A stretch of DNA of 54,925 nucleotides from Chloroflexota bacterium (lineage in GTDB: Bacteria > Chloroflexota > Dehalococcoidia > Lucifugimonadales > VXLM01), in NCBI GenBank assembly GCA_026713145.1, contig JAPOPA010000333.1:1-54925 (forward strand), in the 5' to 3' direction. Positions 1 to 54,925 of the stretch are shown in pieces; the stretch's first letter is position 1; the number at the start of each line of letters is the position of its first letter. The position numbers and the translations under genes are program-made. A model generated the notes under the pieces. That model was not told the DNA's origin. It saw only the letters and a program-made list of their open reading frames with translations, and made no database searches.

Positions 1-920
1 CCCCCCCCGCCGTAACCGAGTGGGTCGCTGAGGTCGCCGATATGGTCCGAGGCCGTCCGGGGACGCCCGGAGAAGTCGGCGCTCGCGTCTATCCGACCGA
101 GGAACTGAACCTGCGGCAAGGCTTCGACGTTCGGCAGTGGTTCAATGACGGGTCGGTCGATTGGGTGGCTCCGCTCCTGTACGGCCACAACCTCATCGAT
201 CCACATGTGGACCTGTCATGGCTCATTGAGGCGGCCCACGACGCCGATGTCTCCGTCTACGCGACGGTCCAGCCCCACCATTTCGACCCCGGACATGAGC
301 GCTTCGTAACTGAACATGCCACTCCCGCCATGAGACGCGCCGCCGTCGCGAGCTTTCGCGAACAGGGCGCGGACGGAATGTATACCTGGTTCCTCCCGTG
401 GCCGTTCGGCGACGCTGAGCGCCGGGTCCTCACGGAAATGTCCGATCCCGACCTGTTAGTGGAAGCTGACAAACACTACGTCGTTGGTCGCCCGACCGAG
501 ATTTCCGAGCGTGCCGGCATGGAAACGCAGTTGCCCCATACCATCGAGGCGTCAGACACGGGCACGCGTCATCCATTCCGGCTCTACTGTGCCGACGACC
601 TACAGGGCAAGGCCGACCGTGTTAAGCAGGTGCGCCTCAAGGTGTACATCGCCGACATCGTCTCGGAGGACAGGATCTTGTTCCTACTGAACGGCCATTC
701 GCTGGGAAACGAGACCTGCCTGCGACACTTTCCCAAGGGCCTCCCACCGTATCACGGCCAGTGGCTGGAATTCGACCTGCGACACGTCCGTCCCAAGAAA
801 GGCTGGAACACACTGGAGGTCGTCCTCGACGGACGCCCCTCCGACCTCATCAGTCCTCTGGTCGTAAAAGACATCGAGCTCATCGTCGAGTACGGCCCCT
901 ATCCGTCAAGCTCGAATTGA
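1..920 (+). CDS. hypothetical protein, C-terminal part (5' end lies outside the window)
   Basis: Frame 3 is stop-free from nt 3 to the TGA at 918-920, so the track ATG at 42 is probably internal. No family motif I can name with confidence. Confidence 0.55.
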   Translation, partial: PPAVTEWVAEVADMVRGRPGTPGEVGARVYPTEELNLRQGFDVRQWFNDGSVDWVAPLLYGHNLIDPHVDLSWLIEAAHDADVSVYATVQPHHFDPGHERFVTEHATPAMRRAAVASFREQGADGMYTWFLPWPFGDAERRVLTEMSDPDLLVEADKHYVVGRPTEISERAGMETQLPHTIEASDTGTRHPFRLYCADDLQGKADRVKQVRLKVYIADIVSEDRILFLLNGHSLGNETCLRHFPKGLPPYHGQWLEFDLRHVRPKKGWNTLEVVLDGRPSDLISPLVVKDIELIVEYGPYPSSSN

Positions 921-989
921 GCACCCGCATCCGACATCTGAAATATCGAATCGAGAGCACACAGACGCTACGGACAGAGGTGACACGCC

Positions 990-1784
990 GTGAGGACCCA
1001 TAACATCGTCCTGAACATAGAAAGCAAGAATGGAGTCACACCTCGAACGTTCGAGGTCGGCTCGGTTGCGGGAGCCCGATTTACCGCGCGGGACGTCGAA
1101 GCAACGCGCAAGCAGATGGACGAACAGCTAGCCGCGGAAGGCCATTTCTCTTCGGCTACATTTACAAATCCCTCGATCTTTCGTATTGCGCGATATCTTC
1201 TCACACAGGACACGGAGTTCGAGGTGCAGGGCACGATGACGGGCGGCGAGGGCGAGGTAGTGGCGATTCGCGACAGCGCCGAGATTTTCATCTCCGTCGG
1301 CAGCGACCAGTGCGACCGCGAGCTCGACCCCATATTCCCCGACAAGCCGAAGCAGATGTGTCCCCACCCGGTGGCGACGACCGCATGGCCCTACGCGGAG
1401 GTTGAAGACCACTGGGACGATCTGAGAATTCAGAGCACGGTGACGACTCAGGGACACGCCGTACCGCTTCAGGACTCTCGGCTAGAAGCTCTCGTCACGC
1501 TCGACTACCTCCGCGACATGCCCTCCGTCCAATCACTCCCGGATGCCGCTGTCCTCTTCTGCGGTTCGTCGCCCTTCCTCGACAGTGCTGAAGAGGCGGT
1601 CAAGGAGCAGAACCTATCACCCTTCACGACCTGGGGAGTTGGCGACGCATTTTCCGTCCGGCTATACGACCCCGTTCTCGAACGGGCCATCGAACACAGC
1701 TTCGTGCCCGTTCCGGTAGGAGACGACCTCGCCGAGCGGCAGTCGGAGGGCAGGGCGCTTCCAAACTTCCCGATGATGGACTGA
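990..1784 (+). CDS. conserved hypothetical protein, DUF2848-like
   Basis: GTG start. Internal ..ISVGSDQCDRELD.. and ..HWDDLRIQS.. fit my recollection of the GSDxxDR / HWD pattern of DUF2848 proteins (memory-based). Confidence 0.6.
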   Translation: MRTHNIVLNIESKNGVTPRTFEVGSVAGARFTARDVEATRKQMDEQLAAEGHFSSATFTNPSIFRIARYLLTQDTEFEVQGTMTGGEGEVVAIRDSAEIFISVGSDQCDRELDPIFPDKPKQMCPHPVATTAWPYAEVEDHWDDLRIQSTVTTQGHAVPLQDSRLEALVTLDYLRDMPSVQSLPDAAVLFCGSSPFLDSAEEAVKEQNLSPFTTWGVGDAFSVRLYDPVLERAIEHSFVPVPVGDDLAERQSEGRALPNFPMMD

Positions 1785-1824
1785 GCATAGTATCGAAATC
1801 AACCGAACCCCCTGCGTGTAATCC

Positions 1825-2535
1825 ATGACAGAATCTTCTACGCATACATACACCACACTGATACGAGACTTGCCGGAGGGCGAACGTCCCAGAGAACGAC
1901 TCGAAAAGTATGGAGCCGACACCCTTGGCAACCCTGAATTAATCGCAATCCTCCTTCGCACTGGGATGAAAGGGGAGAGCGTTATCAATATGTCCTACCG
2001 ACTCATAAAACAGTTCAAGGGCCTTGAGGGTATGGGACGCGCGACCTTCACCGAACTGTGTGCGCTGGACGGAATCAGCGAGGCAAAAGCGTGCCAGATA
2101 CTCGCGGCATTCGAGCTTGGTCGCCGACTGACCTCACTCAGCCCTGAGGAACGCACGACCATCAACTCCCCGCGCGATGTTTACAACCTCTTGGGGCCAG
2201 ACATGCGCTACCGAGAACAGGAACACCTTCGTGTACTTCTCGTCTCAACCAATTCCGAAGTTCTCGGCGTTCACGAGTTATACAAGGGCACGGTCAATTC
2301 TGCGGCGGTCCGTGTAGCCGAGGTCCTCCGTCCCGCCATCCGCGAAAACTGCCCCTCCATCATCGTGGTGCACAATCACCCTTCGGGCGACCCTTCCCCC
2401 AGCGGCCCGGACATCTTGATCACCCGGCAAATCAAGCAGGCTGCAGAGCTTATGGACATCGAGCTTCTCGATCACATCGTCATCGGGGGCCGCACCTTCG
2501 TTAGCATGAAGGACAAAGGAATGGGTTTCTCTTGA
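1825..2535 (+). CDS. radC: RadC-family JAB/MPN domain protein
   Basis: N-terminal helix-hairpin-helix-like region (ELIAILLRTG) and JAMM motif VVHNHPSGDPSPSGPD near the C-terminus, typical of RadC. Confidence 0.9.
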   Translation: MTESSTHTYTTLIRDLPEGERPRERLEKYGADTLGNPELIAILLRTGMKGESVINMSYRLIKQFKGLEGMGRATFTELCALDGISEAKACQILAAFELGRRLTSLSPEERTTINSPRDVYNLLGPDMRYREQEHLRVLLVSTNSEVLGVHELYKGTVNSAAVRVAEVLRPAIRENCPSIIVVHNHPSGDPSPSGPDILITRQIKQAAELMDIELLDHIVIGGRTFVSMKDKGMGFS

Positions 2536-2572
2536 TAGGGAAGCGCTTCAAGTCGGTTCTTAAAGTCAACCA

Positions 2573-4198
2573 GTGACAGCCCCAATCCATATCGGCTCCA
2601 CGAAGCAGCTCTTTCTCGACGATCATGTCGTCGATTCCCTCGACAACGTCGTGCGCCAGTTTCACCGTCCCGTTCGCTCCCCCGAAAACCCCATCATTCA
2701 TGCCGACAGGCCTTGGGAACGAGGCGGCGGTGGGGTCTACTTGTTTGGCGGTTCGGTGCTCTACGACGAGGAAGACGGCCACTTCAAGATGTGGTACCGC
2801 ACCTCACTGCCCCTGGACGGCTCGGACACGCGCCGCAGCCGAGAACCGGAGGGCGGTTACAAGGCGTGCTATGCCGTCTCTGACGACGGGGTCCACTGGG
2901 AAAAGCCCTCCCTCGGCCAGACCGAATTTAACGGCTCCAAGGACAACAACATCCTGCCTCCGGCCATCGGCGGAATGCAGCAGATACGTCGCCCCAATCT
3001 GATCAAAGATTACGACGATTCCGACCCTGACCGCCGCTACAAGATGATCTACATGGACAACTTCGAGGGTAAATGGGCACTATCGAAAGGCTACTCCCGT
3101 GACGGAATCGCATGGCGGATGAACGTTGGAGTTCCCCACGCTTTCGAAAGTCCCGTTGCTCCCAACGGCGTCCTGTTCGGCTGGGACCCGAAACGCCGCG
3201 AGTACGTCCACTATCATCGAAAGTCCGGCATGATTCCCGCCGATGTCGATGGCCGGCTCGTCCGCAAGAAGCATGCCGTCATGCGAACCGCGAGCCCTGA
3301 CTTCGAGAACTGGGGCGACACCCGGGAAGTGCTGACCCCCTCGGATACTGATCCGCCCAACTGGAGCCCCAGCCATGGGGTTGATCTTGCGGGCGTCTTA
3401 TACACTGACGACTTGTATGTCGGCACGGTCGACAGCGGTGCGACCTATCACGTCGAGGACTTCCCCGAACACCTGTGGGACCCGTTCCATCGGAACGAAT
3501 TCGCCGAGTATCGTACTGAGCTCGTGATCAGCCGTGACGGCGTCATGTGGCGTCGCGCGGCGCCATTCTGGGAGCATATGCGGTTCGGCACCTGGGGTAC
3601 CTGGGACCGCGACCACGTGGGACTGGCCAAACCCATCGTCTACAACGACGAGATGTTCATCTACTACGCTGGCAGCAACGTTCCTATGGGGTCCAACGTC
3701 CCCGGACATCCACTTGCGAATGTCATCAACACCGAGAGAGACGGGCAGTGGATGGCGCACGCCATCGGGCTCGCAAAGATGAGGCTGGACGGGTTCATAT
3801 CCATGGACGCATATCAGGAGGGGGGAACGCTGACCACCAGGCCAATTGTCTTCGACGGCGAGCGTCTCGAAGTCAATATCCGCGCGCCGGAGAGGCCGTT
3901 CGGAGCCGAAAGGAATCCGCCCACTCCGTACGGCACGTTCTCCGTCGAAATTCTTGACCGCGCGGGTAGGACCATCGAACACTACTCAGTCGAACGCTGC
4001 GACACCTTCAGCGGGGATGAACTCCGGCACACCGTTACGTGGAACGGTAGTCCCGACCTCATCCCCCTCGCGGGCGAGACCGTCCGGTTCCGCTTTCACC
4101 AGCGCAACGCCGCACTTTATGCGTTCCAATTCGTCAAGCCGGGTACACGGCAGAGTCCGGCCAACTTGCTCGCGCCGGGAGCAAAGGGAACCCCATAA
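2573..4198 (+). CDS. beta-propeller glycoside-hydrolase-like protein (GH43/GH32-type fold, family not resolved)
   Basis: 541-aa ORF with recurring blade-like motifs (GHFKMWYRT, SDDGVHWEKP, SRDGIAWR, SRDGVMWRR, MFIYYAGSN) characteristic of 5-bladed propeller hydrolases. GTG start. Confidence 0.6.
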   Translation: MTAPIHIGSTKQLFLDDHVVDSLDNVVRQFHRPVRSPENPIIHADRPWERGGGGVYLFGGSVLYDEEDGHFKMWYRTSLPLDGSDTRRSREPEGGYKACYAVSDDGVHWEKPSLGQTEFNGSKDNNILPPAIGGMQQIRRPNLIKDYDDSDPDRRYKMIYMDNFEGKWALSKGYSRDGIAWRMNVGVPHAFESPVAPNGVLFGWDPKRREYVHYHRKSGMIPADVDGRLVRKKHAVMRTASPDFENWGDTREVLTPSDTDPPNWSPSHGVDLAGVLYTDDLYVGTVDSGATYHVEDFPEHLWDPFHRNEFAEYRTELVISRDGVMWRRAAPFWEHMRFGTWGTWDRDHVGLAKPIVYNDEMFIYYAGSNVPMGSNVPGHPLANVINTERDGQWMAHAIGLAKMRLDGFISMDAYQEGGTLTTRPIVFDGERLEVNIRAPERPFGAERNPPTPYGTFSVEILDRAGRTIEHYSVERCDTFSGDELRHTVTWNGSPDLIPLAGETVRFRFHQRNAALYAFQFVKPGTRQSPANLLAPGAKGTP

Positions 4199-4245
4199 TT
4201 CCCCTGTAAAGACAGCACGCGACAGGAATCGGAGGAGAATGCACC

Positions 4246-5301
4246 ATGCAGGACATCAGGGTCGGAATCATCGGAGTGGGAGCCGTCGCGCAAGCGCGCC
4301 ACATTCCCCGGCTAAAGGAAATCAAGGGAGTGCAGCTTGCGAAGGCTTGGAACCGCACGCTGTCGAAGGCTCAGGAAGTCGCAGGCGAGTTTGGGTTCAG
4401 CGAGGCGGTCGCCGACTGGCGGGACATCGCCGAATCGCCGGACATCGACGCCGTCGTAGTAGCAACCCCGCCCGGCACGCACCACGAAATGACACTTGCG
4501 TCTCTGGCCGGCGGCAAGCACGTCCTGTGCCAAGCTCGTATGTCGCGCAACCTGAGGGAAGCCCATGAGATGCGTGACGCGGCCGCCGGGTCGGGTAAGG
4601 TGACGTGCCTGTATCCCCCCCAGCCCGGACTGAAGGGCGACCGCACCATGCTCCGCCTTCTACAAGGCGACTACATTGGAGAGCTTCGCGAGGCCCGTGT
4701 CGTCGGCATGGCCGCACCGGCCCCCAGGGACTCCTACGACTGGCGTCGTGACCCCGATGTGACCGGTCTCCACCTGCTGACCATGGGCATGTGGATCGAG
4801 GTGCTGAACCGCTGGGTCGGCCCAGCCATGTCACTCGCCGCGAGGGCCGGGCGCCATTTCGACAAGGTGGCAAACGCTGACGGGGAGATGGTCGATGCCT
4901 ACGTCCCCGACTCGATAGCCATCTCCGCCGAACTCAAATGCGGAGCCGCGGCCACGTACCAGTTCTCCACCGAGGCGTCATTCGCAGGCCCGCACAAGAT
5001 CGAACTGTACGGTTCCAAGGGCGCGCTCGTCTACACATTATTCGACGACGAGATCCACGGGGCTACCGCCGGCATGTCCTCATTGCAGCCCATAGAACCT
5101 GACCCGGACGAGGTACGCCTCCAGACCACCGACGCCGAGTTCATTCAGGCAATCCGCGAGGGAACGCCCGTGCATCCATCTTTCGACGAGGGTGTCCAAT
5201 ACATGGAGTTCTGCGAGGCGGTGGGACAATCCGTCATGTTCGATAAAGTCGTCGAGCTACCCCCGGAGCCCCTCATGGCCACATGGGGCAGGACTCTTTA
5301 G
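4246..5301 (+). CDS. Gfo/Idh/MocA family NAD(P)-dependent oxidoreductase
   Basis: N-terminal Rossmann motif IRVGIIGVGAVAQARHIP, then EKP-like region (HVLCQARMS). GGAGGAG RBS upstream of the ATG. Confidence 0.85.
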   Translation: MQDIRVGIIGVGAVAQARHIPRLKEIKGVQLAKAWNRTLSKAQEVAGEFGFSEAVADWRDIAESPDIDAVVVATPPGTHHEMTLASLAGGKHVLCQARMSRNLREAHEMRDAAAGSGKVTCLYPPQPGLKGDRTMLRLLQGDYIGELREARVVGMAAPAPRDSYDWRRDPDVTGLHLLTMGMWIEVLNRWVGPAMSLAARAGRHFDKVANADGEMVDAYVPDSIAISAELKCGAAATYQFSTEASFAGPHKIELYGSKGALVYTLFDDEIHGATAGMSSLQPIEPDPDEVRLQTTDAEFIQAIREGTPVHPSFDEGVQYMEFCEAVGQSVMFDKVVELPPEPLMATWGRTL

Positions 5302-5323
5302 ACAAGGGCCATAACTTGAAAAA

Positions 5324-6235
5324 TCACTCGTAAGACGTGAGAAACACCGGCTGTACCCACGCCTTACTGCCGGTGGACGACAATACCGTAGCCCGCACAT
5401 ACCCCTCGTCACCCTCGAATACGTATCGAGGTTGCAGGCCGACTTGCTCCGCCAAGACTCGACCGTTTCTGCCAATAAACCTCGTGTCGAACGACTCGCC
5501 AGGGTTCTCTTGTATCTTGATGGACAGATCCGAGGGTGTTGCCGACACGTCTGTTAATTCGACGCCTGTCGACGCATAGAACTCTCCCAGACTCAGAGCC
5601 TCTAGGATAGTTTCTTCGACCAGAGTACGTGCGCGAATCCAGACCCATCCACGTCCGGGATTCGCGCGGTCAGGCCGAAACTCGTCATACGTGTGCGCGT
5701 CATCAGTTGCGATGCCGTAGATACGCTGACCGCCGCTGAGTATGCTGTCCCAGATCTCTTCTGTGTTTGGCCTGCCGTCGCCGCCTTCATTGTTCTTGCT
5801 GGGGCCTCCTCCGTTGAACACCTCAACGAAACTCGCGCCGGTCGTCTGCAGGACGTGCTCGTGCGTGAAGCTGTCCCGGTCGTTTGGGTGATTCAGCGAG
5901 GCCATACCGCCGACCGCGAGAACGCCGTCGATGCTGGCCTGCATCGTTGGTACTTTTTCATCCAGATCAACGAATTCGACCGAACTCTCAATACCGAAGC
6001 CATTGACATGGATCGGGCCATTGCCGCTAGGCATGTGCTTGCCGACCTCCTGGCCCCTCACCATCACCAACTCGTCGGTCTCATACTCGGTGAGTACGTT
6101 GTGGTCCGTGATGGCCAGCCAGTGATAGCCGTGACTCCCGTACCAACGGACGACGTTCTCGGGAGATTCCGGTCCCGTCGAACCAAGCAGGGAAGTGTGT
6201 GTGTGAAGGTTGCCTTTGTACCAGCGGTTTCTCAT
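5324..6235 (-). CDS. PHP-domain metal-dependent phosphoesterase (CehA/McbA-like)
   Basis: N-terminus KGNLHTHTSL and ITDHN motifs typical of PHP domains. Its ATG overlaps the upstream FIST stop (TGATG at 6233-6237). Confidence 0.75.
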   Translation of the reverse strand: MRNRWYKGNLHTHTSLLGSTGPESPENVVRWYGSHGYHWLAITDHNVLTEYETDELVMVRGQEVGKHMPSGNGPIHVNGFGIESSVEFVDLDEKVPTMQASIDGVLAVGGMASLNHPNDRDSFTHEHVLQTTGASFVEVFNGGGPSKNNEGGDGRPNTEEIWDSILSGGQRIYGIATDDAHTYDEFRPDRANPGRGWVWIRARTLVEETILEALSLGEFYASTGVELTDVSATPSDLSIKIQENPGESFDTRFIGRNGRVLAEQVGLQPRYVFEGDEGYVRATVLSSTGSKAWVQPVFLTSYE

Positions 6236-7419
6236 CAGTTCTTGGGCCTGAAGATGCCGAATGAGCTAGTGTATGAGTGAAGGAACGTCGAATCTCCGAC
6301 CGGGCCGATCTCACCATTACAGAAGAAACCGGTCAACGGCATCGGGCTAACCTTATCACGGAACATCTGCGTGTCGTGGTCGGGTTGACCATAGAGGTGT
6401 TCACCGCGTCCGAGGCAGGAGAATAGCAGCGCTCCCGTCTCCTCGTAAATTGGTCCCCGTTCCGAATAGGACGTCAGCATATGATCGAGGTCCTGCGCCG
6501 ATGTCGCGGCGTCGCGGACATGGAACTGTACGGTCTGACCTTCTCTGAGTACCTCGGCCACGGATAAGGTGCCTGTGGCGTGGTCGCCACCGACAATGCT
6601 GCGCACCAGAAAATCGCCAAGCTGGGGAGTCTCGTTCATCGAGTCCATGGCTATGCCCAAGAACACCGCCTGTCGAGCAAGGTGTTGGTCGCTAGAGGAT
6701 AGACCGCTGTAGGTGCGTTGGAGAACTTCAATCGGTTTTTCGTCGTCGAGGCCCGTCAAGATGTTCCGGTTGACAGACGTCACCCGCATCGGTCGCCCGA
6801 TAGGCCGGCAGCCTTGGGCGACGATCGTATCGACGGTCACGTTCCCGCTGAGCGCCAAGCCCACTGCCCCTGAACGGTAGACCTGGTCCGTTAGGAACAA
6901 CGCGTTCCCTCCGGGTCGCTGACCTCCGCTTGCCATTCCTCCGATCTTTGCACTTGACTGGAATGCGAAGTCCAGGCCCATCACAAACTGCTCGGCGTCA
7001 AATGAGAAAGGATCGACGAGCAAGACGAAATGAGCTTGCTCTTGGCCCGAAACGTGGACTAGCTCCTCCCATCGATCGGGTGGGGCGTCGGCATCAGGCA
7101 TGTCCGACGTCTCAACGCGGAATGGTGAAACAACCACATCAGGAAGATGTGCGGCTGCTATTGAAAGGCCCGGTCGGTGCTCCACCTCTCGACCGTCCCC
7201 TATCACTCCGCCGGCAGAACAGCCCACGATGGTGCCTCTTGGGAACTCTCTCCGGACCAACCCAGGGACTCGGTCAAATCCCGGTGCGTGATTTTGAGAG
7301 ACGAATACGACCACGAGGTCGGTGTCCACGTGTCCCATCTCTGCGCGGATTGCTTGTCCGCACTCGACAAGTGCCGTGTCAAGAGACGAACTTTCCGAGA
7401 CCGCCGAACGCCAACGCAT
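6235..7419 (-). CDS. stand-alone FIST (FIST_N + FIST_C) domain protein
   Basis: 394 aa. N-terminal pattern (DLVVVFVSQNH ... IVGCSAGGVIG) and C-terminal (LLFSCLGRGEHLYG ... GFFCNGEIGP) match FIST N/C domain signatures as I recall them. Confidence 0.8.
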   Translation of the reverse strand: MRWRSAVSESSSLDTALVECGQAIRAEMGHVDTDLVVVFVSQNHAPGFDRVPGLVRREFPRGTIVGCSAGGVIGDGREVEHRPGLSIAAAHLPDVVVSPFRVETSDMPDADAPPDRWEELVHVSGQEQAHFVLLVDPFSFDAEQFVMGLDFAFQSSAKIGGMASGGQRPGGNALFLTDQVYRSGAVGLALSGNVTVDTIVAQGCRPIGRPMRVTSVNRNILTGLDDEKPIEVLQRTYSGLSSSDQHLARQAVFLGIAMDSMNETPQLGDFLVRSIVGGDHATGTLSVAEVLREGQTVQFHVRDAATSAQDLDHMLTSYSERGPIYEETGALLFSCLGRGEHLYGQPDHDTQMFRDKVSPMPLTGFFCNGEIGPVGDSTFLHSYTSSFGIFRPKN

Positions 7420-7433
7420 AGAGAGTTACCTCG

Positions 7434-7688
7434 CTAGTCCCACGGCTCACCATCGTCGCCGAGGGAAAAGCCAAGCTCGCGAATGCCGTCCTCCAGCATC
7501 GGCTGCCAGTCCTTTATCGGCATCGAAGCCGGAGCAACGATTTCAATACTGCCGTCGTCATTTGCGGTTAACGACCCGGCTCCCACTTTCTCCAACGGCA
7601 CGCTAATCGTCTCGCGGTCGATCTCAAATCGGTCTGTGACCTCGTAGATCGCCTTCATGTCTTCCATTCCGATGATCTCACCGGACAT
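7434..7688 (-). CDS. small acidic hypothetical protein (84 aa)
   Basis: Start moved to the internal ATG at 7688, which is preceded by GGAGGA. It lies 15 nt upstream of the FIST gene on the same strand. No recognisable motif. Confidence 0.5.
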   Translation of the reverse strand: MSGEIIGMEDMKAIYEVTDRFEIDRETISVPLEKVGAGSLTANDDGSIEIVAPASMPIKDWQPMLEDGIRELGFSLGDDGEPWD

Positions 7689-7869
7689 CGTTCCTCCGCA
7701 CGTCGTCAGGCAACGTGGAAGGGTAGGGTATGCCATCGTGAACGGTCATGCAAACTCTGTCACCTCTCAATGGTAGAAACCAAAGCCTGTCGCGGATTCG
7801 TAGTATAGTACGGGAGGATATTTCACGATTACGCGACCGAGGAGGTCCCGGCCAGATGCATGATATCGC

Positions 7870-8460
7870 ATGAGACACGAAATCCGCGCGTTCCTAGCCA
7901 TCAAGCTTCCGGACGACGTGACCGCCACCTTGGGTCATCTCGCTGAACAAATGGCACAAGCCAGAATTGGTGGGCTGAGACCCGTCAGACCCGAAAATAT
8001 GCATCTCACGCTCAAGTTTTTTGGCAACGTGAACGCGCGGCAGGTCGACTCGATAATCGATACCTTGGCCCACACCGTCAAAACGATTCGCCCGTTCACA
8101 ATCCGACTGGGAAACGTCAGTGTGTATCCCAACACCAAGAGTCCCCGTGTCCTGTGGGTCGGGCTGGAGGAGGACGTAGCATCCCTTCAGGACGCCCACC
8201 GCCGCATCGAGACTGCGCTCGAACAGGTCGACATCGAGCCCGATTCTCGAGAGTTCAGACCACACCTAACCATCGCCCGAATGCGTGACCGAACATCCCT
8301 CGCAGAACGCCGAAAGGCTGCCGAAGCCCTCTTTTCTGCGGAGTTTCGGTCGGGGCTTCAGATTTCCGTCGATCATGTCAGCCTAATTCGCAGCTTCCTT
8401 CAGCCTGAAGGACCCCAATACACTTCACTGGCTGAACTTCCCTTAGGCGGCAACACTTAG
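7870..8460 (+). CDS. thpR: RNA 2',3'-cyclic phosphodiesterase / 2'-5' RNA ligase family (2H phosphoesterase)
   Basis: Two H-x-T-x motifs (HLTLKFFG and HLTIARM) at the canonical spacing of LigT/ThpR. Confidence 0.85.
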   Translation: MRHEIRAFLAIKLPDDVTATLGHLAEQMAQARIGGLRPVRPENMHLTLKFFGNVNARQVDSIIDTLAHTVKTIRPFTIRLGNVSVYPNTKSPRVLWVGLEEDVASLQDAHRRIETALEQVDIEPDSREFRPHLTIARMRDRTSLAERRKAAEALFSAEFRSGLQISVDHVSLIRSFLQPEGPQYTSLAELPLGGNT

Positions 8461-8729
8461 GCACGTTCATGAGCCTCGAACAGGCTAGGTCGCGTTGACA
8501 TTCGAGGGGATATCTGTGCCATCCAGACTCATCTCGTCATTCACGCGATGGCGGAATTCAGTTCAGGGACCACGTTCGCTCGCCAATGTGAATCCACACC
8601 CCTGCATTTGCGGGAATGACGGGATATGTCAACACAGCCTAGTGTTCCTCTGTTGACGGACTCGGTGCTTTCGTCGATTATTGACTGAAATGGAACAGCC
8701 GCTTGAACATCGACCGGTGAGAGCCTGAC

Positions 8730-9515
8730 GTGGAAGCCGCTGCCTTATTGGGGCTCTTGCAGGGACTCGTCGAGTGGCTTCCGGTGAGCTCGGAGGGCGT
8801 CGTAGCAGGCGTCTACGCACTGACTTTTGATTCGTCGCTCGACGAAGCGGTCGGCTTTGCGGTCTGGCTCCATTTGGGTACAGTGCCATCCGTTCTCATC
8901 GCCCTCCGGCGCGACATCGTAGACGTCATCCGAGAATTCCTGGCTAGGCCACAGACTCCGTCTCCGACCGTCCGTTTCCTCGCAATTGCGACGCTTGTCA
9001 GCGGCGTTGTGGGCTTGCCACTCTTACTGGTCCTGAGAGATATTTCCTCCGTAGGCGGCTCGGTTGCAGCCGGCCTGACCGGTAGCTTCATGGTTGTTAC
9101 CGGATATGTCCAACTGAGACGGCGAGCATCGGACCAGGATGTACGGGAAGAGCTGAACTTAATCGACTCTCTGCTCGTTGGTGTGGCGCAGGGATTCTCG
9201 GTGATACCGGGCCTTAGCCGATCTGGCATGACCGTAGCCGCGTTGTTGTCGCGCCGAGTCGACCGCAAACGTGCGTTGACGTTGAGCTTCCTGCTGAGCA
9301 TTCCCGTAAGTCTCGCCGCCTCTCTCTATGTCGGAATAGAGTCCGGGCTCGTCTTCGACCCGGAGGCCATCATTGCCGCGAGTGTGGCATTCGTCGTCGG
9401 ACTGTTGACGATAAAGACCCTGATGTCGGTCGCCGACAGGATGAATCTCGGCTGGTTTGTGATCGCCGTAGGAGCAGTGATGATCGCTGGCGCCCTCATT
9501 GCCTCGCTGCTGTAG
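8730..9515 (+). CDS. uppP: undecaprenyl-diphosphate phosphatase
   Basis: GLLQGLVEWLPVSSEG N-terminal motif and GxSRSG motif (IPGLSRSGMTV) typical of UppP/BacA. Polytopic membrane protein. GTG start. Confidence 0.9.
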   Translation: MEAAALLGLLQGLVEWLPVSSEGVVAGVYALTFDSSLDEAVGFAVWLHLGTVPSVLIALRRDIVDVIREFLARPQTPSPTVRFLAIATLVSGVVGLPLLLVLRDISSVGGSVAAGLTGSFMVVTGYVQLRRRASDQDVREELNLIDSLLVGVAQGFSVIPGLSRSGMTVAALLSRRVDRKRALTLSFLLSIPVSLAASLYVGIESGLVFDPEAIIAASVAFVVGLLTIKTLMSVADRMNLGWFVIAVGAVMIAGALIASLL

Positions 9516-9617
9516 GACGCCCTCGGCGTAACTCACGCCCTCTCTATATCTTCCCAATTGGGCTGTGATAAACTCCGAAAAAGTCCAAGACGTGGGTAAT
9601 ACCTGGAAACGCAGCCC

Positions 9618-10178
9618 GTGAACTGGTTAGATTTCATCCTTATCGCCGTTTTGGTCATCGGACTTTTGGTAGGCCTGAGGGTAGGTATCCTTGGGGCATT
9701 CTACTGCACAGTTGTCGTCTTCCTAGGATGGCTGGTCGCCGCCCAACTCGGAACGCTCGTGGGTACGTTCTTCAAGCTCTTTCTTGAAGACGAACGGGTA
9801 GTCACGGTGGTCTCATTTACCGTCATAATGGGCATCGTCATATATGTTGGCGGGAAGGTGTGGCCGTCAATCAGGACCGCGCTCGGCGTCGGCACCATGG
9901 GCGCTTCAAACATCGTTGATCGGGTAGGCGGCTTGGTCCTCGGGGTCGTCCTCGGAGTTGCTGTGTCGGGAGCGCTGCTCGTTGGTATAATGCGTCTAAC
10001 GTATACACTCGACTCGACCGACAAGACTGTGCGCGAAGGTCTCGAGTCGTCATTGGTCGAGTCGACATTCGTGCCCATCTTCGTACAAGGGGCGAGTTCT
10101 CTTCCGGCAGACTCGCTTGGATTGATTCCGGGTGACTTTCAAAGATCACTTGAGTTTCTAAGAGACAGCATCGGATAG
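9618..10178 (+). CDS. CvpA-family membrane protein
   Basis: N-terminus MNWLDFILIAVLVIGLLVGLRVG and a 4-TM layout typical of CvpA (colicin V production) family. GTG start. Confidence 0.75.
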   Translation: MNWLDFILIAVLVIGLLVGLRVGILGAFYCTVVVFLGWLVAAQLGTLVGTFFKLFLEDERVVTVVSFTVIMGIVIYVGGKVWPSIRTALGVGTMGASNIVDRVGGLVLGVVLGVAVSGALLVGIMRLTYTLDSTDKTVREGLESSLVESTFVPIFVQGASSLPADSLGLIPGDFQRSLEFLRDSIG

Positions 10179-10183
10179 ACTAG

Positions 10184-10711
10184 ATGATGGCAGTGATTCT
10201 CAATACCCCGGTTCTGGTGCTGAACCAAAACTACCAGCCGCTCAACATCTGCAACGTACGGCGGGCGATGGTACTGCTGGGTGTAGGCAAGGCTGAATTA
10301 CTTGCCAATGGAAGAGGCGACATTCATACGATTCGAGAATCTTTCACAATCCCGTCCGTCATCAGGCTGTATTACATGGTGAAAAAGCCTGTGATGCAGC
10401 GCAAACTCTCCCGAAGGGCGATCTTTCACCGAGACGGGTTTGCTTGTCAGTACTGTGGAACGCAAGGGAAGAGTCTAACAATCGACCACATCGTTCCTAG
10501 GTCTAGGAATGGTCAGCACACTTGGGACAATGTGGTGACGGCGTGCATCCCTTGCAACCATAGAAAGGCCGGACGCACTCCTGCGGAGGCAACCATGAGG
10601 TTGGCCCGACAACCGAAGGCGCCTCGCCCGGATCCCTACGCGCTCTTCCATCACCGGAACATCATGGAAGAATGGCAACCGTTCATCCCTTGGGTAAGCC
10701 AAGCTGTATAG
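10184..10711 (+). CDS. HNH endonuclease family protein
   Basis: CQYCG...DHIVPRSRNGQHTWDNVVTACIPCNHRK, a complete HNH/zinc-finger motif. Confidence 0.85.
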   Translation: MMAVILNTPVLVLNQNYQPLNICNVRRAMVLLGVGKAELLANGRGDIHTIRESFTIPSVIRLYYMVKKPVMQRKLSRRAIFHRDGFACQYCGTQGKSLTIDHIVPRSRNGQHTWDNVVTACIPCNHRKAGRTPAEATMRLARQPKAPRPDPYALFHHRNIMEEWQPFIPWVSQAV

Positions 10712-10741
10712 ACCGGGCGGACCCGTTGCAACGGGCGTGGC

Positions 10742-11392
10742 CTAGTTATACATGCTGCGTACGACGCCTACGACCTTTCCCTTGACCTGAACCTTGTCAG
10801 CGGGCACGATGATCGGGTCGATCAGGGCATTGGCGGGCTGAAGAGTTACGGTGCCGTTCTGCATGAAGAAGTGCTTGAGGGTCACCTCATCTCCGTTAAT
10901 CTCAGCAGCAACCATTTCGCCGTTTCGTGCGTCGACAGCGGGCTCCATGACGACCAGGTCGCCGTCGGCTACCAAGGCATCGATCATCGACTCGCCCTTG
11001 ACCCGCACGGCAAACACCTCGGGATTCCCGCGCGTCAAGAATGAGGGAAGGTCGACAACCTCGTCCGCGTCACTCCTCGCCGCCGCACCGGGTATATGTA
11101 AAGGCTGACCCGCCGCGATGCTCCCGAACACCGGCACGCCCACGACGTTTTCGGATCTTGCTTCACGGCCTGAGGAGTCCTTGAGAAGCTCAATCCCCCG
11201 TGAGACTTCGGACCGTCGACGGATGTATCCTTCGCGCTGGAGAATCCGTAGGTTGTAGTCGACCACCGACGTCGAGCTGATCTCGCAGCCCCCCTGAATA
11301 TCACGAACCGTTGGGGGGAAGTGGTGGTCCTCCAGGAACCCTTGGATAAACTCGACAATAGCTTCCTGCTTCGTGGAGAGCTTCTTCTTCAT
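10742..11392 (-). CDS. lexA: LexA transcriptional repressor (S24 peptidase)
   Basis: Winged-helix N-terminus (FPPTVRDIQ..SSTSVVDYNLRILQREGYIRR), Ala-Gly cleavage site (IAAGQP), catalytic Ser (VKGESM) and Lys (VKGKVVGV). Confidence 0.95.
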   Translation of the reverse strand: MKKKLSTKQEAIVEFIQGFLEDHHFPPTVRDIQGGCEISSTSVVDYNLRILQREGYIRRRSEVSRGIELLKDSSGREARSENVVGVPVFGSIAAGQPLHIPGAAARSDADEVVDLPSFLTRGNPEVFAVRVKGESMIDALVADGDLVVMEPAVDARNGEMVAAEINGDEVTLKHFFMQNGTVTLQPANALIDPIIVPADKVQVKGKVVGVVRSMYN

Positions 11393-11429
11393 GTTCGGAC
11401 GTCACCTCGTGCAGTTTGGTACGTATAGC

Positions 11430-11454
11430 GTACTGATGTTCCGAACAAACGTAG
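11430..11454 (-). promoter_or_regulatory. candidate LexA operator (two adjacent Cheo-box-like half-palindromes)
   Basis: Minus strand reads GAAC-ATCA-GTAC (11441..11430). Plus strand reads GAAC-AAAC-GTAG (11443..11454). Both lie 40-60 nt upstream of the lexA ATG. Each deviates from GAAC-N4-GTTC by 1-2 positions. Confidence 0.3.
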
Positions 11455-11503
11455 CACACAGACGAGGGTGTGTCAACACTTATGCAGGAGGTAAGAAAAG
11501 TGC

Positions 11504-11758
11504 CTAGGCTTTTGCGGTGTTCAGTCGACGTAGGAGCCGGGACTTGCGGCGCGCAGCGTTGCGCTTGTGTACGGCCCCCTTCTGAGCAGCCTTGTCGAGC
11601 GCCACGATGGCCTGCATCGTGGCGGCCTCTGCCGCTTCCATATCCTCCGAGGCGATCGAAATGCGGGCCTTACGGACGAATGTCTTCGCTCTGGAACGAA
11701 TGGGGCGCTTTCGCTGAAGCTTACGCTCAGCGACACGCTGTGATCTTGCTGCTGGCAC
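11504..11758 (-). CDS. rpsT: 30S ribosomal protein S20
   Basis: 84-aa basic protein: SQRVAERKLQRKRPIRSRAKTFVRKA...HKRNAARRKSRL is a typical S20. Confidence 0.95.
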   Translation of the reverse strand: MPAARSQRVAERKLQRKRPIRSRAKTFVRKARISIASEDMEAAEAATMQAIVALDKAAQKGAVHKRNAARRKSRLLRRLNTAKA

Positions 11759-11877
11759 CTGCTTGAGTCTCCCTGTGGTCTTACTGGGTACTGGGGCACC
11801 AAACCCCGTACGGTCTCATAGGATACCACCCTTACCCCGTATGAGAACGGTTTAGCCTGGCTGATTCTCATCAGTTC

Positions 11878-12240
11878 CTAGATGCCGAAGGAGGTCCCGC
11901 ACCCGCACGTTGTCTTGGCATTTGGGTTGTCGAAGACGAAGCCTTTTCCGTTCAGGCCTCCGGAGTAGCCGAGGGTAGTACCGGCGAGAAAAATGTAGGA
12001 CTTGCGATCCACGTACAGCTGCAATCCATGCTCGCTGATGACCTTGTCGTCATCACGCGGCTCGTCTACGAGGTCAAGCATGTACGTAAGGCCGGAACAT
12101 CCTCCGCCCTTGACTGATACACGGAGATTCGCGTCCGGTTTGCCGGATTGTTCGGCAAATGCGCGGACATGCTCGACGGCAGCCTCGTCTATATGGATCG
12201 TCAACGGAGCAGGGGTCTGTCTAGTAGCGGTGACGGCCAT
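11878..12240 (-). CDS. iron-sulfur cluster insertion/assembly protein (IscA/ErpA/HesB family)
   Basis: VKGGGCSGLTY and C-terminal CGCGTSFGI motifs. Start moved to the ATG at 12240, preceded by GGAGG; the upstream 36 codons of the track ORF look non-coding. Confidence 0.9.
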   Translation of the reverse strand: MAVTATRQTPAPLTIHIDEAAVEHVRAFAEQSGKPDANLRVSVKGGGCSGLTYMLDLVDEPRDDDKVISEHGLQLYVDRKSYIFLAGTTLGYSGGLNGKGFVFDNPNAKTTCGCGTSFGI

Positions 12241-12501
12241 GCCGACACGCCTCCTCTGATAATCTATGTGCGTCCTCGCATTGTACGGAGTCCGGGAGGA
12301 GATAGTCAATGAGGTCACGAGTTGGAAGACACCGCCCGTCAAGAGCAATAGACACCACCTTTTGAGTTACCCCCTTCCGTAGACCCAACATTTAGTATAT
12401 CCTCGTTCTGTAGGTCGGCGTTATCCAGCAAATTCTGGAAATCTGCCCTCTGACTCAAGAATTTCAATGCAATTCCCCTACTCGTCAAGTACAAAGTGTG
12501 G

Positions 12502-12530
12502 TTGACCGAATAAACTTTGGATAGTATTCT
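12502..12530 (+). promoter_or_regulatory. candidate sigma70-type promoter of the collagen-like gene
   Basis: TTGACC (12502-12507), 17-nt spacer, TATTCT (12525-12530), in an AT-richer intergenic stretch. AAGGAG RBS lies before the ATG at 12589. Confidence 0.35.
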
Positions 12531-12588
12531 ACCTGCGACGCTTTAGAACTCGTATTGTGCTTGGTAGATCAACAGAAGGAGAAGCTAA

Positions 12589-13818
12589 ATGTCTAGAGGT
12601 TTTGTTCGCAGACGTTTCGGCATCGCGGCCTTTATGGTCATGATCGTTACTGTCTTGCTTGCTTCTGCCTGTGCCGGCGACACCGGTCCTCAGGGAGAGC
12701 GGGGCCCCGCAGGGGAGAGAGGGTCGGCAGGTGCCAATGGTGCACAAGGCCCGCAGGGCTCGCAAGGAGAGACAGGCCCGCAAGGAGCGACGGGACCTCA
12801 AGGCCCCGCAGGACCTCGGGGCCCGCAGGGTGCCACTGGTCCCCAAGGCTTGACGGGGCCGGCTGGCGCGCGTGGCCCGATAGGGCTGGAGGGCGCACCG
12901 GGAATTCCTGGACCACAGGGACCTCAGGGTGAGCGGGGCGCCACGGGCGCCACGGGTCCGCAGGGTTCTCAAGGCCCTCAGGGTGAGCCGGGCGAGCAGG
13001 GCCCACAGGGCGATCCGGGTGGACCGCAAGGGCCTCAAGGTGAACAGGGCCCAGAGGGCCCACAGGGCGAGAAGGGCGACACCGGTGATACCGGCCCACA
13101 GGGCGAGCAGGGTGACCCTGGCGATCCGGGAGGACCTCAAGGTCCTCCGGGACCACAAGGTCCGGTTGGACCTCAGGGGCCCATTGGCCAGCGCGGCATA
13201 AAGGGTGATACCGGACCGCAAGGTGCCGCTGGCCCCACGGGCGAACGAGGACCACAGGGCACTGCCGGCGAGCAGGGACCGCAGGGTCCTCAAGGCGCAC
13301 AGGGAGCTCAGGGCCCACAAGGCGAGACTGGTCCGCTGGGACCGGAAGGCCAACGTGGCCCACAGGGAGCTCAAGGCCCGGAGGGAGCTCAGGGGCCGCA
13401 GGGAGAGCCTGGCCCGCAAGGACAGGAAGGCCAGCAGGGTCCGCAAGGTCCTGCCGGTCAGCGCGGTCCTGTAGGACAGCAAGGCGAGGCCGGACCGCAC
13501 GGCCCGCAGGGCGAAAAGGGCGACCCCGGAGTCAGCGGCCTTCAGATCGTGACGAAGGACAGCGAGCTGGATAGCGACAATAAGTCGGTAACGGTGCTCT
13601 GTGAAGAATCCGGTTCGGAACTGACTGCAATAGCCGGCGGCGGATTGGTTACCTTGTCTAACGGTGCTGTTGCCTCTGGCGTTGCTATCGCAGGTTCCCG
13701 CCCGACTGGACTGGCAGGTGAGACTCCAGGTGGATGGGTCGCCAACGCGACCGAAGTGGGTGACAATGCCTCGAGCTGGAAACTCACCGTCTACGCCGTC
13801 TGCGCTATCGTCCACTAA
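12589..13818 (+). CDS. bacterial collagen-like (Gly-X-Y triple-helix repeat) surface/lipo-protein
   Basis: N-terminal signal/anchor ([19 protein letters not shown]), then about 95 G-X-Y triplets rich in GPQ/GER/GEQ, then a 92-aa non-collagenous C-terminal domain with two Cys. Confidence 0.85.
12676..13539 (+). repeat. coding Gly-X-Y triplet repeat (9-nt periodic GGN-NNN-NNN)
   Basis: Continuous G-X-Y from G30 to G317 of the protein. It is broken twice by a single extra Gly, both times in the context GDP-G-GPQ. Confidence 0.9.
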
Positions 13819-13835
13819 GATTCGGGAAAGGACAA

Positions 13836-13871
13836 AACAGGCGCGAGACCATAACGGCTCTCGCGCCTGTT
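13836..13871 (+). terminator. stem-loop downstream of the collagen-like gene
   Basis: Perfect 13-bp stem AACAGGCGCGAGA / TCTCGCGCCTGTT with a 10-nt loop, 18 nt after the stop. Only a short T run follows. Confidence 0.5.
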
Positions 13872-14060
13872 TAGCCGTCCTGAAGAATTGCGCTTCGGAT
13901 TGTAGACTCTGTCTATTTTCGGGCCACTTCCACGGGGCAAACGTTCATCCAAGTAGAGCCACACCGTAGTCCCTGCAGCCTAAACGGCTTCAGGGACTTG
14001 GTATACTTAAAGCCAGGTACAGGATCCACGCCAGAGTCATTCTCCTAGGGGCTGGCCGCT

Positions 14061-14825
14061 ATGGCGGACACCATTGACTTGAACTGCGATATGGGCGAGA
14101 GCTTCGGAATGTACAAGATGGGTCTCGACGAAGAGGTCATCAAGTACATAAGCTCCGCAAACGTCGCGTGCGGGTTCCACGCCGGCGACCCGCAATGGAT
14201 GCGTGAAACCGTTCGGCTGGCTGAGGATCACGGCGTAGCCGTCGGTGCCCATACCAGCTTCCCGGATCTCGTAGGCTTTGGTCGACGTAACATCGAGGTC
14301 TCCCCCCAAGAAGCCAAGAACGATGTTATCTACCAGATCGGAGCACTCCAAGCTTTCACGTCTGGGCATCGCCTTCAGCACGTCAAACCACACGGTGCGA
14401 TGTACAACCGCGCTGTAGTTGATGAGGATCTGGCGCGTTCCATTTGCGAGGCGATCCTTGAAGTAGACTCCAATCTCATTCTGATAGCCCTCGCCGGTTC
14501 GAGGTGGGTCGATATTGCTCAAGACATGGGCCTTCGCGTGGCTAGCGAGATATTCGCCGACCGTGCCCTCAACCCCGATGGCACTCTCGTCTCACGCTCG
14601 AAAGAAGGCAGCGTGCTTCACGATGTCGACGAAGTGGCCGACCGCAGCTTACAGATGGTACGGGAGGGCAAGGCAACGGCAGTAAACGGCGATACCATCG
14701 AGGTCCAGGCCGACAGCCTGTGCATCCACGGTGATACTCCGGGCGCCGTCGAGATGGCAAGAGCCCTACGCCAGCGGCTTGATTCCGAGTCCGTCGCCGT
14801 TACACCCTTGTCGCAGCTCGTATAG
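14061..14825 (+). CDS. pxpA: 5-oxoprolinase subunit A (LamB/YcsF family)
   Basis: N-terminus IDLNCDMGESFG ... ANVACGFHAGDP is typical of LamB/YcsF (PxpA). Confidence 0.9.
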   Translation: MADTIDLNCDMGESFGMYKMGLDEEVIKYISSANVACGFHAGDPQWMRETVRLAEDHGVAVGAHTSFPDLVGFGRRNIEVSPQEAKNDVIYQIGALQAFTSGHRLQHVKPHGAMYNRAVVDEDLARSICEAILEVDSNLILIALAGSRWVDIAQDMGLRVASEIFADRALNPDGTLVSRSKEGSVLHDVDEVADRSLQMVREGKATAVNGDTIEVQADSLCIHGDTPGAVEMARALRQRLDSESVAVTPLSQLV

Positions 14826-14834
14826 AATCACTCT

Positions 14835-15566
14835 ATGTACGAAGCGCCGAAATTCCTTGCCGCCGGCGACAGGGCTATTGTCATAGAACTGGGAGACGAG
14901 ATTAGCATCGAGTGCAACCGTCGCGTTCACTCCCTTCATAGGGCCATCGCCCGTGAGGCATTCCCCGGAATCGTCGATATCATCCCGACCTACCGGTCCC
15001 TTCTCGTCGAATACGACGCTGCACAGTTCACGTACACGGACATGAAGGAACGTCTAGTCGGCATTCGAGGCGGCGCTACCGAAGTGTCTCAGGACGCTTC
15101 GACCGTCGTCCACGTCCCCGTCCTGTACGGTGGAGAACATGGCCCCGACCTCGAATCTGTGGCCCGGAATGCCGGCGTGAGCACCGACGAGGTCATCGGC
15201 CTCCACTCCCGAATCGAATATCCAGTCTACATGATGGGATTCACTCCAGGATTTCCGTACCTTGGCGGAATGTCCGAGCGAATCGCCACTCCGAGGCACG
15301 CCACTCCGAGAGGGGTCATCCCCGCTGGGTCTGTCGGGATCGCCGAGGCACAGACGGGCGTTTATCCCATCGAGAGTCCCGGCGGGTGGCAACTAATCGG
15401 ACGTACCCCTCTGCGACTATTCGATGTCTCGAGGACTCCTCCCTCACTAATCGATGCCGGTGACTTCGTTCGCTTTGTGCCACTGTCCGACGAGGGTGAA
15501 TACCGACACATTGAGCAGCAGGTTGCATCGGGCGAGTACAAAGTCACGAAATCGATCAAGGCATGA
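14835..15566 (+). CDS. pxpB: 5-oxoprolinase subunit B (KipI / allophanate hydrolase subunit 1 family)
   Basis: AGDRAIVIELG..., GFTPGFPYLGG, GSVGIAEAQTGVYPIESPGGWQLIGRTP motifs of the cyclophilin-like KipI family. Lies between pxpA and pxpC. Confidence 0.85.
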   Translation: MYEAPKFLAAGDRAIVIELGDEISIECNRRVHSLHRAIAREAFPGIVDIIPTYRSLLVEYDAAQFTYTDMKERLVGIRGGATEVSQDASTVVHVPVLYGGEHGPDLESVARNAGVSTDEVIGLHSRIEYPVYMMGFTPGFPYLGGMSERIATPRHATPRGVIPAGSVGIAEAQTGVYPIESPGGWQLIGRTPLRLFDVSRTPPSLIDAGDFVRFVPLSDEGEYRHIEQQVASGEYKVTKSIKA

Positions 15567-16693
15567 CCGTGACCACCCTGGAAATTCTTGACCCAGGCCT
15601 CCTCACCACGGTCCAAGACCGTGGACGCTACGGCTACCAACGCTATGGTGTGCCCGTTTCCGGCGCAATGGACCAGTTTGCCCTGCGCATGGCGAACCTC
15701 ATGGCTGGCAACGACCAGGACGCCGCCGCGCTAGAGGTTACCGTTCGGGGCCCCAGGATCGAGTTCCTGGCCTCGACCTGGATCGCCGTCACGGGCGCCG
15801 ACATCTCCCCTGAGGTCGATGGGCAGCCATTGCCTATGTGGGAGTCGGTCGAAATCACAGAAGGAAGTGTCCTGGCGTTCGGTGACCTCCGTGACGGAAT
15901 GCGGGCATACGTCGCCGTTCGGGGCGGCATAGACGTGCCCATGGTAATGGGAAGCCGCTCGACCTATCTGAAGGGCGGCTTTGGCGGCCTGGATGGCCGT
16001 GCGCTCCAAGTAGGTGACAGCTTGTCTACTTTGCCCACCAAACCGGACGCTCTCATACCAAAGCAGCTGCCGAGAGACTACACGGGCCCAGTCTATGGGG
16101 GAATCCATCGCCTGCGTGTCGTCCTGGGGCCGCAGGATCACGCATTCGACTCAAACGCTCTGTCGAAGTTCCTGACATCTCGATTCCGGGTACATGCAGA
16201 CTCCGATCGAATGGGCTACATGCTCGATGGCCCGAAGCTAGACCATCTGGAGGGAGCCGACATTGTATCGGACGGCAACCCGCCCGGGGCTGTTCAAATT
16301 CACGGCGACGGTATGCCCCGTGTCCTCCTGGCAGACAGAGGCACTACGGGAGGCTATACCAAGATTGCGACGGTTATCTCCGCCGATCTACCCAATCTTG
16401 CTCAGGCCCTGCCCGGCCAAAGCGTCAGCTTTCGCCAGGTAACAGTCGAAGAGTCCCAGGATGCCTTGCAGGAACAGGAGTCCGTCATCCGATCAGTAGC
16501 CCGTCAAGGCCAGCTTCCCGTAATGTCGATCTCGCTCGACGATGTCGTCTTCGCGGTGGAGTCAGAAGACGGACATCCGATCACTCAACCCGTGCCCATT
16601 GCCGGCCCCTCCGAGGAAGTCGTTCGGAGTATCGGCGTGAACATTGACGGCGAGACCTACGACTTTCGCTTGAACGTCGAAAGGGAATCGTAG
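15563..16693 (+). CDS. pxpC: 5-oxoprolinase subunit C (KipA / allophanate hydrolase subunit 2 family) with a C-terminal extension
   Basis: LEILDPGLLTTVQDRGRYGYQRYGVPVSGAMD N-terminus is typical of KipA/PxpC. ATGA overlap with pxpB. About 50 extra C-terminal residues. Confidence 0.85.
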   Translation: MTVTTLEILDPGLLTTVQDRGRYGYQRYGVPVSGAMDQFALRMANLMAGNDQDAAALEVTVRGPRIEFLASTWIAVTGADISPEVDGQPLPMWESVEITEGSVLAFGDLRDGMRAYVAVRGGIDVPMVMGSRSTYLKGGFGGLDGRALQVGDSLSTLPTKPDALIPKQLPRDYTGPVYGGIHRLRVVLGPQDHAFDSNALSKFLTSRFRVHADSDRMGYMLDGPKLDHLEGADIVSDGNPPGAVQIHGDGMPRVLLADRGTTGGYTKIATVISADLPNLAQALPGQSVSFRQVTVEESQDALQEQESVIRSVARQGQLPVMSISLDDVVFAVESEDGHPITQPVPIAGPSEEVVRSIGVNIDGETYDFRLNVERES

Positions 16694-16704
16694 CCGCCTA
16701 TTCG

Positions 16705-17310
16705 ATGAGAGAGCTCCTCCACGACCTCTCCGACTGGCTCCTCGGATTCGCGGATAGCGACTGGGCCATTGTCGTTCTGCTTGTCAGCTCTTTCGCCGAG
16801 TCGATTTTCTTCCCCATACCTCCCGACCCATTACTTCTGGCCGTGGCTATTGTCCAGCAGCCGATCGCGGCCCTGCTCGGGGTGCTCGTTGCCGTTGCAT
16901 CGGTCGCCGGCGCGGTCGTGGGCCACGCGCTCGGCATGCGGCTTGGAAGACCCATCCTTGCAAAGATGTTTAGCGAGAGTCGGGTGGCATATGTCGATCG
17001 ACTCTTCGAGCGATTCGGCGTCTGGGCCATCCTCATCGCGGCCTTCACCCCCGTGCCATACAAGGTGTTCGCTATCGCGGCGGGCGTGTGGCGCATGGAC
17101 AGGCGCAAGTTCGTCATTGCCTCGGCCATTGGACGTGGTGCTAGATTTGGAACGATTGGCGTCTTGGTCTTTCTGTTGGGTGAAGAGATCGAAAAGTTCC
17201 TGACCGAGAACTTCGAGCTGTTGACCATCGGAGTATCGGTTGCGGCTGTCGCCCTGGGTGCCGGATGGTACCTATTCCATCGCCGTCGACGTCGGCAGTC
17301 TAAAGAATAG
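16705..17310 (+). CDS. YqaA/DedA-type (VTT/SNARE-associated domain) membrane protein
   Basis: ESIFFPIPPDPLLLAVAI motif and FTPVPYKVFAIAAG, as I recall for YqaA-like proteins. Polytopic. Confidence 0.75.
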   Translation: MRELLHDLSDWLLGFADSDWAIVVLLVSSFAESIFFPIPPDPLLLAVAIVQQPIAALLGVLVAVASVAGAVVGHALGMRLGRPILAKMFSESRVAYVDRLFERFGVWAILIAAFTPVPYKVFAIAAGVWRMDRRKFVIASAIGRGARFGTIGVLVFLLGEEIEKFLTENFELLTIGVSVAAVALGAGWYLFHRRRRRQSKE

Positions 17311-17322
17311 ACGAACGGTGTC

Positions 17323-18474
17323 TCACTCGGCGGTTGTGTAAAGCTCAGTTTCCGGGTTCCAGTCCGTCCATGCGAACCAGAACGACAGATGAGACGGCAC
17401 TCGCTTCAGCTTCGTCCCGGCGAGAGGCCCTTCTGTTGCAACTCCGGTAAAGGCCTCCCACATTGTGCCGGTCTCACGGTCGCGGAGCATCGATCGAAGG
17501 CCGTCCTCTTCCCCGAAAGTCTCAAAGGTAAAGTGATGCTCGCCTACGCGGGACTCGTACATTACGCCCGTGCTTGAAATGCGATCGAAAACGACAACTA
17601 CGCTCACGCCTCCTACCTCGTCATTGACCACGCCCTGCTTGGCCAGGGTTCCAATGGGATAGGCTTTGGAAATGCCGGCCAAATTGACACCGACGACGAG
17701 CGCCTTGGTATGCAGCCTGTCGTCTTCGACGCGCTCGCCGATTACTCCGGGTTCGGAGCTCTCGTAGTAACCCTCATATCGGTCGCCTTGGTATCGGCCA
17801 CGCTTGTCGAGCACCAGCGTTTCGGGGTGAGCGGCCTTCCAGGCCTCCCAGGTCGTATGGATTAGCGGCGTCAAGTCAAGAGTCTTTCCGGCCAGTGAAC
17901 CCTCGACGCCCTTACCCAGAAACTGACTCCAGAGCGTATCGGTCTGGTGGTCGTACATGACGAGCGCGTTCATAATGAGCTTGCCCGACACGCCGAAGGT
18001 GTGCTCTTGTCCGTCGATGAGGCGGGAATAACCTATTCCCGAGTAGCACAGCGGTCACCAGGTGACGGCGACCGGCTCACCCCCCACCACATCGTTCACG
18101 ATTTCGTGGCGGCTCAGCATCGAGACGGGGTAGGCCTTGTGCTCCCCGCCGATTGAGACGCCAAGCACGCCTTCATCCGCCGTCATCCATCGGGCTGCCT
18201 CCATAGCCGAAACAAACTCCGGCTCAACGATCGCGGGAATGGCGTCCTTGCCCAGGAGGCGTACGATTTCGAACTCCCGGTCCCCTTCCACCCCGGGATC
18301 GTCAGGTATGGAGACCACCTCGCTGTCAAGTTCAGGCCCCCAAATCAGATACCGTGCGGCGGGAATGATCAGGAACGCCAGACCTATGATGAGGATGCTC
18401 AAGATGAATATTCTAGCTGGCATAACGTCCCAGTCCGGTAGGGTGATGTATGTATTGGATGATCCCTCGAGCAC
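17323..18474 (-). CDS. DUF3179-family membrane-anchored protein with one in-frame TGA (candidate selenocysteine, U-P-L-C motif); alternatively a nonsense pseudogene
   Basis: Track ORFs 18055..18474 and 17323..17991 share one frame (1152 nt = 384 codons). They are separated only by TGA at 18055-18057. Read-through gives ..GGEPVAVTW-U-PLCYSGIGYSRLIDGQEHTFGVSGKLIMNALVMYDHQTDTLWSQ.., the DUF3179 core as I recall it, with TGA at the first Cys of CPLC. Confidence 0.6.
18023..18041 (-). promoter_or_regulatory. candidate bacterial SECIS hairpin
   Basis: mRNA: UGA + 13 nt, then C-GGGAAUA-[GGU]-UAUUCCC-G, a perfect 8-bp stem. The apical GGU loop starts about 25 nt from the U of UGA. Confidence 0.5.
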
Positions 18475-18670
18475 GTCGGATTCACCCTCGGTGCCATTTT
18501 AGGGCACACTGTGCGGTGTTCTACGGATGAAGTGTCAATACTGATCAGATTGCAAAGAGCACGGAAATGTCGCTGTACGTACTTGACAAGGAAGGGTGGA
18601 CTGCTTGTATCATGTCCCATGGACGATAATTCGCGACTGGACGATAATAGAGAGTAGATTAGGAAGCACT

Positions 18671-18805
18671 ATGACGACGATCACGACCCGCACCTATCGC
18701 TCTAGAGTTCCCCGCTATTCTAGGGGAGCGTTTCTGGCCCTTCGATATTCTGCGCTTCTTATAGTGATCGCTGCCGGAGTCGTAGCCGTGGGGCTCATCA
18801 TTTAG
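18671..18805 (+). CDS. possible small single-TM peptide (44 aa)
   Basis: ATG at 18671 preceded by AGGAAG. MTTITTRTYRSRVPRYSRGAFLALRYSALLIVIAAGVVAVGLII has one hydrophobic helix. A clean intrinsic terminator follows 38 nt downstream. Confidence 0.35.
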   Translation: MTTITTRTYRSRVPRYSRGAFLALRYSALLIVIAAGVVAVGLII

Positions 18806-18843
18806 AAGTAGGACGGTTACAGAAACTCAGTCGAAGCAATCTA

Positions 18844-18874
18844 GGGAGACGGTAGACCGTCTCCCTTTCCTTTT
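18844..18874 (+). terminator. Rho-independent terminator
   Basis: GGGAGACGG-taga-CCGTCTCCC (9-bp stem) followed by TTTCCTTTT. Confidence 0.65.
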
Positions 18875-18920
18875 GCCTCCGATTCAAATGAGTCGTGTAG
18901 ACAGGGCAATAGAGTAAGTA

Positions 18921-18948
18921 TTGCTTAAGAAACGAGTATGTATATACT
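18921..18948 (+). promoter_or_regulatory. candidate promoter of the Fe-type ABC importer operon
   Basis: TTGCTT (18921-18926), 16-nt spacer, TATACT (18943-18948). The palindrome AGTAT-N4-ATACT overlaps the -10. GGAGG RBS lies before the GTG at 18986. Confidence 0.4.
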
Positions 18949-18985
18949 GCTAACGACACTACGCTAGCAGGAGGTACTACGAAAC

Positions 18986-20077
18986 GTGCGAACATTCTGG
19001 AAGGAAGTGTTATTGTGCAGTCTAGGGGCTCTAGCATTGGTTGCGACCGTTGCGTGCGGCAGCCAGTCGGAGTCTACTAAACCTGCCCCAACAACTCGGC
19101 CTGCCCCAACGCCTGAGCCTCAGATCGTTGAAGTAGCAAGCGACCCCGGTTCGCTGGTCGTCTACTCAGGACGAAGCGAATCTCTGGTCGGCCCGATCAT
19201 CGAGCAGTTTCGCGAGGCGACGGGTATAGACGTTTCGACAAAGTACGGAAGCACAGGAGAGATCGCGGCGACGATCCTCGAAGAGGGCGGCAATAGTCCT
19301 GCCGATGTGTTCTTCGCGCAGGACCCAGGAGGTCTTGGAGCTGTCGCGCAGGCTGGAATGCTTAACGTATTGTCGGGTGATATCGCAGGCCTTGTTCCCG
19401 GCTGGGCTCAGTCGCCGACCGGGCTTTGGGTCGGAATCTCCGGACGTGCGCGTACCCTCGTTTACAACACCGATCGCCTCTCAGAGGACGATCTCCCCGC
19501 ATCGATTTTCGACCTGACCGATCCGAAGTGGAAGAGCAGGTTGGGCTGGGCCCCGACGAATGGCTCTTTCCAGGCGATGGTAACGGCCATGAGAGTGCTG
19601 TGGGGAGAGGAGAAAACGATCGAGTGGCTAGAGGGCATCAAGGCCAACGAACCAGGCATCTACCCAAAGAACACTCCTCAGGTAGCTGCTGCCGCGGCAG
19701 GCGAGATTGACATCGGCCTCGTCAACCACTACTACCTCCATCGGTTTCTCCAGGAAGAGGGCGATGCATTCGGCGCGCGAAACTACCATCCGACTGCCGG
19801 CGGGCCAGGAAGCCTTGTATTGGTCGCTGGGGCAGGTATCCTGAAGACGAGCCAAAACCAAGAAAACGCTGAGAAGTTCCTCAAGTTCATGCTCTCGAAG
19901 GTTGGTCAGCAGTACTTTGCGGGGCAGACCTACGAGTATCCCCTCGTCGAGGGAGTCAAGACGAACCGCCTCCTGACGCCGATTGATGAGATCGACAAGC
20001 CGGACGTCGACATGGCGGACCTCGCCGATCTGGAAGGCACACAGCGCCTGCTTCGCGAGCTTGGTATCCTCGAGTAG
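18986..20077 (+). CDS. ABC transporter periplasmic/extracellular substrate-binding protein, Fe(III)-type (FbpA/AfuA-like)
   Basis: Signal peptide ending ..LVATVACGS, then SLVVYSGRSESLVGPIIEQFREATGIDV... typical of PBP2 Fbp-like binding proteins. Followed by a duplicated-domain permease and an ATPase. Confidence 0.75.
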   Translation: MRTFWKEVLLCSLGALALVATVACGSQSESTKPAPTTRPAPTPEPQIVEVASDPGSLVVYSGRSESLVGPIIEQFREATGIDVSTKYGSTGEIAATILEEGGNSPADVFFAQDPGGLGAVAQAGMLNVLSGDIAGLVPGWAQSPTGLWVGISGRARTLVYNTDRLSEDDLPASIFDLTDPKWKSRLGWAPTNGSFQAMVTAMRVLWGEEKTIEWLEGIKANEPGIYPKNTPQVAAAAAGEIDIGLVNHYYLHRFLQEEGDAFGARNYHPTAGGPGSLVLVAGAGILKTSQNQENAEKFLKFMLSKVGQQYFAGQTYEYPLVEGVKTNRLLTPIDEIDKPDVDMADLADLEGTQRLLRELGILE

Positions 20078-20128
20078 CCTTGTAACGGAGAAGTCACCGC
20101 CCCCTTGATTGCAGAAGGACCACCCCCG

Positions 20129-20180
20129 CTTGCCGACCCCGCCGGAGAGCACCTCCCCCGGCGGGGTCGGCAAGACTTTT
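20129..20180 (+). terminator. intercistronic stem-loop (attenuator/mRNA stabiliser) between binding-protein and permease genes
   Basis: Perfect 17-bp inverted repeat CTTGCCGACCCCGCCGG / CCGGCGGGGTCGGCAAG (20129-20145 / 20158-20174), 12-nt loop, followed by ACTTTTC. Confidence 0.55.
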
Positions 20181-20197
20181 CGAGGCGACCTCCCGCG

Positions 20198-21769
20198 ATG
20201 GTTATGGTCCCGGCCGTATTGGTCGGCCTCGCCATGTTGCTCCCCATAGCCTACTTGGCTATACGCGGCGCGGGGGCGACGACCGAGGCATGGGAGCTTC
20301 TGTTCCGTGTCCGTACGCTTCAAATCATTGGCAGAACGACGCTGCTCGTGGTCGTGGTTACTGGGTTCTCGATTCTCTTGGCCGTGCCGCTCGCCTGGCT
20401 TACGTCGCGGACCGACCTACCGTTTCGTCGGGTGTGGTCGGTACTGACTGCCATGCCGCTGGTCGTGCCGACTTTCGTGGGAGCCTTTCTGTTCATATCA
20501 GTTCTTGGGCCGCGCGGCGTTCTGCAGCAGGCCCTCGAACCGCTGGGTGTGGATCGCCTGCCGGCCATCTACGGCCTGCCGGGCGCGGCGCTGGTGCTGA
20601 TACTTCTGAGCTACCCGTACATTCTGCTCACAGTCAAGGGGGCGTTCCAAGGACTCGATCCCGCGCTTGAAGAGTCGGCGCGAACCCTCGGACACGGGAG
20701 GATGAGCACGGCGTTCCGAGTGACCCTGCCGCAGCTCCGCCCCGCCATAATCTCCGGCTCCCTGCTCGTGGCCCTCTACACGCTGAGCGACTTCGGCGCC
20801 GTGTCCCTGATGCGGTTCCCGACGTTCACGTGGGTAATCTACCAACAATACCAGACGGCCTTCGACCGGAGCATTGCTGGGGTCCTATCGCTCGCGCTGG
20901 TCGGGATGGCACTGGCCATCGTTCTCATTGACTCGTACACGCGCGGACGTATTCGGTATCACCGCACCGGCTCCGGGGCTTCGCGGAAGGCCGAGGTTGT
21001 CCGACTGGGGCGATGGAGATGGCCCGCGCTGGCATTCGCGGGCTTCGTGGTGGTGATGGCGTTGGGGATTCCGGCAGGAGTGCTGCTGCACTGGCTCGTG
21101 CGGGGATTACTGGTGGGCGAACCGCTGCTCCTGCTCTGGAGCGCTACGGTGAATTCCCTAGTCGTGTCGGGCGCTGCTGCGTTCGTTGCCGCGGTCTGCT
21201 CCATTCCCGTCGCTGTGATGGTCGTGCGGCATCCCGGTAGGCTTTCCAATGTCATCGAGCGTATGAGCTTCACCGGATTCGCCCTGCCGGGGATCGTAGT
21301 AGCCCTGGCCTTGGTATTCTTTGCAGTCAACTACGCAAGACCCGTGTATCAGACAGCATGGCTGTTGGTGTTCGCATATGTTGTGCTCTTTCTGCCTGCG
21401 GCGATGGGTGCAACTAGAGCCGCGCTGCTCAAGGTCAGTCCGAGTCTTGAGGACGCAGCGCGAGGTCTAGGCCGCGGTCCCCTGCAGACTATGCGGACGG
21501 TCACCGCTCCACTCATCGTGCCGGGCATCCTCATGGGAGCTGCATTGGTGTTCCTGATAGCTATGAAGGAGCTTCCCGCTACGCTGATACTGGGCCCGCT
21601 GGGATTCAAGACGCTGGCAACCGCGGTGTGGTCGGCTTCCACGGAGGCGTTCTTCGCGCAGGCGGCGGCACCGGCGCTCTTGCTCATCGTGATATCCTCA
21701 TTACCCATGGCCTTTCTCGTGACACGCGATTTCGGGGAGTCGACCTCCTCCGGGAGTGACTACTCGTGA
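20198..21769 (+). CDS. ABC transporter permease, two fused transmembrane domains (FbpB-like)
   Basis: Two EAA-loop-containing halves (..LEESARTLGHGRMSTAFRVTLP.. and ..LEDAARGLGRGPLQTMRTVTAP..). Start placed at the ATG at 20198 because the TTG-initiated track ORF would include the 17-bp hairpin. Confidence 0.85.
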   Translation: MVMVPAVLVGLAMLLPIAYLAIRGAGATTEAWELLFRVRTLQIIGRTTLLVVVVTGFSILLAVPLAWLTSRTDLPFRRVWSVLTAMPLVVPTFVGAFLFISVLGPRGVLQQALEPLGVDRLPAIYGLPGAALVLILLSYPYILLTVKGAFQGLDPALEESARTLGHGRMSTAFRVTLPQLRPAIISGSLLVALYTLSDFGAVSLMRFPTFTWVIYQQYQTAFDRSIAGVLSLALVGMALAIVLIDSYTRGRIRYHRTGSGASRKAEVVRLGRWRWPALAFAGFVVVMALGIPAGVLLHWLVRGLLVGEPLLLLWSATVNSLVVSGAAAFVAAVCSIPVAVMVVRHPGRLSNVIERMSFTGFALPGIVVALALVFFAVNYARPVYQTAWLLVFAYVVLFLPAAMGATRAALLKVSPSLEDAARGLGRGPLQTMRTVTAPLIVPGILMGAALVFLIAMKELPATLILGPLGFKTLATAVWSASTEAFFAQAAAPALLLIVISSLPMAFLVTRDFGESTSSGSDYS

Positions 21770-22821
21770 GCACATTCGCAGTGCGCTGCAACGGGTTGAC
21801 CAAGCGGTACGGCGAAGTGGCGGCGGTGGAGGGCGTCGATCTCGCGGTGCAGCCGGGAGAGATCCTGTCGATTGTCGGGCCAAGCGGTAGCGGCAAGACG
21901 ACGACGCTGCGCCTAATCGCCGGGTTCGAGTCAATTGACGCTGGTGAAATATCCCTGCGTGGAGAGGTCGTTTCCGGCCTCAAGACACACGTGCCGCCCG
22001 AGCGCAGGCGAGTCGGGATAGTCTTTCAGGAACATGCGCTATTCCCGCACAAGACGGTCGGCGAGAACGTTGCGTTCGGACTCCACAAGCTTGGAGCGAG
22101 TGAACGGTCGGAGCGTCTCAGAGAAGCTCTGGAACTTGTGCGGCTCACTCACCTGGAACGGCGGTACCCTCACGAGTTGTCGGGCGGGGAACAACAGCGG
22201 GTGGCGTTGGCCCGCGCTTTGGCCCCGAATCCGGCAGTGCTGCTGCTGGACGAGCCGTTCTCGAACTTGGATGCAGACCTGCGGGCGCGAATCAGGGGAG
22301 AGGTCAAGTCAATCCTTGCAGACGCTGGCGTGACCGTAGTGTTCGTGACGCACGACCAGGACGATGCCCTGTTCATGGGAGACCGGATAGCGATCATTAA
22401 TGAGGGGCGTATCGAGCAATCGGGCACGCCGGAGCAGGTGTTCCACGAGCCGGAAACGAGGTTTGCGGCGGGCTTCCTCGGCGTTGCGGACTTCCTTCCG
22501 GCTGAATATTCGAACGGAACAGTAAAGACCGAGCTTGGCTCATTCCCGATGAGCGGGGAGAGCTCTGGGCTGTGTGAAGTGATGACGCGGCCCGACGACA
22601 TCGAGGTGACTCGGTCGCCCGAGGGGAGCGCGAGGGTGCTGTCGAGAACGTTTCAGGGGATTTCCGACCTGTATGTGATCGAACTACCGTCGGGAGCGGT
22701 GGTACGGGCGGAGCGTCCACACCATAAACGGTTCGAGCCGGGGGATAGTGTGCGGGTCACGGTCGCGCCGCACTACGTGGCACGATGCTTCGCACAGGCG
22801 GACGGGAAGCTGATGACGTAG
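21766..22821 (+). CDS. ABC transporter ATP-binding protein (FbpC/PotA-like, with C-terminal TOBE-like domain)
   Basis: Walker A GPSGSGKTT, signature LSGGEQQRVALARAL, Walker B LLLDEPFSNLD. GTGA overlap with the permease gene. Confidence 0.9.
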   Translation: MSTFAVRCNGLTKRYGEVAAVEGVDLAVQPGEILSIVGPSGSGKTTTLRLIAGFESIDAGEISLRGEVVSGLKTHVPPERRRVGIVFQEHALFPHKTVGENVAFGLHKLGASERSERLREALELVRLTHLERRYPHELSGGEQQRVALARALAPNPAVLLLDEPFSNLDADLRARIRGEVKSILADAGVTVVFVTHDQDDALFMGDRIAIINEGRIEQSGTPEQVFHEPETRFAAGFLGVADFLPAEYSNGTVKTELGSFPMSGESSGLCEVMTRPDDIEVTRSPEGSARVLSRTFQGISDLYVIELPSGAVVRAERPHHKRFEPGDSVRVTVAPHYVARCFAQADGKLMT

Positions 22822-22829
22822 CCATCGAG

Positions 22830-24596
22830 CTACGGGCTTGCCAGAGGGGCCTGGTCCTGTTGAGGGCGGAGTTGCATGTCGTAGATGTTCTTGTAGAAAC
22901 CCTCGAGCGCCATCAACTCGTCGTGCGAACCACGTTCTACGATCTCGCCCTTGTCGAGAACGAGCGTCAGGTCTGCGCGTCGGACCGTTGAGAGGCGATG
23001 GGCGATGACGAAGGTGGTACGGCCTGCGATGACTTCCTGGAGCGCCTGCTGGATCTGATACTCGGTGCCCATGTCGACGCTTGATGTGGAGTCGTCGAGA
23101 ATGAGGATCGGGGGGTCGATGAGGAGGGTCCTGGCGATTGCGAGCCGCTGGCGCTGGCCACCGGATAGCCGGACGCCTCGTTCGCCGACATATGTGTCGT
23201 AGCCCCGCGGGGTTTGCTCGACGAAGTCGTGAAGCTGGGCGATCTTCGCGGCCTCTATGATCTGGTCGGTTGTGGCGTCTTCGGCACCGTAGGCGATGTT
23301 GTCGCGGATCGACGCGCCGAATACGAATACGTCCTGCATGACGATGCCTACGTTTCGCCTGAGGGACGAGAGGGTTACGTCGCGAACGTCCATGCCGTCA
23401 ATGATCACGGCGCCGTCGGTCACGTCGTAGAAGCGAGGCACGAGGTGGACGAGAGTGCTCTTCCCGGAGCCGGGCGCGCCGAGAATGGCGACGAGCTGAC
23501 CGGGCTGTACCTCGAATTCGATACCGTGAACGACCGGCGTGTCGGCCTGCTCGTAGCTCATGGAGACCCGTTCGAACTTGACGTGTCCGCTGACTCCGTT
23601 GAGTGGGCGGGCGTTTGGTCTCTCCTTGACCGAGGTCTCGGCGTCGATAACGTCGAAGATGCGCTGTCCTGCGGCGTGGGCGCGGGAGAACATATTGACC
23701 ATGAAGCCCATCATGCGGACGGGCATGGCCATCATGCCTATGTAAAGGATGAAGGAAGCGAGTTGACCGGCGGTAAGGCGGTCGGCGGCGATCTCCTGTC
23801 CACCGAACCAGAGCACGGCCCCTGTGGCAGCGGTGAAGATGAAGGTCATCAGGGAGCCGTGAAGGGCGAATTGCTTGGTGGCGTGGTAGGTGAGGTCGCG
23901 GACGGCGTCGGAGCGTTCCGCGAATTGCTCCTCGGCGTACCTGCGCGCTCCAAAGACCTTGACGACCTTGATGCCGGCGATATTCTCCTGGAGGACGGCG
24001 GTCATTTTGCCGGTCTCTTCCTGGACTGCGCCCCATATATGACGGAGCCTACGGGACATTTGGAAAGCGCGCCAAAGAACGGGGGGCACGAAGAGCATGA
24101 CGACGATGGCGAGCCGCCAGTTGAAGGAGGCCATGATTACGGCCACGAAGGCGAAGGTGGCGAGCATGGAAAGGCCGCGAATGAGAGCGGAGCTCATGAA
24201 CCTCTGTACGGCCTCGACGTCGGCGGTGGCCTTGGACATGAGGTCACCGGTCTGCTGTTTGTCGTGGAACCCGAAGCTGAGGTTCTGAAGTCGAGTGAAG
24301 ATGTCGTTGCGGATGTCGTAGGCGGTCTTCTGGGAGATGGCCTCGGCGAGGTAGTTTTGGGCGTAGCTAAAGACTCCACGCAGCGCCCCGGCGAGGAGTA
24401 TTGAACCGGCGAGAATGAAAAGTGCGGTGAGTTTTCCCTCCTCAATGGCGCGGTTGAGGGCCTCGTCGATAGCCGAACCCGCCAGCCAGGGCATAGCGAG
24501 ACCGGAGGCCACGGAAAGGGCCATGGCGGCGTACGCGCCGACGACGAGGGCCTTGTTGCGAAGTCCGTACCCAATGAGTCTAAGGAAGATTTTCAT
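22830..24596 (-). CDS. ABC-type exporter, fused permease/ATPase (MsbA/multidrug-like)
   Basis: 588 aa. Six-TM N-terminal half, Walker A GAPGSGKST, signature LSGGQRQRLAIARTL, Walker B ILILDDSTSSVD. Confidence 0.9.
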   Translation of the reverse strand: MKIFLRLIGYGLRNKALVVGAYAAMALSVASGLAMPWLAGSAIDEALNRAIEEGKLTALFILAGSILLAGALRGVFSYAQNYLAEAISQKTAYDIRNDIFTRLQNLSFGFHDKQQTGDLMSKATADVEAVQRFMSSALIRGLSMLATFAFVAVIMASFNWRLAIVVMLFVPPVLWRAFQMSRRLRHIWGAVQEETGKMTAVLQENIAGIKVVKVFGARRYAEEQFAERSDAVRDLTYHATKQFALHGSLMTFIFTAATGAVLWFGGQEIAADRLTAGQLASFILYIGMMAMPVRMMGFMVNMFSRAHAAGQRIFDVIDAETSVKERPNARPLNGVSGHVKFERVSMSYEQADTPVVHGIEFEVQPGQLVAILGAPGSGKSTLVHLVPRFYDVTDGAVIIDGMDVRDVTLSSLRRNVGIVMQDVFVFGASIRDNIAYGAEDATTDQIIEAAKIAQLHDFVEQTPRGYDTYVGERGVRLSGGQRQRLAIARTLLIDPPILILDDSTSSVDMGTEYQIQQALQEVIAGRTTFVIAHRLSTVRRADLTLVLDKGEIVERGSHDELMALEGFYKNIYDMQLRPQQDQAPLASP

Positions 24597-24886
24597 GTGA
24601 GGGATATCAACTCCTGTTAAGGCCTATTGTGCATAAATTCACTTCGTATGTCAAGAGTATTTTGAGTGAGTCGAATAAAACAGTTCCGACATACGCGGTG
24701 AAACGATTGTGTTCCGTGGAGAAGGTGTTTCCCAAGAGGCGACGTACACTTACAGATTGCCAGCGAGGGCGGTCTCTTAATCTGTAGATCCGTCGTTCGC
24801 CGTGAGAAATGTCGTGCATTGGGCCTGCGGGAGAGATAATGAAAAGGAAACTGGCAAGTTATTCGAAAGTGAGGGAGTGAACGATC

Positions 24887-26002
24887 TTGAGAAAGCTGGG
24901 CCTCATCGTCAACCCGATTGCCGGTCTCGGCGGCGCAGTCGGACTGAAAGGCACAGACGGAAACTCCACCTACCGGAAGGCGTTGGAGATGGGCGCCATT
25001 CCCCGCGCCGCGCCGAGAGCCGTCGAGGCACTGCGTGGGCTTGGACGTCTTGATGGTCTTGAGGTGCTCACGTATCCAGGCTCGATGGGCGAGAACGAGG
25101 CGCGCCAGGCTGGCCTGTCGCCCACCGTGATCGGGTCGATCGATGTCGAGGACACATCGGCGGAGGACACCCGACTCGCGGCGAAGGAATTATCCGATCA
25201 CTCAGTAGACCTGATCCTCTTCGCGGGTGGAGACGGCACGGCGCGCGACCTGTGCAGCGCGGTAGGAGACGGCGTTCCGTCGCTAGGCATTCCGGCGGGT
25301 GTGAAAATGTACTCCGGCGTGTATGCGACTACCCCCCGCGCGGCGGGACGCGCGGCGGCGCAGTTCCTTGCTGGCGAATTGCCTCACACGAGGCTGGGCG
25401 AAGTCATGGACATCGACGAAGAGGCGTTCCGGGAGGGCGAGGTCCAAGCGCAGCTCTACGGGTATCTCCGCATACCGGACGACACCTCGCACGTGCAGGT
25501 TACCAAGTCGCCGAGCCATGCCGACGAAAACGAGGCCATTCTCGCTATAGCCGGAGAGATCGTCGACTCGATGCGGGAAGACACCCTCTACATCCTCGGC
25601 CCTGGCACCACTACGAAGGGCATCGCAGACGTGCTGAGAATTCCCAAGACGCTGCTAGGCGTGGACGCGGTGCTGAATGGTGCTCTCGTCGCCTCGGACG
25701 TCACGGAGTCACAGCTCATCAAAATGCTGGACGGCGGCCAGCCTGCAAGGGTCGTCGTCACGGCCATCGGCGGACAGGGGCACATCTTTGGACGGGGCAA
25801 CCAGCAGATAAGCGCTGATGTCCTACGGCGCGTTGGCATGGACAACATCATCGTCGTGGCCACTCGACGGAAGCTCGGCTCGCTTAGTCGAAGGCCACTG
25901 ATGGTTGACACCGGGAGCCGGGAGATCGACCGCGAACTCAGCGGCTACATCATGGTCACGACCGGAAGGGCGGAATCGGCGATGGTCAAGGTCTCCGACT
26001 GA
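24887..26002 (+). CDS. ATP-NAD kinase-like family protein (GGDGT motif)
   Basis: LGLIVNPIAGLGG N-terminus and LILFAGGDGTARDL motif of the NAD kinase/diacylglycerol kinase superfamily. TTG start with GGGAG RBS. Confidence 0.7.
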   Translation: MRKLGLIVNPIAGLGGAVGLKGTDGNSTYRKALEMGAIPRAAPRAVEALRGLGRLDGLEVLTYPGSMGENEARQAGLSPTVIGSIDVEDTSAEDTRLAAKELSDHSVDLILFAGGDGTARDLCSAVGDGVPSLGIPAGVKMYSGVYATTPRAAGRAAAQFLAGELPHTRLGEVMDIDEEAFREGEVQAQLYGYLRIPDDTSHVQVTKSPSHADENEAILAIAGEIVDSMREDTLYILGPGTTTKGIADVLRIPKTLLGVDAVLNGALVASDVTESQLIKMLDGGQPARVVVTAIGGQGHIFGRGNQQISADVLRRVGMDNIIVVATRRKLGSLSRRPLMVDTGSREIDRELSGYIMVTTGRAESAMVKVSD

Positions 26003-27173
26003 CGGGACCTGTGAACAGCTCCTCCGGGACCATGCTCCGCGTCTCGGTAGCGTGCCTGAACTCAGGTAGCCCCTCGGTCGTCACCACCCCTAGCGCCGTG
26101 AAGTACTTGCTCTCGCCGCTTGAGCCGCTCTTGTTCCCTCCGCTGTGCGGCCGGAGCCAGTCCGGATCGATGATCTGTTCACCCTTCCACAGTCCTCGCG
26201 TGGCGTTGAGGTGTCCGAATCGCGCCATGTCCGACGCGCTCCAAACAACCCAGCCGGGCCCGCTCCGCACGACGTTGCCCGCCATCTCATAGGGTGGGTC
26301 GAGGTACGTATAGGAATCGGGTAGCGTTGGATAGAAGTACTTCCGGTCCTTCACCCACCCGCCGGAGAACCAGTCCCAGCGTGCGGCAGGGATGCCAATT
26401 CGATCGAAGAGACGCTCCTGCACGACGTCCTTGATATCCCGGCCCCAGACGTGCGTAAGCGCCTGTCCCAGCCGCCAGAACCCGGCGCTGCTATACAGCC
26501 CCACGGTTCCCGGCTCCGCGTGTGAATAGCAGTCGTAGTAGGCGTCGCCCGTCCAGTTCGCCCACCCTGCCACTCCCGGGACGGCGTCGCGCTCCTCAAG
26601 TCCAGTACGCTTCTCAGCCCACCGGTTGCCGATCTCAATAGGAAATCCTCCCCAGTGAAGGGTCTCGGTACGCTTCCCGACCAGGTGCCGCCACGTGAGA
26701 GTTTTGTGATGGCCCTCGGTCAGGTGCTTGTGGGGATGAGACAGCTCTCCCTCTCCGGTCCAGTACTCGTTGATCGGCTCATCCGGGTCGATAATCCCGT
26801 CCATCACGGCGAATCCCAGGACCGCCCACGTCAGGGCCTTTCCGACCGAAGCCGTGTGATGCCAGTAGTGCCGGTCTCCCCACGACTGGACGAGGCAACC
26901 TCCGCGCGTGAGCACGGCCCCGTACTTGTCACCCGAGTGATCCTCGCCGCCGAAGCTCGCCCCCTTCACGTCGAGACCATCAACCCACTGCCGGAATGCT
27001 TCTTGGTCGAGACCGGCCTCGTCGGGCGTGATCTGCTCCCAGTCCTCTTCGGGATACGTCACCCAGTCGGGTACGGTAATGGTCAATGCATGCTCCTTGC
27101 CTGACGCCAGGAAGTTTTCACGCCGTAAGGGTAGGGGAACCAATAGTCCCGTACAAGTGGCAGAGGTAGTCAT
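25986..27173 (-). CDS. serine hydrolase, beta-lactamase/transpeptidase-like superfamily (tentative)
   Basis: S-x-x-K candidate (TASVGKALTWAVLG) at the expected N-terminal third. Otherwise no strong motif. The 3' end overlaps the convergent gene by 17 nt. Confidence 0.5.
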   Translation of the reverse strand: MTTSATCTGLLVPLPLRRENFLASGKEHALTITVPDWVTYPEEDWEQITPDEAGLDQEAFRQWVDGLDVKGASFGGEDHSGDKYGAVLTRGGCLVQSWGDRHYWHHTASVGKALTWAVLGFAVMDGIIDPDEPINEYWTGEGELSHPHKHLTEGHHKTLTWRHLVGKRTETLHWGGFPIEIGNRWAEKRTGLEERDAVPGVAGWANWTGDAYYDCYSHAEPGTVGLYSSAGFWRLGQALTHVWGRDIKDVVQERLFDRIGIPAARWDWFSGGWVKDRKYFYPTLPDSYTYLDPPYEMAGNVVRSGPGWVVWSASDMARFGHLNATRGLWKGEQIIDPDWLRPHSGGNKSGSSGESKYFTALGVVTTEGLPEFRHATETRSMVPEELFTGPVSRRP

Positions 27174-27242
27174 CTGTGCGGTTTGACAGGCGTTCCCGCC
27201 CTACCTAGACTACGCCGTATCCGGCTGGCAAGGGAGTTTCTG

Positions 27243-28151
27243 ATGAAGTCGTTTCCCGCCGAAGAGATGGACGCCGTGGCAAGCCGCTTTCCCGGGCGCA
27301 TCGGCGTTTGCATAAAGGATCTCAACACCGGCTTGTTCTACGAATACAACGCCGACGAGCCGCTGCCCACGGCTTCGGTCGTCAAGGTGTCGATCATGAT
27401 CGAGCTTTTTCGGCAGGCGCATGAGGGCGTGATCTCCCTTGACGACCGCTACCGTATGCGCGACGACATCTCAGGTCACGGCACGGGGACGCTGAGCATC
27501 ATGCACGATAACCCTGAGTTGACCCTCCGCGACTACAGCCGCCTGATGATGGGAGTTAGTGACAACATGGCCACGGACATGATAGTCCTCCTGCTCACGC
27601 CGGAGTCGATCAACGCGACCATGGACAGCATGGGCTACCACAACACCCGTGCCTGTATGCCCCTCGGTGTGTGGCATTACCTTATGAGAGGGATCGTGGA
27701 GACGCCGTCCAGGGAGCTCGATGCGGCGATACGCTCCGGTGAGATCGACGACGGCCCCGGAGACAAGAATCTGCCCTTTGCCAGCGATCTGCGGAACAAC
27801 GTCGCGTCTGCCCGCGACCTCGTGGACATCATGGAGAAGATTCACGCCGGCGAGATGATTAGCGCCGAGGCCTCAGCGCAGATGATCGAAATGATGACGG
27901 TCCCGAAGAACGCCAACCGAATTCGCCAGTACCTGAAGCCGGAAATCGAGACCGCGCGCAAAACAGGCGGAAGCGGCCGCATCAAGGCCGACACGGGCAT
28001 CGTCTACCTTCCCACCGGCCCGATGTTCGTCGCGGGCCTATCCACCTCCGATCAGCCGGAGGACCAAGTCCAGGGGATGGAAGCCGTCGGCCTGATCACT
28101 CGAATGGCCTACGAGACAGTATCTCCAGAGAGCGTGCTGGACGTGGAGTAG
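27243..28151 (+). CDS. class A beta-lactamase-related serine hydrolase
   Basis: SxxK (TASVVKV), SDN (GVSDNMA) and KTG (RKTGGSG) motifs in the canonical order. Start moved to the ATG at 27243, preceded by AGGGAG. Confidence 0.75.
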   Translation: MKSFPAEEMDAVASRFPGRIGVCIKDLNTGLFYEYNADEPLPTASVVKVSIMIELFRQAHEGVISLDDRYRMRDDISGHGTGTLSIMHDNPELTLRDYSRLMMGVSDNMATDMIVLLLTPESINATMDSMGYHNTRACMPLGVWHYLMRGIVETPSRELDAAIRSGEIDDGPGDKNLPFASDLRNNVASARDLVDIMEKIHAGEMISAEASAQMIEMMTVPKNANRIRQYLKPEIETARKTGGSGRIKADTGIVYLPTGPMFVAGLSTSDQPEDQVQGMEAVGLITRMAYETVSPESVLDVE

Positions 28152-28281
28152 GCGGCCGCTGAAGTCCTCACTTCGGTGCCTCTAAATCCGCCCGCAAGCA
28201 TGGATTGCTGGTTGCCTCCCATTTGTCGCAGAGTACACACGCATTCCTCTATACTTTCCACTCTGGGAGGCTCCATCACCG

Positions 28282-29244
28282 ATGAGAGAGATCGTCGTCT
28301 TCAGCGGCAGCGCGCATCCCGATCTCGCAGAGAGCATTTGCTCGTACCTGGGAGTGAAGCTGAGCCCTACCACCATCACCAGGTTCAGCAACGGCTGTCT
28401 CCAGGTCCAACTCAATGAGAATTGCCGCGAGACGGACGTATTTATCATCCAACCCCTCGTCCCGCCGGTGCACGAGCACCTGATGGAGCTTCTCCAAATG
28501 CTCGACGCTGCCCGGGGCGCGTCGGCTTCACGCGTGACCGCGGTCATTCCATACTACGGTTACGCAAGGTCGGACAAAAAGGCCGCTCCAAGAATCTCAA
28601 TTGCGGGACGCCTCACGGCCGACCTGCTGGTTACGGCGGGCGCCAACCGCGTGCTTACGATGACGCTCCACGCGCCGCAGGTGCACGGGTTCTTCAGCGT
28701 GCCGGTTGATCACCTCGAAGCACTCGACATACTGGCCGGTTACTTTCGGGATCGAGACCTCTCCAACACCGTAGTGGTCTCTCCAGACTTCGGCAGGGCC
28801 AAGGACGCGGCCTACTTCGCACGGCTCCTCGGCGTGCCTGTAGCGGCAGGCAACAAGCAGCGCATCAGTGACACCGAGGTCGTCATCGATACGATCGTCG
28901 GAGATGTCGACGGCAAGGACGCCATAGTGCTCGACGAGGAGATCGCCACCGGAGGAAGCGTCCTGACGCTGCTGGACAAGCTGGGCGAGCGCGGAGTGGA
29001 ACGGAAATCGGTTGTTTGCACCCACGGATTGTTCACCGGCTCCGCACCGGAGAGATTCAGCGCAAGAAGCGACGTGACCGAGATCGTGACCACGGACACC
29101 GTCTCTGCCTACAGGGACAACGGTATCCCCAACCTCCACGTACTGTCCGTGGCTTCTCTCCTTGGAGAAGCCATGCGCCGCATCCACGTCGGCGAGTCAG
29201 TCAGCAGCCTCTTCGCCGGTCCTGAGTGGGCGACGACGAGCTGA
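28282..29244 (+). CDS. prs: ribose-phosphate pyrophosphokinase
   Basis: IVVFSGSAHPDLAESIC..ITRFSNGCLQVQL..DVFIIQP, YYGYARSDKK and VVSPDFG..DEEIATGGS motifs of PRPP synthetase. Confidence 0.95.
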   Translation: MREIVVFSGSAHPDLAESICSYLGVKLSPTTITRFSNGCLQVQLNENCRETDVFIIQPLVPPVHEHLMELLQMLDAARGASASRVTAVIPYYGYARSDKKAAPRISIAGRLTADLLVTAGANRVLTMTLHAPQVHGFFSVPVDHLEALDILAGYFRDRDLSNTVVVSPDFGRAKDAAYFARLLGVPVAAGNKQRISDTEVVIDTIVGDVDGKDAIVLDEEIATGGSVLTLLDKLGERGVERKSVVCTHGLFTGSAPERFSARSDVTEIVTTDTVSAYRDNGIPNLHVLSVASLLGEAMRRIHVGESVSSLFAGPEWATTS

Positions 29245-29271
29245 TGCCGGAGCTGTCTACCTGAGGAACGC

Positions 29272-30066
29272 TTAGCTTCCGGGCTCCAGTTCCGATTCGA
29301 AAAGCGACGGTCGGCCGAAGGAATGCGGGGCTGACGGCCTGCTGAACAGCAATCTTTGTCGCTCGGTCAGTTGAACGGCCTTCGGGGGAACGGCCTGGTG
29401 CCATGAGTACGCCTGGTGCGACGGCCCCATGCTGAAGAATAGCGTGCGACGCTGGTGACTGCCGCGCCACGGCGCCGTCCCGTGCAGGAGCGCCTCCGTG
29501 AAAATCGACACCGACCCGGCCTTAACCTCCGGCACGTCGATTCCGAAGCCCTCCGTCGCCTCCTTGATTTCGTCCGGCACTTGAAAGTTCGACTTGTGGC
29601 TTCCTGGCAGCGCCATGAAGCCTCCGAGGTCGCCGCCCGAGTCAGTCAGGTTCCACGCCATGTTGGTGAGCCCGCTACGAATCTTCCCGTCGCGCACGTA
29701 GTAGTAGTCGGTCTGCACGAATGGCACGACTCCCCCATGTAGGTGGAGCGCCTTTGCTCCGGCATTGGCCCACGCCCCCCAGAAGTGGTCGATACGGAAC
29801 CCGTCTCCCATGATCATCCTCAACACGGGCATGACTTTCGGATGGTCGAGCACCTTCGTGAACGCCTGGCCCCATTCGAGGAATCCCGCTCCCTCTTCTC
29901 CCGCGCCGCCACCGGGCAACGTGCCGGAAACTTCCTCCGTCGACGTGTGGCCGCTATCGTTGATGAGGCGATTCAACTCCGCCACCTCGTTGTCGGCCAA
30001 AACGTCCTCGATGACAAGGAATCCATGCAAATCGAACAAGTACTTCTGGATATCCGGGCTGGTCAC
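29272..30066 (-). CDS. phytanoyl-CoA dioxygenase (PhyH) family Fe(II)/2-oxoglutarate oxygenase
   Basis: YLFDLHGFLVIEDVL N-terminus, ALPGSHKSNF and FTEALLHGTAPW motifs. Start set to the GTG at 30066 (AGGAG 9 nt upstream) rather than the TTG at 30138. Confidence 0.7.
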   Translation of the reverse strand: MTSPDIQKYLFDLHGFLVIEDVLADNEVAELNRLINDSGHTSTEEVSGTLPGGGAGEEGAGFLEWGQAFTKVLDHPKVMPVLRMIMGDGFRIDHFWGAWANAGAKALHLHGGVVPFVQTDYYYVRDGKIRSGLTNMAWNLTDSGGDLGGFMALPGSHKSNFQVPDEIKEATEGFGIDVPEVKAGSVSIFTEALLHGTAPWRGSHQRRTLFFSMGPSHQAYSWHQAVPPKAVQLTERQRLLFSRPSAPHSFGRPSLFESELEPGS

Positions 30067-30353
30067 GGCGGTATCTCCTGCGAATCCGTGGTCTGAGGCG
30101 GCACCGGTTAGAATACTCCCGCGAGAGCGACACCTCAATAGGGAGGCATTCGTGCAACCGGTTCATTCCAGTAGGAGGCATCGAAACTAAATGTTCCAGA
30201 TAGAGCTTGATAACACGTCACCTGACGGGAATACGAGTGATGAAATCGACAGTTGCCTGGCTTTTCGAAAATGAAGTCGCAATCTCTACTGCAGTGTGAT
30301 AACGTCAGAGAAGCAACCTTGCAGGTATTGAGCATTTAGAGAAAGGAAGGAAG

Positions 30354-31724
30354 ATGAAAATGCGTAAGCCAAGGTCGATTGACCGTCACCTCCGTACAAT
30401 TGGCGCCCTTCCTCTGATACTTCTGCTTTTCCTCACTGCCTGCAACACCGGCGGCGATTCGACATCAGTCTCGCCCACAAGGGAGGTGGCAACCCCCACT
30501 CCCGAAGCCTCGGCCCGCACCGCGTCGGCACCCCCAACCCCGACCGCGATCCCAACTGAGACCGTGCCGACGGGTTCACCCGACCCGGAGCGAACGGCGC
30601 TGACGGCCCTCTACGATGCCACGGACGGGGCCGACTGGAAGATAAACGACGGTTGGCTTGGCGACGGCGGTCTTGACAAATGGCTACGTGTGACTACAGA
30701 CGAGAATGGCCAAGTTACGGGTCTGGACCTCGGGTCCAACCAGTTGACCGGGGAGATACCGGCGGAACTGAGTAACCTCTCTCGCTTGGAACTGCTCTAC
30801 ATCAGTGACAACAACTTGACCGGAGCGCTTCCGCAAAGTTTAACGGGAATATCAGGGCTGGAGACCTTCCACTTCCACAATAACCCGGGTCTATGCGCCC
30901 CAATTGACGAGACTTTCCAAGCATGGTTACGCGGAATTGCCGAAGTACGCGGCAGCAGTTGCGCACCCGAGGACTCGTTGGAAGACCGGGAGGTGCTGGT
31001 GCAGCTATACAACGCCCTGGACGGGGAGAACTGGAATATCAACGCCAACTGGCTGACCGAACTGCCAATCAGGCAGTGGTACGGAGTCACAAACGATGCG
31101 AGCGGACGGGTCAATGGACTCTCGCTCGATGGGAATGAGCTGACCGGGGAGCTGCCGGCGGCGTTGGGCAGCCTCTCCAACCTGCAGAGGTTGGAACTTA
31201 GCAACAACCAGCTAAGTGGCGAGATTCCGACCGAACTGGGCAGCCTCTCCAACCTGCAGAGGCTGGAACTTGGTAACAACAAGCTCACTGGCGAGATTCC
31301 GCCAGAACTGGGTAACCTCGGAAACTTGGAAATTCTGTTACTCGGTTCCAACCAGTTGACCGGAGAGATTCCGATGGAGTTGGGCAGCCTCTCCAACTTG
31401 GAAACTCTGGTCATCAAGATTAATCAGTTGACTGGGGAGATACCGAAAGAACTAAGCAACCTCTCTAACTTGCGGATTTTGGTTCTTATGGCCAACCAGT
31501 TGACTGGAGAGATACCGACTGTTCTGGGCAGTATGTCCAACCTAGTAACCCTGGAACTCAACTACAATTACTTAACCGGGGAGATACCGACGGAGTTGGT
31601 CAACCTCTCCAACCTGAATACTCTGATGCTATTCGGAAACCAGTGGAGCGGATGCATCCCAGCGAAACTGAGCGACGTCCCGAAAAGCGATTTCCACTTT
31701 GCGGGCATGCCATCCTTCTGTTAA
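30354..31724 (+). CDS. leucine-rich-repeat lipoprotein with plant-specific-type 24-residue LRRs
   Basis: Lipobox LFLTAC, Pro/Thr/Ala-rich linker, then two modules. Each opens with LxxLYxAxDGxxW..W..WxGVT..G.V.GL.L and continues with LxLxxNQLTGEIPxELGxLSNL repeats (2.5 + 7.5 copies). Confidence 0.85.
   Translation: MKMRKPRSIDRHLRTIGALPLILLLFLTACNTGGDSTSVSPTREVATPTPEASARTASAPPTPTAIPTETVPTGSPDPERTALTALYDATDGADWKINDGWLGDGGLDKWLRVTTDENGQVTGLDLGSNQLTGEIPAELSNLSRLELLYISDNNLTGALPQSLTGISGLETFHFHNNPGLCAPIDETFQAWLRGIAEVRGSSCAPEDSLEDREVLVQLYNALDGENWNINANWLTELPIRQWYGVTNDASGRVNGLSLDGNELTGELPAALGSLSNLQRLELSNNQLSGEIPTELGSLSNLQRLELGNNKLTGEIPPELGNLGNLEILLLGSNQLTGEIPMELGSLSNLETLVIKINQLTGEIPKELSNLSNLRILVLMANQLTGEIPTVLGSMSNLVTLELNYNYLTGEIPTELVNLSNLNTLMLFGNQWSGCIPAKLSDVPKSDFHFAGMPSFC
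31119..31661 (+). repeat. 72-bp tandem coding repeat (LRR units)
   Basis: The 25-mer GGGCAGCCTCTCCAACCTGCAGAGG recurs exactly at 31166 and 31238 (72-nt offset). Further diverged copies continue to about 31660. Confidence 0.8.
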
Positions 31725-31951
31725 GATGCAGGACACTGGCCTCGGCGTCTCAAAAGCAATGCTGGCGCCGAATCTCTCTCCCGGCGCGGCGGAGATTGTT
31801 GAATGGTAAGAGGCAACGCGCTGGACCATCGTTCCTCCCGTTGACGGGGACGGCGGCCAAAGCTCCTGCGAGCGGCACATCTGCTGCTTTGCAATTGATA
31901 GGGGTCCACTCACCGCTTGACCATACCCTGACAGAGGGATAGGGTTCCTTC

Positions 31952-32338
31952 ATGACCGTTTTTCGAACAATAACGCTCGTCTTGGCCGTGCTGCAGGTGC
32001 TGTTTACGGCATTCACGGGAATGGTGGGTGCCTTTGCCGACGGTGGAGACTTGTGGTCGCGGCTGCTGTTAATCGTGGTGCATCCGCTTTGCGCCGTGGC
32101 ACTACTAGTGCTGGCGGTGCTTCCAAGGCCCGCATCTGCAATGGCGTATGCCGTCGCTGCTTTGCTCGTGGGAAACATCGTCGCCGACGTGACACTCGCG
32201 CAGTTGATCGCTGTCGGCGCTGTGAAGGGGGACTGGTGGCTGCCGCTTCTGTTCTCGGTGGTCCCGGCGGTTGGCCTTGCCTACGCGCTGACCCTCGGCA
32301 TACATGGGCGAAGTTCCCCGTCTCAACCGGTAGCATGA
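31952..32338 (+). CDS. hypothetical membrane protein (about 4 TM helices)
   Basis: 128-aa hydrophobic ORF with a GAGGGA-type RBS region upstream. No family assignment. Confidence 0.5.
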   Translation: MTVFRTITLVLAVLQVLFTAFTGMVGAFADGGDLWSRLLLIVVHPLCAVALLVLAVLPRPASAMAYAVAALLVGNIVADVTLAQLIAVGAVKGDWWLPLLFSVVPAVGLAYALTLGIHGRSSPSQPVA

Positions 32339-32481
32339 GAAGACTCGCCGCTCATATCGGGAGCTTTGCACCCGATTCGGCCACAGTGAACTATCCCGCC
32401 ACCTCAACTGGATTGGTGTGGTCGGCTGGGCTAAGGTGCCGGGAATGGCCGGGATACCGTCAATAATGCGGCGTGTGATTG

Positions 32482-32510
32482 TTGACACTGGTATCCCGTG
32501 TAGATATAAT
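32482..32510 (+). promoter_or_regulatory. consensus sigma70 promoter of the rpsL (str) operon
   Basis: TTGACA (32482-32487), exactly 17 nt, TATAAT (32505-32510), about 80 nt upstream of the rpsL ATG. Confidence 0.65.
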
Positions 32511-32589
32511 ACCGCTTTGCGTGCGCCCACGTAGCGGGTAATCGCGTGTCGTAAAAGGCCCGTAGAACTTCGGAATCCCAGGATGTGAC

Positions 32590-33003
32590 ATGCCGACAAC
32601 GAACCAGCTTGTTCGAAAGGGACGAAAGACGAAGCGGAGCAAGGACAAGGCTCCCGCGCTCGGCTTCTCCTTTAATTCGCTAAAGAACCGGGGCTCTCGC
32701 GGCTCCGGCTCCCCTCAGAAACGAGGCGTATGCGTTCAGGTGAGAACCCAGACCCCCAGAAAGCCGAACTCGGCCCTGCGCAAGGTCGCGAGGGTGCGGC
32801 TCACGAACGGGATGGAGGTGACCGCCTACATCCCCGGCGAGGGCCATAACCTGCAGGAGCACTCCCTTGTCCTCATTCGTGGCGGCAGGGTACGAGACCT
32901 CCCCGGCGTGCGCTACCAGGTCATTCGCGGGGCGCTGGACGCGGCGGGAGTAGAGGACCGTAGGCGAGGTCGAAGCAAGTACGGAAGCAAGCGAAACAGC
33001 TAG
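32590..33003 (+). CDS. rpsL: 30S ribosomal protein S12
   Basis: [12 protein letters not shown]...PQKRGVC...[43 protein letters not shown]. Carries an internal insertion (see findings). Confidence 0.97.
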
Positions 33004-33066
33004 AACATCTAAAGTAACCTCGGAGTCGGATGACACGGGGTTGCTTTTTGTTTTGGAAGGAATGAA

Positions 33067-33537
33067 ATGGCACGACGGAGACGAGCGGAGAGGCGCCGGG
33101 TGCTACCTGATCCGAAGTACCGGAGCGTGGAACTGGCCCGGTTCATCAACAAGATCATGATCGGCGGAAAGAAGACCGTCGCACAACGGGTCGTGTACGA
33201 CGCGCTGGACATAGCCGAGCGCCAGGGAAACAGGCCCGGCATCGACATCTTCCGACAGGCCTTGGTGAACGCGACACCGGCGCTCGAGGTCCGTTCTCGC
33301 AGGGTTGGCGGCGCGACGTACCAGGTCCCCAGAGACGTCCGGCCGGAGCGGCGCGAGGCTCTGAGCATGCGCTGGATCGTTCAGACGGCCCGCAGCAGGA
33401 GTGGACGGCCTATGTCGGAGAAGCTGGCGTCGGAGTTGCTCGAGGCCTCAAGAGGCCAGGGCGACTCAGTCAGAAGAAAAGAAGAGCAGCATCGAATGGC
33501 CGAAGCGAACCGTGCTTTCGCGCACTATCGCTGGTAG
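33067..33537 (+). CDS. rpsG: 30S ribosomal protein S7
   Basis: ARRRRAERRRVLPDPKY...GGKKTVAQRVVY...EVRSRRVGGATYQVP is a typical S7. Confidence 0.97.
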   Translation: MARRRRAERRRVLPDPKYRSVELARFINKIMIGGKKTVAQRVVYDALDIAERQGNRPGIDIFRQALVNATPALEVRSRRVGGATYQVPRDVRPERREALSMRWIVQTARSRSGRPMSEKLASELLEASRGQGDSVRRKEEQHRMAEANRAFAHYRW

Positions 33538-33570
33538 GCCGCCGAGATTCGACCACCAAAGGCACACGTA

Positions 33571-35637
33571 ATGGCTACCGCAACAATGACAAGAAGCCGC
33601 TTGGACATGATCCGAAATATCGGATTCATCGCCCACATCGATGCCGGGAAGACGACTGTCACCGAGCGGGTGCTTTACTTTGCCGGTCGCATCTACAAGA
33701 TCGGAGGGGTGGACGAAGGCACCACCTCAATGGACTGGATGGCCCAGGAACGCGAACGGGGCATAACGATCACGTCCGCAGCCACCACGTGCGAGTGGAA
33801 TGACCACTCTATCAACATCATCGACACGCCGGGACACGTGGACTTCACAGCCGAGGTCGAGCGCAGCCTGCGCATTCTCGATGGCGGCGTAGTGATCTTC
33901 GACGCCGTGGCCGGCGTTCAGCCCCAGTCCGAGACCGTTTGGCGACAGGCCGATAAGTACAACGTGCCGCGCATTTGCTTCATAAATAAGATGGACAGGG
34001 TTGGCGCGGACTTCCAACGCACCATCGATTCCATTACCCAGCGGCTCCGCGGCAACCCCGTGGCCATTCAGCTCCCTATCGGGGCGGAGCATGAATTTGA
34101 GGGCATGGTCGATCTCATCGGGGAGAAGGCGTACTTCTACCAGACCGAGGGGCCGGAACCGCCCGTTGAAGGTCCTATTCCGTCGCAAATGCTCGATAGC
34201 GTAAGGGACTACCGTGAACGGCTGATTGAGAAGGTCGCCGACACGGACGATGAAATTCTCCTAAAGTACCTCGAAGGTGAGGAGATTACCGCCGAGGAAA
34301 TCGGGACAGCCCTCCGCCATGCGACTGTTACCAACGCGATCATGCCAGTGCTGTGTGGTAGCGCACTCCGGCATCGGGGCGTCCATCCGTTGCTCGACGC
34401 AATCGTCGACTATCTCCCGTCGCCGGCGGATGTACCGCCGGCAACCGGCAACATCTATGATTCCGGCGAAGAGGTGACCCGACATCCCGGTGAAGGCGAC
34501 CCCTTCGCCGCTTTGGTTTTCAAGGTCGTTGCCGATCCTTTCATCGGACGCCTAGTCTACTTCCGAGCCTACTCAGGAAGCGTGGAGTCGGGCTCGTCGG
34601 TGTTCAACTCGACGACTGGGCGCAACGAGCGCGTGGGCCGTCTCGTCATGATGCACGCCGACCGTAGGGAAGAAGTGCCCGAGGTCTACTCCGGGCAGAT
34701 CGCTGCTGCGGTCGGGCTCAAAAATGCCACAACGGGCGACACCATAAGCAATGGGGACTCGCCCGTCGTTCTCGAAACAATCACGTTCCCCGATCCGGTG
34801 ATGTCCATTGCGGTCGAGCCCAAGACTCGGGCCGATCAGGACAAACTTGCCGATGCGCTGAACAAGCTCGCTGGCGAAGACCCAACGCTGAGGGTCTCTT
34901 ACAACGACGAATTGGGCCAGACCATCATGTCGGGTATGGGCGAGCTTCACCTCGAGATCATCGTCGATCGCATTCGGCGCGAGTACAGGGTAGAAGGAAA
35001 CATCGGAAAGCCGCGCGTGGCCTACCGAGAAACGATAGGCAGGCCGGCGAAGGCCGAGGGCCGTCTCGTCCGCCAGACGGGTGGGCACGGGCAGTTCGCA
35101 CATGTCGTCTTGGAGATCGAGCCTCTCGAACGAGGCGCAGGCTTCGTATTCGAAGACAAGGTGAGGGGTGGGGCCGTTCCGCGCGAGTTCATTCCTGCCG
35201 TCTCAAAGGGCATTCAGGACGCCTTGGGCGCAGGCCCGCTTTCGGGCTTCCCGGTAGTCGATCTAAAGGCGACGTTAGTGGACGGCACGGCTCACGAGGG
35301 CGACTCGTCGGAGATTGCCTTCCGTGTCGCCGGTTCAATGGGCGCGAAGGCCGCCATCTCCAAGGCGAAGCCGATGCTCCTCGAACCGGTGATGGCCCTT
35401 GAGGTCGTTACGCCAGGCGAGTTCCTCGGCGACATCCTCGCCGACCTCGGTCGACGCAGGGCCGATATTAAGGGCATCGAGGGACAGGGTGATATCCAGG
35501 TCGTGAAGGCCAACATTCCGCTTGGCGAAATGTTCGGATACGCGAATACGATGCGCTCGCTAACGCAGGGGCGTGCCGCCCATTCGATGGAATTCGACAG
35601 CTACCAGCAGGCCCCCGAAGGGGTGGATACGCAATAG
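33571..35637 (+). CDS. fusA: translation elongation factor G
   Basis: [16 protein letters not shown] (G1), DTPGHVDF (G3), NKMD (G4). 688 aa. Located after rpsG. Confidence 0.97.
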
Positions 35638-35678
35638 GACGGGCCGGCGCCTAAAGGCAGGCCGGACTTAGGTGACAA

Positions 35679-35996
35679 ATGACGACAGGGACGAGCCAGA
35701 AAATAAGAATAATTCTCAAGGCGTTCGATCATCGAATCCTCGATCAGTCCGCGACGCACATCGTGGAGGCCGCCGAGCGCACGGGCGCACAGGTCGCGGG
35801 TCCGATTCCGCTGCCGACCAGCATCAAGCGCTTCTGCGTGATCCGGTCTCCGCACGTCTTCAAGAACTCGCGGGAACATTTCGAGATTCGCACTCACAAT
35901 AGGCTGATAGACATCTTGGAGCCGACCTCCAAGACCGTCGACTCTCTCACGCGGCTGAACGTCCCCGCCGGAGTGGATATTTCAATCAAGGTATAG
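35679..35996 (+). CDS. rpsJ: 30S ribosomal protein S10
   Basis: [17 protein letters not shown]...GPIPLPT...[22 protein letters not shown] is a typical S10. Confidence 0.97.
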
Positions 35997-36051
35997 AGGA
36001 TTAGCGCGACGCATCCTGAGGGATGTCCGTGCAAGATAAACGACGAGAACC

Positions 36052-36678
36052 ATGAGCATACAAGCGCTGATAGGAAAGAAGATAGGGACGACGCAGGTGT
36101 TTAGAGAAGACACCGGAGAGGCCGTTTGCGTGACCGCAATCGAGGCCGGACCGTGCACTGTGACGCAGATCAAGTCTTCGGACACGGACGGCTACGAGGC
36201 AGTCCAGATTGGTTTCGAGGAAATCAAGCGTCGGAACAAACCGGAGATGGGACACCTCGATAAGTCCGGCGATAAGCTCTTTCGTCACCTTCGAGAGGTG
36301 AGGGCCGCCGACCTTGCTGCCTTGGAAGTCGGCCAGCAATTCGATGCGGGGCTGTTCACGGAGGGCGAATCGATAAACGTCACCGGCGTCACGAAGGGCC
36401 GGGGATTTGCGGGCGTGGTCAGGCGACATGGTTTCAAGGGCGGCCCGAAAACGCACGGGCAGTCCGACCGACATCGCGCGCCTGGATCGATCGGTGCAGG
36501 CACCACTCCCGGGAAGGTGCTGAAAGGCCAACGTATGGCCGGACGAATGGGTGGAGACACGGTGACGACGAAAAACCTCGAGGTTATGAAGTCCGATCCC
36601 GACAGCCGTCTCGTGCTCGTGAAAGGCTCCGTTCCCGGAGCAAGAAATGCCCTGCTGGTACTCACCAAGCGGGGATAG
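36052..36678 (+). CDS. rplC: 50S ribosomal protein L3
   Basis: GKKIGTTQVF...VTGVTKGRGFAGVVRRHGFKGGPKTHGQSDRHRAPGSIG is a typical L3. Confidence 0.97.
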   Translation: MSIQALIGKKIGTTQVFREDTGEAVCVTAIEAGPCTVTQIKSSDTDGYEAVQIGFEEIKRRNKPEMGHLDKSGDKLFRHLREVRAADLAALEVGQQFDAGLFTEGESINVTGVTKGRGFAGVVRRHGFKGGPKTHGQSDRHRAPGSIGAGTTPGKVLKGQRMAGRMGGDTVTTKNLEVMKSDPDSRLVLVKGSVPGARNALLVLTKRG

Positions 36679-36691
36679 ACAGAGAATCACT

Positions 36692-37348
36692 GTGAATATT
36701 GAAGTCAAGAATATAAGAGGCGAGTCGGTCGAAGAGATCGAGATCCAGGACGACGTATTCGGAGTACCGATGAACGCGGTGCTCGTGCATCAAGTGGTCG
36801 TAGGCCAACTGGCAAACGCGCGCCAAGGTACGGCCAAGGCGAAGACACGCAGCGAGGTATCCGGCGGCGGCAGGAAGCCTTGGCCACAGAAGCATACCGG
36901 TCGTTCACGCCAAGGATCCATCCGCTCTCCCCTCTGGAAGGGTGGAGGCGTCACCTTCGGACCTGCTCCGAGGAGCTACCGTCAGCGGACACCAAAGAAG
37001 GTGCGTCGCGCTGCCATTCGTATGACGCTGTCGGACAAGGTGCGGGCGGGAAATCTCATCGTCCTCGAATCGCTGGCGCTGGACAGCCCAAAGACGAAGG
37101 ACTTCGTGGCGATGATGCAGGCGCTCGGCCTGGAGCGGTCCGTTCTCCTCGTCGGAGACGGTGCCGATCATAACGCGCTCCGCGCAGGTCGCAACGTGCA
37201 GGGCGTGGACATGCTGCCGGCTGATCTGCTGAACGCCGTAGATGTGCTGAACCACCGAACTCTCATCATGACGCTGGACGCCATTCGGAAGGCGGAGGCC
37301 CTCTGGGGTTCGCCTGTCATTGATGAGGTCGAGGCGGAAGCGGCCTAG
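36692..37348 (+). CDS. rplD: 50S ribosomal protein L4
   Basis: GGGRKPWPQKHTGRSRQGSIRSPLWKGGGVTFGP. Start set to the GTG at 36692 (VNIEVKN...) rather than the overlapping track start. Confidence 0.93.
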   Translation: MNIEVKNIRGESVEEIEIQDDVFGVPMNAVLVHQVVVGQLANARQGTAKAKTRSEVSGGGRKPWPQKHTGRSRQGSIRSPLWKGGGVTFGPAPRSYRQRTPKKVRRAAIRMTLSDKVRAGNLIVLESLALDSPKTKDFVAMMQALGLERSVLLVGDGADHNALRAGRNVQGVDMLPADLLNAVDVLNHRTLIMTLDAIRKAEALWGSPVIDEVEAEAA

Positions 37349-37363
37349 ATCAGGAACCTTATC

Positions 37364-37648
37364 ATGCACCCATTTCAAATACTGCGAAGACCGGTAATTA
37401 CTGAAAAGAGCACCTTGCTCAGCGAGCAGGGTCGTTACGTGTTCGAGGTCGCGAAGAACGCGACTAAGCACGATATCAAAAGGGCAGTCGAAGACGCATT
37501 CGACGTCACGGTCGTTCGCGTAAACACGATGGCCGTCAAGGGCAAGCGCAAACGGTTCGGGCCGAGGTTCACGACCCTGAGGTCGTGGAAGAAGGCAATC
37601 GTAACGCTCGCGCCAGGCGATTCAATCACGCTGTTTGAGGGAGTATAG
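37364..37648 (+). CDS. rplW: 50S ribosomal protein L23
   Basis: ILRRPVITEKSTLL...FEVAKNATKHDIKRAVE...WKKAIVTL is a typical L23. Confidence 0.96.
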   Translation: MHPFQILRRPVITEKSTLLSEQGRYVFEVAKNATKHDIKRAVEDAFDVTVVRVNTMAVKGKRKRFGPRFTTLRSWKKAIVTLAPGDSITLFEGV

Positions 37649-38479
37649 ATGCCGCTGCGAAAGCTGAATCCGACCAGTCCCGGACAGCGGGGAACGATTC
37701 TTCAGACTTCTGACGACCTTACGAGCACTCGTCCGAAGAAATCACTCCTCAAGCCGATGAAGAAACGTGCGGGTCGTAATAACAAGGGCCGCATCACCGT
37801 TCGTCACCGGGGTGGCGGCCACAAGCGCCGCCTGCGCGTGATCGACTTCAAGCGCAACAAGCCGAACGTCCCCGGCGAGGTGGTCACGATCGAGTACGAC
37901 CCTAACCGGTCGTCTCGGATCGCGCTCATCAAGTACGCCGACGGAGATTGGCGCTACATTCTGGCGCCTGTAGGGCTGAAGGTGGGAGATACTATCGTGT
38001 CCGGTGAGCGCGCGGAGATCCGGCCGGGCAACGCGCTTCCTCTGAGGTCGATTCCGAACGGTACGCTCGTTCACAATGTCGAGTTGAAGGTGGGCCGGGG
38101 CGCGCAGATCGTCCGCAGCGCCGGGGCATCCGCCCAGGTTATGGCCAAGGAGGGCAGCTACGCGCTCCTGAAGCTCCCGTCGGGCGAGATGCGACAGGTG
38201 CTGAGCGAATGCATGGCCACCGTCGGGCAGGTCGGTCTCGTAGACCACAAGAACGTCAAGCTCGGTAAGGCCGGTCGAAGCAGGCATCGGGGCCGACGCC
38301 CGCAGGTGCGCGGCGTCGTGATGTCGCCCGCCGATCATCCGCACGGCGGCGGCGAGGGACGCTCCCCTATCGGTATGCCTTCACCGAAGACACCGTGGGG
38401 CAAGCCCGCCCTGGGCTACCGCACACGACGCAACAAGTCTTCCAGCAAGTTTATCGTGAAGAGAAGGTACGAAAAGTAG
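37649..38479 (+). CDS. rplB: 50S ribosomal protein L2
   Basis: [19 protein letters not shown]...[14 protein letters not shown]...[13 protein letters not shown] is a typical L2. Confidence 0.97.
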
Positions 38480-38519
38480 TACAGACCCGGCCGTAAGGGC
38501 CAGGTCGGAGAAGGGTTAT

Positions 38520-38807
38520 ATGTCGAGGTCGACGAAAAAGGGGCCGTACGTCCACCCCAAACTGGCGAAAAAAGTTGAGGCAGCCCGGCGAAGCAACAGC
38601 AAGGTGCCCATCCGAACGTGGTCTCGGGCATCTACGATCATGCCGGACATGCTCGGACTCACTATCGCTGTGCATGACGGGCGTCGGCACATCCCCGTCT
38701 TCGTGACGGAAAACATGGTCGGTCACAAGCTCGGCGAGTTCGCCCCGACGAGGACATTCCGGGGTCACGGCTCGTCGAAGTCGGAACGAACGACATCCGT
38801 GAGGTAA
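38520..38807 (+). CDS. rpsS: 30S ribosomal protein S19
   Basis: [10 protein letters not shown]...[48 protein letters not shown]. Confidence 0.97.
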
Positions 38808-38812
38808 ACACC

Positions 38813-39157
38813 GTGGCCACAAGCGCTACGACGACAAACACCGGTTACTCGGTCAAGAAGGTAAAGCGAGTCCTGGATCTAGTGCGAGGCCGCTCCGTTG
38901 AGGAGGCGCTCAATATTCTCGATTTCACTCAGTCGCCTATAGCGGCACAGGTGGCGAAGGTGGTCAGGTCGGCCTCCGCCAATGCCGAGAATGACTCGAC
39001 CGGCGGCGATCCGTCGAACATGCGTATCGTTGAGACATATGCAAATATGGCCCCCAAGCTCCTTCGGTTTAAAGCGAGAGCGAGGGGACGAGGAACAAGG
39101 ATCATTCGGAGAAGTAGCCACATAACGGTCGTCATTGACGAGGAGGAAGGCGTCTAG
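38813..39157 (+). CDS. rplV: 50S ribosomal protein L22
   Basis: GTG start. KKVKRVLDLVRGRSVEEALNILDF...RFKARARGRGTRIIRRSSHITVV is a typical L22. Confidence 0.95.
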   Translation: MATSATTTNTGYSVKKVKRVLDLVRGRSVEEALNILDFTQSPIAAQVAKVVRSASANAENDSTGGDPSNMRIVETYANMAPKLLRFKARARGRGTRIIRRSSHITVVIDEEEGV

Positions 39158-39158
39158 C

Positions 39159-39941
39159 GTGGGAAACAAAACACACCCCATAGGGTTCCGCCTCGGAATC
39201 GTGAAAGACTGGCAGACTCGATGGTTTGCCGCCAAGCAAAAGGACTACCGTGCCCTCGTCAAAGAGGACATTGCCATCCGCAATATCGTGATGGAAGGCA
39301 ACGCGGACGCCGGCATCTCCCGGGTGGAGATCGAACGCGGCACGAACGAACTCGTCGTTACGGCTCACACGGCTCGTCCCGGCATCGTGATCGGGCGCGG
39401 CGGTGCGAAGGTCGACGAGATGCGCAAGGAGCTTGAGCGCCTGACCAGTGGCCGGGTCCGTCTGAACGTGCAGGAGATTCGCCAGCCCGAACTCGACGCG
39501 TTTCTGGTCGCGCGCAACATTGCCGACCAGTTGGAGCGCCGCATCGCCTTCCGGCGGGCGATTCGCCAGGCCATGAACAGGACGATGCAGGCAGGAGCGC
39601 AGGGGATTAAAGTGATCGCTTCCGGTCGGCTCGCCGGCGCGGACATCGCCCGCGCGGAGAAGGCGATGGAAGGGCGCGTGCCGCTCCATACGCTTAGGGC
39701 CGACATCGATTTCGATATCGCCGAGGCCGCAACCGACTTCGGTCGTATCGGTGTCAAGGTCTGGTTATTCAAGGGTGAGATTCTCCCGAAGCCGAAACCG
39801 CAGGTGGTCGACATTGAGGAAATGTCGCCGATTCAGGTAACAGTTCGGGCCGATCAGGAAATCCGGCCTGCTGAATCGCCGGCTCCCGCCGAGGCAGTAA
39901 CAACAGAGGAAACTACCGATGCTACAACCCAAGAGAGTTAA
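39159..39941 (+). CDS. rpsC: 30S ribosomal protein S3
   Basis: Start set to the GTG at 39159: [24 protein letters not shown]..., KH-domain and [12 protein letters not shown] motifs. Variable Pro/Thr/Glu-rich C-terminal tail. Confidence 0.95.
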
Positions 39942-40338
39942 GTATCGAAATAAACAGCGCGGTCGGATGAACGGTATCTCCGTTCAGGGCAGCCGCCTAA
40001 ACTTCGGCGACGTCGGACTGAAGGCCACGGAACCCGCTTGGGTGACATCCCGGCAGATCGAGGCCGCTCGGCGTGTACTCACTCGCTACACGCGGCGTGG
40101 TGGCAAGCTGTGGATCCGCATATTCCCCGACAAGTCGGTCACTGCCCGCGCTGCCGAGACTCGTATGGGGAGTGGCAAGGGTGCCGTCGACCATTGGGTC
40201 GCGGTCGTAAAGCCGGGACGAATGATCTTTGAGTTGGCCGGAGTGCCGGAATCGGAAGCCAAGGCGGCCATGAAGCTGGCCTCCGCGAAACTGCCGATGG
40301 GCACGCGAGTCGTCGCTGCCAGCGAGATCGGCCAGTAG
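39919..40338 (+). CDS. rplP: 50S ribosomal protein L16
   Basis: [17 protein letters not shown]...[24 protein letters not shown] is a typical L16. Confidence 0.97.
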
Positions 40339-40370
40339 GCAATCCCACGGAATCAGAGTAAGGCAAAGAT

Positions 40371-40577
40371 ATGGCGGAAATGGACGACCTTAGAGGCCTC
40401 AGCGACCCGGACCTGGCCGAAGAGTTGGACAACTCCCAACGGGCGTTGATGAATCTTCGGTTCCGGTCGGCGACGATGCAGCTTGCCGACGCACATGCGA
40501 TTCGCAAGGCGCGCAGACGCATCGCGCGCATTTACACGATTATTCGGGAAAGGGAACTGGCTCTGACAACGCAATGA
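40371..40577 (+). CDS. rpmC: 50S ribosomal protein L29
   Basis: 68 aa, LSDPDLAEELDNSQRALMNLRFRSATMQL. Position between rplP and rpsQ. Confidence 0.95.
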   Translation: MAEMDDLRGLSDPDLAEELDNSQRALMNLRFRSATMQLADAHAIRKARRRIARIYTIIRERELALTTQ

Positions 40578-41407
40578 GCTATCAACGACGTAAAGTAAGG
40601 GTAGGTAGAGTCGTAGGCGACAAGATGGACAAGACGTGCATCGTCGAGGTGGAGTGGCGCAGCTTCCACAGGAGATACAAGAAGTCTATCCGTCGCCGCT
40701 CACGCTTCAAGGCCCACGATGAGAAGAACACGGCCCAGCTCGGCGACACGGTGACGATTATTGAAAGTCGCCCGACATCCAAGACCAAGCGTTGGCGACT
40801 GGTCAATATCGTCGATCGCCAGGAGTTTGTCGAACTCCCGCCTATGGATATCGTACCCGCTGATGAGGTCGAGACCCCTATGCCGGCGCTGGTTATCGAA
40901 GAGGTGGTTTCTCGGGAAGAGGAGACTCCGGTCGAGGTAGTTGCTGACGACGCCCCGGATGTACCCGAAGCGGGAATCGACGACGAATCCGCCGAAGGTG
41001 ATGAAGGCGACGAGGAGATGGCGGAGTCCGAAGCGGTGGAGGTCGATGCGGCTGAGAGCGCCGAAGTCGAAGACACTCCGGCTGATGAGACGTCCGAGCC
41101 TGAAGACAATTTAGAAGAGACGGCAGAGAGTAGCGACAAAGAGGATACTCCCGTCGGTGAAGAGTCTGAGGCTGAAGAGGCGCTGGAGGGCGCGGACGAC
41201 GATGAGGAGACCCCGCCCGAGGAACCATCCGAACCTGAGGCCGCAGTAGATACCATAAACGATGGTGACGCCCCCGCCCAGGAGGAAGAGGAAGAACCTG
41301 AAGTTGAGCCTGCCGAGACTCCGGAGAGCGGCGCGGAAGCGGAGACCCCTGTAGACGAGAGTGAACCAGTGGACGAGAATGCTGACGAGGAGAAGTCGCG
41401 ACCATGA
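40574..41407 (+). CDS. rpsQ: 30S ribosomal protein S17 fused to a ~190-residue hyper-acidic C-terminal extension
   Basis: Residues 1-85 are a normal S17 ([23 protein letters not shown]...[29 protein letters not shown]). The frame stays open for 192 more codons rich in E/D/A/P/T. ATGA overlaps at both ends (rpmC, rplN). Confidence 0.9.
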
Positions 41408-41772
41408 TTCAGATTTATTCCAGGGTCAAGGTCGCGGACAATTCCGGCGCGAAGACCATTAGCTGCATCGGCGTGCCGGGCGGGAGCGGACGCAAGTACG
41501 CGGGTCTCGGCGACATCATCGTCGCCTCCGTGAAGGAGGCCGCTCCTGCATCGCCCGTAAGAGAAGGCGAGGTCGTGCGCGCGGTCATCGTCAGGCTCAC
41601 CAAGCCGACTCGGCGACCCGACGGTTCCCACATCCGCTTCGACGAAAACGCTGCGGTCATTATCGGTGAGAACCAGATGCCGCGTGGAACGCGCATATTT
41701 GGTCCCGTCGCCCGAGAGCTTCGTGAGCAGAACTTCATGCGTATCGTATCGCTGGCTCCGGAGGTGCTGTAA
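41404..41772 (+). CDS. rplN: 50S ribosomal protein L14
   Basis: [17 protein letters not shown]...[11 protein letters not shown]...[13 protein letters not shown] is a typical L14. Confidence 0.97.
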
Positions 41773-41773
41773 C

Positions 41774-42085
41774 GTGAGACTGCGAGTTGACGATACGGTC
41801 CTGATTACCCGGGGGAAAGACCGGGGCAAGACGGGCCAGATACAGCAAATATTCGAAAAGCAAAACAAGGTGCTCGTCGAAGGCATAAACGTCGTTTCGA
41901 GACACACAAAGGCGACGGGGAACATTCGACAGGCCGGAATTGTGCAAAAGGAACTGCCGGTCCCGGTAGCCAATGTTCGTCTCATCTGCCCGCATAGCAG
42001 CAAGCCGGTAAGAGTCGGGTACACAAGGCTGGCGGACGGCGCAAAGGCGAGAGTCTGCAAAGAGTGCAAGGAAGTAATCGAGTGA
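41774..42085 (+). CDS. rplX: 50S ribosomal protein L24
   Basis: Start set to the GTG at 41774: VRLRVDDTVLITRGKDRGKTGQI (KOW motif). Confidence 0.93.
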   Translation: MRLRVDDTVLITRGKDRGKTGQIQQIFEKQNKVLVEGINVVSRHTKATGNIRQAGIVQKELPVPVANVRLICPHSSKPVRVGYTRLADGAKARVCKECKEVIE

Positions 42086-42753
42086 CCACCAAGAAGAGCG
42101 GTTCACAAGGCAGGGGCGGATCAGGCCGCGGAAGGCAACGCTCCAAGAAGACGGAACAGGCGCCGGAGCCGACAGGACCGATGGGGCCTCCGCGACTACT
42201 TGTTACCTTCCGGGACGAGATTGCGCCTCAGTTGTTCAAGGAGTTCGAGTACACGAGCGCCATGCAGGTCCCGCGTCTCGAAAAAATCATCGTAAATATC
42301 GGAATTGGCGCCGAGGCAATAGCCAATCGGAACGCCATCGAGGCGGCCACCCGCGACTTAGTCGCTATCACCGGCCAGCACCCGGTCACGACGTTGGCTC
42401 GGAAGTCGATTGCGGGATTCAAGATTCGTGAAGGAATGCCAATGGGGCTCAAGGTCACGCTCCGAGGCCGGCGCATGTACGAGTTCTTCGACCGGTTCGT
42501 CAGCTCGTCGCTCCCACGCATTCGAGACTTTCGCGGACTATCGCGGAACGCCTTCGACGGACGCGGCAACTACGCGGTCGGCATCAGGGAGCAAGTGATC
42601 TTCCCCGAGATCGACTACAACTCCATCGACCGCCTCCGAGGATTGCAGGTGGTCATCACCACTTCGGCGGTCTCCGATCGCGAGGGGTTCCGACTGCTCG
42701 AACTGTTGGGTATGCCCTTCGCGCAGACAGAGTCGGACACACTGGCCGCCTAG
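42082..42753 (+). CDS. rplE: 50S ribosomal protein L5 (start uncertain: GTG 42082 with basic N-terminal extension, or ATG 42181)
   Basis: Core FEYTSAMQVPRLEKIIVNIG ... RGNYAVGIREQVIFPEI is a typical L5. The GTG at 42082 overlaps the rplX stop (GTGA) and has AAGGAAG upstream. Confidence 0.9.
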   Translation: MTTKKSGSQGRGGSGRGRQRSKKTEQAPEPTGPMGPPRLLVTFRDEIAPQLFKEFEYTSAMQVPRLEKIIVNIGIGAEAIANRNAIEAATRDLVAITGQHPVTTLARKSIAGFKIREGMPMGLKVTLRGRRMYEFFDRFVSSSLPRIRDFRGLSRNAFDGRGNYAVGIREQVIFPEIDYNSIDRLRGLQVVITTSAVSDREGFRLLELLGMPFAQTESDTLAA

Positions 42754-42779
42754 GATAAAGGGAAGCAGGGAGAGAAGGA

Positions 42780-43181
42780 ATGTCGGTCACCGATCCTATA
42801 GCAGACATGCTCACGCGAATCCGTAACTCAATCATGGTGCGGCACGATTCTGTGTCTATACCCTTGTCGAACATGAAACGGAGCATTGCCCAAATACTCA
42901 AGGACGAGGGCTTCATCGAGGACTTTGAGGTGAACTCCGGCGTCAACACGCAGGGTGAAATCAAGGTGTATCTACACTACCGGGACAGGGACGAGCCGGC
43001 CATCTCCGGTCTGAAGCGTGTCAGCCGTCCCGGCCTTCGTGTCTACGTTGAAAAGGGCGAGATCCCTCGCTACTATGGGGGACTGGGAGTGTCTATCCTC
43101 TCTACCTCGAAGGGCGTTATGACCGGCAAGCGCGCCTGGCGTGAAGGCGTCGGCGGCGAGCTCTTGTGCTACGTCTGGTAG
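42780..43181 (+). CDS. rpsH: 30S ribosomal protein S8
   Basis: [20 protein letters not shown]...[13 protein letters not shown]...GGELLCYVW is a typical S8. Confidence 0.97.
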
Positions 43182-43214
43182 AGAGCGAACAGGACTGACA
43201 GGGAGCATCGAGGA

Positions 43215-43760
43215 ATGTCGAGAATAGGAAAACAGCCTGTCCAGGTACCATCGGGCGTCAATGTTGACATCGATGGGCGGACGGTAACGGTTAAGGGGCC
43301 GAAGGGTACCCTGACCGACACGTTCCACGCCGACATGGCGGTCAAGACCGACAACGGCGCGGTCACCGTCGAGCGGCCTTCTGACGCCGGTGAACACAAG
43401 GCGCTGCACGGCCTCACTCGGAACCTGATAGCGAATATGGTGACGGGCGTCTCCGAAGGTTACGCACGGTCGCTGGAACTGGTGGGCGTCGGCTATCGCG
43501 TGCAGCAGAGCGGCAAGGGCATCAAACTCAGCGTCATGCTCAGCCACGAGGTGGACTATCAGCCGCAGGACGGCATTTCGATCGCCGTCGAGGGCAACAA
43601 TCTCATTCATGTTTCAGGCATCAGCAAGCAAGCGGTCGGCCAGACCGCTGCCGAGATCAGAAAGGTCCGGCCCCCGAGCGTATATACGGGCAAGGGCATC
43701 CGCTATCGGGGCGAGCAGGTCCGCTTGAAGCCGGGCAAGAGCGCCAGGAGGGTTGTGTAA
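43215..43760 (+). CDS. rplF: 50S ribosomal protein L6
   Basis: [33 protein letters not shown] is a typical L6. Confidence 0.97.
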
Positions 43761-43764
43761 GGAC

Positions 43765-44130
43765 ATGGGACGCAAGACTGCATACTCGCGTCGAATAGCG
43801 CGCCATACTCGCGTTCGTCAAAACTTGGGCGGAACGGCGGAACGGCCTCGCTTGGCGGTTTTTCGCAGCTTGAATCACATCTACGCTCAGGTTATCGACG
43901 ATGTGGCAGGCGTGACCCTGGCCGCGGCCGGAAGCACAGAGTCCGACGTCCGATCGCAAGTAGACGGCGAGCCGAAGGCCGCTGTATCGGCAATGGTCGG
44001 TACGCTCGTCGCGCAGCGTGCGGTGGAGATAGGTGTCGGAACAGTCGTCTTCGACCGGGGCGGCTACAAGTATCACGGACGGGTAAAGGCGCTTGCAGAT
44101 GCAGCGCGCAAGGGAGGTCTTTCTTTCTAG
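43765..44130 (+). CDS. rplR: 50S ribosomal protein L18
   Basis: [34 protein letters not shown]...[24 protein letters not shown]. Start is either the ATG at 43765 or the TTG at 43753. Confidence 0.93.
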
Positions 44131-44131
44131 A

Positions 44132-44734
44132 ATGGTCAGCAGAGGCCGACGATCCGACAGATTTGAAGAAGAAGACTCGGACGGCATTCAGAGCCGAACC
44201 GTCAACATATCCCGCGTTTCCAAGACCGTAAAAGGCGGACGCAACCTGAGCTTCAGCGCCGTGGTTGTCGTCGGGGACGGCAACGGGAGTGTTGGCATCG
44301 GGCAAGGCAAGGCTAGCGCTGTGCCGGATGCCATCCGAAAAGGGGAGACGAGGGCGCGGAGCAGTATGGTGCAAGTGCCTCTCAGCGGTAGTACCATCCC
44401 ACACGACATCCTCTCGCGCTATGGCGCGTCCGAGGTCATGATGCGGCCTGCCAGGCCCGGCACCGGAGTCATCGCGGGCGGGGCCGTTCGCGCCGTCGTC
44501 GAGCTAGCGGGCGTCAAAGATATCGTGACTAAGGCCAGGCGAAGCACCAACCCGATCAACACAGTCAAGGCGGCCTTTCATGGGCTTCAGATGCTCAAGG
44601 AACCGAAGGTTGAGATGGAAAAGCGACAGCAGTTGATTGAGGCGCCTCCGCAGCCGCGGAGACGCGATCGGCAGCGCCGTCGCCCGCCACGGCTGGAACC
44701 TCGACCGAGGAACCCGGACGGTGAAAGGCACTAG
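44132..44734 (+). CDS. rpsE: 30S ribosomal protein S5 with Arg/Pro-rich C-terminal tail
   Basis: Start at the ATG at 44132, right after the rplR stop. [38 protein letters not shown] is a typical S5. Confidence 0.94.
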
Positions 44735-44774
44735 CGTTTTCCCACAACGTAATTCCCTCTACGTAGAACAAGAA

Positions 44775-44957
44775 ATGTCAAAAGTAACAATAACCTGGAA
44801 GAAAAGCGACATCGGCTATCCGAAAGACCAGGGCCGCACCATCGCAGCCCTGGGACTGCGCCGGCTCAATCGGACCGTCGAGCATGAGGACACGCCGGCC
44901 ATCCGCGGTATGATCTTCAAAGTGCGCCATCTGGTCGAAGTAAAGGAAATTGCGTAG
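44775..44957 (+). CDS. rpmD: 50S ribosomal protein L30
   Basis: 60 aa from the ATG at 44775: [47 protein letters not shown]. Confidence 0.93.
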
Positions 44958-45001
44958 TCGGTACTACGCACTACTTTCTACTCACTACGGAATTCAGAAT
45001 T

Positions 45002-45448
45002 ATGCAACAACACCAGCTACGTCCCCCGAAGGGCGCGAAGAAGAATCGAAGGCGCAAGGGCCGTGGAGACGGCAGCGGGCGGGGTACCTACTCCGGCCGT
45101 GGCCTCAAAGGGCAAAACTCCCGAAGCGGTGGAGGCGTGCGCCCCGGCTTTGAGGGAGGCCAGCAGCGCCTCATCAAGGGAATGCCGATGCTTCGCGGCT
45201 TCACCAATATATTCCGGACGGAATACACCGTCGTCAATGTCGATACCATCGCCGGTCTGGCGAGTGATGGAGAGATCACTCCCGAGAGCCTGGTTGAGGC
45301 GGGCGTCATCAAGAACCTGAAGAAACCGATCAAAGTACTCGGCGACGGCGAGATAACCGTCTCAGTACAAGTTGCCGCACACCGATTTTCCCGCTCAGCT
45401 AGAGAGAAAATCGAGGCGGCGGGTGGTAGCATTCGGGAGGTAGCCTAG
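45002..45448 (+). CDS. rplO: 50S ribosomal protein L15
   Basis: LRPPKGAKKNRRRKGRGDGSGRGTYSGRGLKGQNSRSGGGVRPGFEGGQ is a typical L15. Confidence 0.97.
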   Translation: MQQHQLRPPKGAKKNRRRKGRGDGSGRGTYSGRGLKGQNSRSGGGVRPGFEGGQQRLIKGMPMLRGFTNIFRTEYTVVNVDTIAGLASDGEITPESLVEAGVIKNLKKPIKVLGDGEITVSVQVAAHRFSRSAREKIEAAGGSIREVA

Positions 45449-46788
45449 TGCGCCAGTCCCAGGCGGGCAGAGCCACCCAGGACGTAGGCCAGCCGCAGCT
45501 CATCCAGGCCATGGTCGAGGCCATGCGTATCCCGGATCTTCGGGCGAAGATCCTGTTTACTCTGGCCATGCTGGTCGTCTTCCGGTTCGTGGCCCACGTC
45601 CCCATTCCGGGCGTCGACGTGCAGGCCCTTTCCCAAGCGTTCGCTCAGAACGCCTTGCTACCGTTCCTCGATCTGTTCAGCGGAGGCGCGCTCTCTAACT
45701 TGAGCGTCGCGGCTCTCGGCGTCTATCCCTACATCACCTCCTCAATCGTGATGCAGATTCTCACGCCAGTCGTCCCGCAGCTCAAGGCCCTTTCTCAAGA
45801 GGGTGAATTCGGACGGCAGCGAATCAACCAGTTCACGCACTACTTGGCGGTGCCCATCGCGATCTTCCAGGGATTTGGCCAACTGAGCCTTCTCCAGCAG
45901 TCCGGTGTCCTGCCACAGGTCAGTCTCGGACTAAACCTCACGACCCTCGCGATGATCTCATCCATGGTCGCAGGCACCATGTTCCTGGTGTGGCTCGGCG
46001 AACTGATTACCGAGAAGGGAATCGGCAACGGCGTGTCGCTTATTATCTTCGGTGGTATCGTCGCCCAGTTCCCGCAGCAGATCGGGCAGGGATTCCTTGA
46101 GAGCGACGAGGGCGCCGGTCTTCTCATGCTGGTAATCCTTGGATTTGCCACGATCTACACGATCGTGCTGTTCAACGAGGCCCAGCGGCGGATCCCCGTG
46201 CAGTATGGCCGGAGTGTCTTCCGCGGCGGGCGGATGCAGAGGCAGAGTGGATCGACCTTCCTGCCCCTCCGCGTCAACTCGGCGGGCATGATCCCGCTTA
46301 TCTTCTCGTTCTCCATTATCATCCTGCCCGTTACCGTGGCGAGCTACTTCCAGGATCCCTTGAGCAACAGCATCATCATCCGGGGCATTCAATCCTTCGC
46401 CGACGCGATGGATCCAACTCGTTTCCCATACTGGCTCGCGGTGTTCTTCCTGACGCTCGGATTCACGTTCTTTTATACCCTCGTCATTTTCCAGCAACAG
46501 AACCTGGCCGAGAACCTGCAGAAGAACGGCGGGTTCATTCCCGGCATCAGACCGGGACAACCCACCCAGGAATATCTCAACCGCGTGATCATTCGAATTA
46601 CGTGGGGTGGGGCACTCTTCCTGGCTACAGTCGCGGTGCTTCCGTTCGCATTTCAGATTATCACCGATGTCCGCGCCCTCACCCTGAGCAGCACCAGTCT
46701 GCTCATTATGGTCGGCGTGGCCCTCGATACCATGCGCCAGCTCGAAGCCCAGCTTCTCATGCGCAACTACGAAGGATTCTTGAGATAG
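45448..46788 (+). CDS. secY: preprotein translocase subunit SecY
   Basis: DLRAKILFTLAMLVVFRFVAHVPIPGVD, GVYPYITSSIVMQIL, LGELITEKGIGNGVSLIIF. Ten-TM layout. Start is the GTG at 45448 or the ATG at 45511. Confidence 0.95.
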   Translation: MRQSQAGRATQDVGQPQLIQAMVEAMRIPDLRAKILFTLAMLVVFRFVAHVPIPGVDVQALSQAFAQNALLPFLDLFSGGALSNLSVAALGVYPYITSSIVMQILTPVVPQLKALSQEGEFGRQRINQFTHYLAVPIAIFQGFGQLSLLQQSGVLPQVSLGLNLTTLAMISSMVAGTMFLVWLGELITEKGIGNGVSLIIFGGIVAQFPQQIGQGFLESDEGAGLLMLVILGFATIYTIVLFNEAQRRIPVQYGRSVFRGGRMQRQSGSTFLPLRVNSAGMIPLIFSFSIIILPVTVASYFQDPLSNSIIIRGIQSFADAMDPTRFPYWLAVFFLTLGFTFFYTLVIFQQQNLAENLQKNGGFIPGIRPGQPTQEYLNRVIIRITWGGALFLATVAVLPFAFQIITDVRALTLSSTSLLIMVGVALDTMRQLEAQLLMRNYEGFLR

Positions 46789-46860
46789 GGAGGAGAGACG
46801 GACGACGTACTGCGGAGGAGTGAGGCGTTCGGAGGACCGACTAGCCCGGTACGCGCAACG

Positions 46861-47523
46861 TTGGATAGCTGGACTTTGAAAGTCGTACTACTGGGGCCGC
46901 CCGGGGCCGGAAAGGGAACGCAGGCGGCGCGAATCGCCGAATACCTGGATGTGCCGTCGGTGGCATCCGGAGACCTGTTCCGAGACCACCAGAAGCGCGA
47001 TACGGAGTTGGGAAGGCTTGCCCGCTCGTACATGCAGCGGGGCGTTTTGGTCCCAGACGAGGTGACCATAAGCATGGTTACCGAGTGGATCGAGACCGAG
47101 GCCGGGACAGGTGGGTTCCTGCTTGATGGGTTCCCTCGGACCCTCGGCCAGGCCGAAGCCCTCGACGGAGCGCTCTCGAACACCGATGGCCTCGACCGCG
47201 TCTTGTACATTCGCGTTTCGAATGACGAGCTCGTACGCAGGCTCACTGGAAGACTCGTCTGCCGGGGCTGCGGAGCGACCTTTCATCGAGTCTCGAATCC
47301 ACCCCCGGCGCACGGAGCGTGTGAGGATTGCGGTGGCGAATTGTATGAGAGGGAAGACGACCGTCCTGAGGCGGTGGGCAAGCGCCTGGAAGTGTATTTT
47401 TCGGAGACCGCCCCGCTGATTGACTATTACCGAGAAGCGGGCATTTTGAGAGAGGTTGACGGGGAGCAGTCCATCGACGAGGTTGGACGAGTATTGATCG
47501 GAGAAATCGGAAGCGGGTCCTGA
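46861..47523 (+). CDS. adk: adenylate kinase (zinc-lid type)
   Basis: P-loop VVLLGPPGAGKGTQ, LID with CRGCG...CEDCGG. Start is uncertain (TTG 46861 or TTG 46876). Confidence 0.93.
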   Translation: MDSWTLKVVLLGPPGAGKGTQAARIAEYLDVPSVASGDLFRDHQKRDTELGRLARSYMQRGVLVPDEVTISMVTEWIETEAGTGGFLLDGFPRTLGQAEALDGALSNTDGLDRVLYIRVSNDELVRRLTGRLVCRGCGATFHRVSNPPPAHGACEDCGGELYEREDDRPEAVGKRLEVYFSETAPLIDYYREAGILREVDGEQSIDEVGRVLIGEIGSGS

Positions 47524-47641
47524 GCCTCCAAAGGGAAGGCTCGGAAGGAACGGATCCAGTGAAGCCCTGTGGTACCATAGAAAGGTTGCAGGGTTCACGG
47601 AGACGATTGAAGAAGGAGCAACTATCAATCAGACGGCGACA

Positions 47642-48406
47642 GTGGGAATGCCACGAGCGAATGGCATCACGATTAAGTCCGCTCGAGAGTTGGACTACAT
47701 GCGTGAGGCCGGTCGTGTGGCGTCCCTTACGAAGGAGGTCCTGAAGGACGCGATCCGACCGGGAGTAACTTCCCGGGAGTTGGACGCTATTGCCGAGCGG
47801 GAAATCCGCTCGCTTGGGGCCATCCCGTCATTCAAGGGACTATACGGCTTCCCCGCTACGATCTGCTCTTCGTTCAACGAAGAGATCGTCCATGGTATAC
47901 CGTCGAGACGGAGGTTGGAGGAAGGGGACATCATAAGCATAGACCTCGGAGCCGTCGTTAACGGGTTCCACAGCGACACGGCCTTCACGGTCGGTGTGGG
48001 ACGGATAGACGAGGACTCGCAGCAGTTGATCGACGCCACAGAGGAGTCACTCCGTTTAGCGGTTGAGCAGACAAAGGCCGGAAACCGGGTCGGCGATATC
48101 GGGGCTGCCGTGCAGACCTATGCCGAAGCCCGCGGCTACGGCGTCGTTCGACAGTACGTCGGACACGGAATCGGACGAGCGCTGCACGAAGACCCCAGCG
48201 TACCGAACTACGGGACGCCGGGTCGCGGCGCGCAGATCCGCGTAGGAATGACGGTGGCCATCGAGCCGATGCTCAATTTGGGCACATGGGATACGAGAGT
48301 CTTGGACGACGGATGGACCGTCGTGACCGCCGACGGCAGTCGCTCTGCCCATTTCGAGGATACCGTAGCGGTAACGGAAAACGGACCCGAAGTCCTGACA
48401 GCATAG
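47642..48406 (+). CDS. map: methionine aminopeptidase, type I
   Basis: [18 protein letters not shown]..., [40 protein letters not shown] is a typical MAP1. Exact start is uncertain (GTG 47642 or ATG 47648). Confidence 0.94.
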
Positions 48407-48413
48407 AGGGGAC

Positions 48414-48656
48414 ATGCCGAAGAAGAATCAGAGTGGAGGGAAGAAAGAGGCGATAGCGGTCGAGGGCCGCGTCACCGAGTCGCTGCGCAATGCGACGTTC
48501 CGCGTCGAGCTTGCGAATGGGCACGAGGTGATGGCGTATCTGTCCGGCAAGATCAAGATGAACTACATTCGCGTCCTGCCGGGTGACCGCGTGCTGGTGG
48601 AACTCTCACCCTACGACTTGGGGAGGGGACGGATCACCTACCGCTTCGCCAATTGA
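48414..48656 (+). CDS. infA: translation initiation factor IF-1
   Basis: [64 protein letters not shown]. Confidence 0.97.
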
Positions 48657-48756
48657 ACCCGGAAAGGCGCCACTAGCTGCATCAGGTGCAGCAGCGCCCG
48701 TCGCTTTAAAGACAGGGCGTTTGGTCGTCGTGACGCGCGGATTAGGAAGTGCAAAT

Positions 48757-48870
48757 ATGAAAGTATCCACATCGGTCAAAAAGAGGTGCGCCAACTGTCG
48801 GGTCATCCGACGGCGTGGCAGAGTCATGATCATATGCAGCAACCTGCGCCACAAGCAGCGGCAGGGCTAG
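48757..48870 (+). CDS. rpmJ: 50S ribosomal protein L36
   Basis: 37 aa from the ATG at 48757: [46 protein letters not shown]. Confidence 0.95.
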
Positions 48871-48879
48871 GAGACGAAT

Positions 48880-49260
48880 ATGGCAATCGTATCCGGAGTG
48901 AACATTCCCGACAATAAGCGCGTCGAGATATCCCTTACGCGCATTTACGGAATCGGGCGCTGGCAGGCGAAGGATGTTGCAAGCAAGGCCGGCGTCGAGG
49001 GCAATCCCCGGGTCTCCGACCTGACCGAGGCCGAGCTTACACGCATTCGCGAGATCGTCGACCGCGAAAAACTGGTCGAGGGTGATCTTCGACGCGAGGT
49101 GACGGGCAACATTCGGCGGCTGATTGACATCGGCACGTATCGAGGCAACCGCCATCGGCGGGGACTCCCCGTGCGCGGTCAGCGCACCCACACAAACGCG
49201 CGCTCTAAGCGTGGGCGCCGGGTGCCGGTAGCCGGCAAGCGACAGATCAGCAAGAAGTAA
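48880..49260 (+). CDS. rpsM: 30S ribosomal protein S13
   Basis: [24 protein letters not shown]...[23 protein letters not shown]-like motifs. Confidence 0.97.
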
Positions 49261-49290
49261 TAACAGACCCAACGATTCGAGAGGACTATC

Positions 49291-49680
49291 ATGCCGAGAG
49301 CGCCGAGAACACGAAGAAGGGAACGGAAGTCTGTCCCAGTGGGTCGGGCCTACGTCCAGTCGACCTACAATAACACCATCATCACGCTCACGGATCCTCA
49401 GGGCAACGTGATCGCCTGGAGCAGCGCAGGGTCGCTGGGGACGTTCCGCGGCTCCCGCAAGTCCACGGCATTCGCTGCCCAGCGGGCCGGAGAGGATGTC
49501 GCCCGCAAGGGCATGGATCACGGTATCCGGCAGGTTGAGGCTTTCATTCGAGGTCCCGGAGCCGGACGGGAGGCCGCCGTTAGGGCCCTGACCGCCGCGG
49601 GTATCCTCGTCACCAGCATTCGCGATGTAACGCCAATCCCTCACAACGGATGTAGGCCCCGCAAGCGCAGGCGCGTTTAA
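49291..49680 (+). CDS. rpsK: 30S ribosomal protein S11
   Basis: [44 protein letters not shown]...[18 protein letters not shown]. Confidence 0.97.
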
Positions 49681-49743
49681 CAACGACGGTCTAGACCACC
49701 GTCCAATCGCTACGGAAACGCAAGGAGAAACGGACAGACACAC

Positions 49744-50379
49744 ATGGCACGAAACACCGAAGCCGTATGCCGCCAGTGCCGACGCATTGGCGAAAAGCTC
49801 TTCCTCAAAGGCGACCGCTGCTACTCCCCCAAGTGCGGAGTCGAGCGACGCCGTCGCCCGCCTGGAGACCAGGGCACACGCCGTCCACGCCGGCCTACCG
49901 AATGGGCGCTCCAACTACGTGAAAAGCAGAAAGCGCGATTCACCTACGGCGTACTGGAGCGACAGTTCAAGAAGTACTTTGCCGATGCCCGCGAGAGCCA
50001 GGGTGTAACGGGCGACGTGCTCCTCCAACTGCTGGAACGGCGGCTCGACAATGTCGTCTATCGCCTGTCGTTCGCTGACTCCCGACCACAGGCAAGACAG
50101 ATCGTCAACCATGGCCATTTCAACGTCAATGGAAGGAAGGTCAGCATCCCGTCGTTTCGAGTTCGACCCGGTGACGTAGTAACTTGGCGCAGGGTGACCG
50201 ACGACACCACGCCCGGATTCGTGGATGCTCTTACGGACGGCATTCCGAAGCGGCCGGTCCCAACTTGGCTCAAGCTCGAACCCGGCACGCTTACGGGAGA
50301 GGTGCTGTCCCTGCCTGAGCCGACGGAGATAGACACTGGCATTGACGTGAGACTTATCGTGGAGTTCTACTCCAGGTAG
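49744..50379 (+). CDS. rpsD: 30S ribosomal protein S4 (zinc-ribbon type)
   Basis: CRQCRRIGEKLFLKGDRCYSPKC, S4 domain RLDNVVYRLSFADSRPQARQIVNHGHFNVNGR. Confidence 0.97.
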   Translation: MARNTEAVCRQCRRIGEKLFLKGDRCYSPKCGVERRRRPPGDQGTRRPRRPTEWALQLREKQKARFTYGVLERQFKKYFADARESQGVTGDVLLQLLERRLDNVVYRLSFADSRPQARQIVNHGHFNVNGRKVSIPSFRVRPGDVVTWRRVTDDTTPGFVDALTDGIPKRPVPTWLKLEPGTLTGEVLSLPEPTEIDTGIDVRLIVEFYSR

Positions 50380-50448
50380 TCCGACTCAGGACGCCAGTCG
50401 GGCCGAAATGAAACGCTCGGTGACGAACGAGAGGAGTAACTACGACTT

Positions 50449-51501
50449 ATGATAGATTTCCACACCTTCGCCGCCCCGGAGACCATGATTGAGGAGCCGG
50501 AGCCGGAACCCGTTCCGCTGATCACGGTCGACACCGAGGATGAGCGGTACGGCAAATTCGTCATCGAACCGTTGCCTCAGGGCTACGGCATGACACTCGG
50601 CAACCCACTCCGACGAGTCCTCTACAGCTCACTCAATGGTGCCGCCGTCACGTCTGTCAAGATTGAGGGAGTACTCCACGAGTACGCCACTATTGATCAC
50701 GTCAAGGAACAAGTGTCGGACATCCTGTTGAACATCAAGGGTGTCCGTCTACGTTCGCAGGTTGACCGACCTGGAAAGCTCCGCCTGGAAGTGGCAGGTC
50801 AGGGCGAAGTCTCCGCTGGTGACATCATGGCATCGTCCGATTTCGAAGTCGTTAACCCCGAATGGCATATAGCCACTCTCGATACCGACGAAGCCCGACT
50901 TTCGATTGAACTTAACGTTGAGCGGGGCATCGGATATTCCGAAGCCTCCGAGGGAGACGGTGTACCCATTGGTGTCCTGCCGGTCGACGCCATATTCACC
51001 CCCGTTCGGAAAGTGAACTACACCATCGAAGACACGCGCGTCGGCCAGCGCACCAATCTCGAACGGCTCCTCATCGAGATTTGGACGGACGGATCAATCT
51101 CGCCCTTGGAAGCTCTCCGCGATGCGGGGAACGTGCTGGTCGAGAAGTTCTTCCTGTTCGCTAATGCGCAAAAGGGTTCCGCCGACGGCCAACTGACTAC
51201 TCCGGTCGTGCTCACGCTGACGCCGGAGCAGTACAACACACCCGTGGAGAAGCTCGATCTTTCTTCGCGGACCCTCAACTGCCTCAAACGAGCAAGCATC
51301 GACAAGGTCGGACAGGTCCTCGAGATGAACAAGGCGGAGCTCTTGCAGATCAGAAACTTCGGCGAGAAGTCGCTCAGCGAGCTCTACGAGCGGCTCCGCA
51401 CATTCGACCTCCTCCCCCCGGAGCTCGACCCCGACATCCAGGAAGCACAGGAAGAGGCGGAAGAAACCGAAGAGTCGGAAACCGCCGACACGGAAAGCTA
51501 G
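50449..51501 (+). CDS. rpoA: DNA-directed RNA polymerase subunit alpha
   Basis: GKFVIEPLPQGYGMTLGNPLRRVLYSSL..., C-terminal domain LDLSSRTLNCLKRASIDKVGQVL, acidic tail. Confidence 0.97.
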   Translation: MIDFHTFAAPETMIEEPEPEPVPLITVDTEDERYGKFVIEPLPQGYGMTLGNPLRRVLYSSLNGAAVTSVKIEGVLHEYATIDHVKEQVSDILLNIKGVRLRSQVDRPGKLRLEVAGQGEVSAGDIMASSDFEVVNPEWHIATLDTDEARLSIELNVERGIGYSEASEGDGVPIGVLPVDAIFTPVRKVNYTIEDTRVGQRTNLERLLIEIWTDGSISPLEALRDAGNVLVEKFFLFANAQKGSADGQLTTPVVLTLTPEQYNTPVEKLDLSSRTLNCLKRASIDKVGQVLEMNKAELLQIRNFGEKSLSELYERLRTFDLLPPELDPDIQEAQEEAEETEESETADTES

Positions 51502-51513
51502 GGAGAATCGACC

Positions 51514-51867
51514 GTGAGACACAAAGTTGCAGGACGCAAGCTCGGTCGCGGCACCGCCCACCGTATGTTGATGCTGCGGGGACTCGTTACCGATCTGTTG
51601 CGTCACGAGTCCATACAGACAACCGAGCCGAAGGCCAAGGAGACCAAACGCCTCGCCGAGAAGGTCATCACGCGCGCCAAGAAAGGCACGCTTCACCAAA
51701 GGCGTCTGGCGGCCTCATTCCTCACCGACGAAAACGTCGTCGCCAAGCTCTTCGACGAGATCGGGCCCCGGTTCGACGATCGCCCTGGCGGCTACACGCG
51801 CATCATCAAGATGGGACCCCGCAAGGGCGACGCATCCCCGATGGCTCGCCTGGAGCTGGTGGAGTAG
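51514..51867 (+). CDS. rplQ: 50S ribosomal protein L17
   Basis: GTG start. [42 protein letters not shown]...GGYTRIIK. Confidence 0.96.
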
Positions 51868-51904
51868 GGGCCGAATACGGCTTAACTGGTGCGTAGGCAG
51901 TACG

Positions 51905-52669
51905 TTGAGGTACGCACTCATCGTCGAATATGACGGAACGCAATACAGTGGGTTCCAATTCCAAAGGAACGCACGAACGGTACAGGAGGAAATCGAAACA
52001 GCTATAGTTCGCTTTACCGGCGAGACCGTCCGAATCAAGGCCGCGGGACGCACCGATGCGGGCGTCCATGCCACGGGACAGGTGGTCACCTTCGATTCGG
52101 AAGCCGGTCACCCAGGCGAAGTCGTCGTCCGTGCGCTCAACAGCCACCTGCCGGAAGATATTGCCGTGAAGGAGGCTCATCGAGTCGCCGACACCTTCGA
52201 CCCACGACGGTGCGCCACCGCAAGGACGTACGTCTACACCATCGACTGTGGCTCAACGCGGTCACCGAACCGCAGACGGACGACCTTCTATCTGGGACGA
52301 TCCCTCGATGTTGGTCGGATGGTCGAGGCGGCCGCAAAGCTCAAGGGGGTGCACGACTTTTCCCGGTTCTCAGGACCCCTCGAACGGCCGGACGCAAGTA
52401 CCATCCGCGAAATACTCGCCATCGGCATAGAGGAAGATGGCCAGACCGTCCGAATAGAGGTGACCGGAAACGCGTTCCTCCCGCATCAGGTGCGACGAAT
52501 GGCGGGAGCGCTGGTGGACGTAGGACTGAGAAAGCTAACATGCGAGGATCTGCGCGGACTCTTGAAGGGCCCCGTTCCCGGAGTCATAGCACGCGCGCTG
52601 CCCCCCCAAGGGTTGTGTCTCGTTAGCGTCCAATACGAAGACTCTGATAAGCTATCTGAAGGAAAATAA
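51905..52669 (+). CDS. truA: tRNA pseudouridine(38-40) synthase
   Basis: TTG start. RYALIVEYDGTQYSGFQFQ...AAGRTDAGVHATGQVV (catalytic Asp motif). Confidence 0.93.
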   Translation: MRYALIVEYDGTQYSGFQFQRNARTVQEEIETAIVRFTGETVRIKAAGRTDAGVHATGQVVTFDSEAGHPGEVVVRALNSHLPEDIAVKEAHRVADTFDPRRCATARTYVYTIDCGSTRSPNRRRTTFYLGRSLDVGRMVEAAAKLKGVHDFSRFSGPLERPDASTIREILAIGIEEDGQTVRIEVTGNAFLPHQVRRMAGALVDVGLRKLTCEDLRGLLKGPVPGVIARALPPQGLCLVSVQYEDSDKLSEGK

Positions 52670-52672
52670 CAA

Positions 52673-53089
52673 ATGGCAACAGCAACAAATCCGAAAGCAG
52701 CTCCCGAGTGGCACGTAGTCGATGCCGAGGGCAAGACCCTCGGTCGCGTCAGTTCGGAAATATCCACAATGCTGATGGGCAAGCATAAGCCGGCATACGT
52801 GCCCTACCTCCACAGCGGCGACTTCGTGGTCGTCGTAAACGCGGAGAAGGTCGTGGTCACCGGCAAGAAGCTCGAACAGAAGATGTACTACCGCTATAGC
52901 GGATACCACGGCGGCCTCAAGGAACAGAACCTGGCAACTCTGTTGGATAAGAGACCCGGAGAAGCCATTACTCGTGCCGTCAAGGGGATGCTCCCCAAGA
53001 GCAGACTCGGAAAGCAGATGATCCGCCGCCTCAAGGTATACGGCGGCCCGGATCATCCCCACGAAGCACAGATCAACGCAAGCAAGTAG
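52673..53089 (+). CDS. rplM: 50S ribosomal protein L13
   Basis: WHVVDAEGKTLGRVSSEISTMLMGKHKP.YVPYLHSGDFVVVVNAEKVVVTGKK..Y.RYSGY.GGLK. Confidence 0.97.
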   Translation: MATATNPKAAPEWHVVDAEGKTLGRVSSEISTMLMGKHKPAYVPYLHSGDFVVVVNAEKVVVTGKKLEQKMYYRYSGYHGGLKEQNLATLLDKRPGEAITRAVKGMLPKSRLGKQMIRRLKVYGGPDHPHEAQINASK

Positions 53090-53155
53090 GTGCTATTGGT
53101 CTCTCGTCCTACGACTGAGAGAGATTAGAGGGCCCCTCACAGGAGGAAAACACAG

Positions 53156-53551
53156 GTGGTATCGCAGCAGTACTATTACGGGACGGGGCGTCGAAAGAGT
53201 TCCGTCGCGCGCGTCCGGCTCTACGTGGAGCGCGGACCGATCGTTGTGAACGGCAAACCTATGGAAGAGACGTATGGATGGAAATCTTGGCAGGACATCA
53301 TCAACTCGCCCCTTGAGGCCACGGACACATTGGGACAGGTAAGAGTCGTGGCAAAGGTTTCGGGAGGTGGTGTCGTAAGCCAGTCCGGTGCCCTCAAGCA
53401 CGGCATCTCCCGGGCCCTGCTGGAGATGGACCCCTCTCTCCGCGCGACCCTGAAGCGAGGCGGCTTCCTGACCCGTGATGCCCGCGAGAAGGAACGCAAG
53501 AAGTACGGCCTCCAGCGCGCCCGCAAGAAAGAGCAGTTCTCCAAGCGTTAG
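53156..53551 (+). CDS. rpsI: 30S ribosomal protein S9
   Basis: GTG start. YYGTGRRKSSVARVRL...GGGVVSQSGALKHGISRAL...GFLTRDAREKERKKYGLQRARKKEQFSKR. Confidence 0.97.
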   Translation: MVSQQYYYGTGRRKSSVARVRLYVERGPIVVNGKPMEETYGWKSWQDIINSPLEATDTLGQVRVVAKVSGGGVVSQSGALKHGISRALLEMDPSLRATLKRGGFLTRDAREKERKKYGLQRARKKEQFSKR

Positions 53552-53600
53552 ATAAGATATCCAAACTCCCGCCTAACTTGTGGCGGAACACAGGAAACCA

Positions 53601-53639
53601 AAGAGGCCCAGGGCATCCGCCCCGGGCCTCTTGCTTTTT
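53601..53639 (+). terminator. Rho-independent terminator closing the ribosomal-protein supercluster
   Basis: AAGAGGCCC-A-GGGC-atcc-GCCC-C-GGGCCTCTT (13 paired bases, one mismatch) followed by GCTTTTT. Confidence 0.8.
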
Positions 53640-53647
53640 GCCTTTGT

Positions 53648-53688
53648 CCATCCGTTCACCCTGAGCCTGTCGAAGGGTGAACGGATGG
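53648..53688. repeat. perfect 14-bp inverted repeat (possible terminator of the convergent minus-strand gene)
   Basis: CCATCCGTTCACCC (53648-53661) / GGGTGAACGGATGG (53675-53688), 13-nt loop. No clear T-tract on either strand. Confidence 0.45.
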
Positions 53689-53707
53689 TATGTTTCGGAT
53701 TCTCGGT

Positions 53708-54925
53708 CTACTGTGTCCAGTACTCGGGGTCGAGGAAGTGGACGCTCTTGTACTTCTGCGACCTGTTGCCCGGATTATTGAAGTTGTCCAAGCCGTCCTC
53801 GAAGTAGTACGCACCCAGGATTCCCTTCGCCTCCAGGGCGACGTGGTTCTTCGGCACGTTGCGCAGGTTGTTGCGCTTCATCGTCATGCCCCGGAAGATT
53901 CCCATGAATGCAAGTTGACCGATGTTGTACTTCTCTTCGGCCACGATCCGCCAGTACTCCTTGCCCAACTCGACGCGGGCCGGGTTGAGCACATCTCCCG
54001 TTTGGATGCCCGTTCGCCAGATGTCCTGCTGGCGCTTAACGTTGCCACTGATGTCGGCGGGGTACGTTCCGACCGGCGCCATGTTGCCGTAGGAGTCCAT
54101 ATACATCGGGTCTGGACCGGAGGGCGACATTCCGCTCTCCCCAAACGATGCCCAGTAGTTCCCCATACCTGCTCCCATCGGGCTGCTCGGTCCAGCAAAC
54201 GACCGTGTCCAAACCACCGTCCATTGGTTCATGGAATACAGGGAATAGTGCTGGTCGAAATAAAGTGTGGGTTCAGGAGTGTTGATTTTGCCGCCTGTGC
54301 TATCGGTAGCCGTCCTCATCTTGATGCCCAGCCTCTGCCAGTAGTCCGCTAGTACTTCTGCGTGAGGGTAGGTTAGTGAGTTGCTCGTTGAGAAGATCAT
54401 CTCCAGCGGGCCGGTCCCGTCCTTGCGGTCGAGGAACCCGTCCCCGTTGGCATCGGTGTACCCCATTTCCGCGAGAAGAGCCTTCGCGGCGTCGGGATCG
54501 TAATCTGTGTCGAGATCCGCGTATTCCTGCCCTGGGAAGTAAGCGGTTATCGGGTGGGGTACCCACTGCTGCGGCACACCGATCCCGCTTGCGACTACCT
54601 CGTTCAGTTTATCTCGATCTACTCCAATCGAGAGCGCCTTACGGAAGTCTTGCGTCCTTAGCAGCGCACCAATCTCGGGGTCCTCAGTGTACTCCTGGTT
54701 GATGATGGTGGAAGAGTCCGTCCCGGCTGGCGATCGGAAGATGTAGACGCTGTAGTCACCCTTCTCCATGTTCGCCATGTACAGGGGCAGTTCGCTGAGG
54801 ATCATCGAACCACCATAGTAGTCGTTCTCGCCGTTCATTCCCCTGAACGCGGCAACTGTACGATCCTCGGTTTGGATCAGGATCTGCTCGTCGATGTAGG
54901 GCATTTGGTTGCCCTCAGGGTCGAC
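53708..54925 (-). CDS. ABC transporter substrate-binding protein, family 5 (peptide/nickel/oligosaccharide type), C-terminal part (5' end outside the window)
   Basis: The minus frame stays open to the window edge beyond the track ATG at 54904. Content (..DFRKALSIGVDRDKL.., ..AKALLAEMGYTD.NGDGFLD.., Trp/Tyr-rich C-terminus) is typical of SBP_bac_5 proteins. Confidence 0.75.
   Translation of the reverse strand, partial: VDPEGNQMPYIDEQILIQTEDRTVAAFRGMNGENDYYGGSMILSELPLYMANMEKGDYSVYIFRSPAGTDSSTIINQEYTEDPEIGALLRTQDFRKALSIGVDRDKLNEVVASGIGVPQQWVPHPITAYFPGQEYADLDTDYDPDAAKALLAEMGYTDANGDGFLDRKDGTGPLEMIFSTSNSLTYPHAEVLADYWQRLGIKMRTATDSTGGKINTPEPTLYFDQHYSLYSMNQWTVVWTRSFAGPSSPMGAGMGNYWASFGESGMSPSGPDPMYMDSYGNMAPVGTYPADISGNVKRQQDIWRTGIQTGDVLNPARVELGKEYWRIVAEEKYNIGQLAFMGIFRGMTMKRNNLRNVPKNHVALEAKGILGAYYFEDGLDNFNNPGNRSQKYKSVHFLDPEYWTQ

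Follow-up and report, generated by a model that had tools for sequence, protein, structure and literature searches.

The DUF3179 gene on the minus strand of the 54,925-nucleotide stretch of Chloroflexota DNA analyzed here (hereafter the window) is, in our judgment, very likely a genuine selenocysteine (Sec)-decoded gene, which from 18423 to 17323 would encode a single DUF3179 selenoprotein of 366 residues with Sec at residue 123. On direct reading of the sequence, positions 17323-18474 (minus strand) form one frame of 384 codons whose sole internal stop is the TGA at 18057-18055; the terminal stop is also a TGA (17325-17323), with no relevant hairpin after it. The initial annotation had held that two predicted open reading frames (ORFs) share this frame with a single TGA between them, and that they make up one Sec-containing DUF3179 protein rather than two products: the former agrees with the sequence, and the latter is borne out by a TGA kept in every orthologous copy, by Cys at the same column of homologues and by a covarying hairpin. 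Its read-through translation, ...HEIVNDVVGGEPVAVTW-[UGA]-PLCYSGIGYSR... (GEPVAVTW before the TGA), was likewise reproduced. As to the extent proposed there, 18474 to 17323, the frame stood and the start did not. The GTG at 18474 is the start of a mechanical ORF only, and in three close orthologues (L003, L005, and L009) only 3-4 sense codons precede the Met equivalent to the ATG at 18423-18421, none of them a possible start, so that the gene most likely spans 18423 to 17323 and yields 366 amino acids including Sec, the upstream extension (18424-18474) being probably a non-coding 5' leader.

The joined translation, with X at the UGA, matched PF11376 (DUF3179) across the internal TGA and over the complete profile (1-292 of 292; E = 2.8e-89; 299.9 bits, with a gathering cut-off of 27 bits), and the X column coincided with the first Cys of the CPLC motif in full-length homologues, in line with the earlier proposal that the TGA falls on the first Cys of a CxxC, giving UxxC. 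Homologues were searched for among 5.8 billion proteins, and the counts given here refer to the best 120 matches. Within these, the full-length proteins (about 370 amino acids, 41-53% identity) numbered 60, and the residue at the UGA column was Cys in 53 (C-P-L-C), Ser in 6 (S-P-L-C), and Arg in 1 (R-P-L-C). The second Cys of the motif (C126; TGC codon at 18046-18048, minus strand), the putative resolving or partner Cys, occupies an invariant column of the homologue alignment, and U-P-L-C at residues 123-126 satisfies the (C/U)xx(C/T) motif with Sec at the first position. Upstream, the HEIVND block (18091-18108, minus strand), which is found in the first of two internal repeats only, contains Glu107 and Asp111, both invariant, as well as His106 and Asn110, each conserved in at least 90% of 44 sequences. 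The DUF3179 family comprises 7,095 representatives at an E-value of 0.001 or better, and NCBIfam holds no model covering it. The remaining half of the closest database proteins (60 of 120) were C-terminal fragments of 216-245 amino acids; indeed, among the best 120, all matches above about 55% identity were fragments of this size starting right after the UGA position. Furthermore, 66 of the best 149 representatives at 50% identity were fragments of 270 amino acids or fewer, most of those checked starting directly past the Sec codon.

Conservation of the TGA was surveyed with one genome per GTDB species, which gave 80 loci, all from Dehalococcoidia or Chloroflexota metagenome-assembled genomes (MAGs), and 85 DUF3179 copies, five of them additional paralogues inside these loci. 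The loci include chromosome-level long-read assemblies and a SAR202 bin, and the isolate names of some of the MAGs suggest sponge and seawater samples. When related genomes were examined for TGA or Cys at this codon, TGA was present in 85 of 85 copies from the 80 species genomes, at identities of 47-89%. In all 85, the 40 codons before and the 40 codons after the TGA were free of stops, and on both flanks the column entropy was 1.3-1.4 bits at third positions and 0.4-0.6 bits at first and second positions, so both sides of the UGA appear, from this substitution pattern, to evolve as coding sequence. Moreover, UGA ends 16 of the 63 ORFs of the window, including pxpB (through an ATGA overlap), an ABC permease and the DUF3179 gene itself; since UGA is thus an ordinary stop in the window, a reassignment of the genetic code is excluded. 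A crude scan of the window for further frames in which one TGA alone separates two ORFs returned no other credible selenoprotein.

Directly after the UGA, at 18041-18023 (minus strand), the message can form an 8-bp hairpin, C-GGGAAUA-[GGU]-UAUUCCC-G (CGGGAAUA-GGU-UAUUCCCG), whose stem begins 14 nt past the A of the UGA and whose loop begins at nucleotide 25 from its U; the coordinates, the perfect 8-bp stem and the GGU loop about 25 nt from the U had all been noted in the initial annotation and needed no revision. The bSECISearch range for the distance of the loop from the UGA is 16-37 nt, and the loop observed here, at 21 nt, lies within it, SelB binding being a prediction. Perfect 8-bp hairpins with loops of 3-7 nt occur in the window at 0.27 per kb per strand, which corresponds to a chance of about 0.6% that one starts in the 22 nt that follow any given codon, and of all 25-nt stretches in the gene, 2.6% are as stable as the one that contains the hairpin. 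The 76-nt region taken as a whole was no more stable than its shuffles (z = 0.24). Neither a SECIS nor another relevant family was returned by Rfam, either for the whole window at gathering thresholds or for 17960-18100 at E-value thresholds. Since the signal from the single sequence is modest, the evidential weight rests on the comparison across genomes.

In that comparison, a gapless alignment of 66 columns was used, with the helix at columns 29-36 and 40-47 (window positions 18041-18023), and the helix was found in nearly every orthologous copy, as 7 bp in most of them. Paired cells reached 90.7% in register, against 31-43% when the 3' arm was slid by 1-3 columns, and in 73 cells both sides of a pair had changed. 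Not one of 500 shuffles attained the observed number of paired cells, the number of double-change cells or the covariation score. The exchanges were well spread among sequences: pair 32-44 was GC in 42 and CG in 38, while pair 33-43 was CG in 49, UA in 21, and AU in 11. RNAalifold recovered the core of the helix, and G37 of the alignment, in the apical loop, was invariant. The covariation check proposed with the original hairpin accordingly found the helix kept in register with compensatory changes. The pairings cross codons (GGA...UCC, GCC...GGC, GCU...AGC, GGC...GCC, and AGC...GCU), and a serine codon is UCC where it lies opposite GGA and AGC where it lies opposite GCU; since serine here swaps codon families to stay complementary, the constraint acts on the RNA and not on the protein. 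A lower stem taking in the UGA, as in fdhF, can be drawn in L006-L009; it is not conserved (54% paired) and was dropped from the element. These comparisons show an intact gene in which selection acts on both the UGA and the hairpin, and in which the UGA stands in place of a Cys.

DUF3179 copies without Sec are informative about the history of the element. No helix of this type was present in the distant Cys forms L081-L084, and it has decayed in L089 and L090, two Cys forms inside the Sec clade, while the TGA paralogue adjoining L089 keeps it (CUGGCAU/AUGCCAG). The helix survives in L085, which has TGT at the site (CLLC) and lies in tandem with a TGA copy, and in L086, which has AGA at the Sec site; both are apparently recent revertants. 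Tandem pairs of Sec and Cys paralogues thus exist, as do revertants with fossil SECIS elements. In a neighbor-joining tree, all 82 Sec forms fell in one clade, with only four non-Sec forms inside it (L085, L086, L089, and L090), and parsimony on the same tree placed Cys at the root. This fits a single Cys-to-Sec origin with few reversals, the tree being a quick distance tree and any statement on origin from it indicative only. The Sec form seems, from the species sampled, to be fixed over a large Dehalococcoidia clade.

With regard to the decoding machinery, none of selA, selB, selC, and selD lies within the 55-kb window, in which ARAGORN found no tRNA. Nor did ARAGORN find a tRNA-Sec in 1.55 Mb of related loci, where little was to be expected; the Chloroflexi tRNA-Sec has an unusual 8/4 shape. 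The Sec trait and tRNA-Sec of the 8/4 type are on record in Chloroflexi (PMC1794560, PMC5389517). When E. coli SelA, SelB, and SelD were used as tblastn queries against the window and all loci, only selD was found, in two Dehalococcoidia loci (L075 and L076). There it scores 380 bits against TIGR00476 (cut-off 125) and is separated from the Sec-DUF3179 gene by about 2.5 kb; it also has a TGA in frame, where the E. coli protein has Cys17, and a hairpin of its own downstream. We take this gene to be the well-known Sec-SelD. Two sets of apparent matches were discarded: the SelB-like ones in L067-L069 are LepA (NFCIIAHIDHGKST motif), and the SelA-like one in L005 is DgaE, of the SelA-related family TIGR01437.

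Conservation of the UGA and of the hairpin tells that recoding takes place and not which residue enters, and no Sec machinery was found within the window. On these points a read-through without selenium could be argued, in which the hairpin would aid a near-cognate tRNA (Trp or Cys) or some other recoding event, residue 123 then not being Sec. We regard this as improbable: the homologues have at the site Cys, the chemical analog of Sec, DUF3179 is already classed as a selenoprotein family, related genomes carry a Sec-type selD near the gene, and the position of the hairpin and its loop G fit the rules for bacterial SECIS elements used by bSECISearch. Moreover, we know of no hairpin-driven Trp or Cys suppression system in bacteria, which also counts against such a reading.

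Rather less credit is given to a split gene, where the UGA would terminate translation and leave an anchored N-terminal fragment of 122 amino acids beside a separately started C-terminal fragment (e.g., from GTG 17991), with which it may associate. In all 85 copies, no stop interrupts the stretch of 21 codons that leads from the UGA to the first possible restart, and its residues (PLC...FGVSG), which show synonymous variation, belong to the most strongly conserved of the protein and include the invariant partner Cys126, which would be lost; besides, the position of the possible restart codon differs by clade (MSGKL, MNALV, and MY.R). In favor of a split gene, gene callers predict exactly such pieces, as in the 60 of 120 closest proteins and 66 of 149 best representatives mentioned above. 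A recent inactivation of the gene, which an in-frame stop would suggest and to which the AGA of L086 lends some color by showing that the codon can mutate, is still less credible, being refuted by comparison, with the same TGA in 85 of 85 copies and coding-type substitutions on both sides of it; in a pseudogene, further stops and frameshifts would be expected to accumulate. The lowest probability falls to an error of sequencing or assembly in a TGC or TGT codon; a difference of one base would suffice, but 85 independent copies from many projects, including short-read and long-read chromosome-level assemblies, all read TGA, and the hairpin accompanies the TGA, being missing in the four distant TGY forms and decayed in the two nearer ones. 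Taken together, the stop-free flanks, the conserved TGA and the coding-type entropy exclude, for practical purposes, an inactivated gene, an error of sequencing and a split gene whose spacer is not translated.

Under the preferred reading, that of a Sec-decoded gene, the UGA at 18057-18055 would be decoded as selenocysteine, with the hairpin at 18041-18023 in the role of the bacterial SECIS element. If it works like that of fdhF, SelB loaded with GTP and Sec-tRNA(Sec) would bind there and bring Sec to the ribosome. The product would then be exported and tethered by an N-terminal signal-anchor at the outer face of the membrane, as the lipoprotein-type signals of orthologues suggest. In the window protein, residues 5-23 (IFILSILIIGLAFLIIPAA; 18355-18411, minus strand; mean Kyte-Doolittle value 3.0) form a predicted uncleaved anchor. 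A hydrophobic N-terminal segment was present in 82 of 85 orthologues, about 34 of which (of the 85) have a lipobox-like Cys after it (h-region, A/G-C, and a linker rich in Ser, Pro, and Asp), and the Cys homologues have the same N-terminal export feature. From these hydrophobic N-termini and the lipoprotein-type signals in many orthologues, we infer that the DUF3179 domain is very probably exported and membrane-tethered.

The domain itself is internally duplicated, residues 86-202 (17818-18168, minus strand) aligning with residues 243-359 (17347-17697, minus strand) at 35% identity over 117 amino acids (E = 6e-19). Repeat 1 reads H106-E-I-V-N-D...W-U123-P-L-C126, and the degenerate repeat 2 reads Q-G-V-V-N-D...F-D-R-I-S, with D-R-I-S replacing U-P-L-C, so that the first repeat alone would bear the predicted site formed by His106 and U123-P-L-C126. 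An AlphaFold2 model of a Cys homologue (P0021; mean pLDDT 86, pTM 0.80) likewise has two similar beta-rich domains. A Foldseek search of this model against the PDB returned no match at an E-value of 0.001 or better; the sole consistent weak matches were Rieske-fold proteins, namely NirD, AioB, and Rieske ferredoxins (E = 0.017-0.1; target TM 0.38-0.59). Searching the PDB sequences with the profile of the family gave no match. A Rieske-type [2Fe-2S] domain was considered and rejected, as the CxH...CxxH ligands are absent and only His106 and U123xxC126 are in place, which leaves a resemblance of fold at most. A thioredoxin-fold oxidoreductase was rejected as well, the model being a duplicated beta-rich domain with no thioredoxin-fold matches and no PDB sequence relatives. 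The U123/C126 site most likely either cycles between selenol/thiol and selenenylsulfide states or uses Sec, Cys, and His as ligands for a metal or metalloid. For this organism, we infer insertion of Sec by SelB, an extracytoplasmic location and a redox or metal chemistry.

The genomic surroundings are those of an ordinary chromosome, the window containing a ribosomal protein/EF-G/SecY/RpoA cluster, lexA, prs, NAD kinase, and other housekeeping genes. The DUF3179 gene is flanked by a DedA/VTT membrane protein gene (16705-17310, plus strand), beyond which lies pxpABC, and on its other side by a divergent ABC importer (solute-binding protein, double permease, and ATPase; 18986-22821). This synteny of DedA/VTT, ABC importer, and pxpABC is confined to the closest relatives (L001-L009 and L011), and when all loci are considered, the DUF3179 gene has neither a constant partner gene nor a conserved redox partner next to it. 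The recurrent neighbors over all loci are a GNAT acetyltransferase and a sulfatase, which are uninformative.

Whether Sec forms of DUF3179 had been described was left open by the initial annotation. Such forms are known: two reviews include DUF3179/PF11376, with the motif UxxC/T, among the selenoproteins, with credit to Zhang and Gladyshev, 2007 (PMC9312934, PMC13188914), their representative sequences being MBW1804167.1 and MDJ0986319.1. In the study of the Olavius symbionts (delta-1), new families were reported, including OS_HP1 with three Sec genes and a predicted SECIS (Zhang and Gladyshev, 2007), and in the GOS survey OS_HP1 had the motif UxxC, no Pfam family at that time, and one Sec homologue versus 69 Cys homologues (PMC2398784). 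As OS_HP2 is pfam07610, and given the order of the table and the motif, OS_HP1 is very probably DUF3179, an identity that we draw from the table and the motif and that is stated in no paper. With the listed DUF3179 selenoproteins, the protein described here shares the Pfam family from end to end, Sec at the first position of UxxC, and a stem-loop 3' of the UGA; earlier work dealt with few sequences, whereas here the Sec form was found in 80 of 80 Dehalococcoidia species sampled, often with tandem paralogues.

Other known systems resemble it in part. Like the E. coli fdhF SECIS recognized by SelB, the hairpin stands in the coding sequence directly after the UGA and has a G in its apical loop; unlike it, a short helix of 7-8 bp is conserved, the UGA-containing lower stem is not, and no bulged U is evident. 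The Sec-SelD of L075 and L076 also combines an in-frame TGA with a downstream hairpin and marks the Sec trait in the lineage, but it is a different protein encoded outside the window and is thus supporting evidence only. DsbA, DsbE, and DsbG-like selenoproteins are extracytoplasmic and membrane-tethered (as is predicted here) and have a UxxC/CxxC motif, whereas the DUF3179 model is all-beta and duplicated, not thioredoxin-like. Since the mechanism is known and the family already listed, this gene is a well-supported new member, and neither a new recoding mechanism nor a new selenoprotein family is involved. We found no description in the literature of the clade-wide fixation of Sec, of tandem Sec/Cys pairs with a fossil SECIS or of the scale of mis-annotation.

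In brief, the value of these data lies in an annotation correction and in a lineage-wide picture, not in a new principle. Public gene calls split the Sec-DUF3179 gene, which amounts to large-scale mis-annotation in Dehalococcoidia, and selenoproteome surveys based on such calls will miss it. A wider reading, which we offer tentatively and hold at somewhat short of an even chance, is that Sec-DUF3179 could be an exported selenoprotein that is all but fixed throughout a lineage of marine and sponge-associated Dehalococcoidia (SAR202-like), with one origin from a Cys ancestor, repeated tandem duplication, occasional reversion to Cys or Arg with a fossil SECIS left behind, and systematic mis-annotation as proteins of 216-245 amino acids. 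If this is true, an abundant ocean clade would need selenium for a cell-surface function, borne by a so far uncharacterized beta fold, duplicated and similar to Rieske domains, in which His, Sec, and Cys make up the site. A large marine and sponge-associated Chloroflexota clade appears to keep a predicted cell-surface selenoprotein under strong selection, which bears on the selenium demand of the ocean, and the conserved His...UxxC site may offer a handle on the function of the DUF3179 family, with its approximately 7,000 clusters.

Tandem duplication of DUF3179 genes was found in several loci, and the residue at the selenocysteine (Sec) position differed among copies. In the four loci L057, L067, L068 and L069, the Sec-DUF3179 gene itself was duplicated in tandem, with the second copy at about 11550-11610 and both copies retaining the TGA and the SECIS-type hairpin. 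Mixed paralogue pairs were identified within the Sec clade in L085 (3001-5510) and L089 (1-1900), where one copy carries Cys (TGT) and the adjoining copy carries TGA, as verified in both loci. For the third pair, in L090 (227-1761), the Cys (TGT) copy adjoins only a 125-aa N-terminal DUF3179 fragment. The hairpin is still intact in the Cys copy of L085 (CLLC), and it has been lost from the Cys copies of L089 and L090. Furthermore, another gene of the Sec clade, in L086, presents AGA (Arg) at the Sec codon (466-468) next to an intact hairpin; Sec was lost here very recently, or else this 2.3-kb contig contains an error. Among the protein library representatives matching the family, P0121 (1587 aa) and P0123 (1004 aa) were very long, with 4-6 stretches each matching DUF3179, and are arrays of several copies of this domain.

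In two related loci, L075 and L076, selD was identified on the minus strand (12459-13496 and 12749-13771, respectively; TIGR00476, 380 bits), where it adjoins cysK and is separated by 2.5 kb from Sec-DUF3179. In both selD genes, the codon corresponding to Cys17 of E. coli is an in-frame TGA (plus-strand coordinates 13448 and 13738, respectively), followed about 27 nt 3' by the hairpin GGCGCAGG/CUGCGCC.

Regarding stop-codon usage in the window, TAG predominates: of 63 greedy ORFs (minimum length 90 aa), 39 end in TAG, 16 in TGA and 8 in TAA. None of the 20 plus-strand ORFs listed for the ribosomal-protein/translation cluster (32590-53551) uses TGA, each having TAG or TAA as its stop. TAG is usually the least-used stop codon in bacteria. 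Long minus-strand ORFs antisense to the ribosomal-protein/secY cluster (40582-42069, 48742-49914 and 43657-44187) are almost certainly artefacts that arise from high GC content; the only one of the three scanned against Pfam, 48742-49914, returned no match. A further pair of ORFs overlaps almost completely on opposite strands, at 12529-13815 (minus, 428 aa) and 12589-13818 (plus, 409 aa). The minus-strand member had no Pfam match and is conserved in L001-L005 with 53-68% identity.

The selenoprotein gene is directly adjoined by a plus-strand gene for a DedA/VTT-family membrane protein (16705-17310), an adjacency kept in the closest clade. In Cupriavidus/Ralstonia, selenite uptake has been linked to a DedA protein, and a tie between this neighbor and selenium is speculative. 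The window also encodes a 456-aa leucine-rich repeat protein (30354-31724, plus strand), with many LRR_1, LRR_8 and LRR_4 matches and a hydrophobic N-terminal segment. "Eukaryote-like" repeat proteins, such as those of the LRR type, are typical of sponge symbionts, and the isolate name of the closest relative, L001 (SB0661_bin_13), may also point to a sponge MAG.
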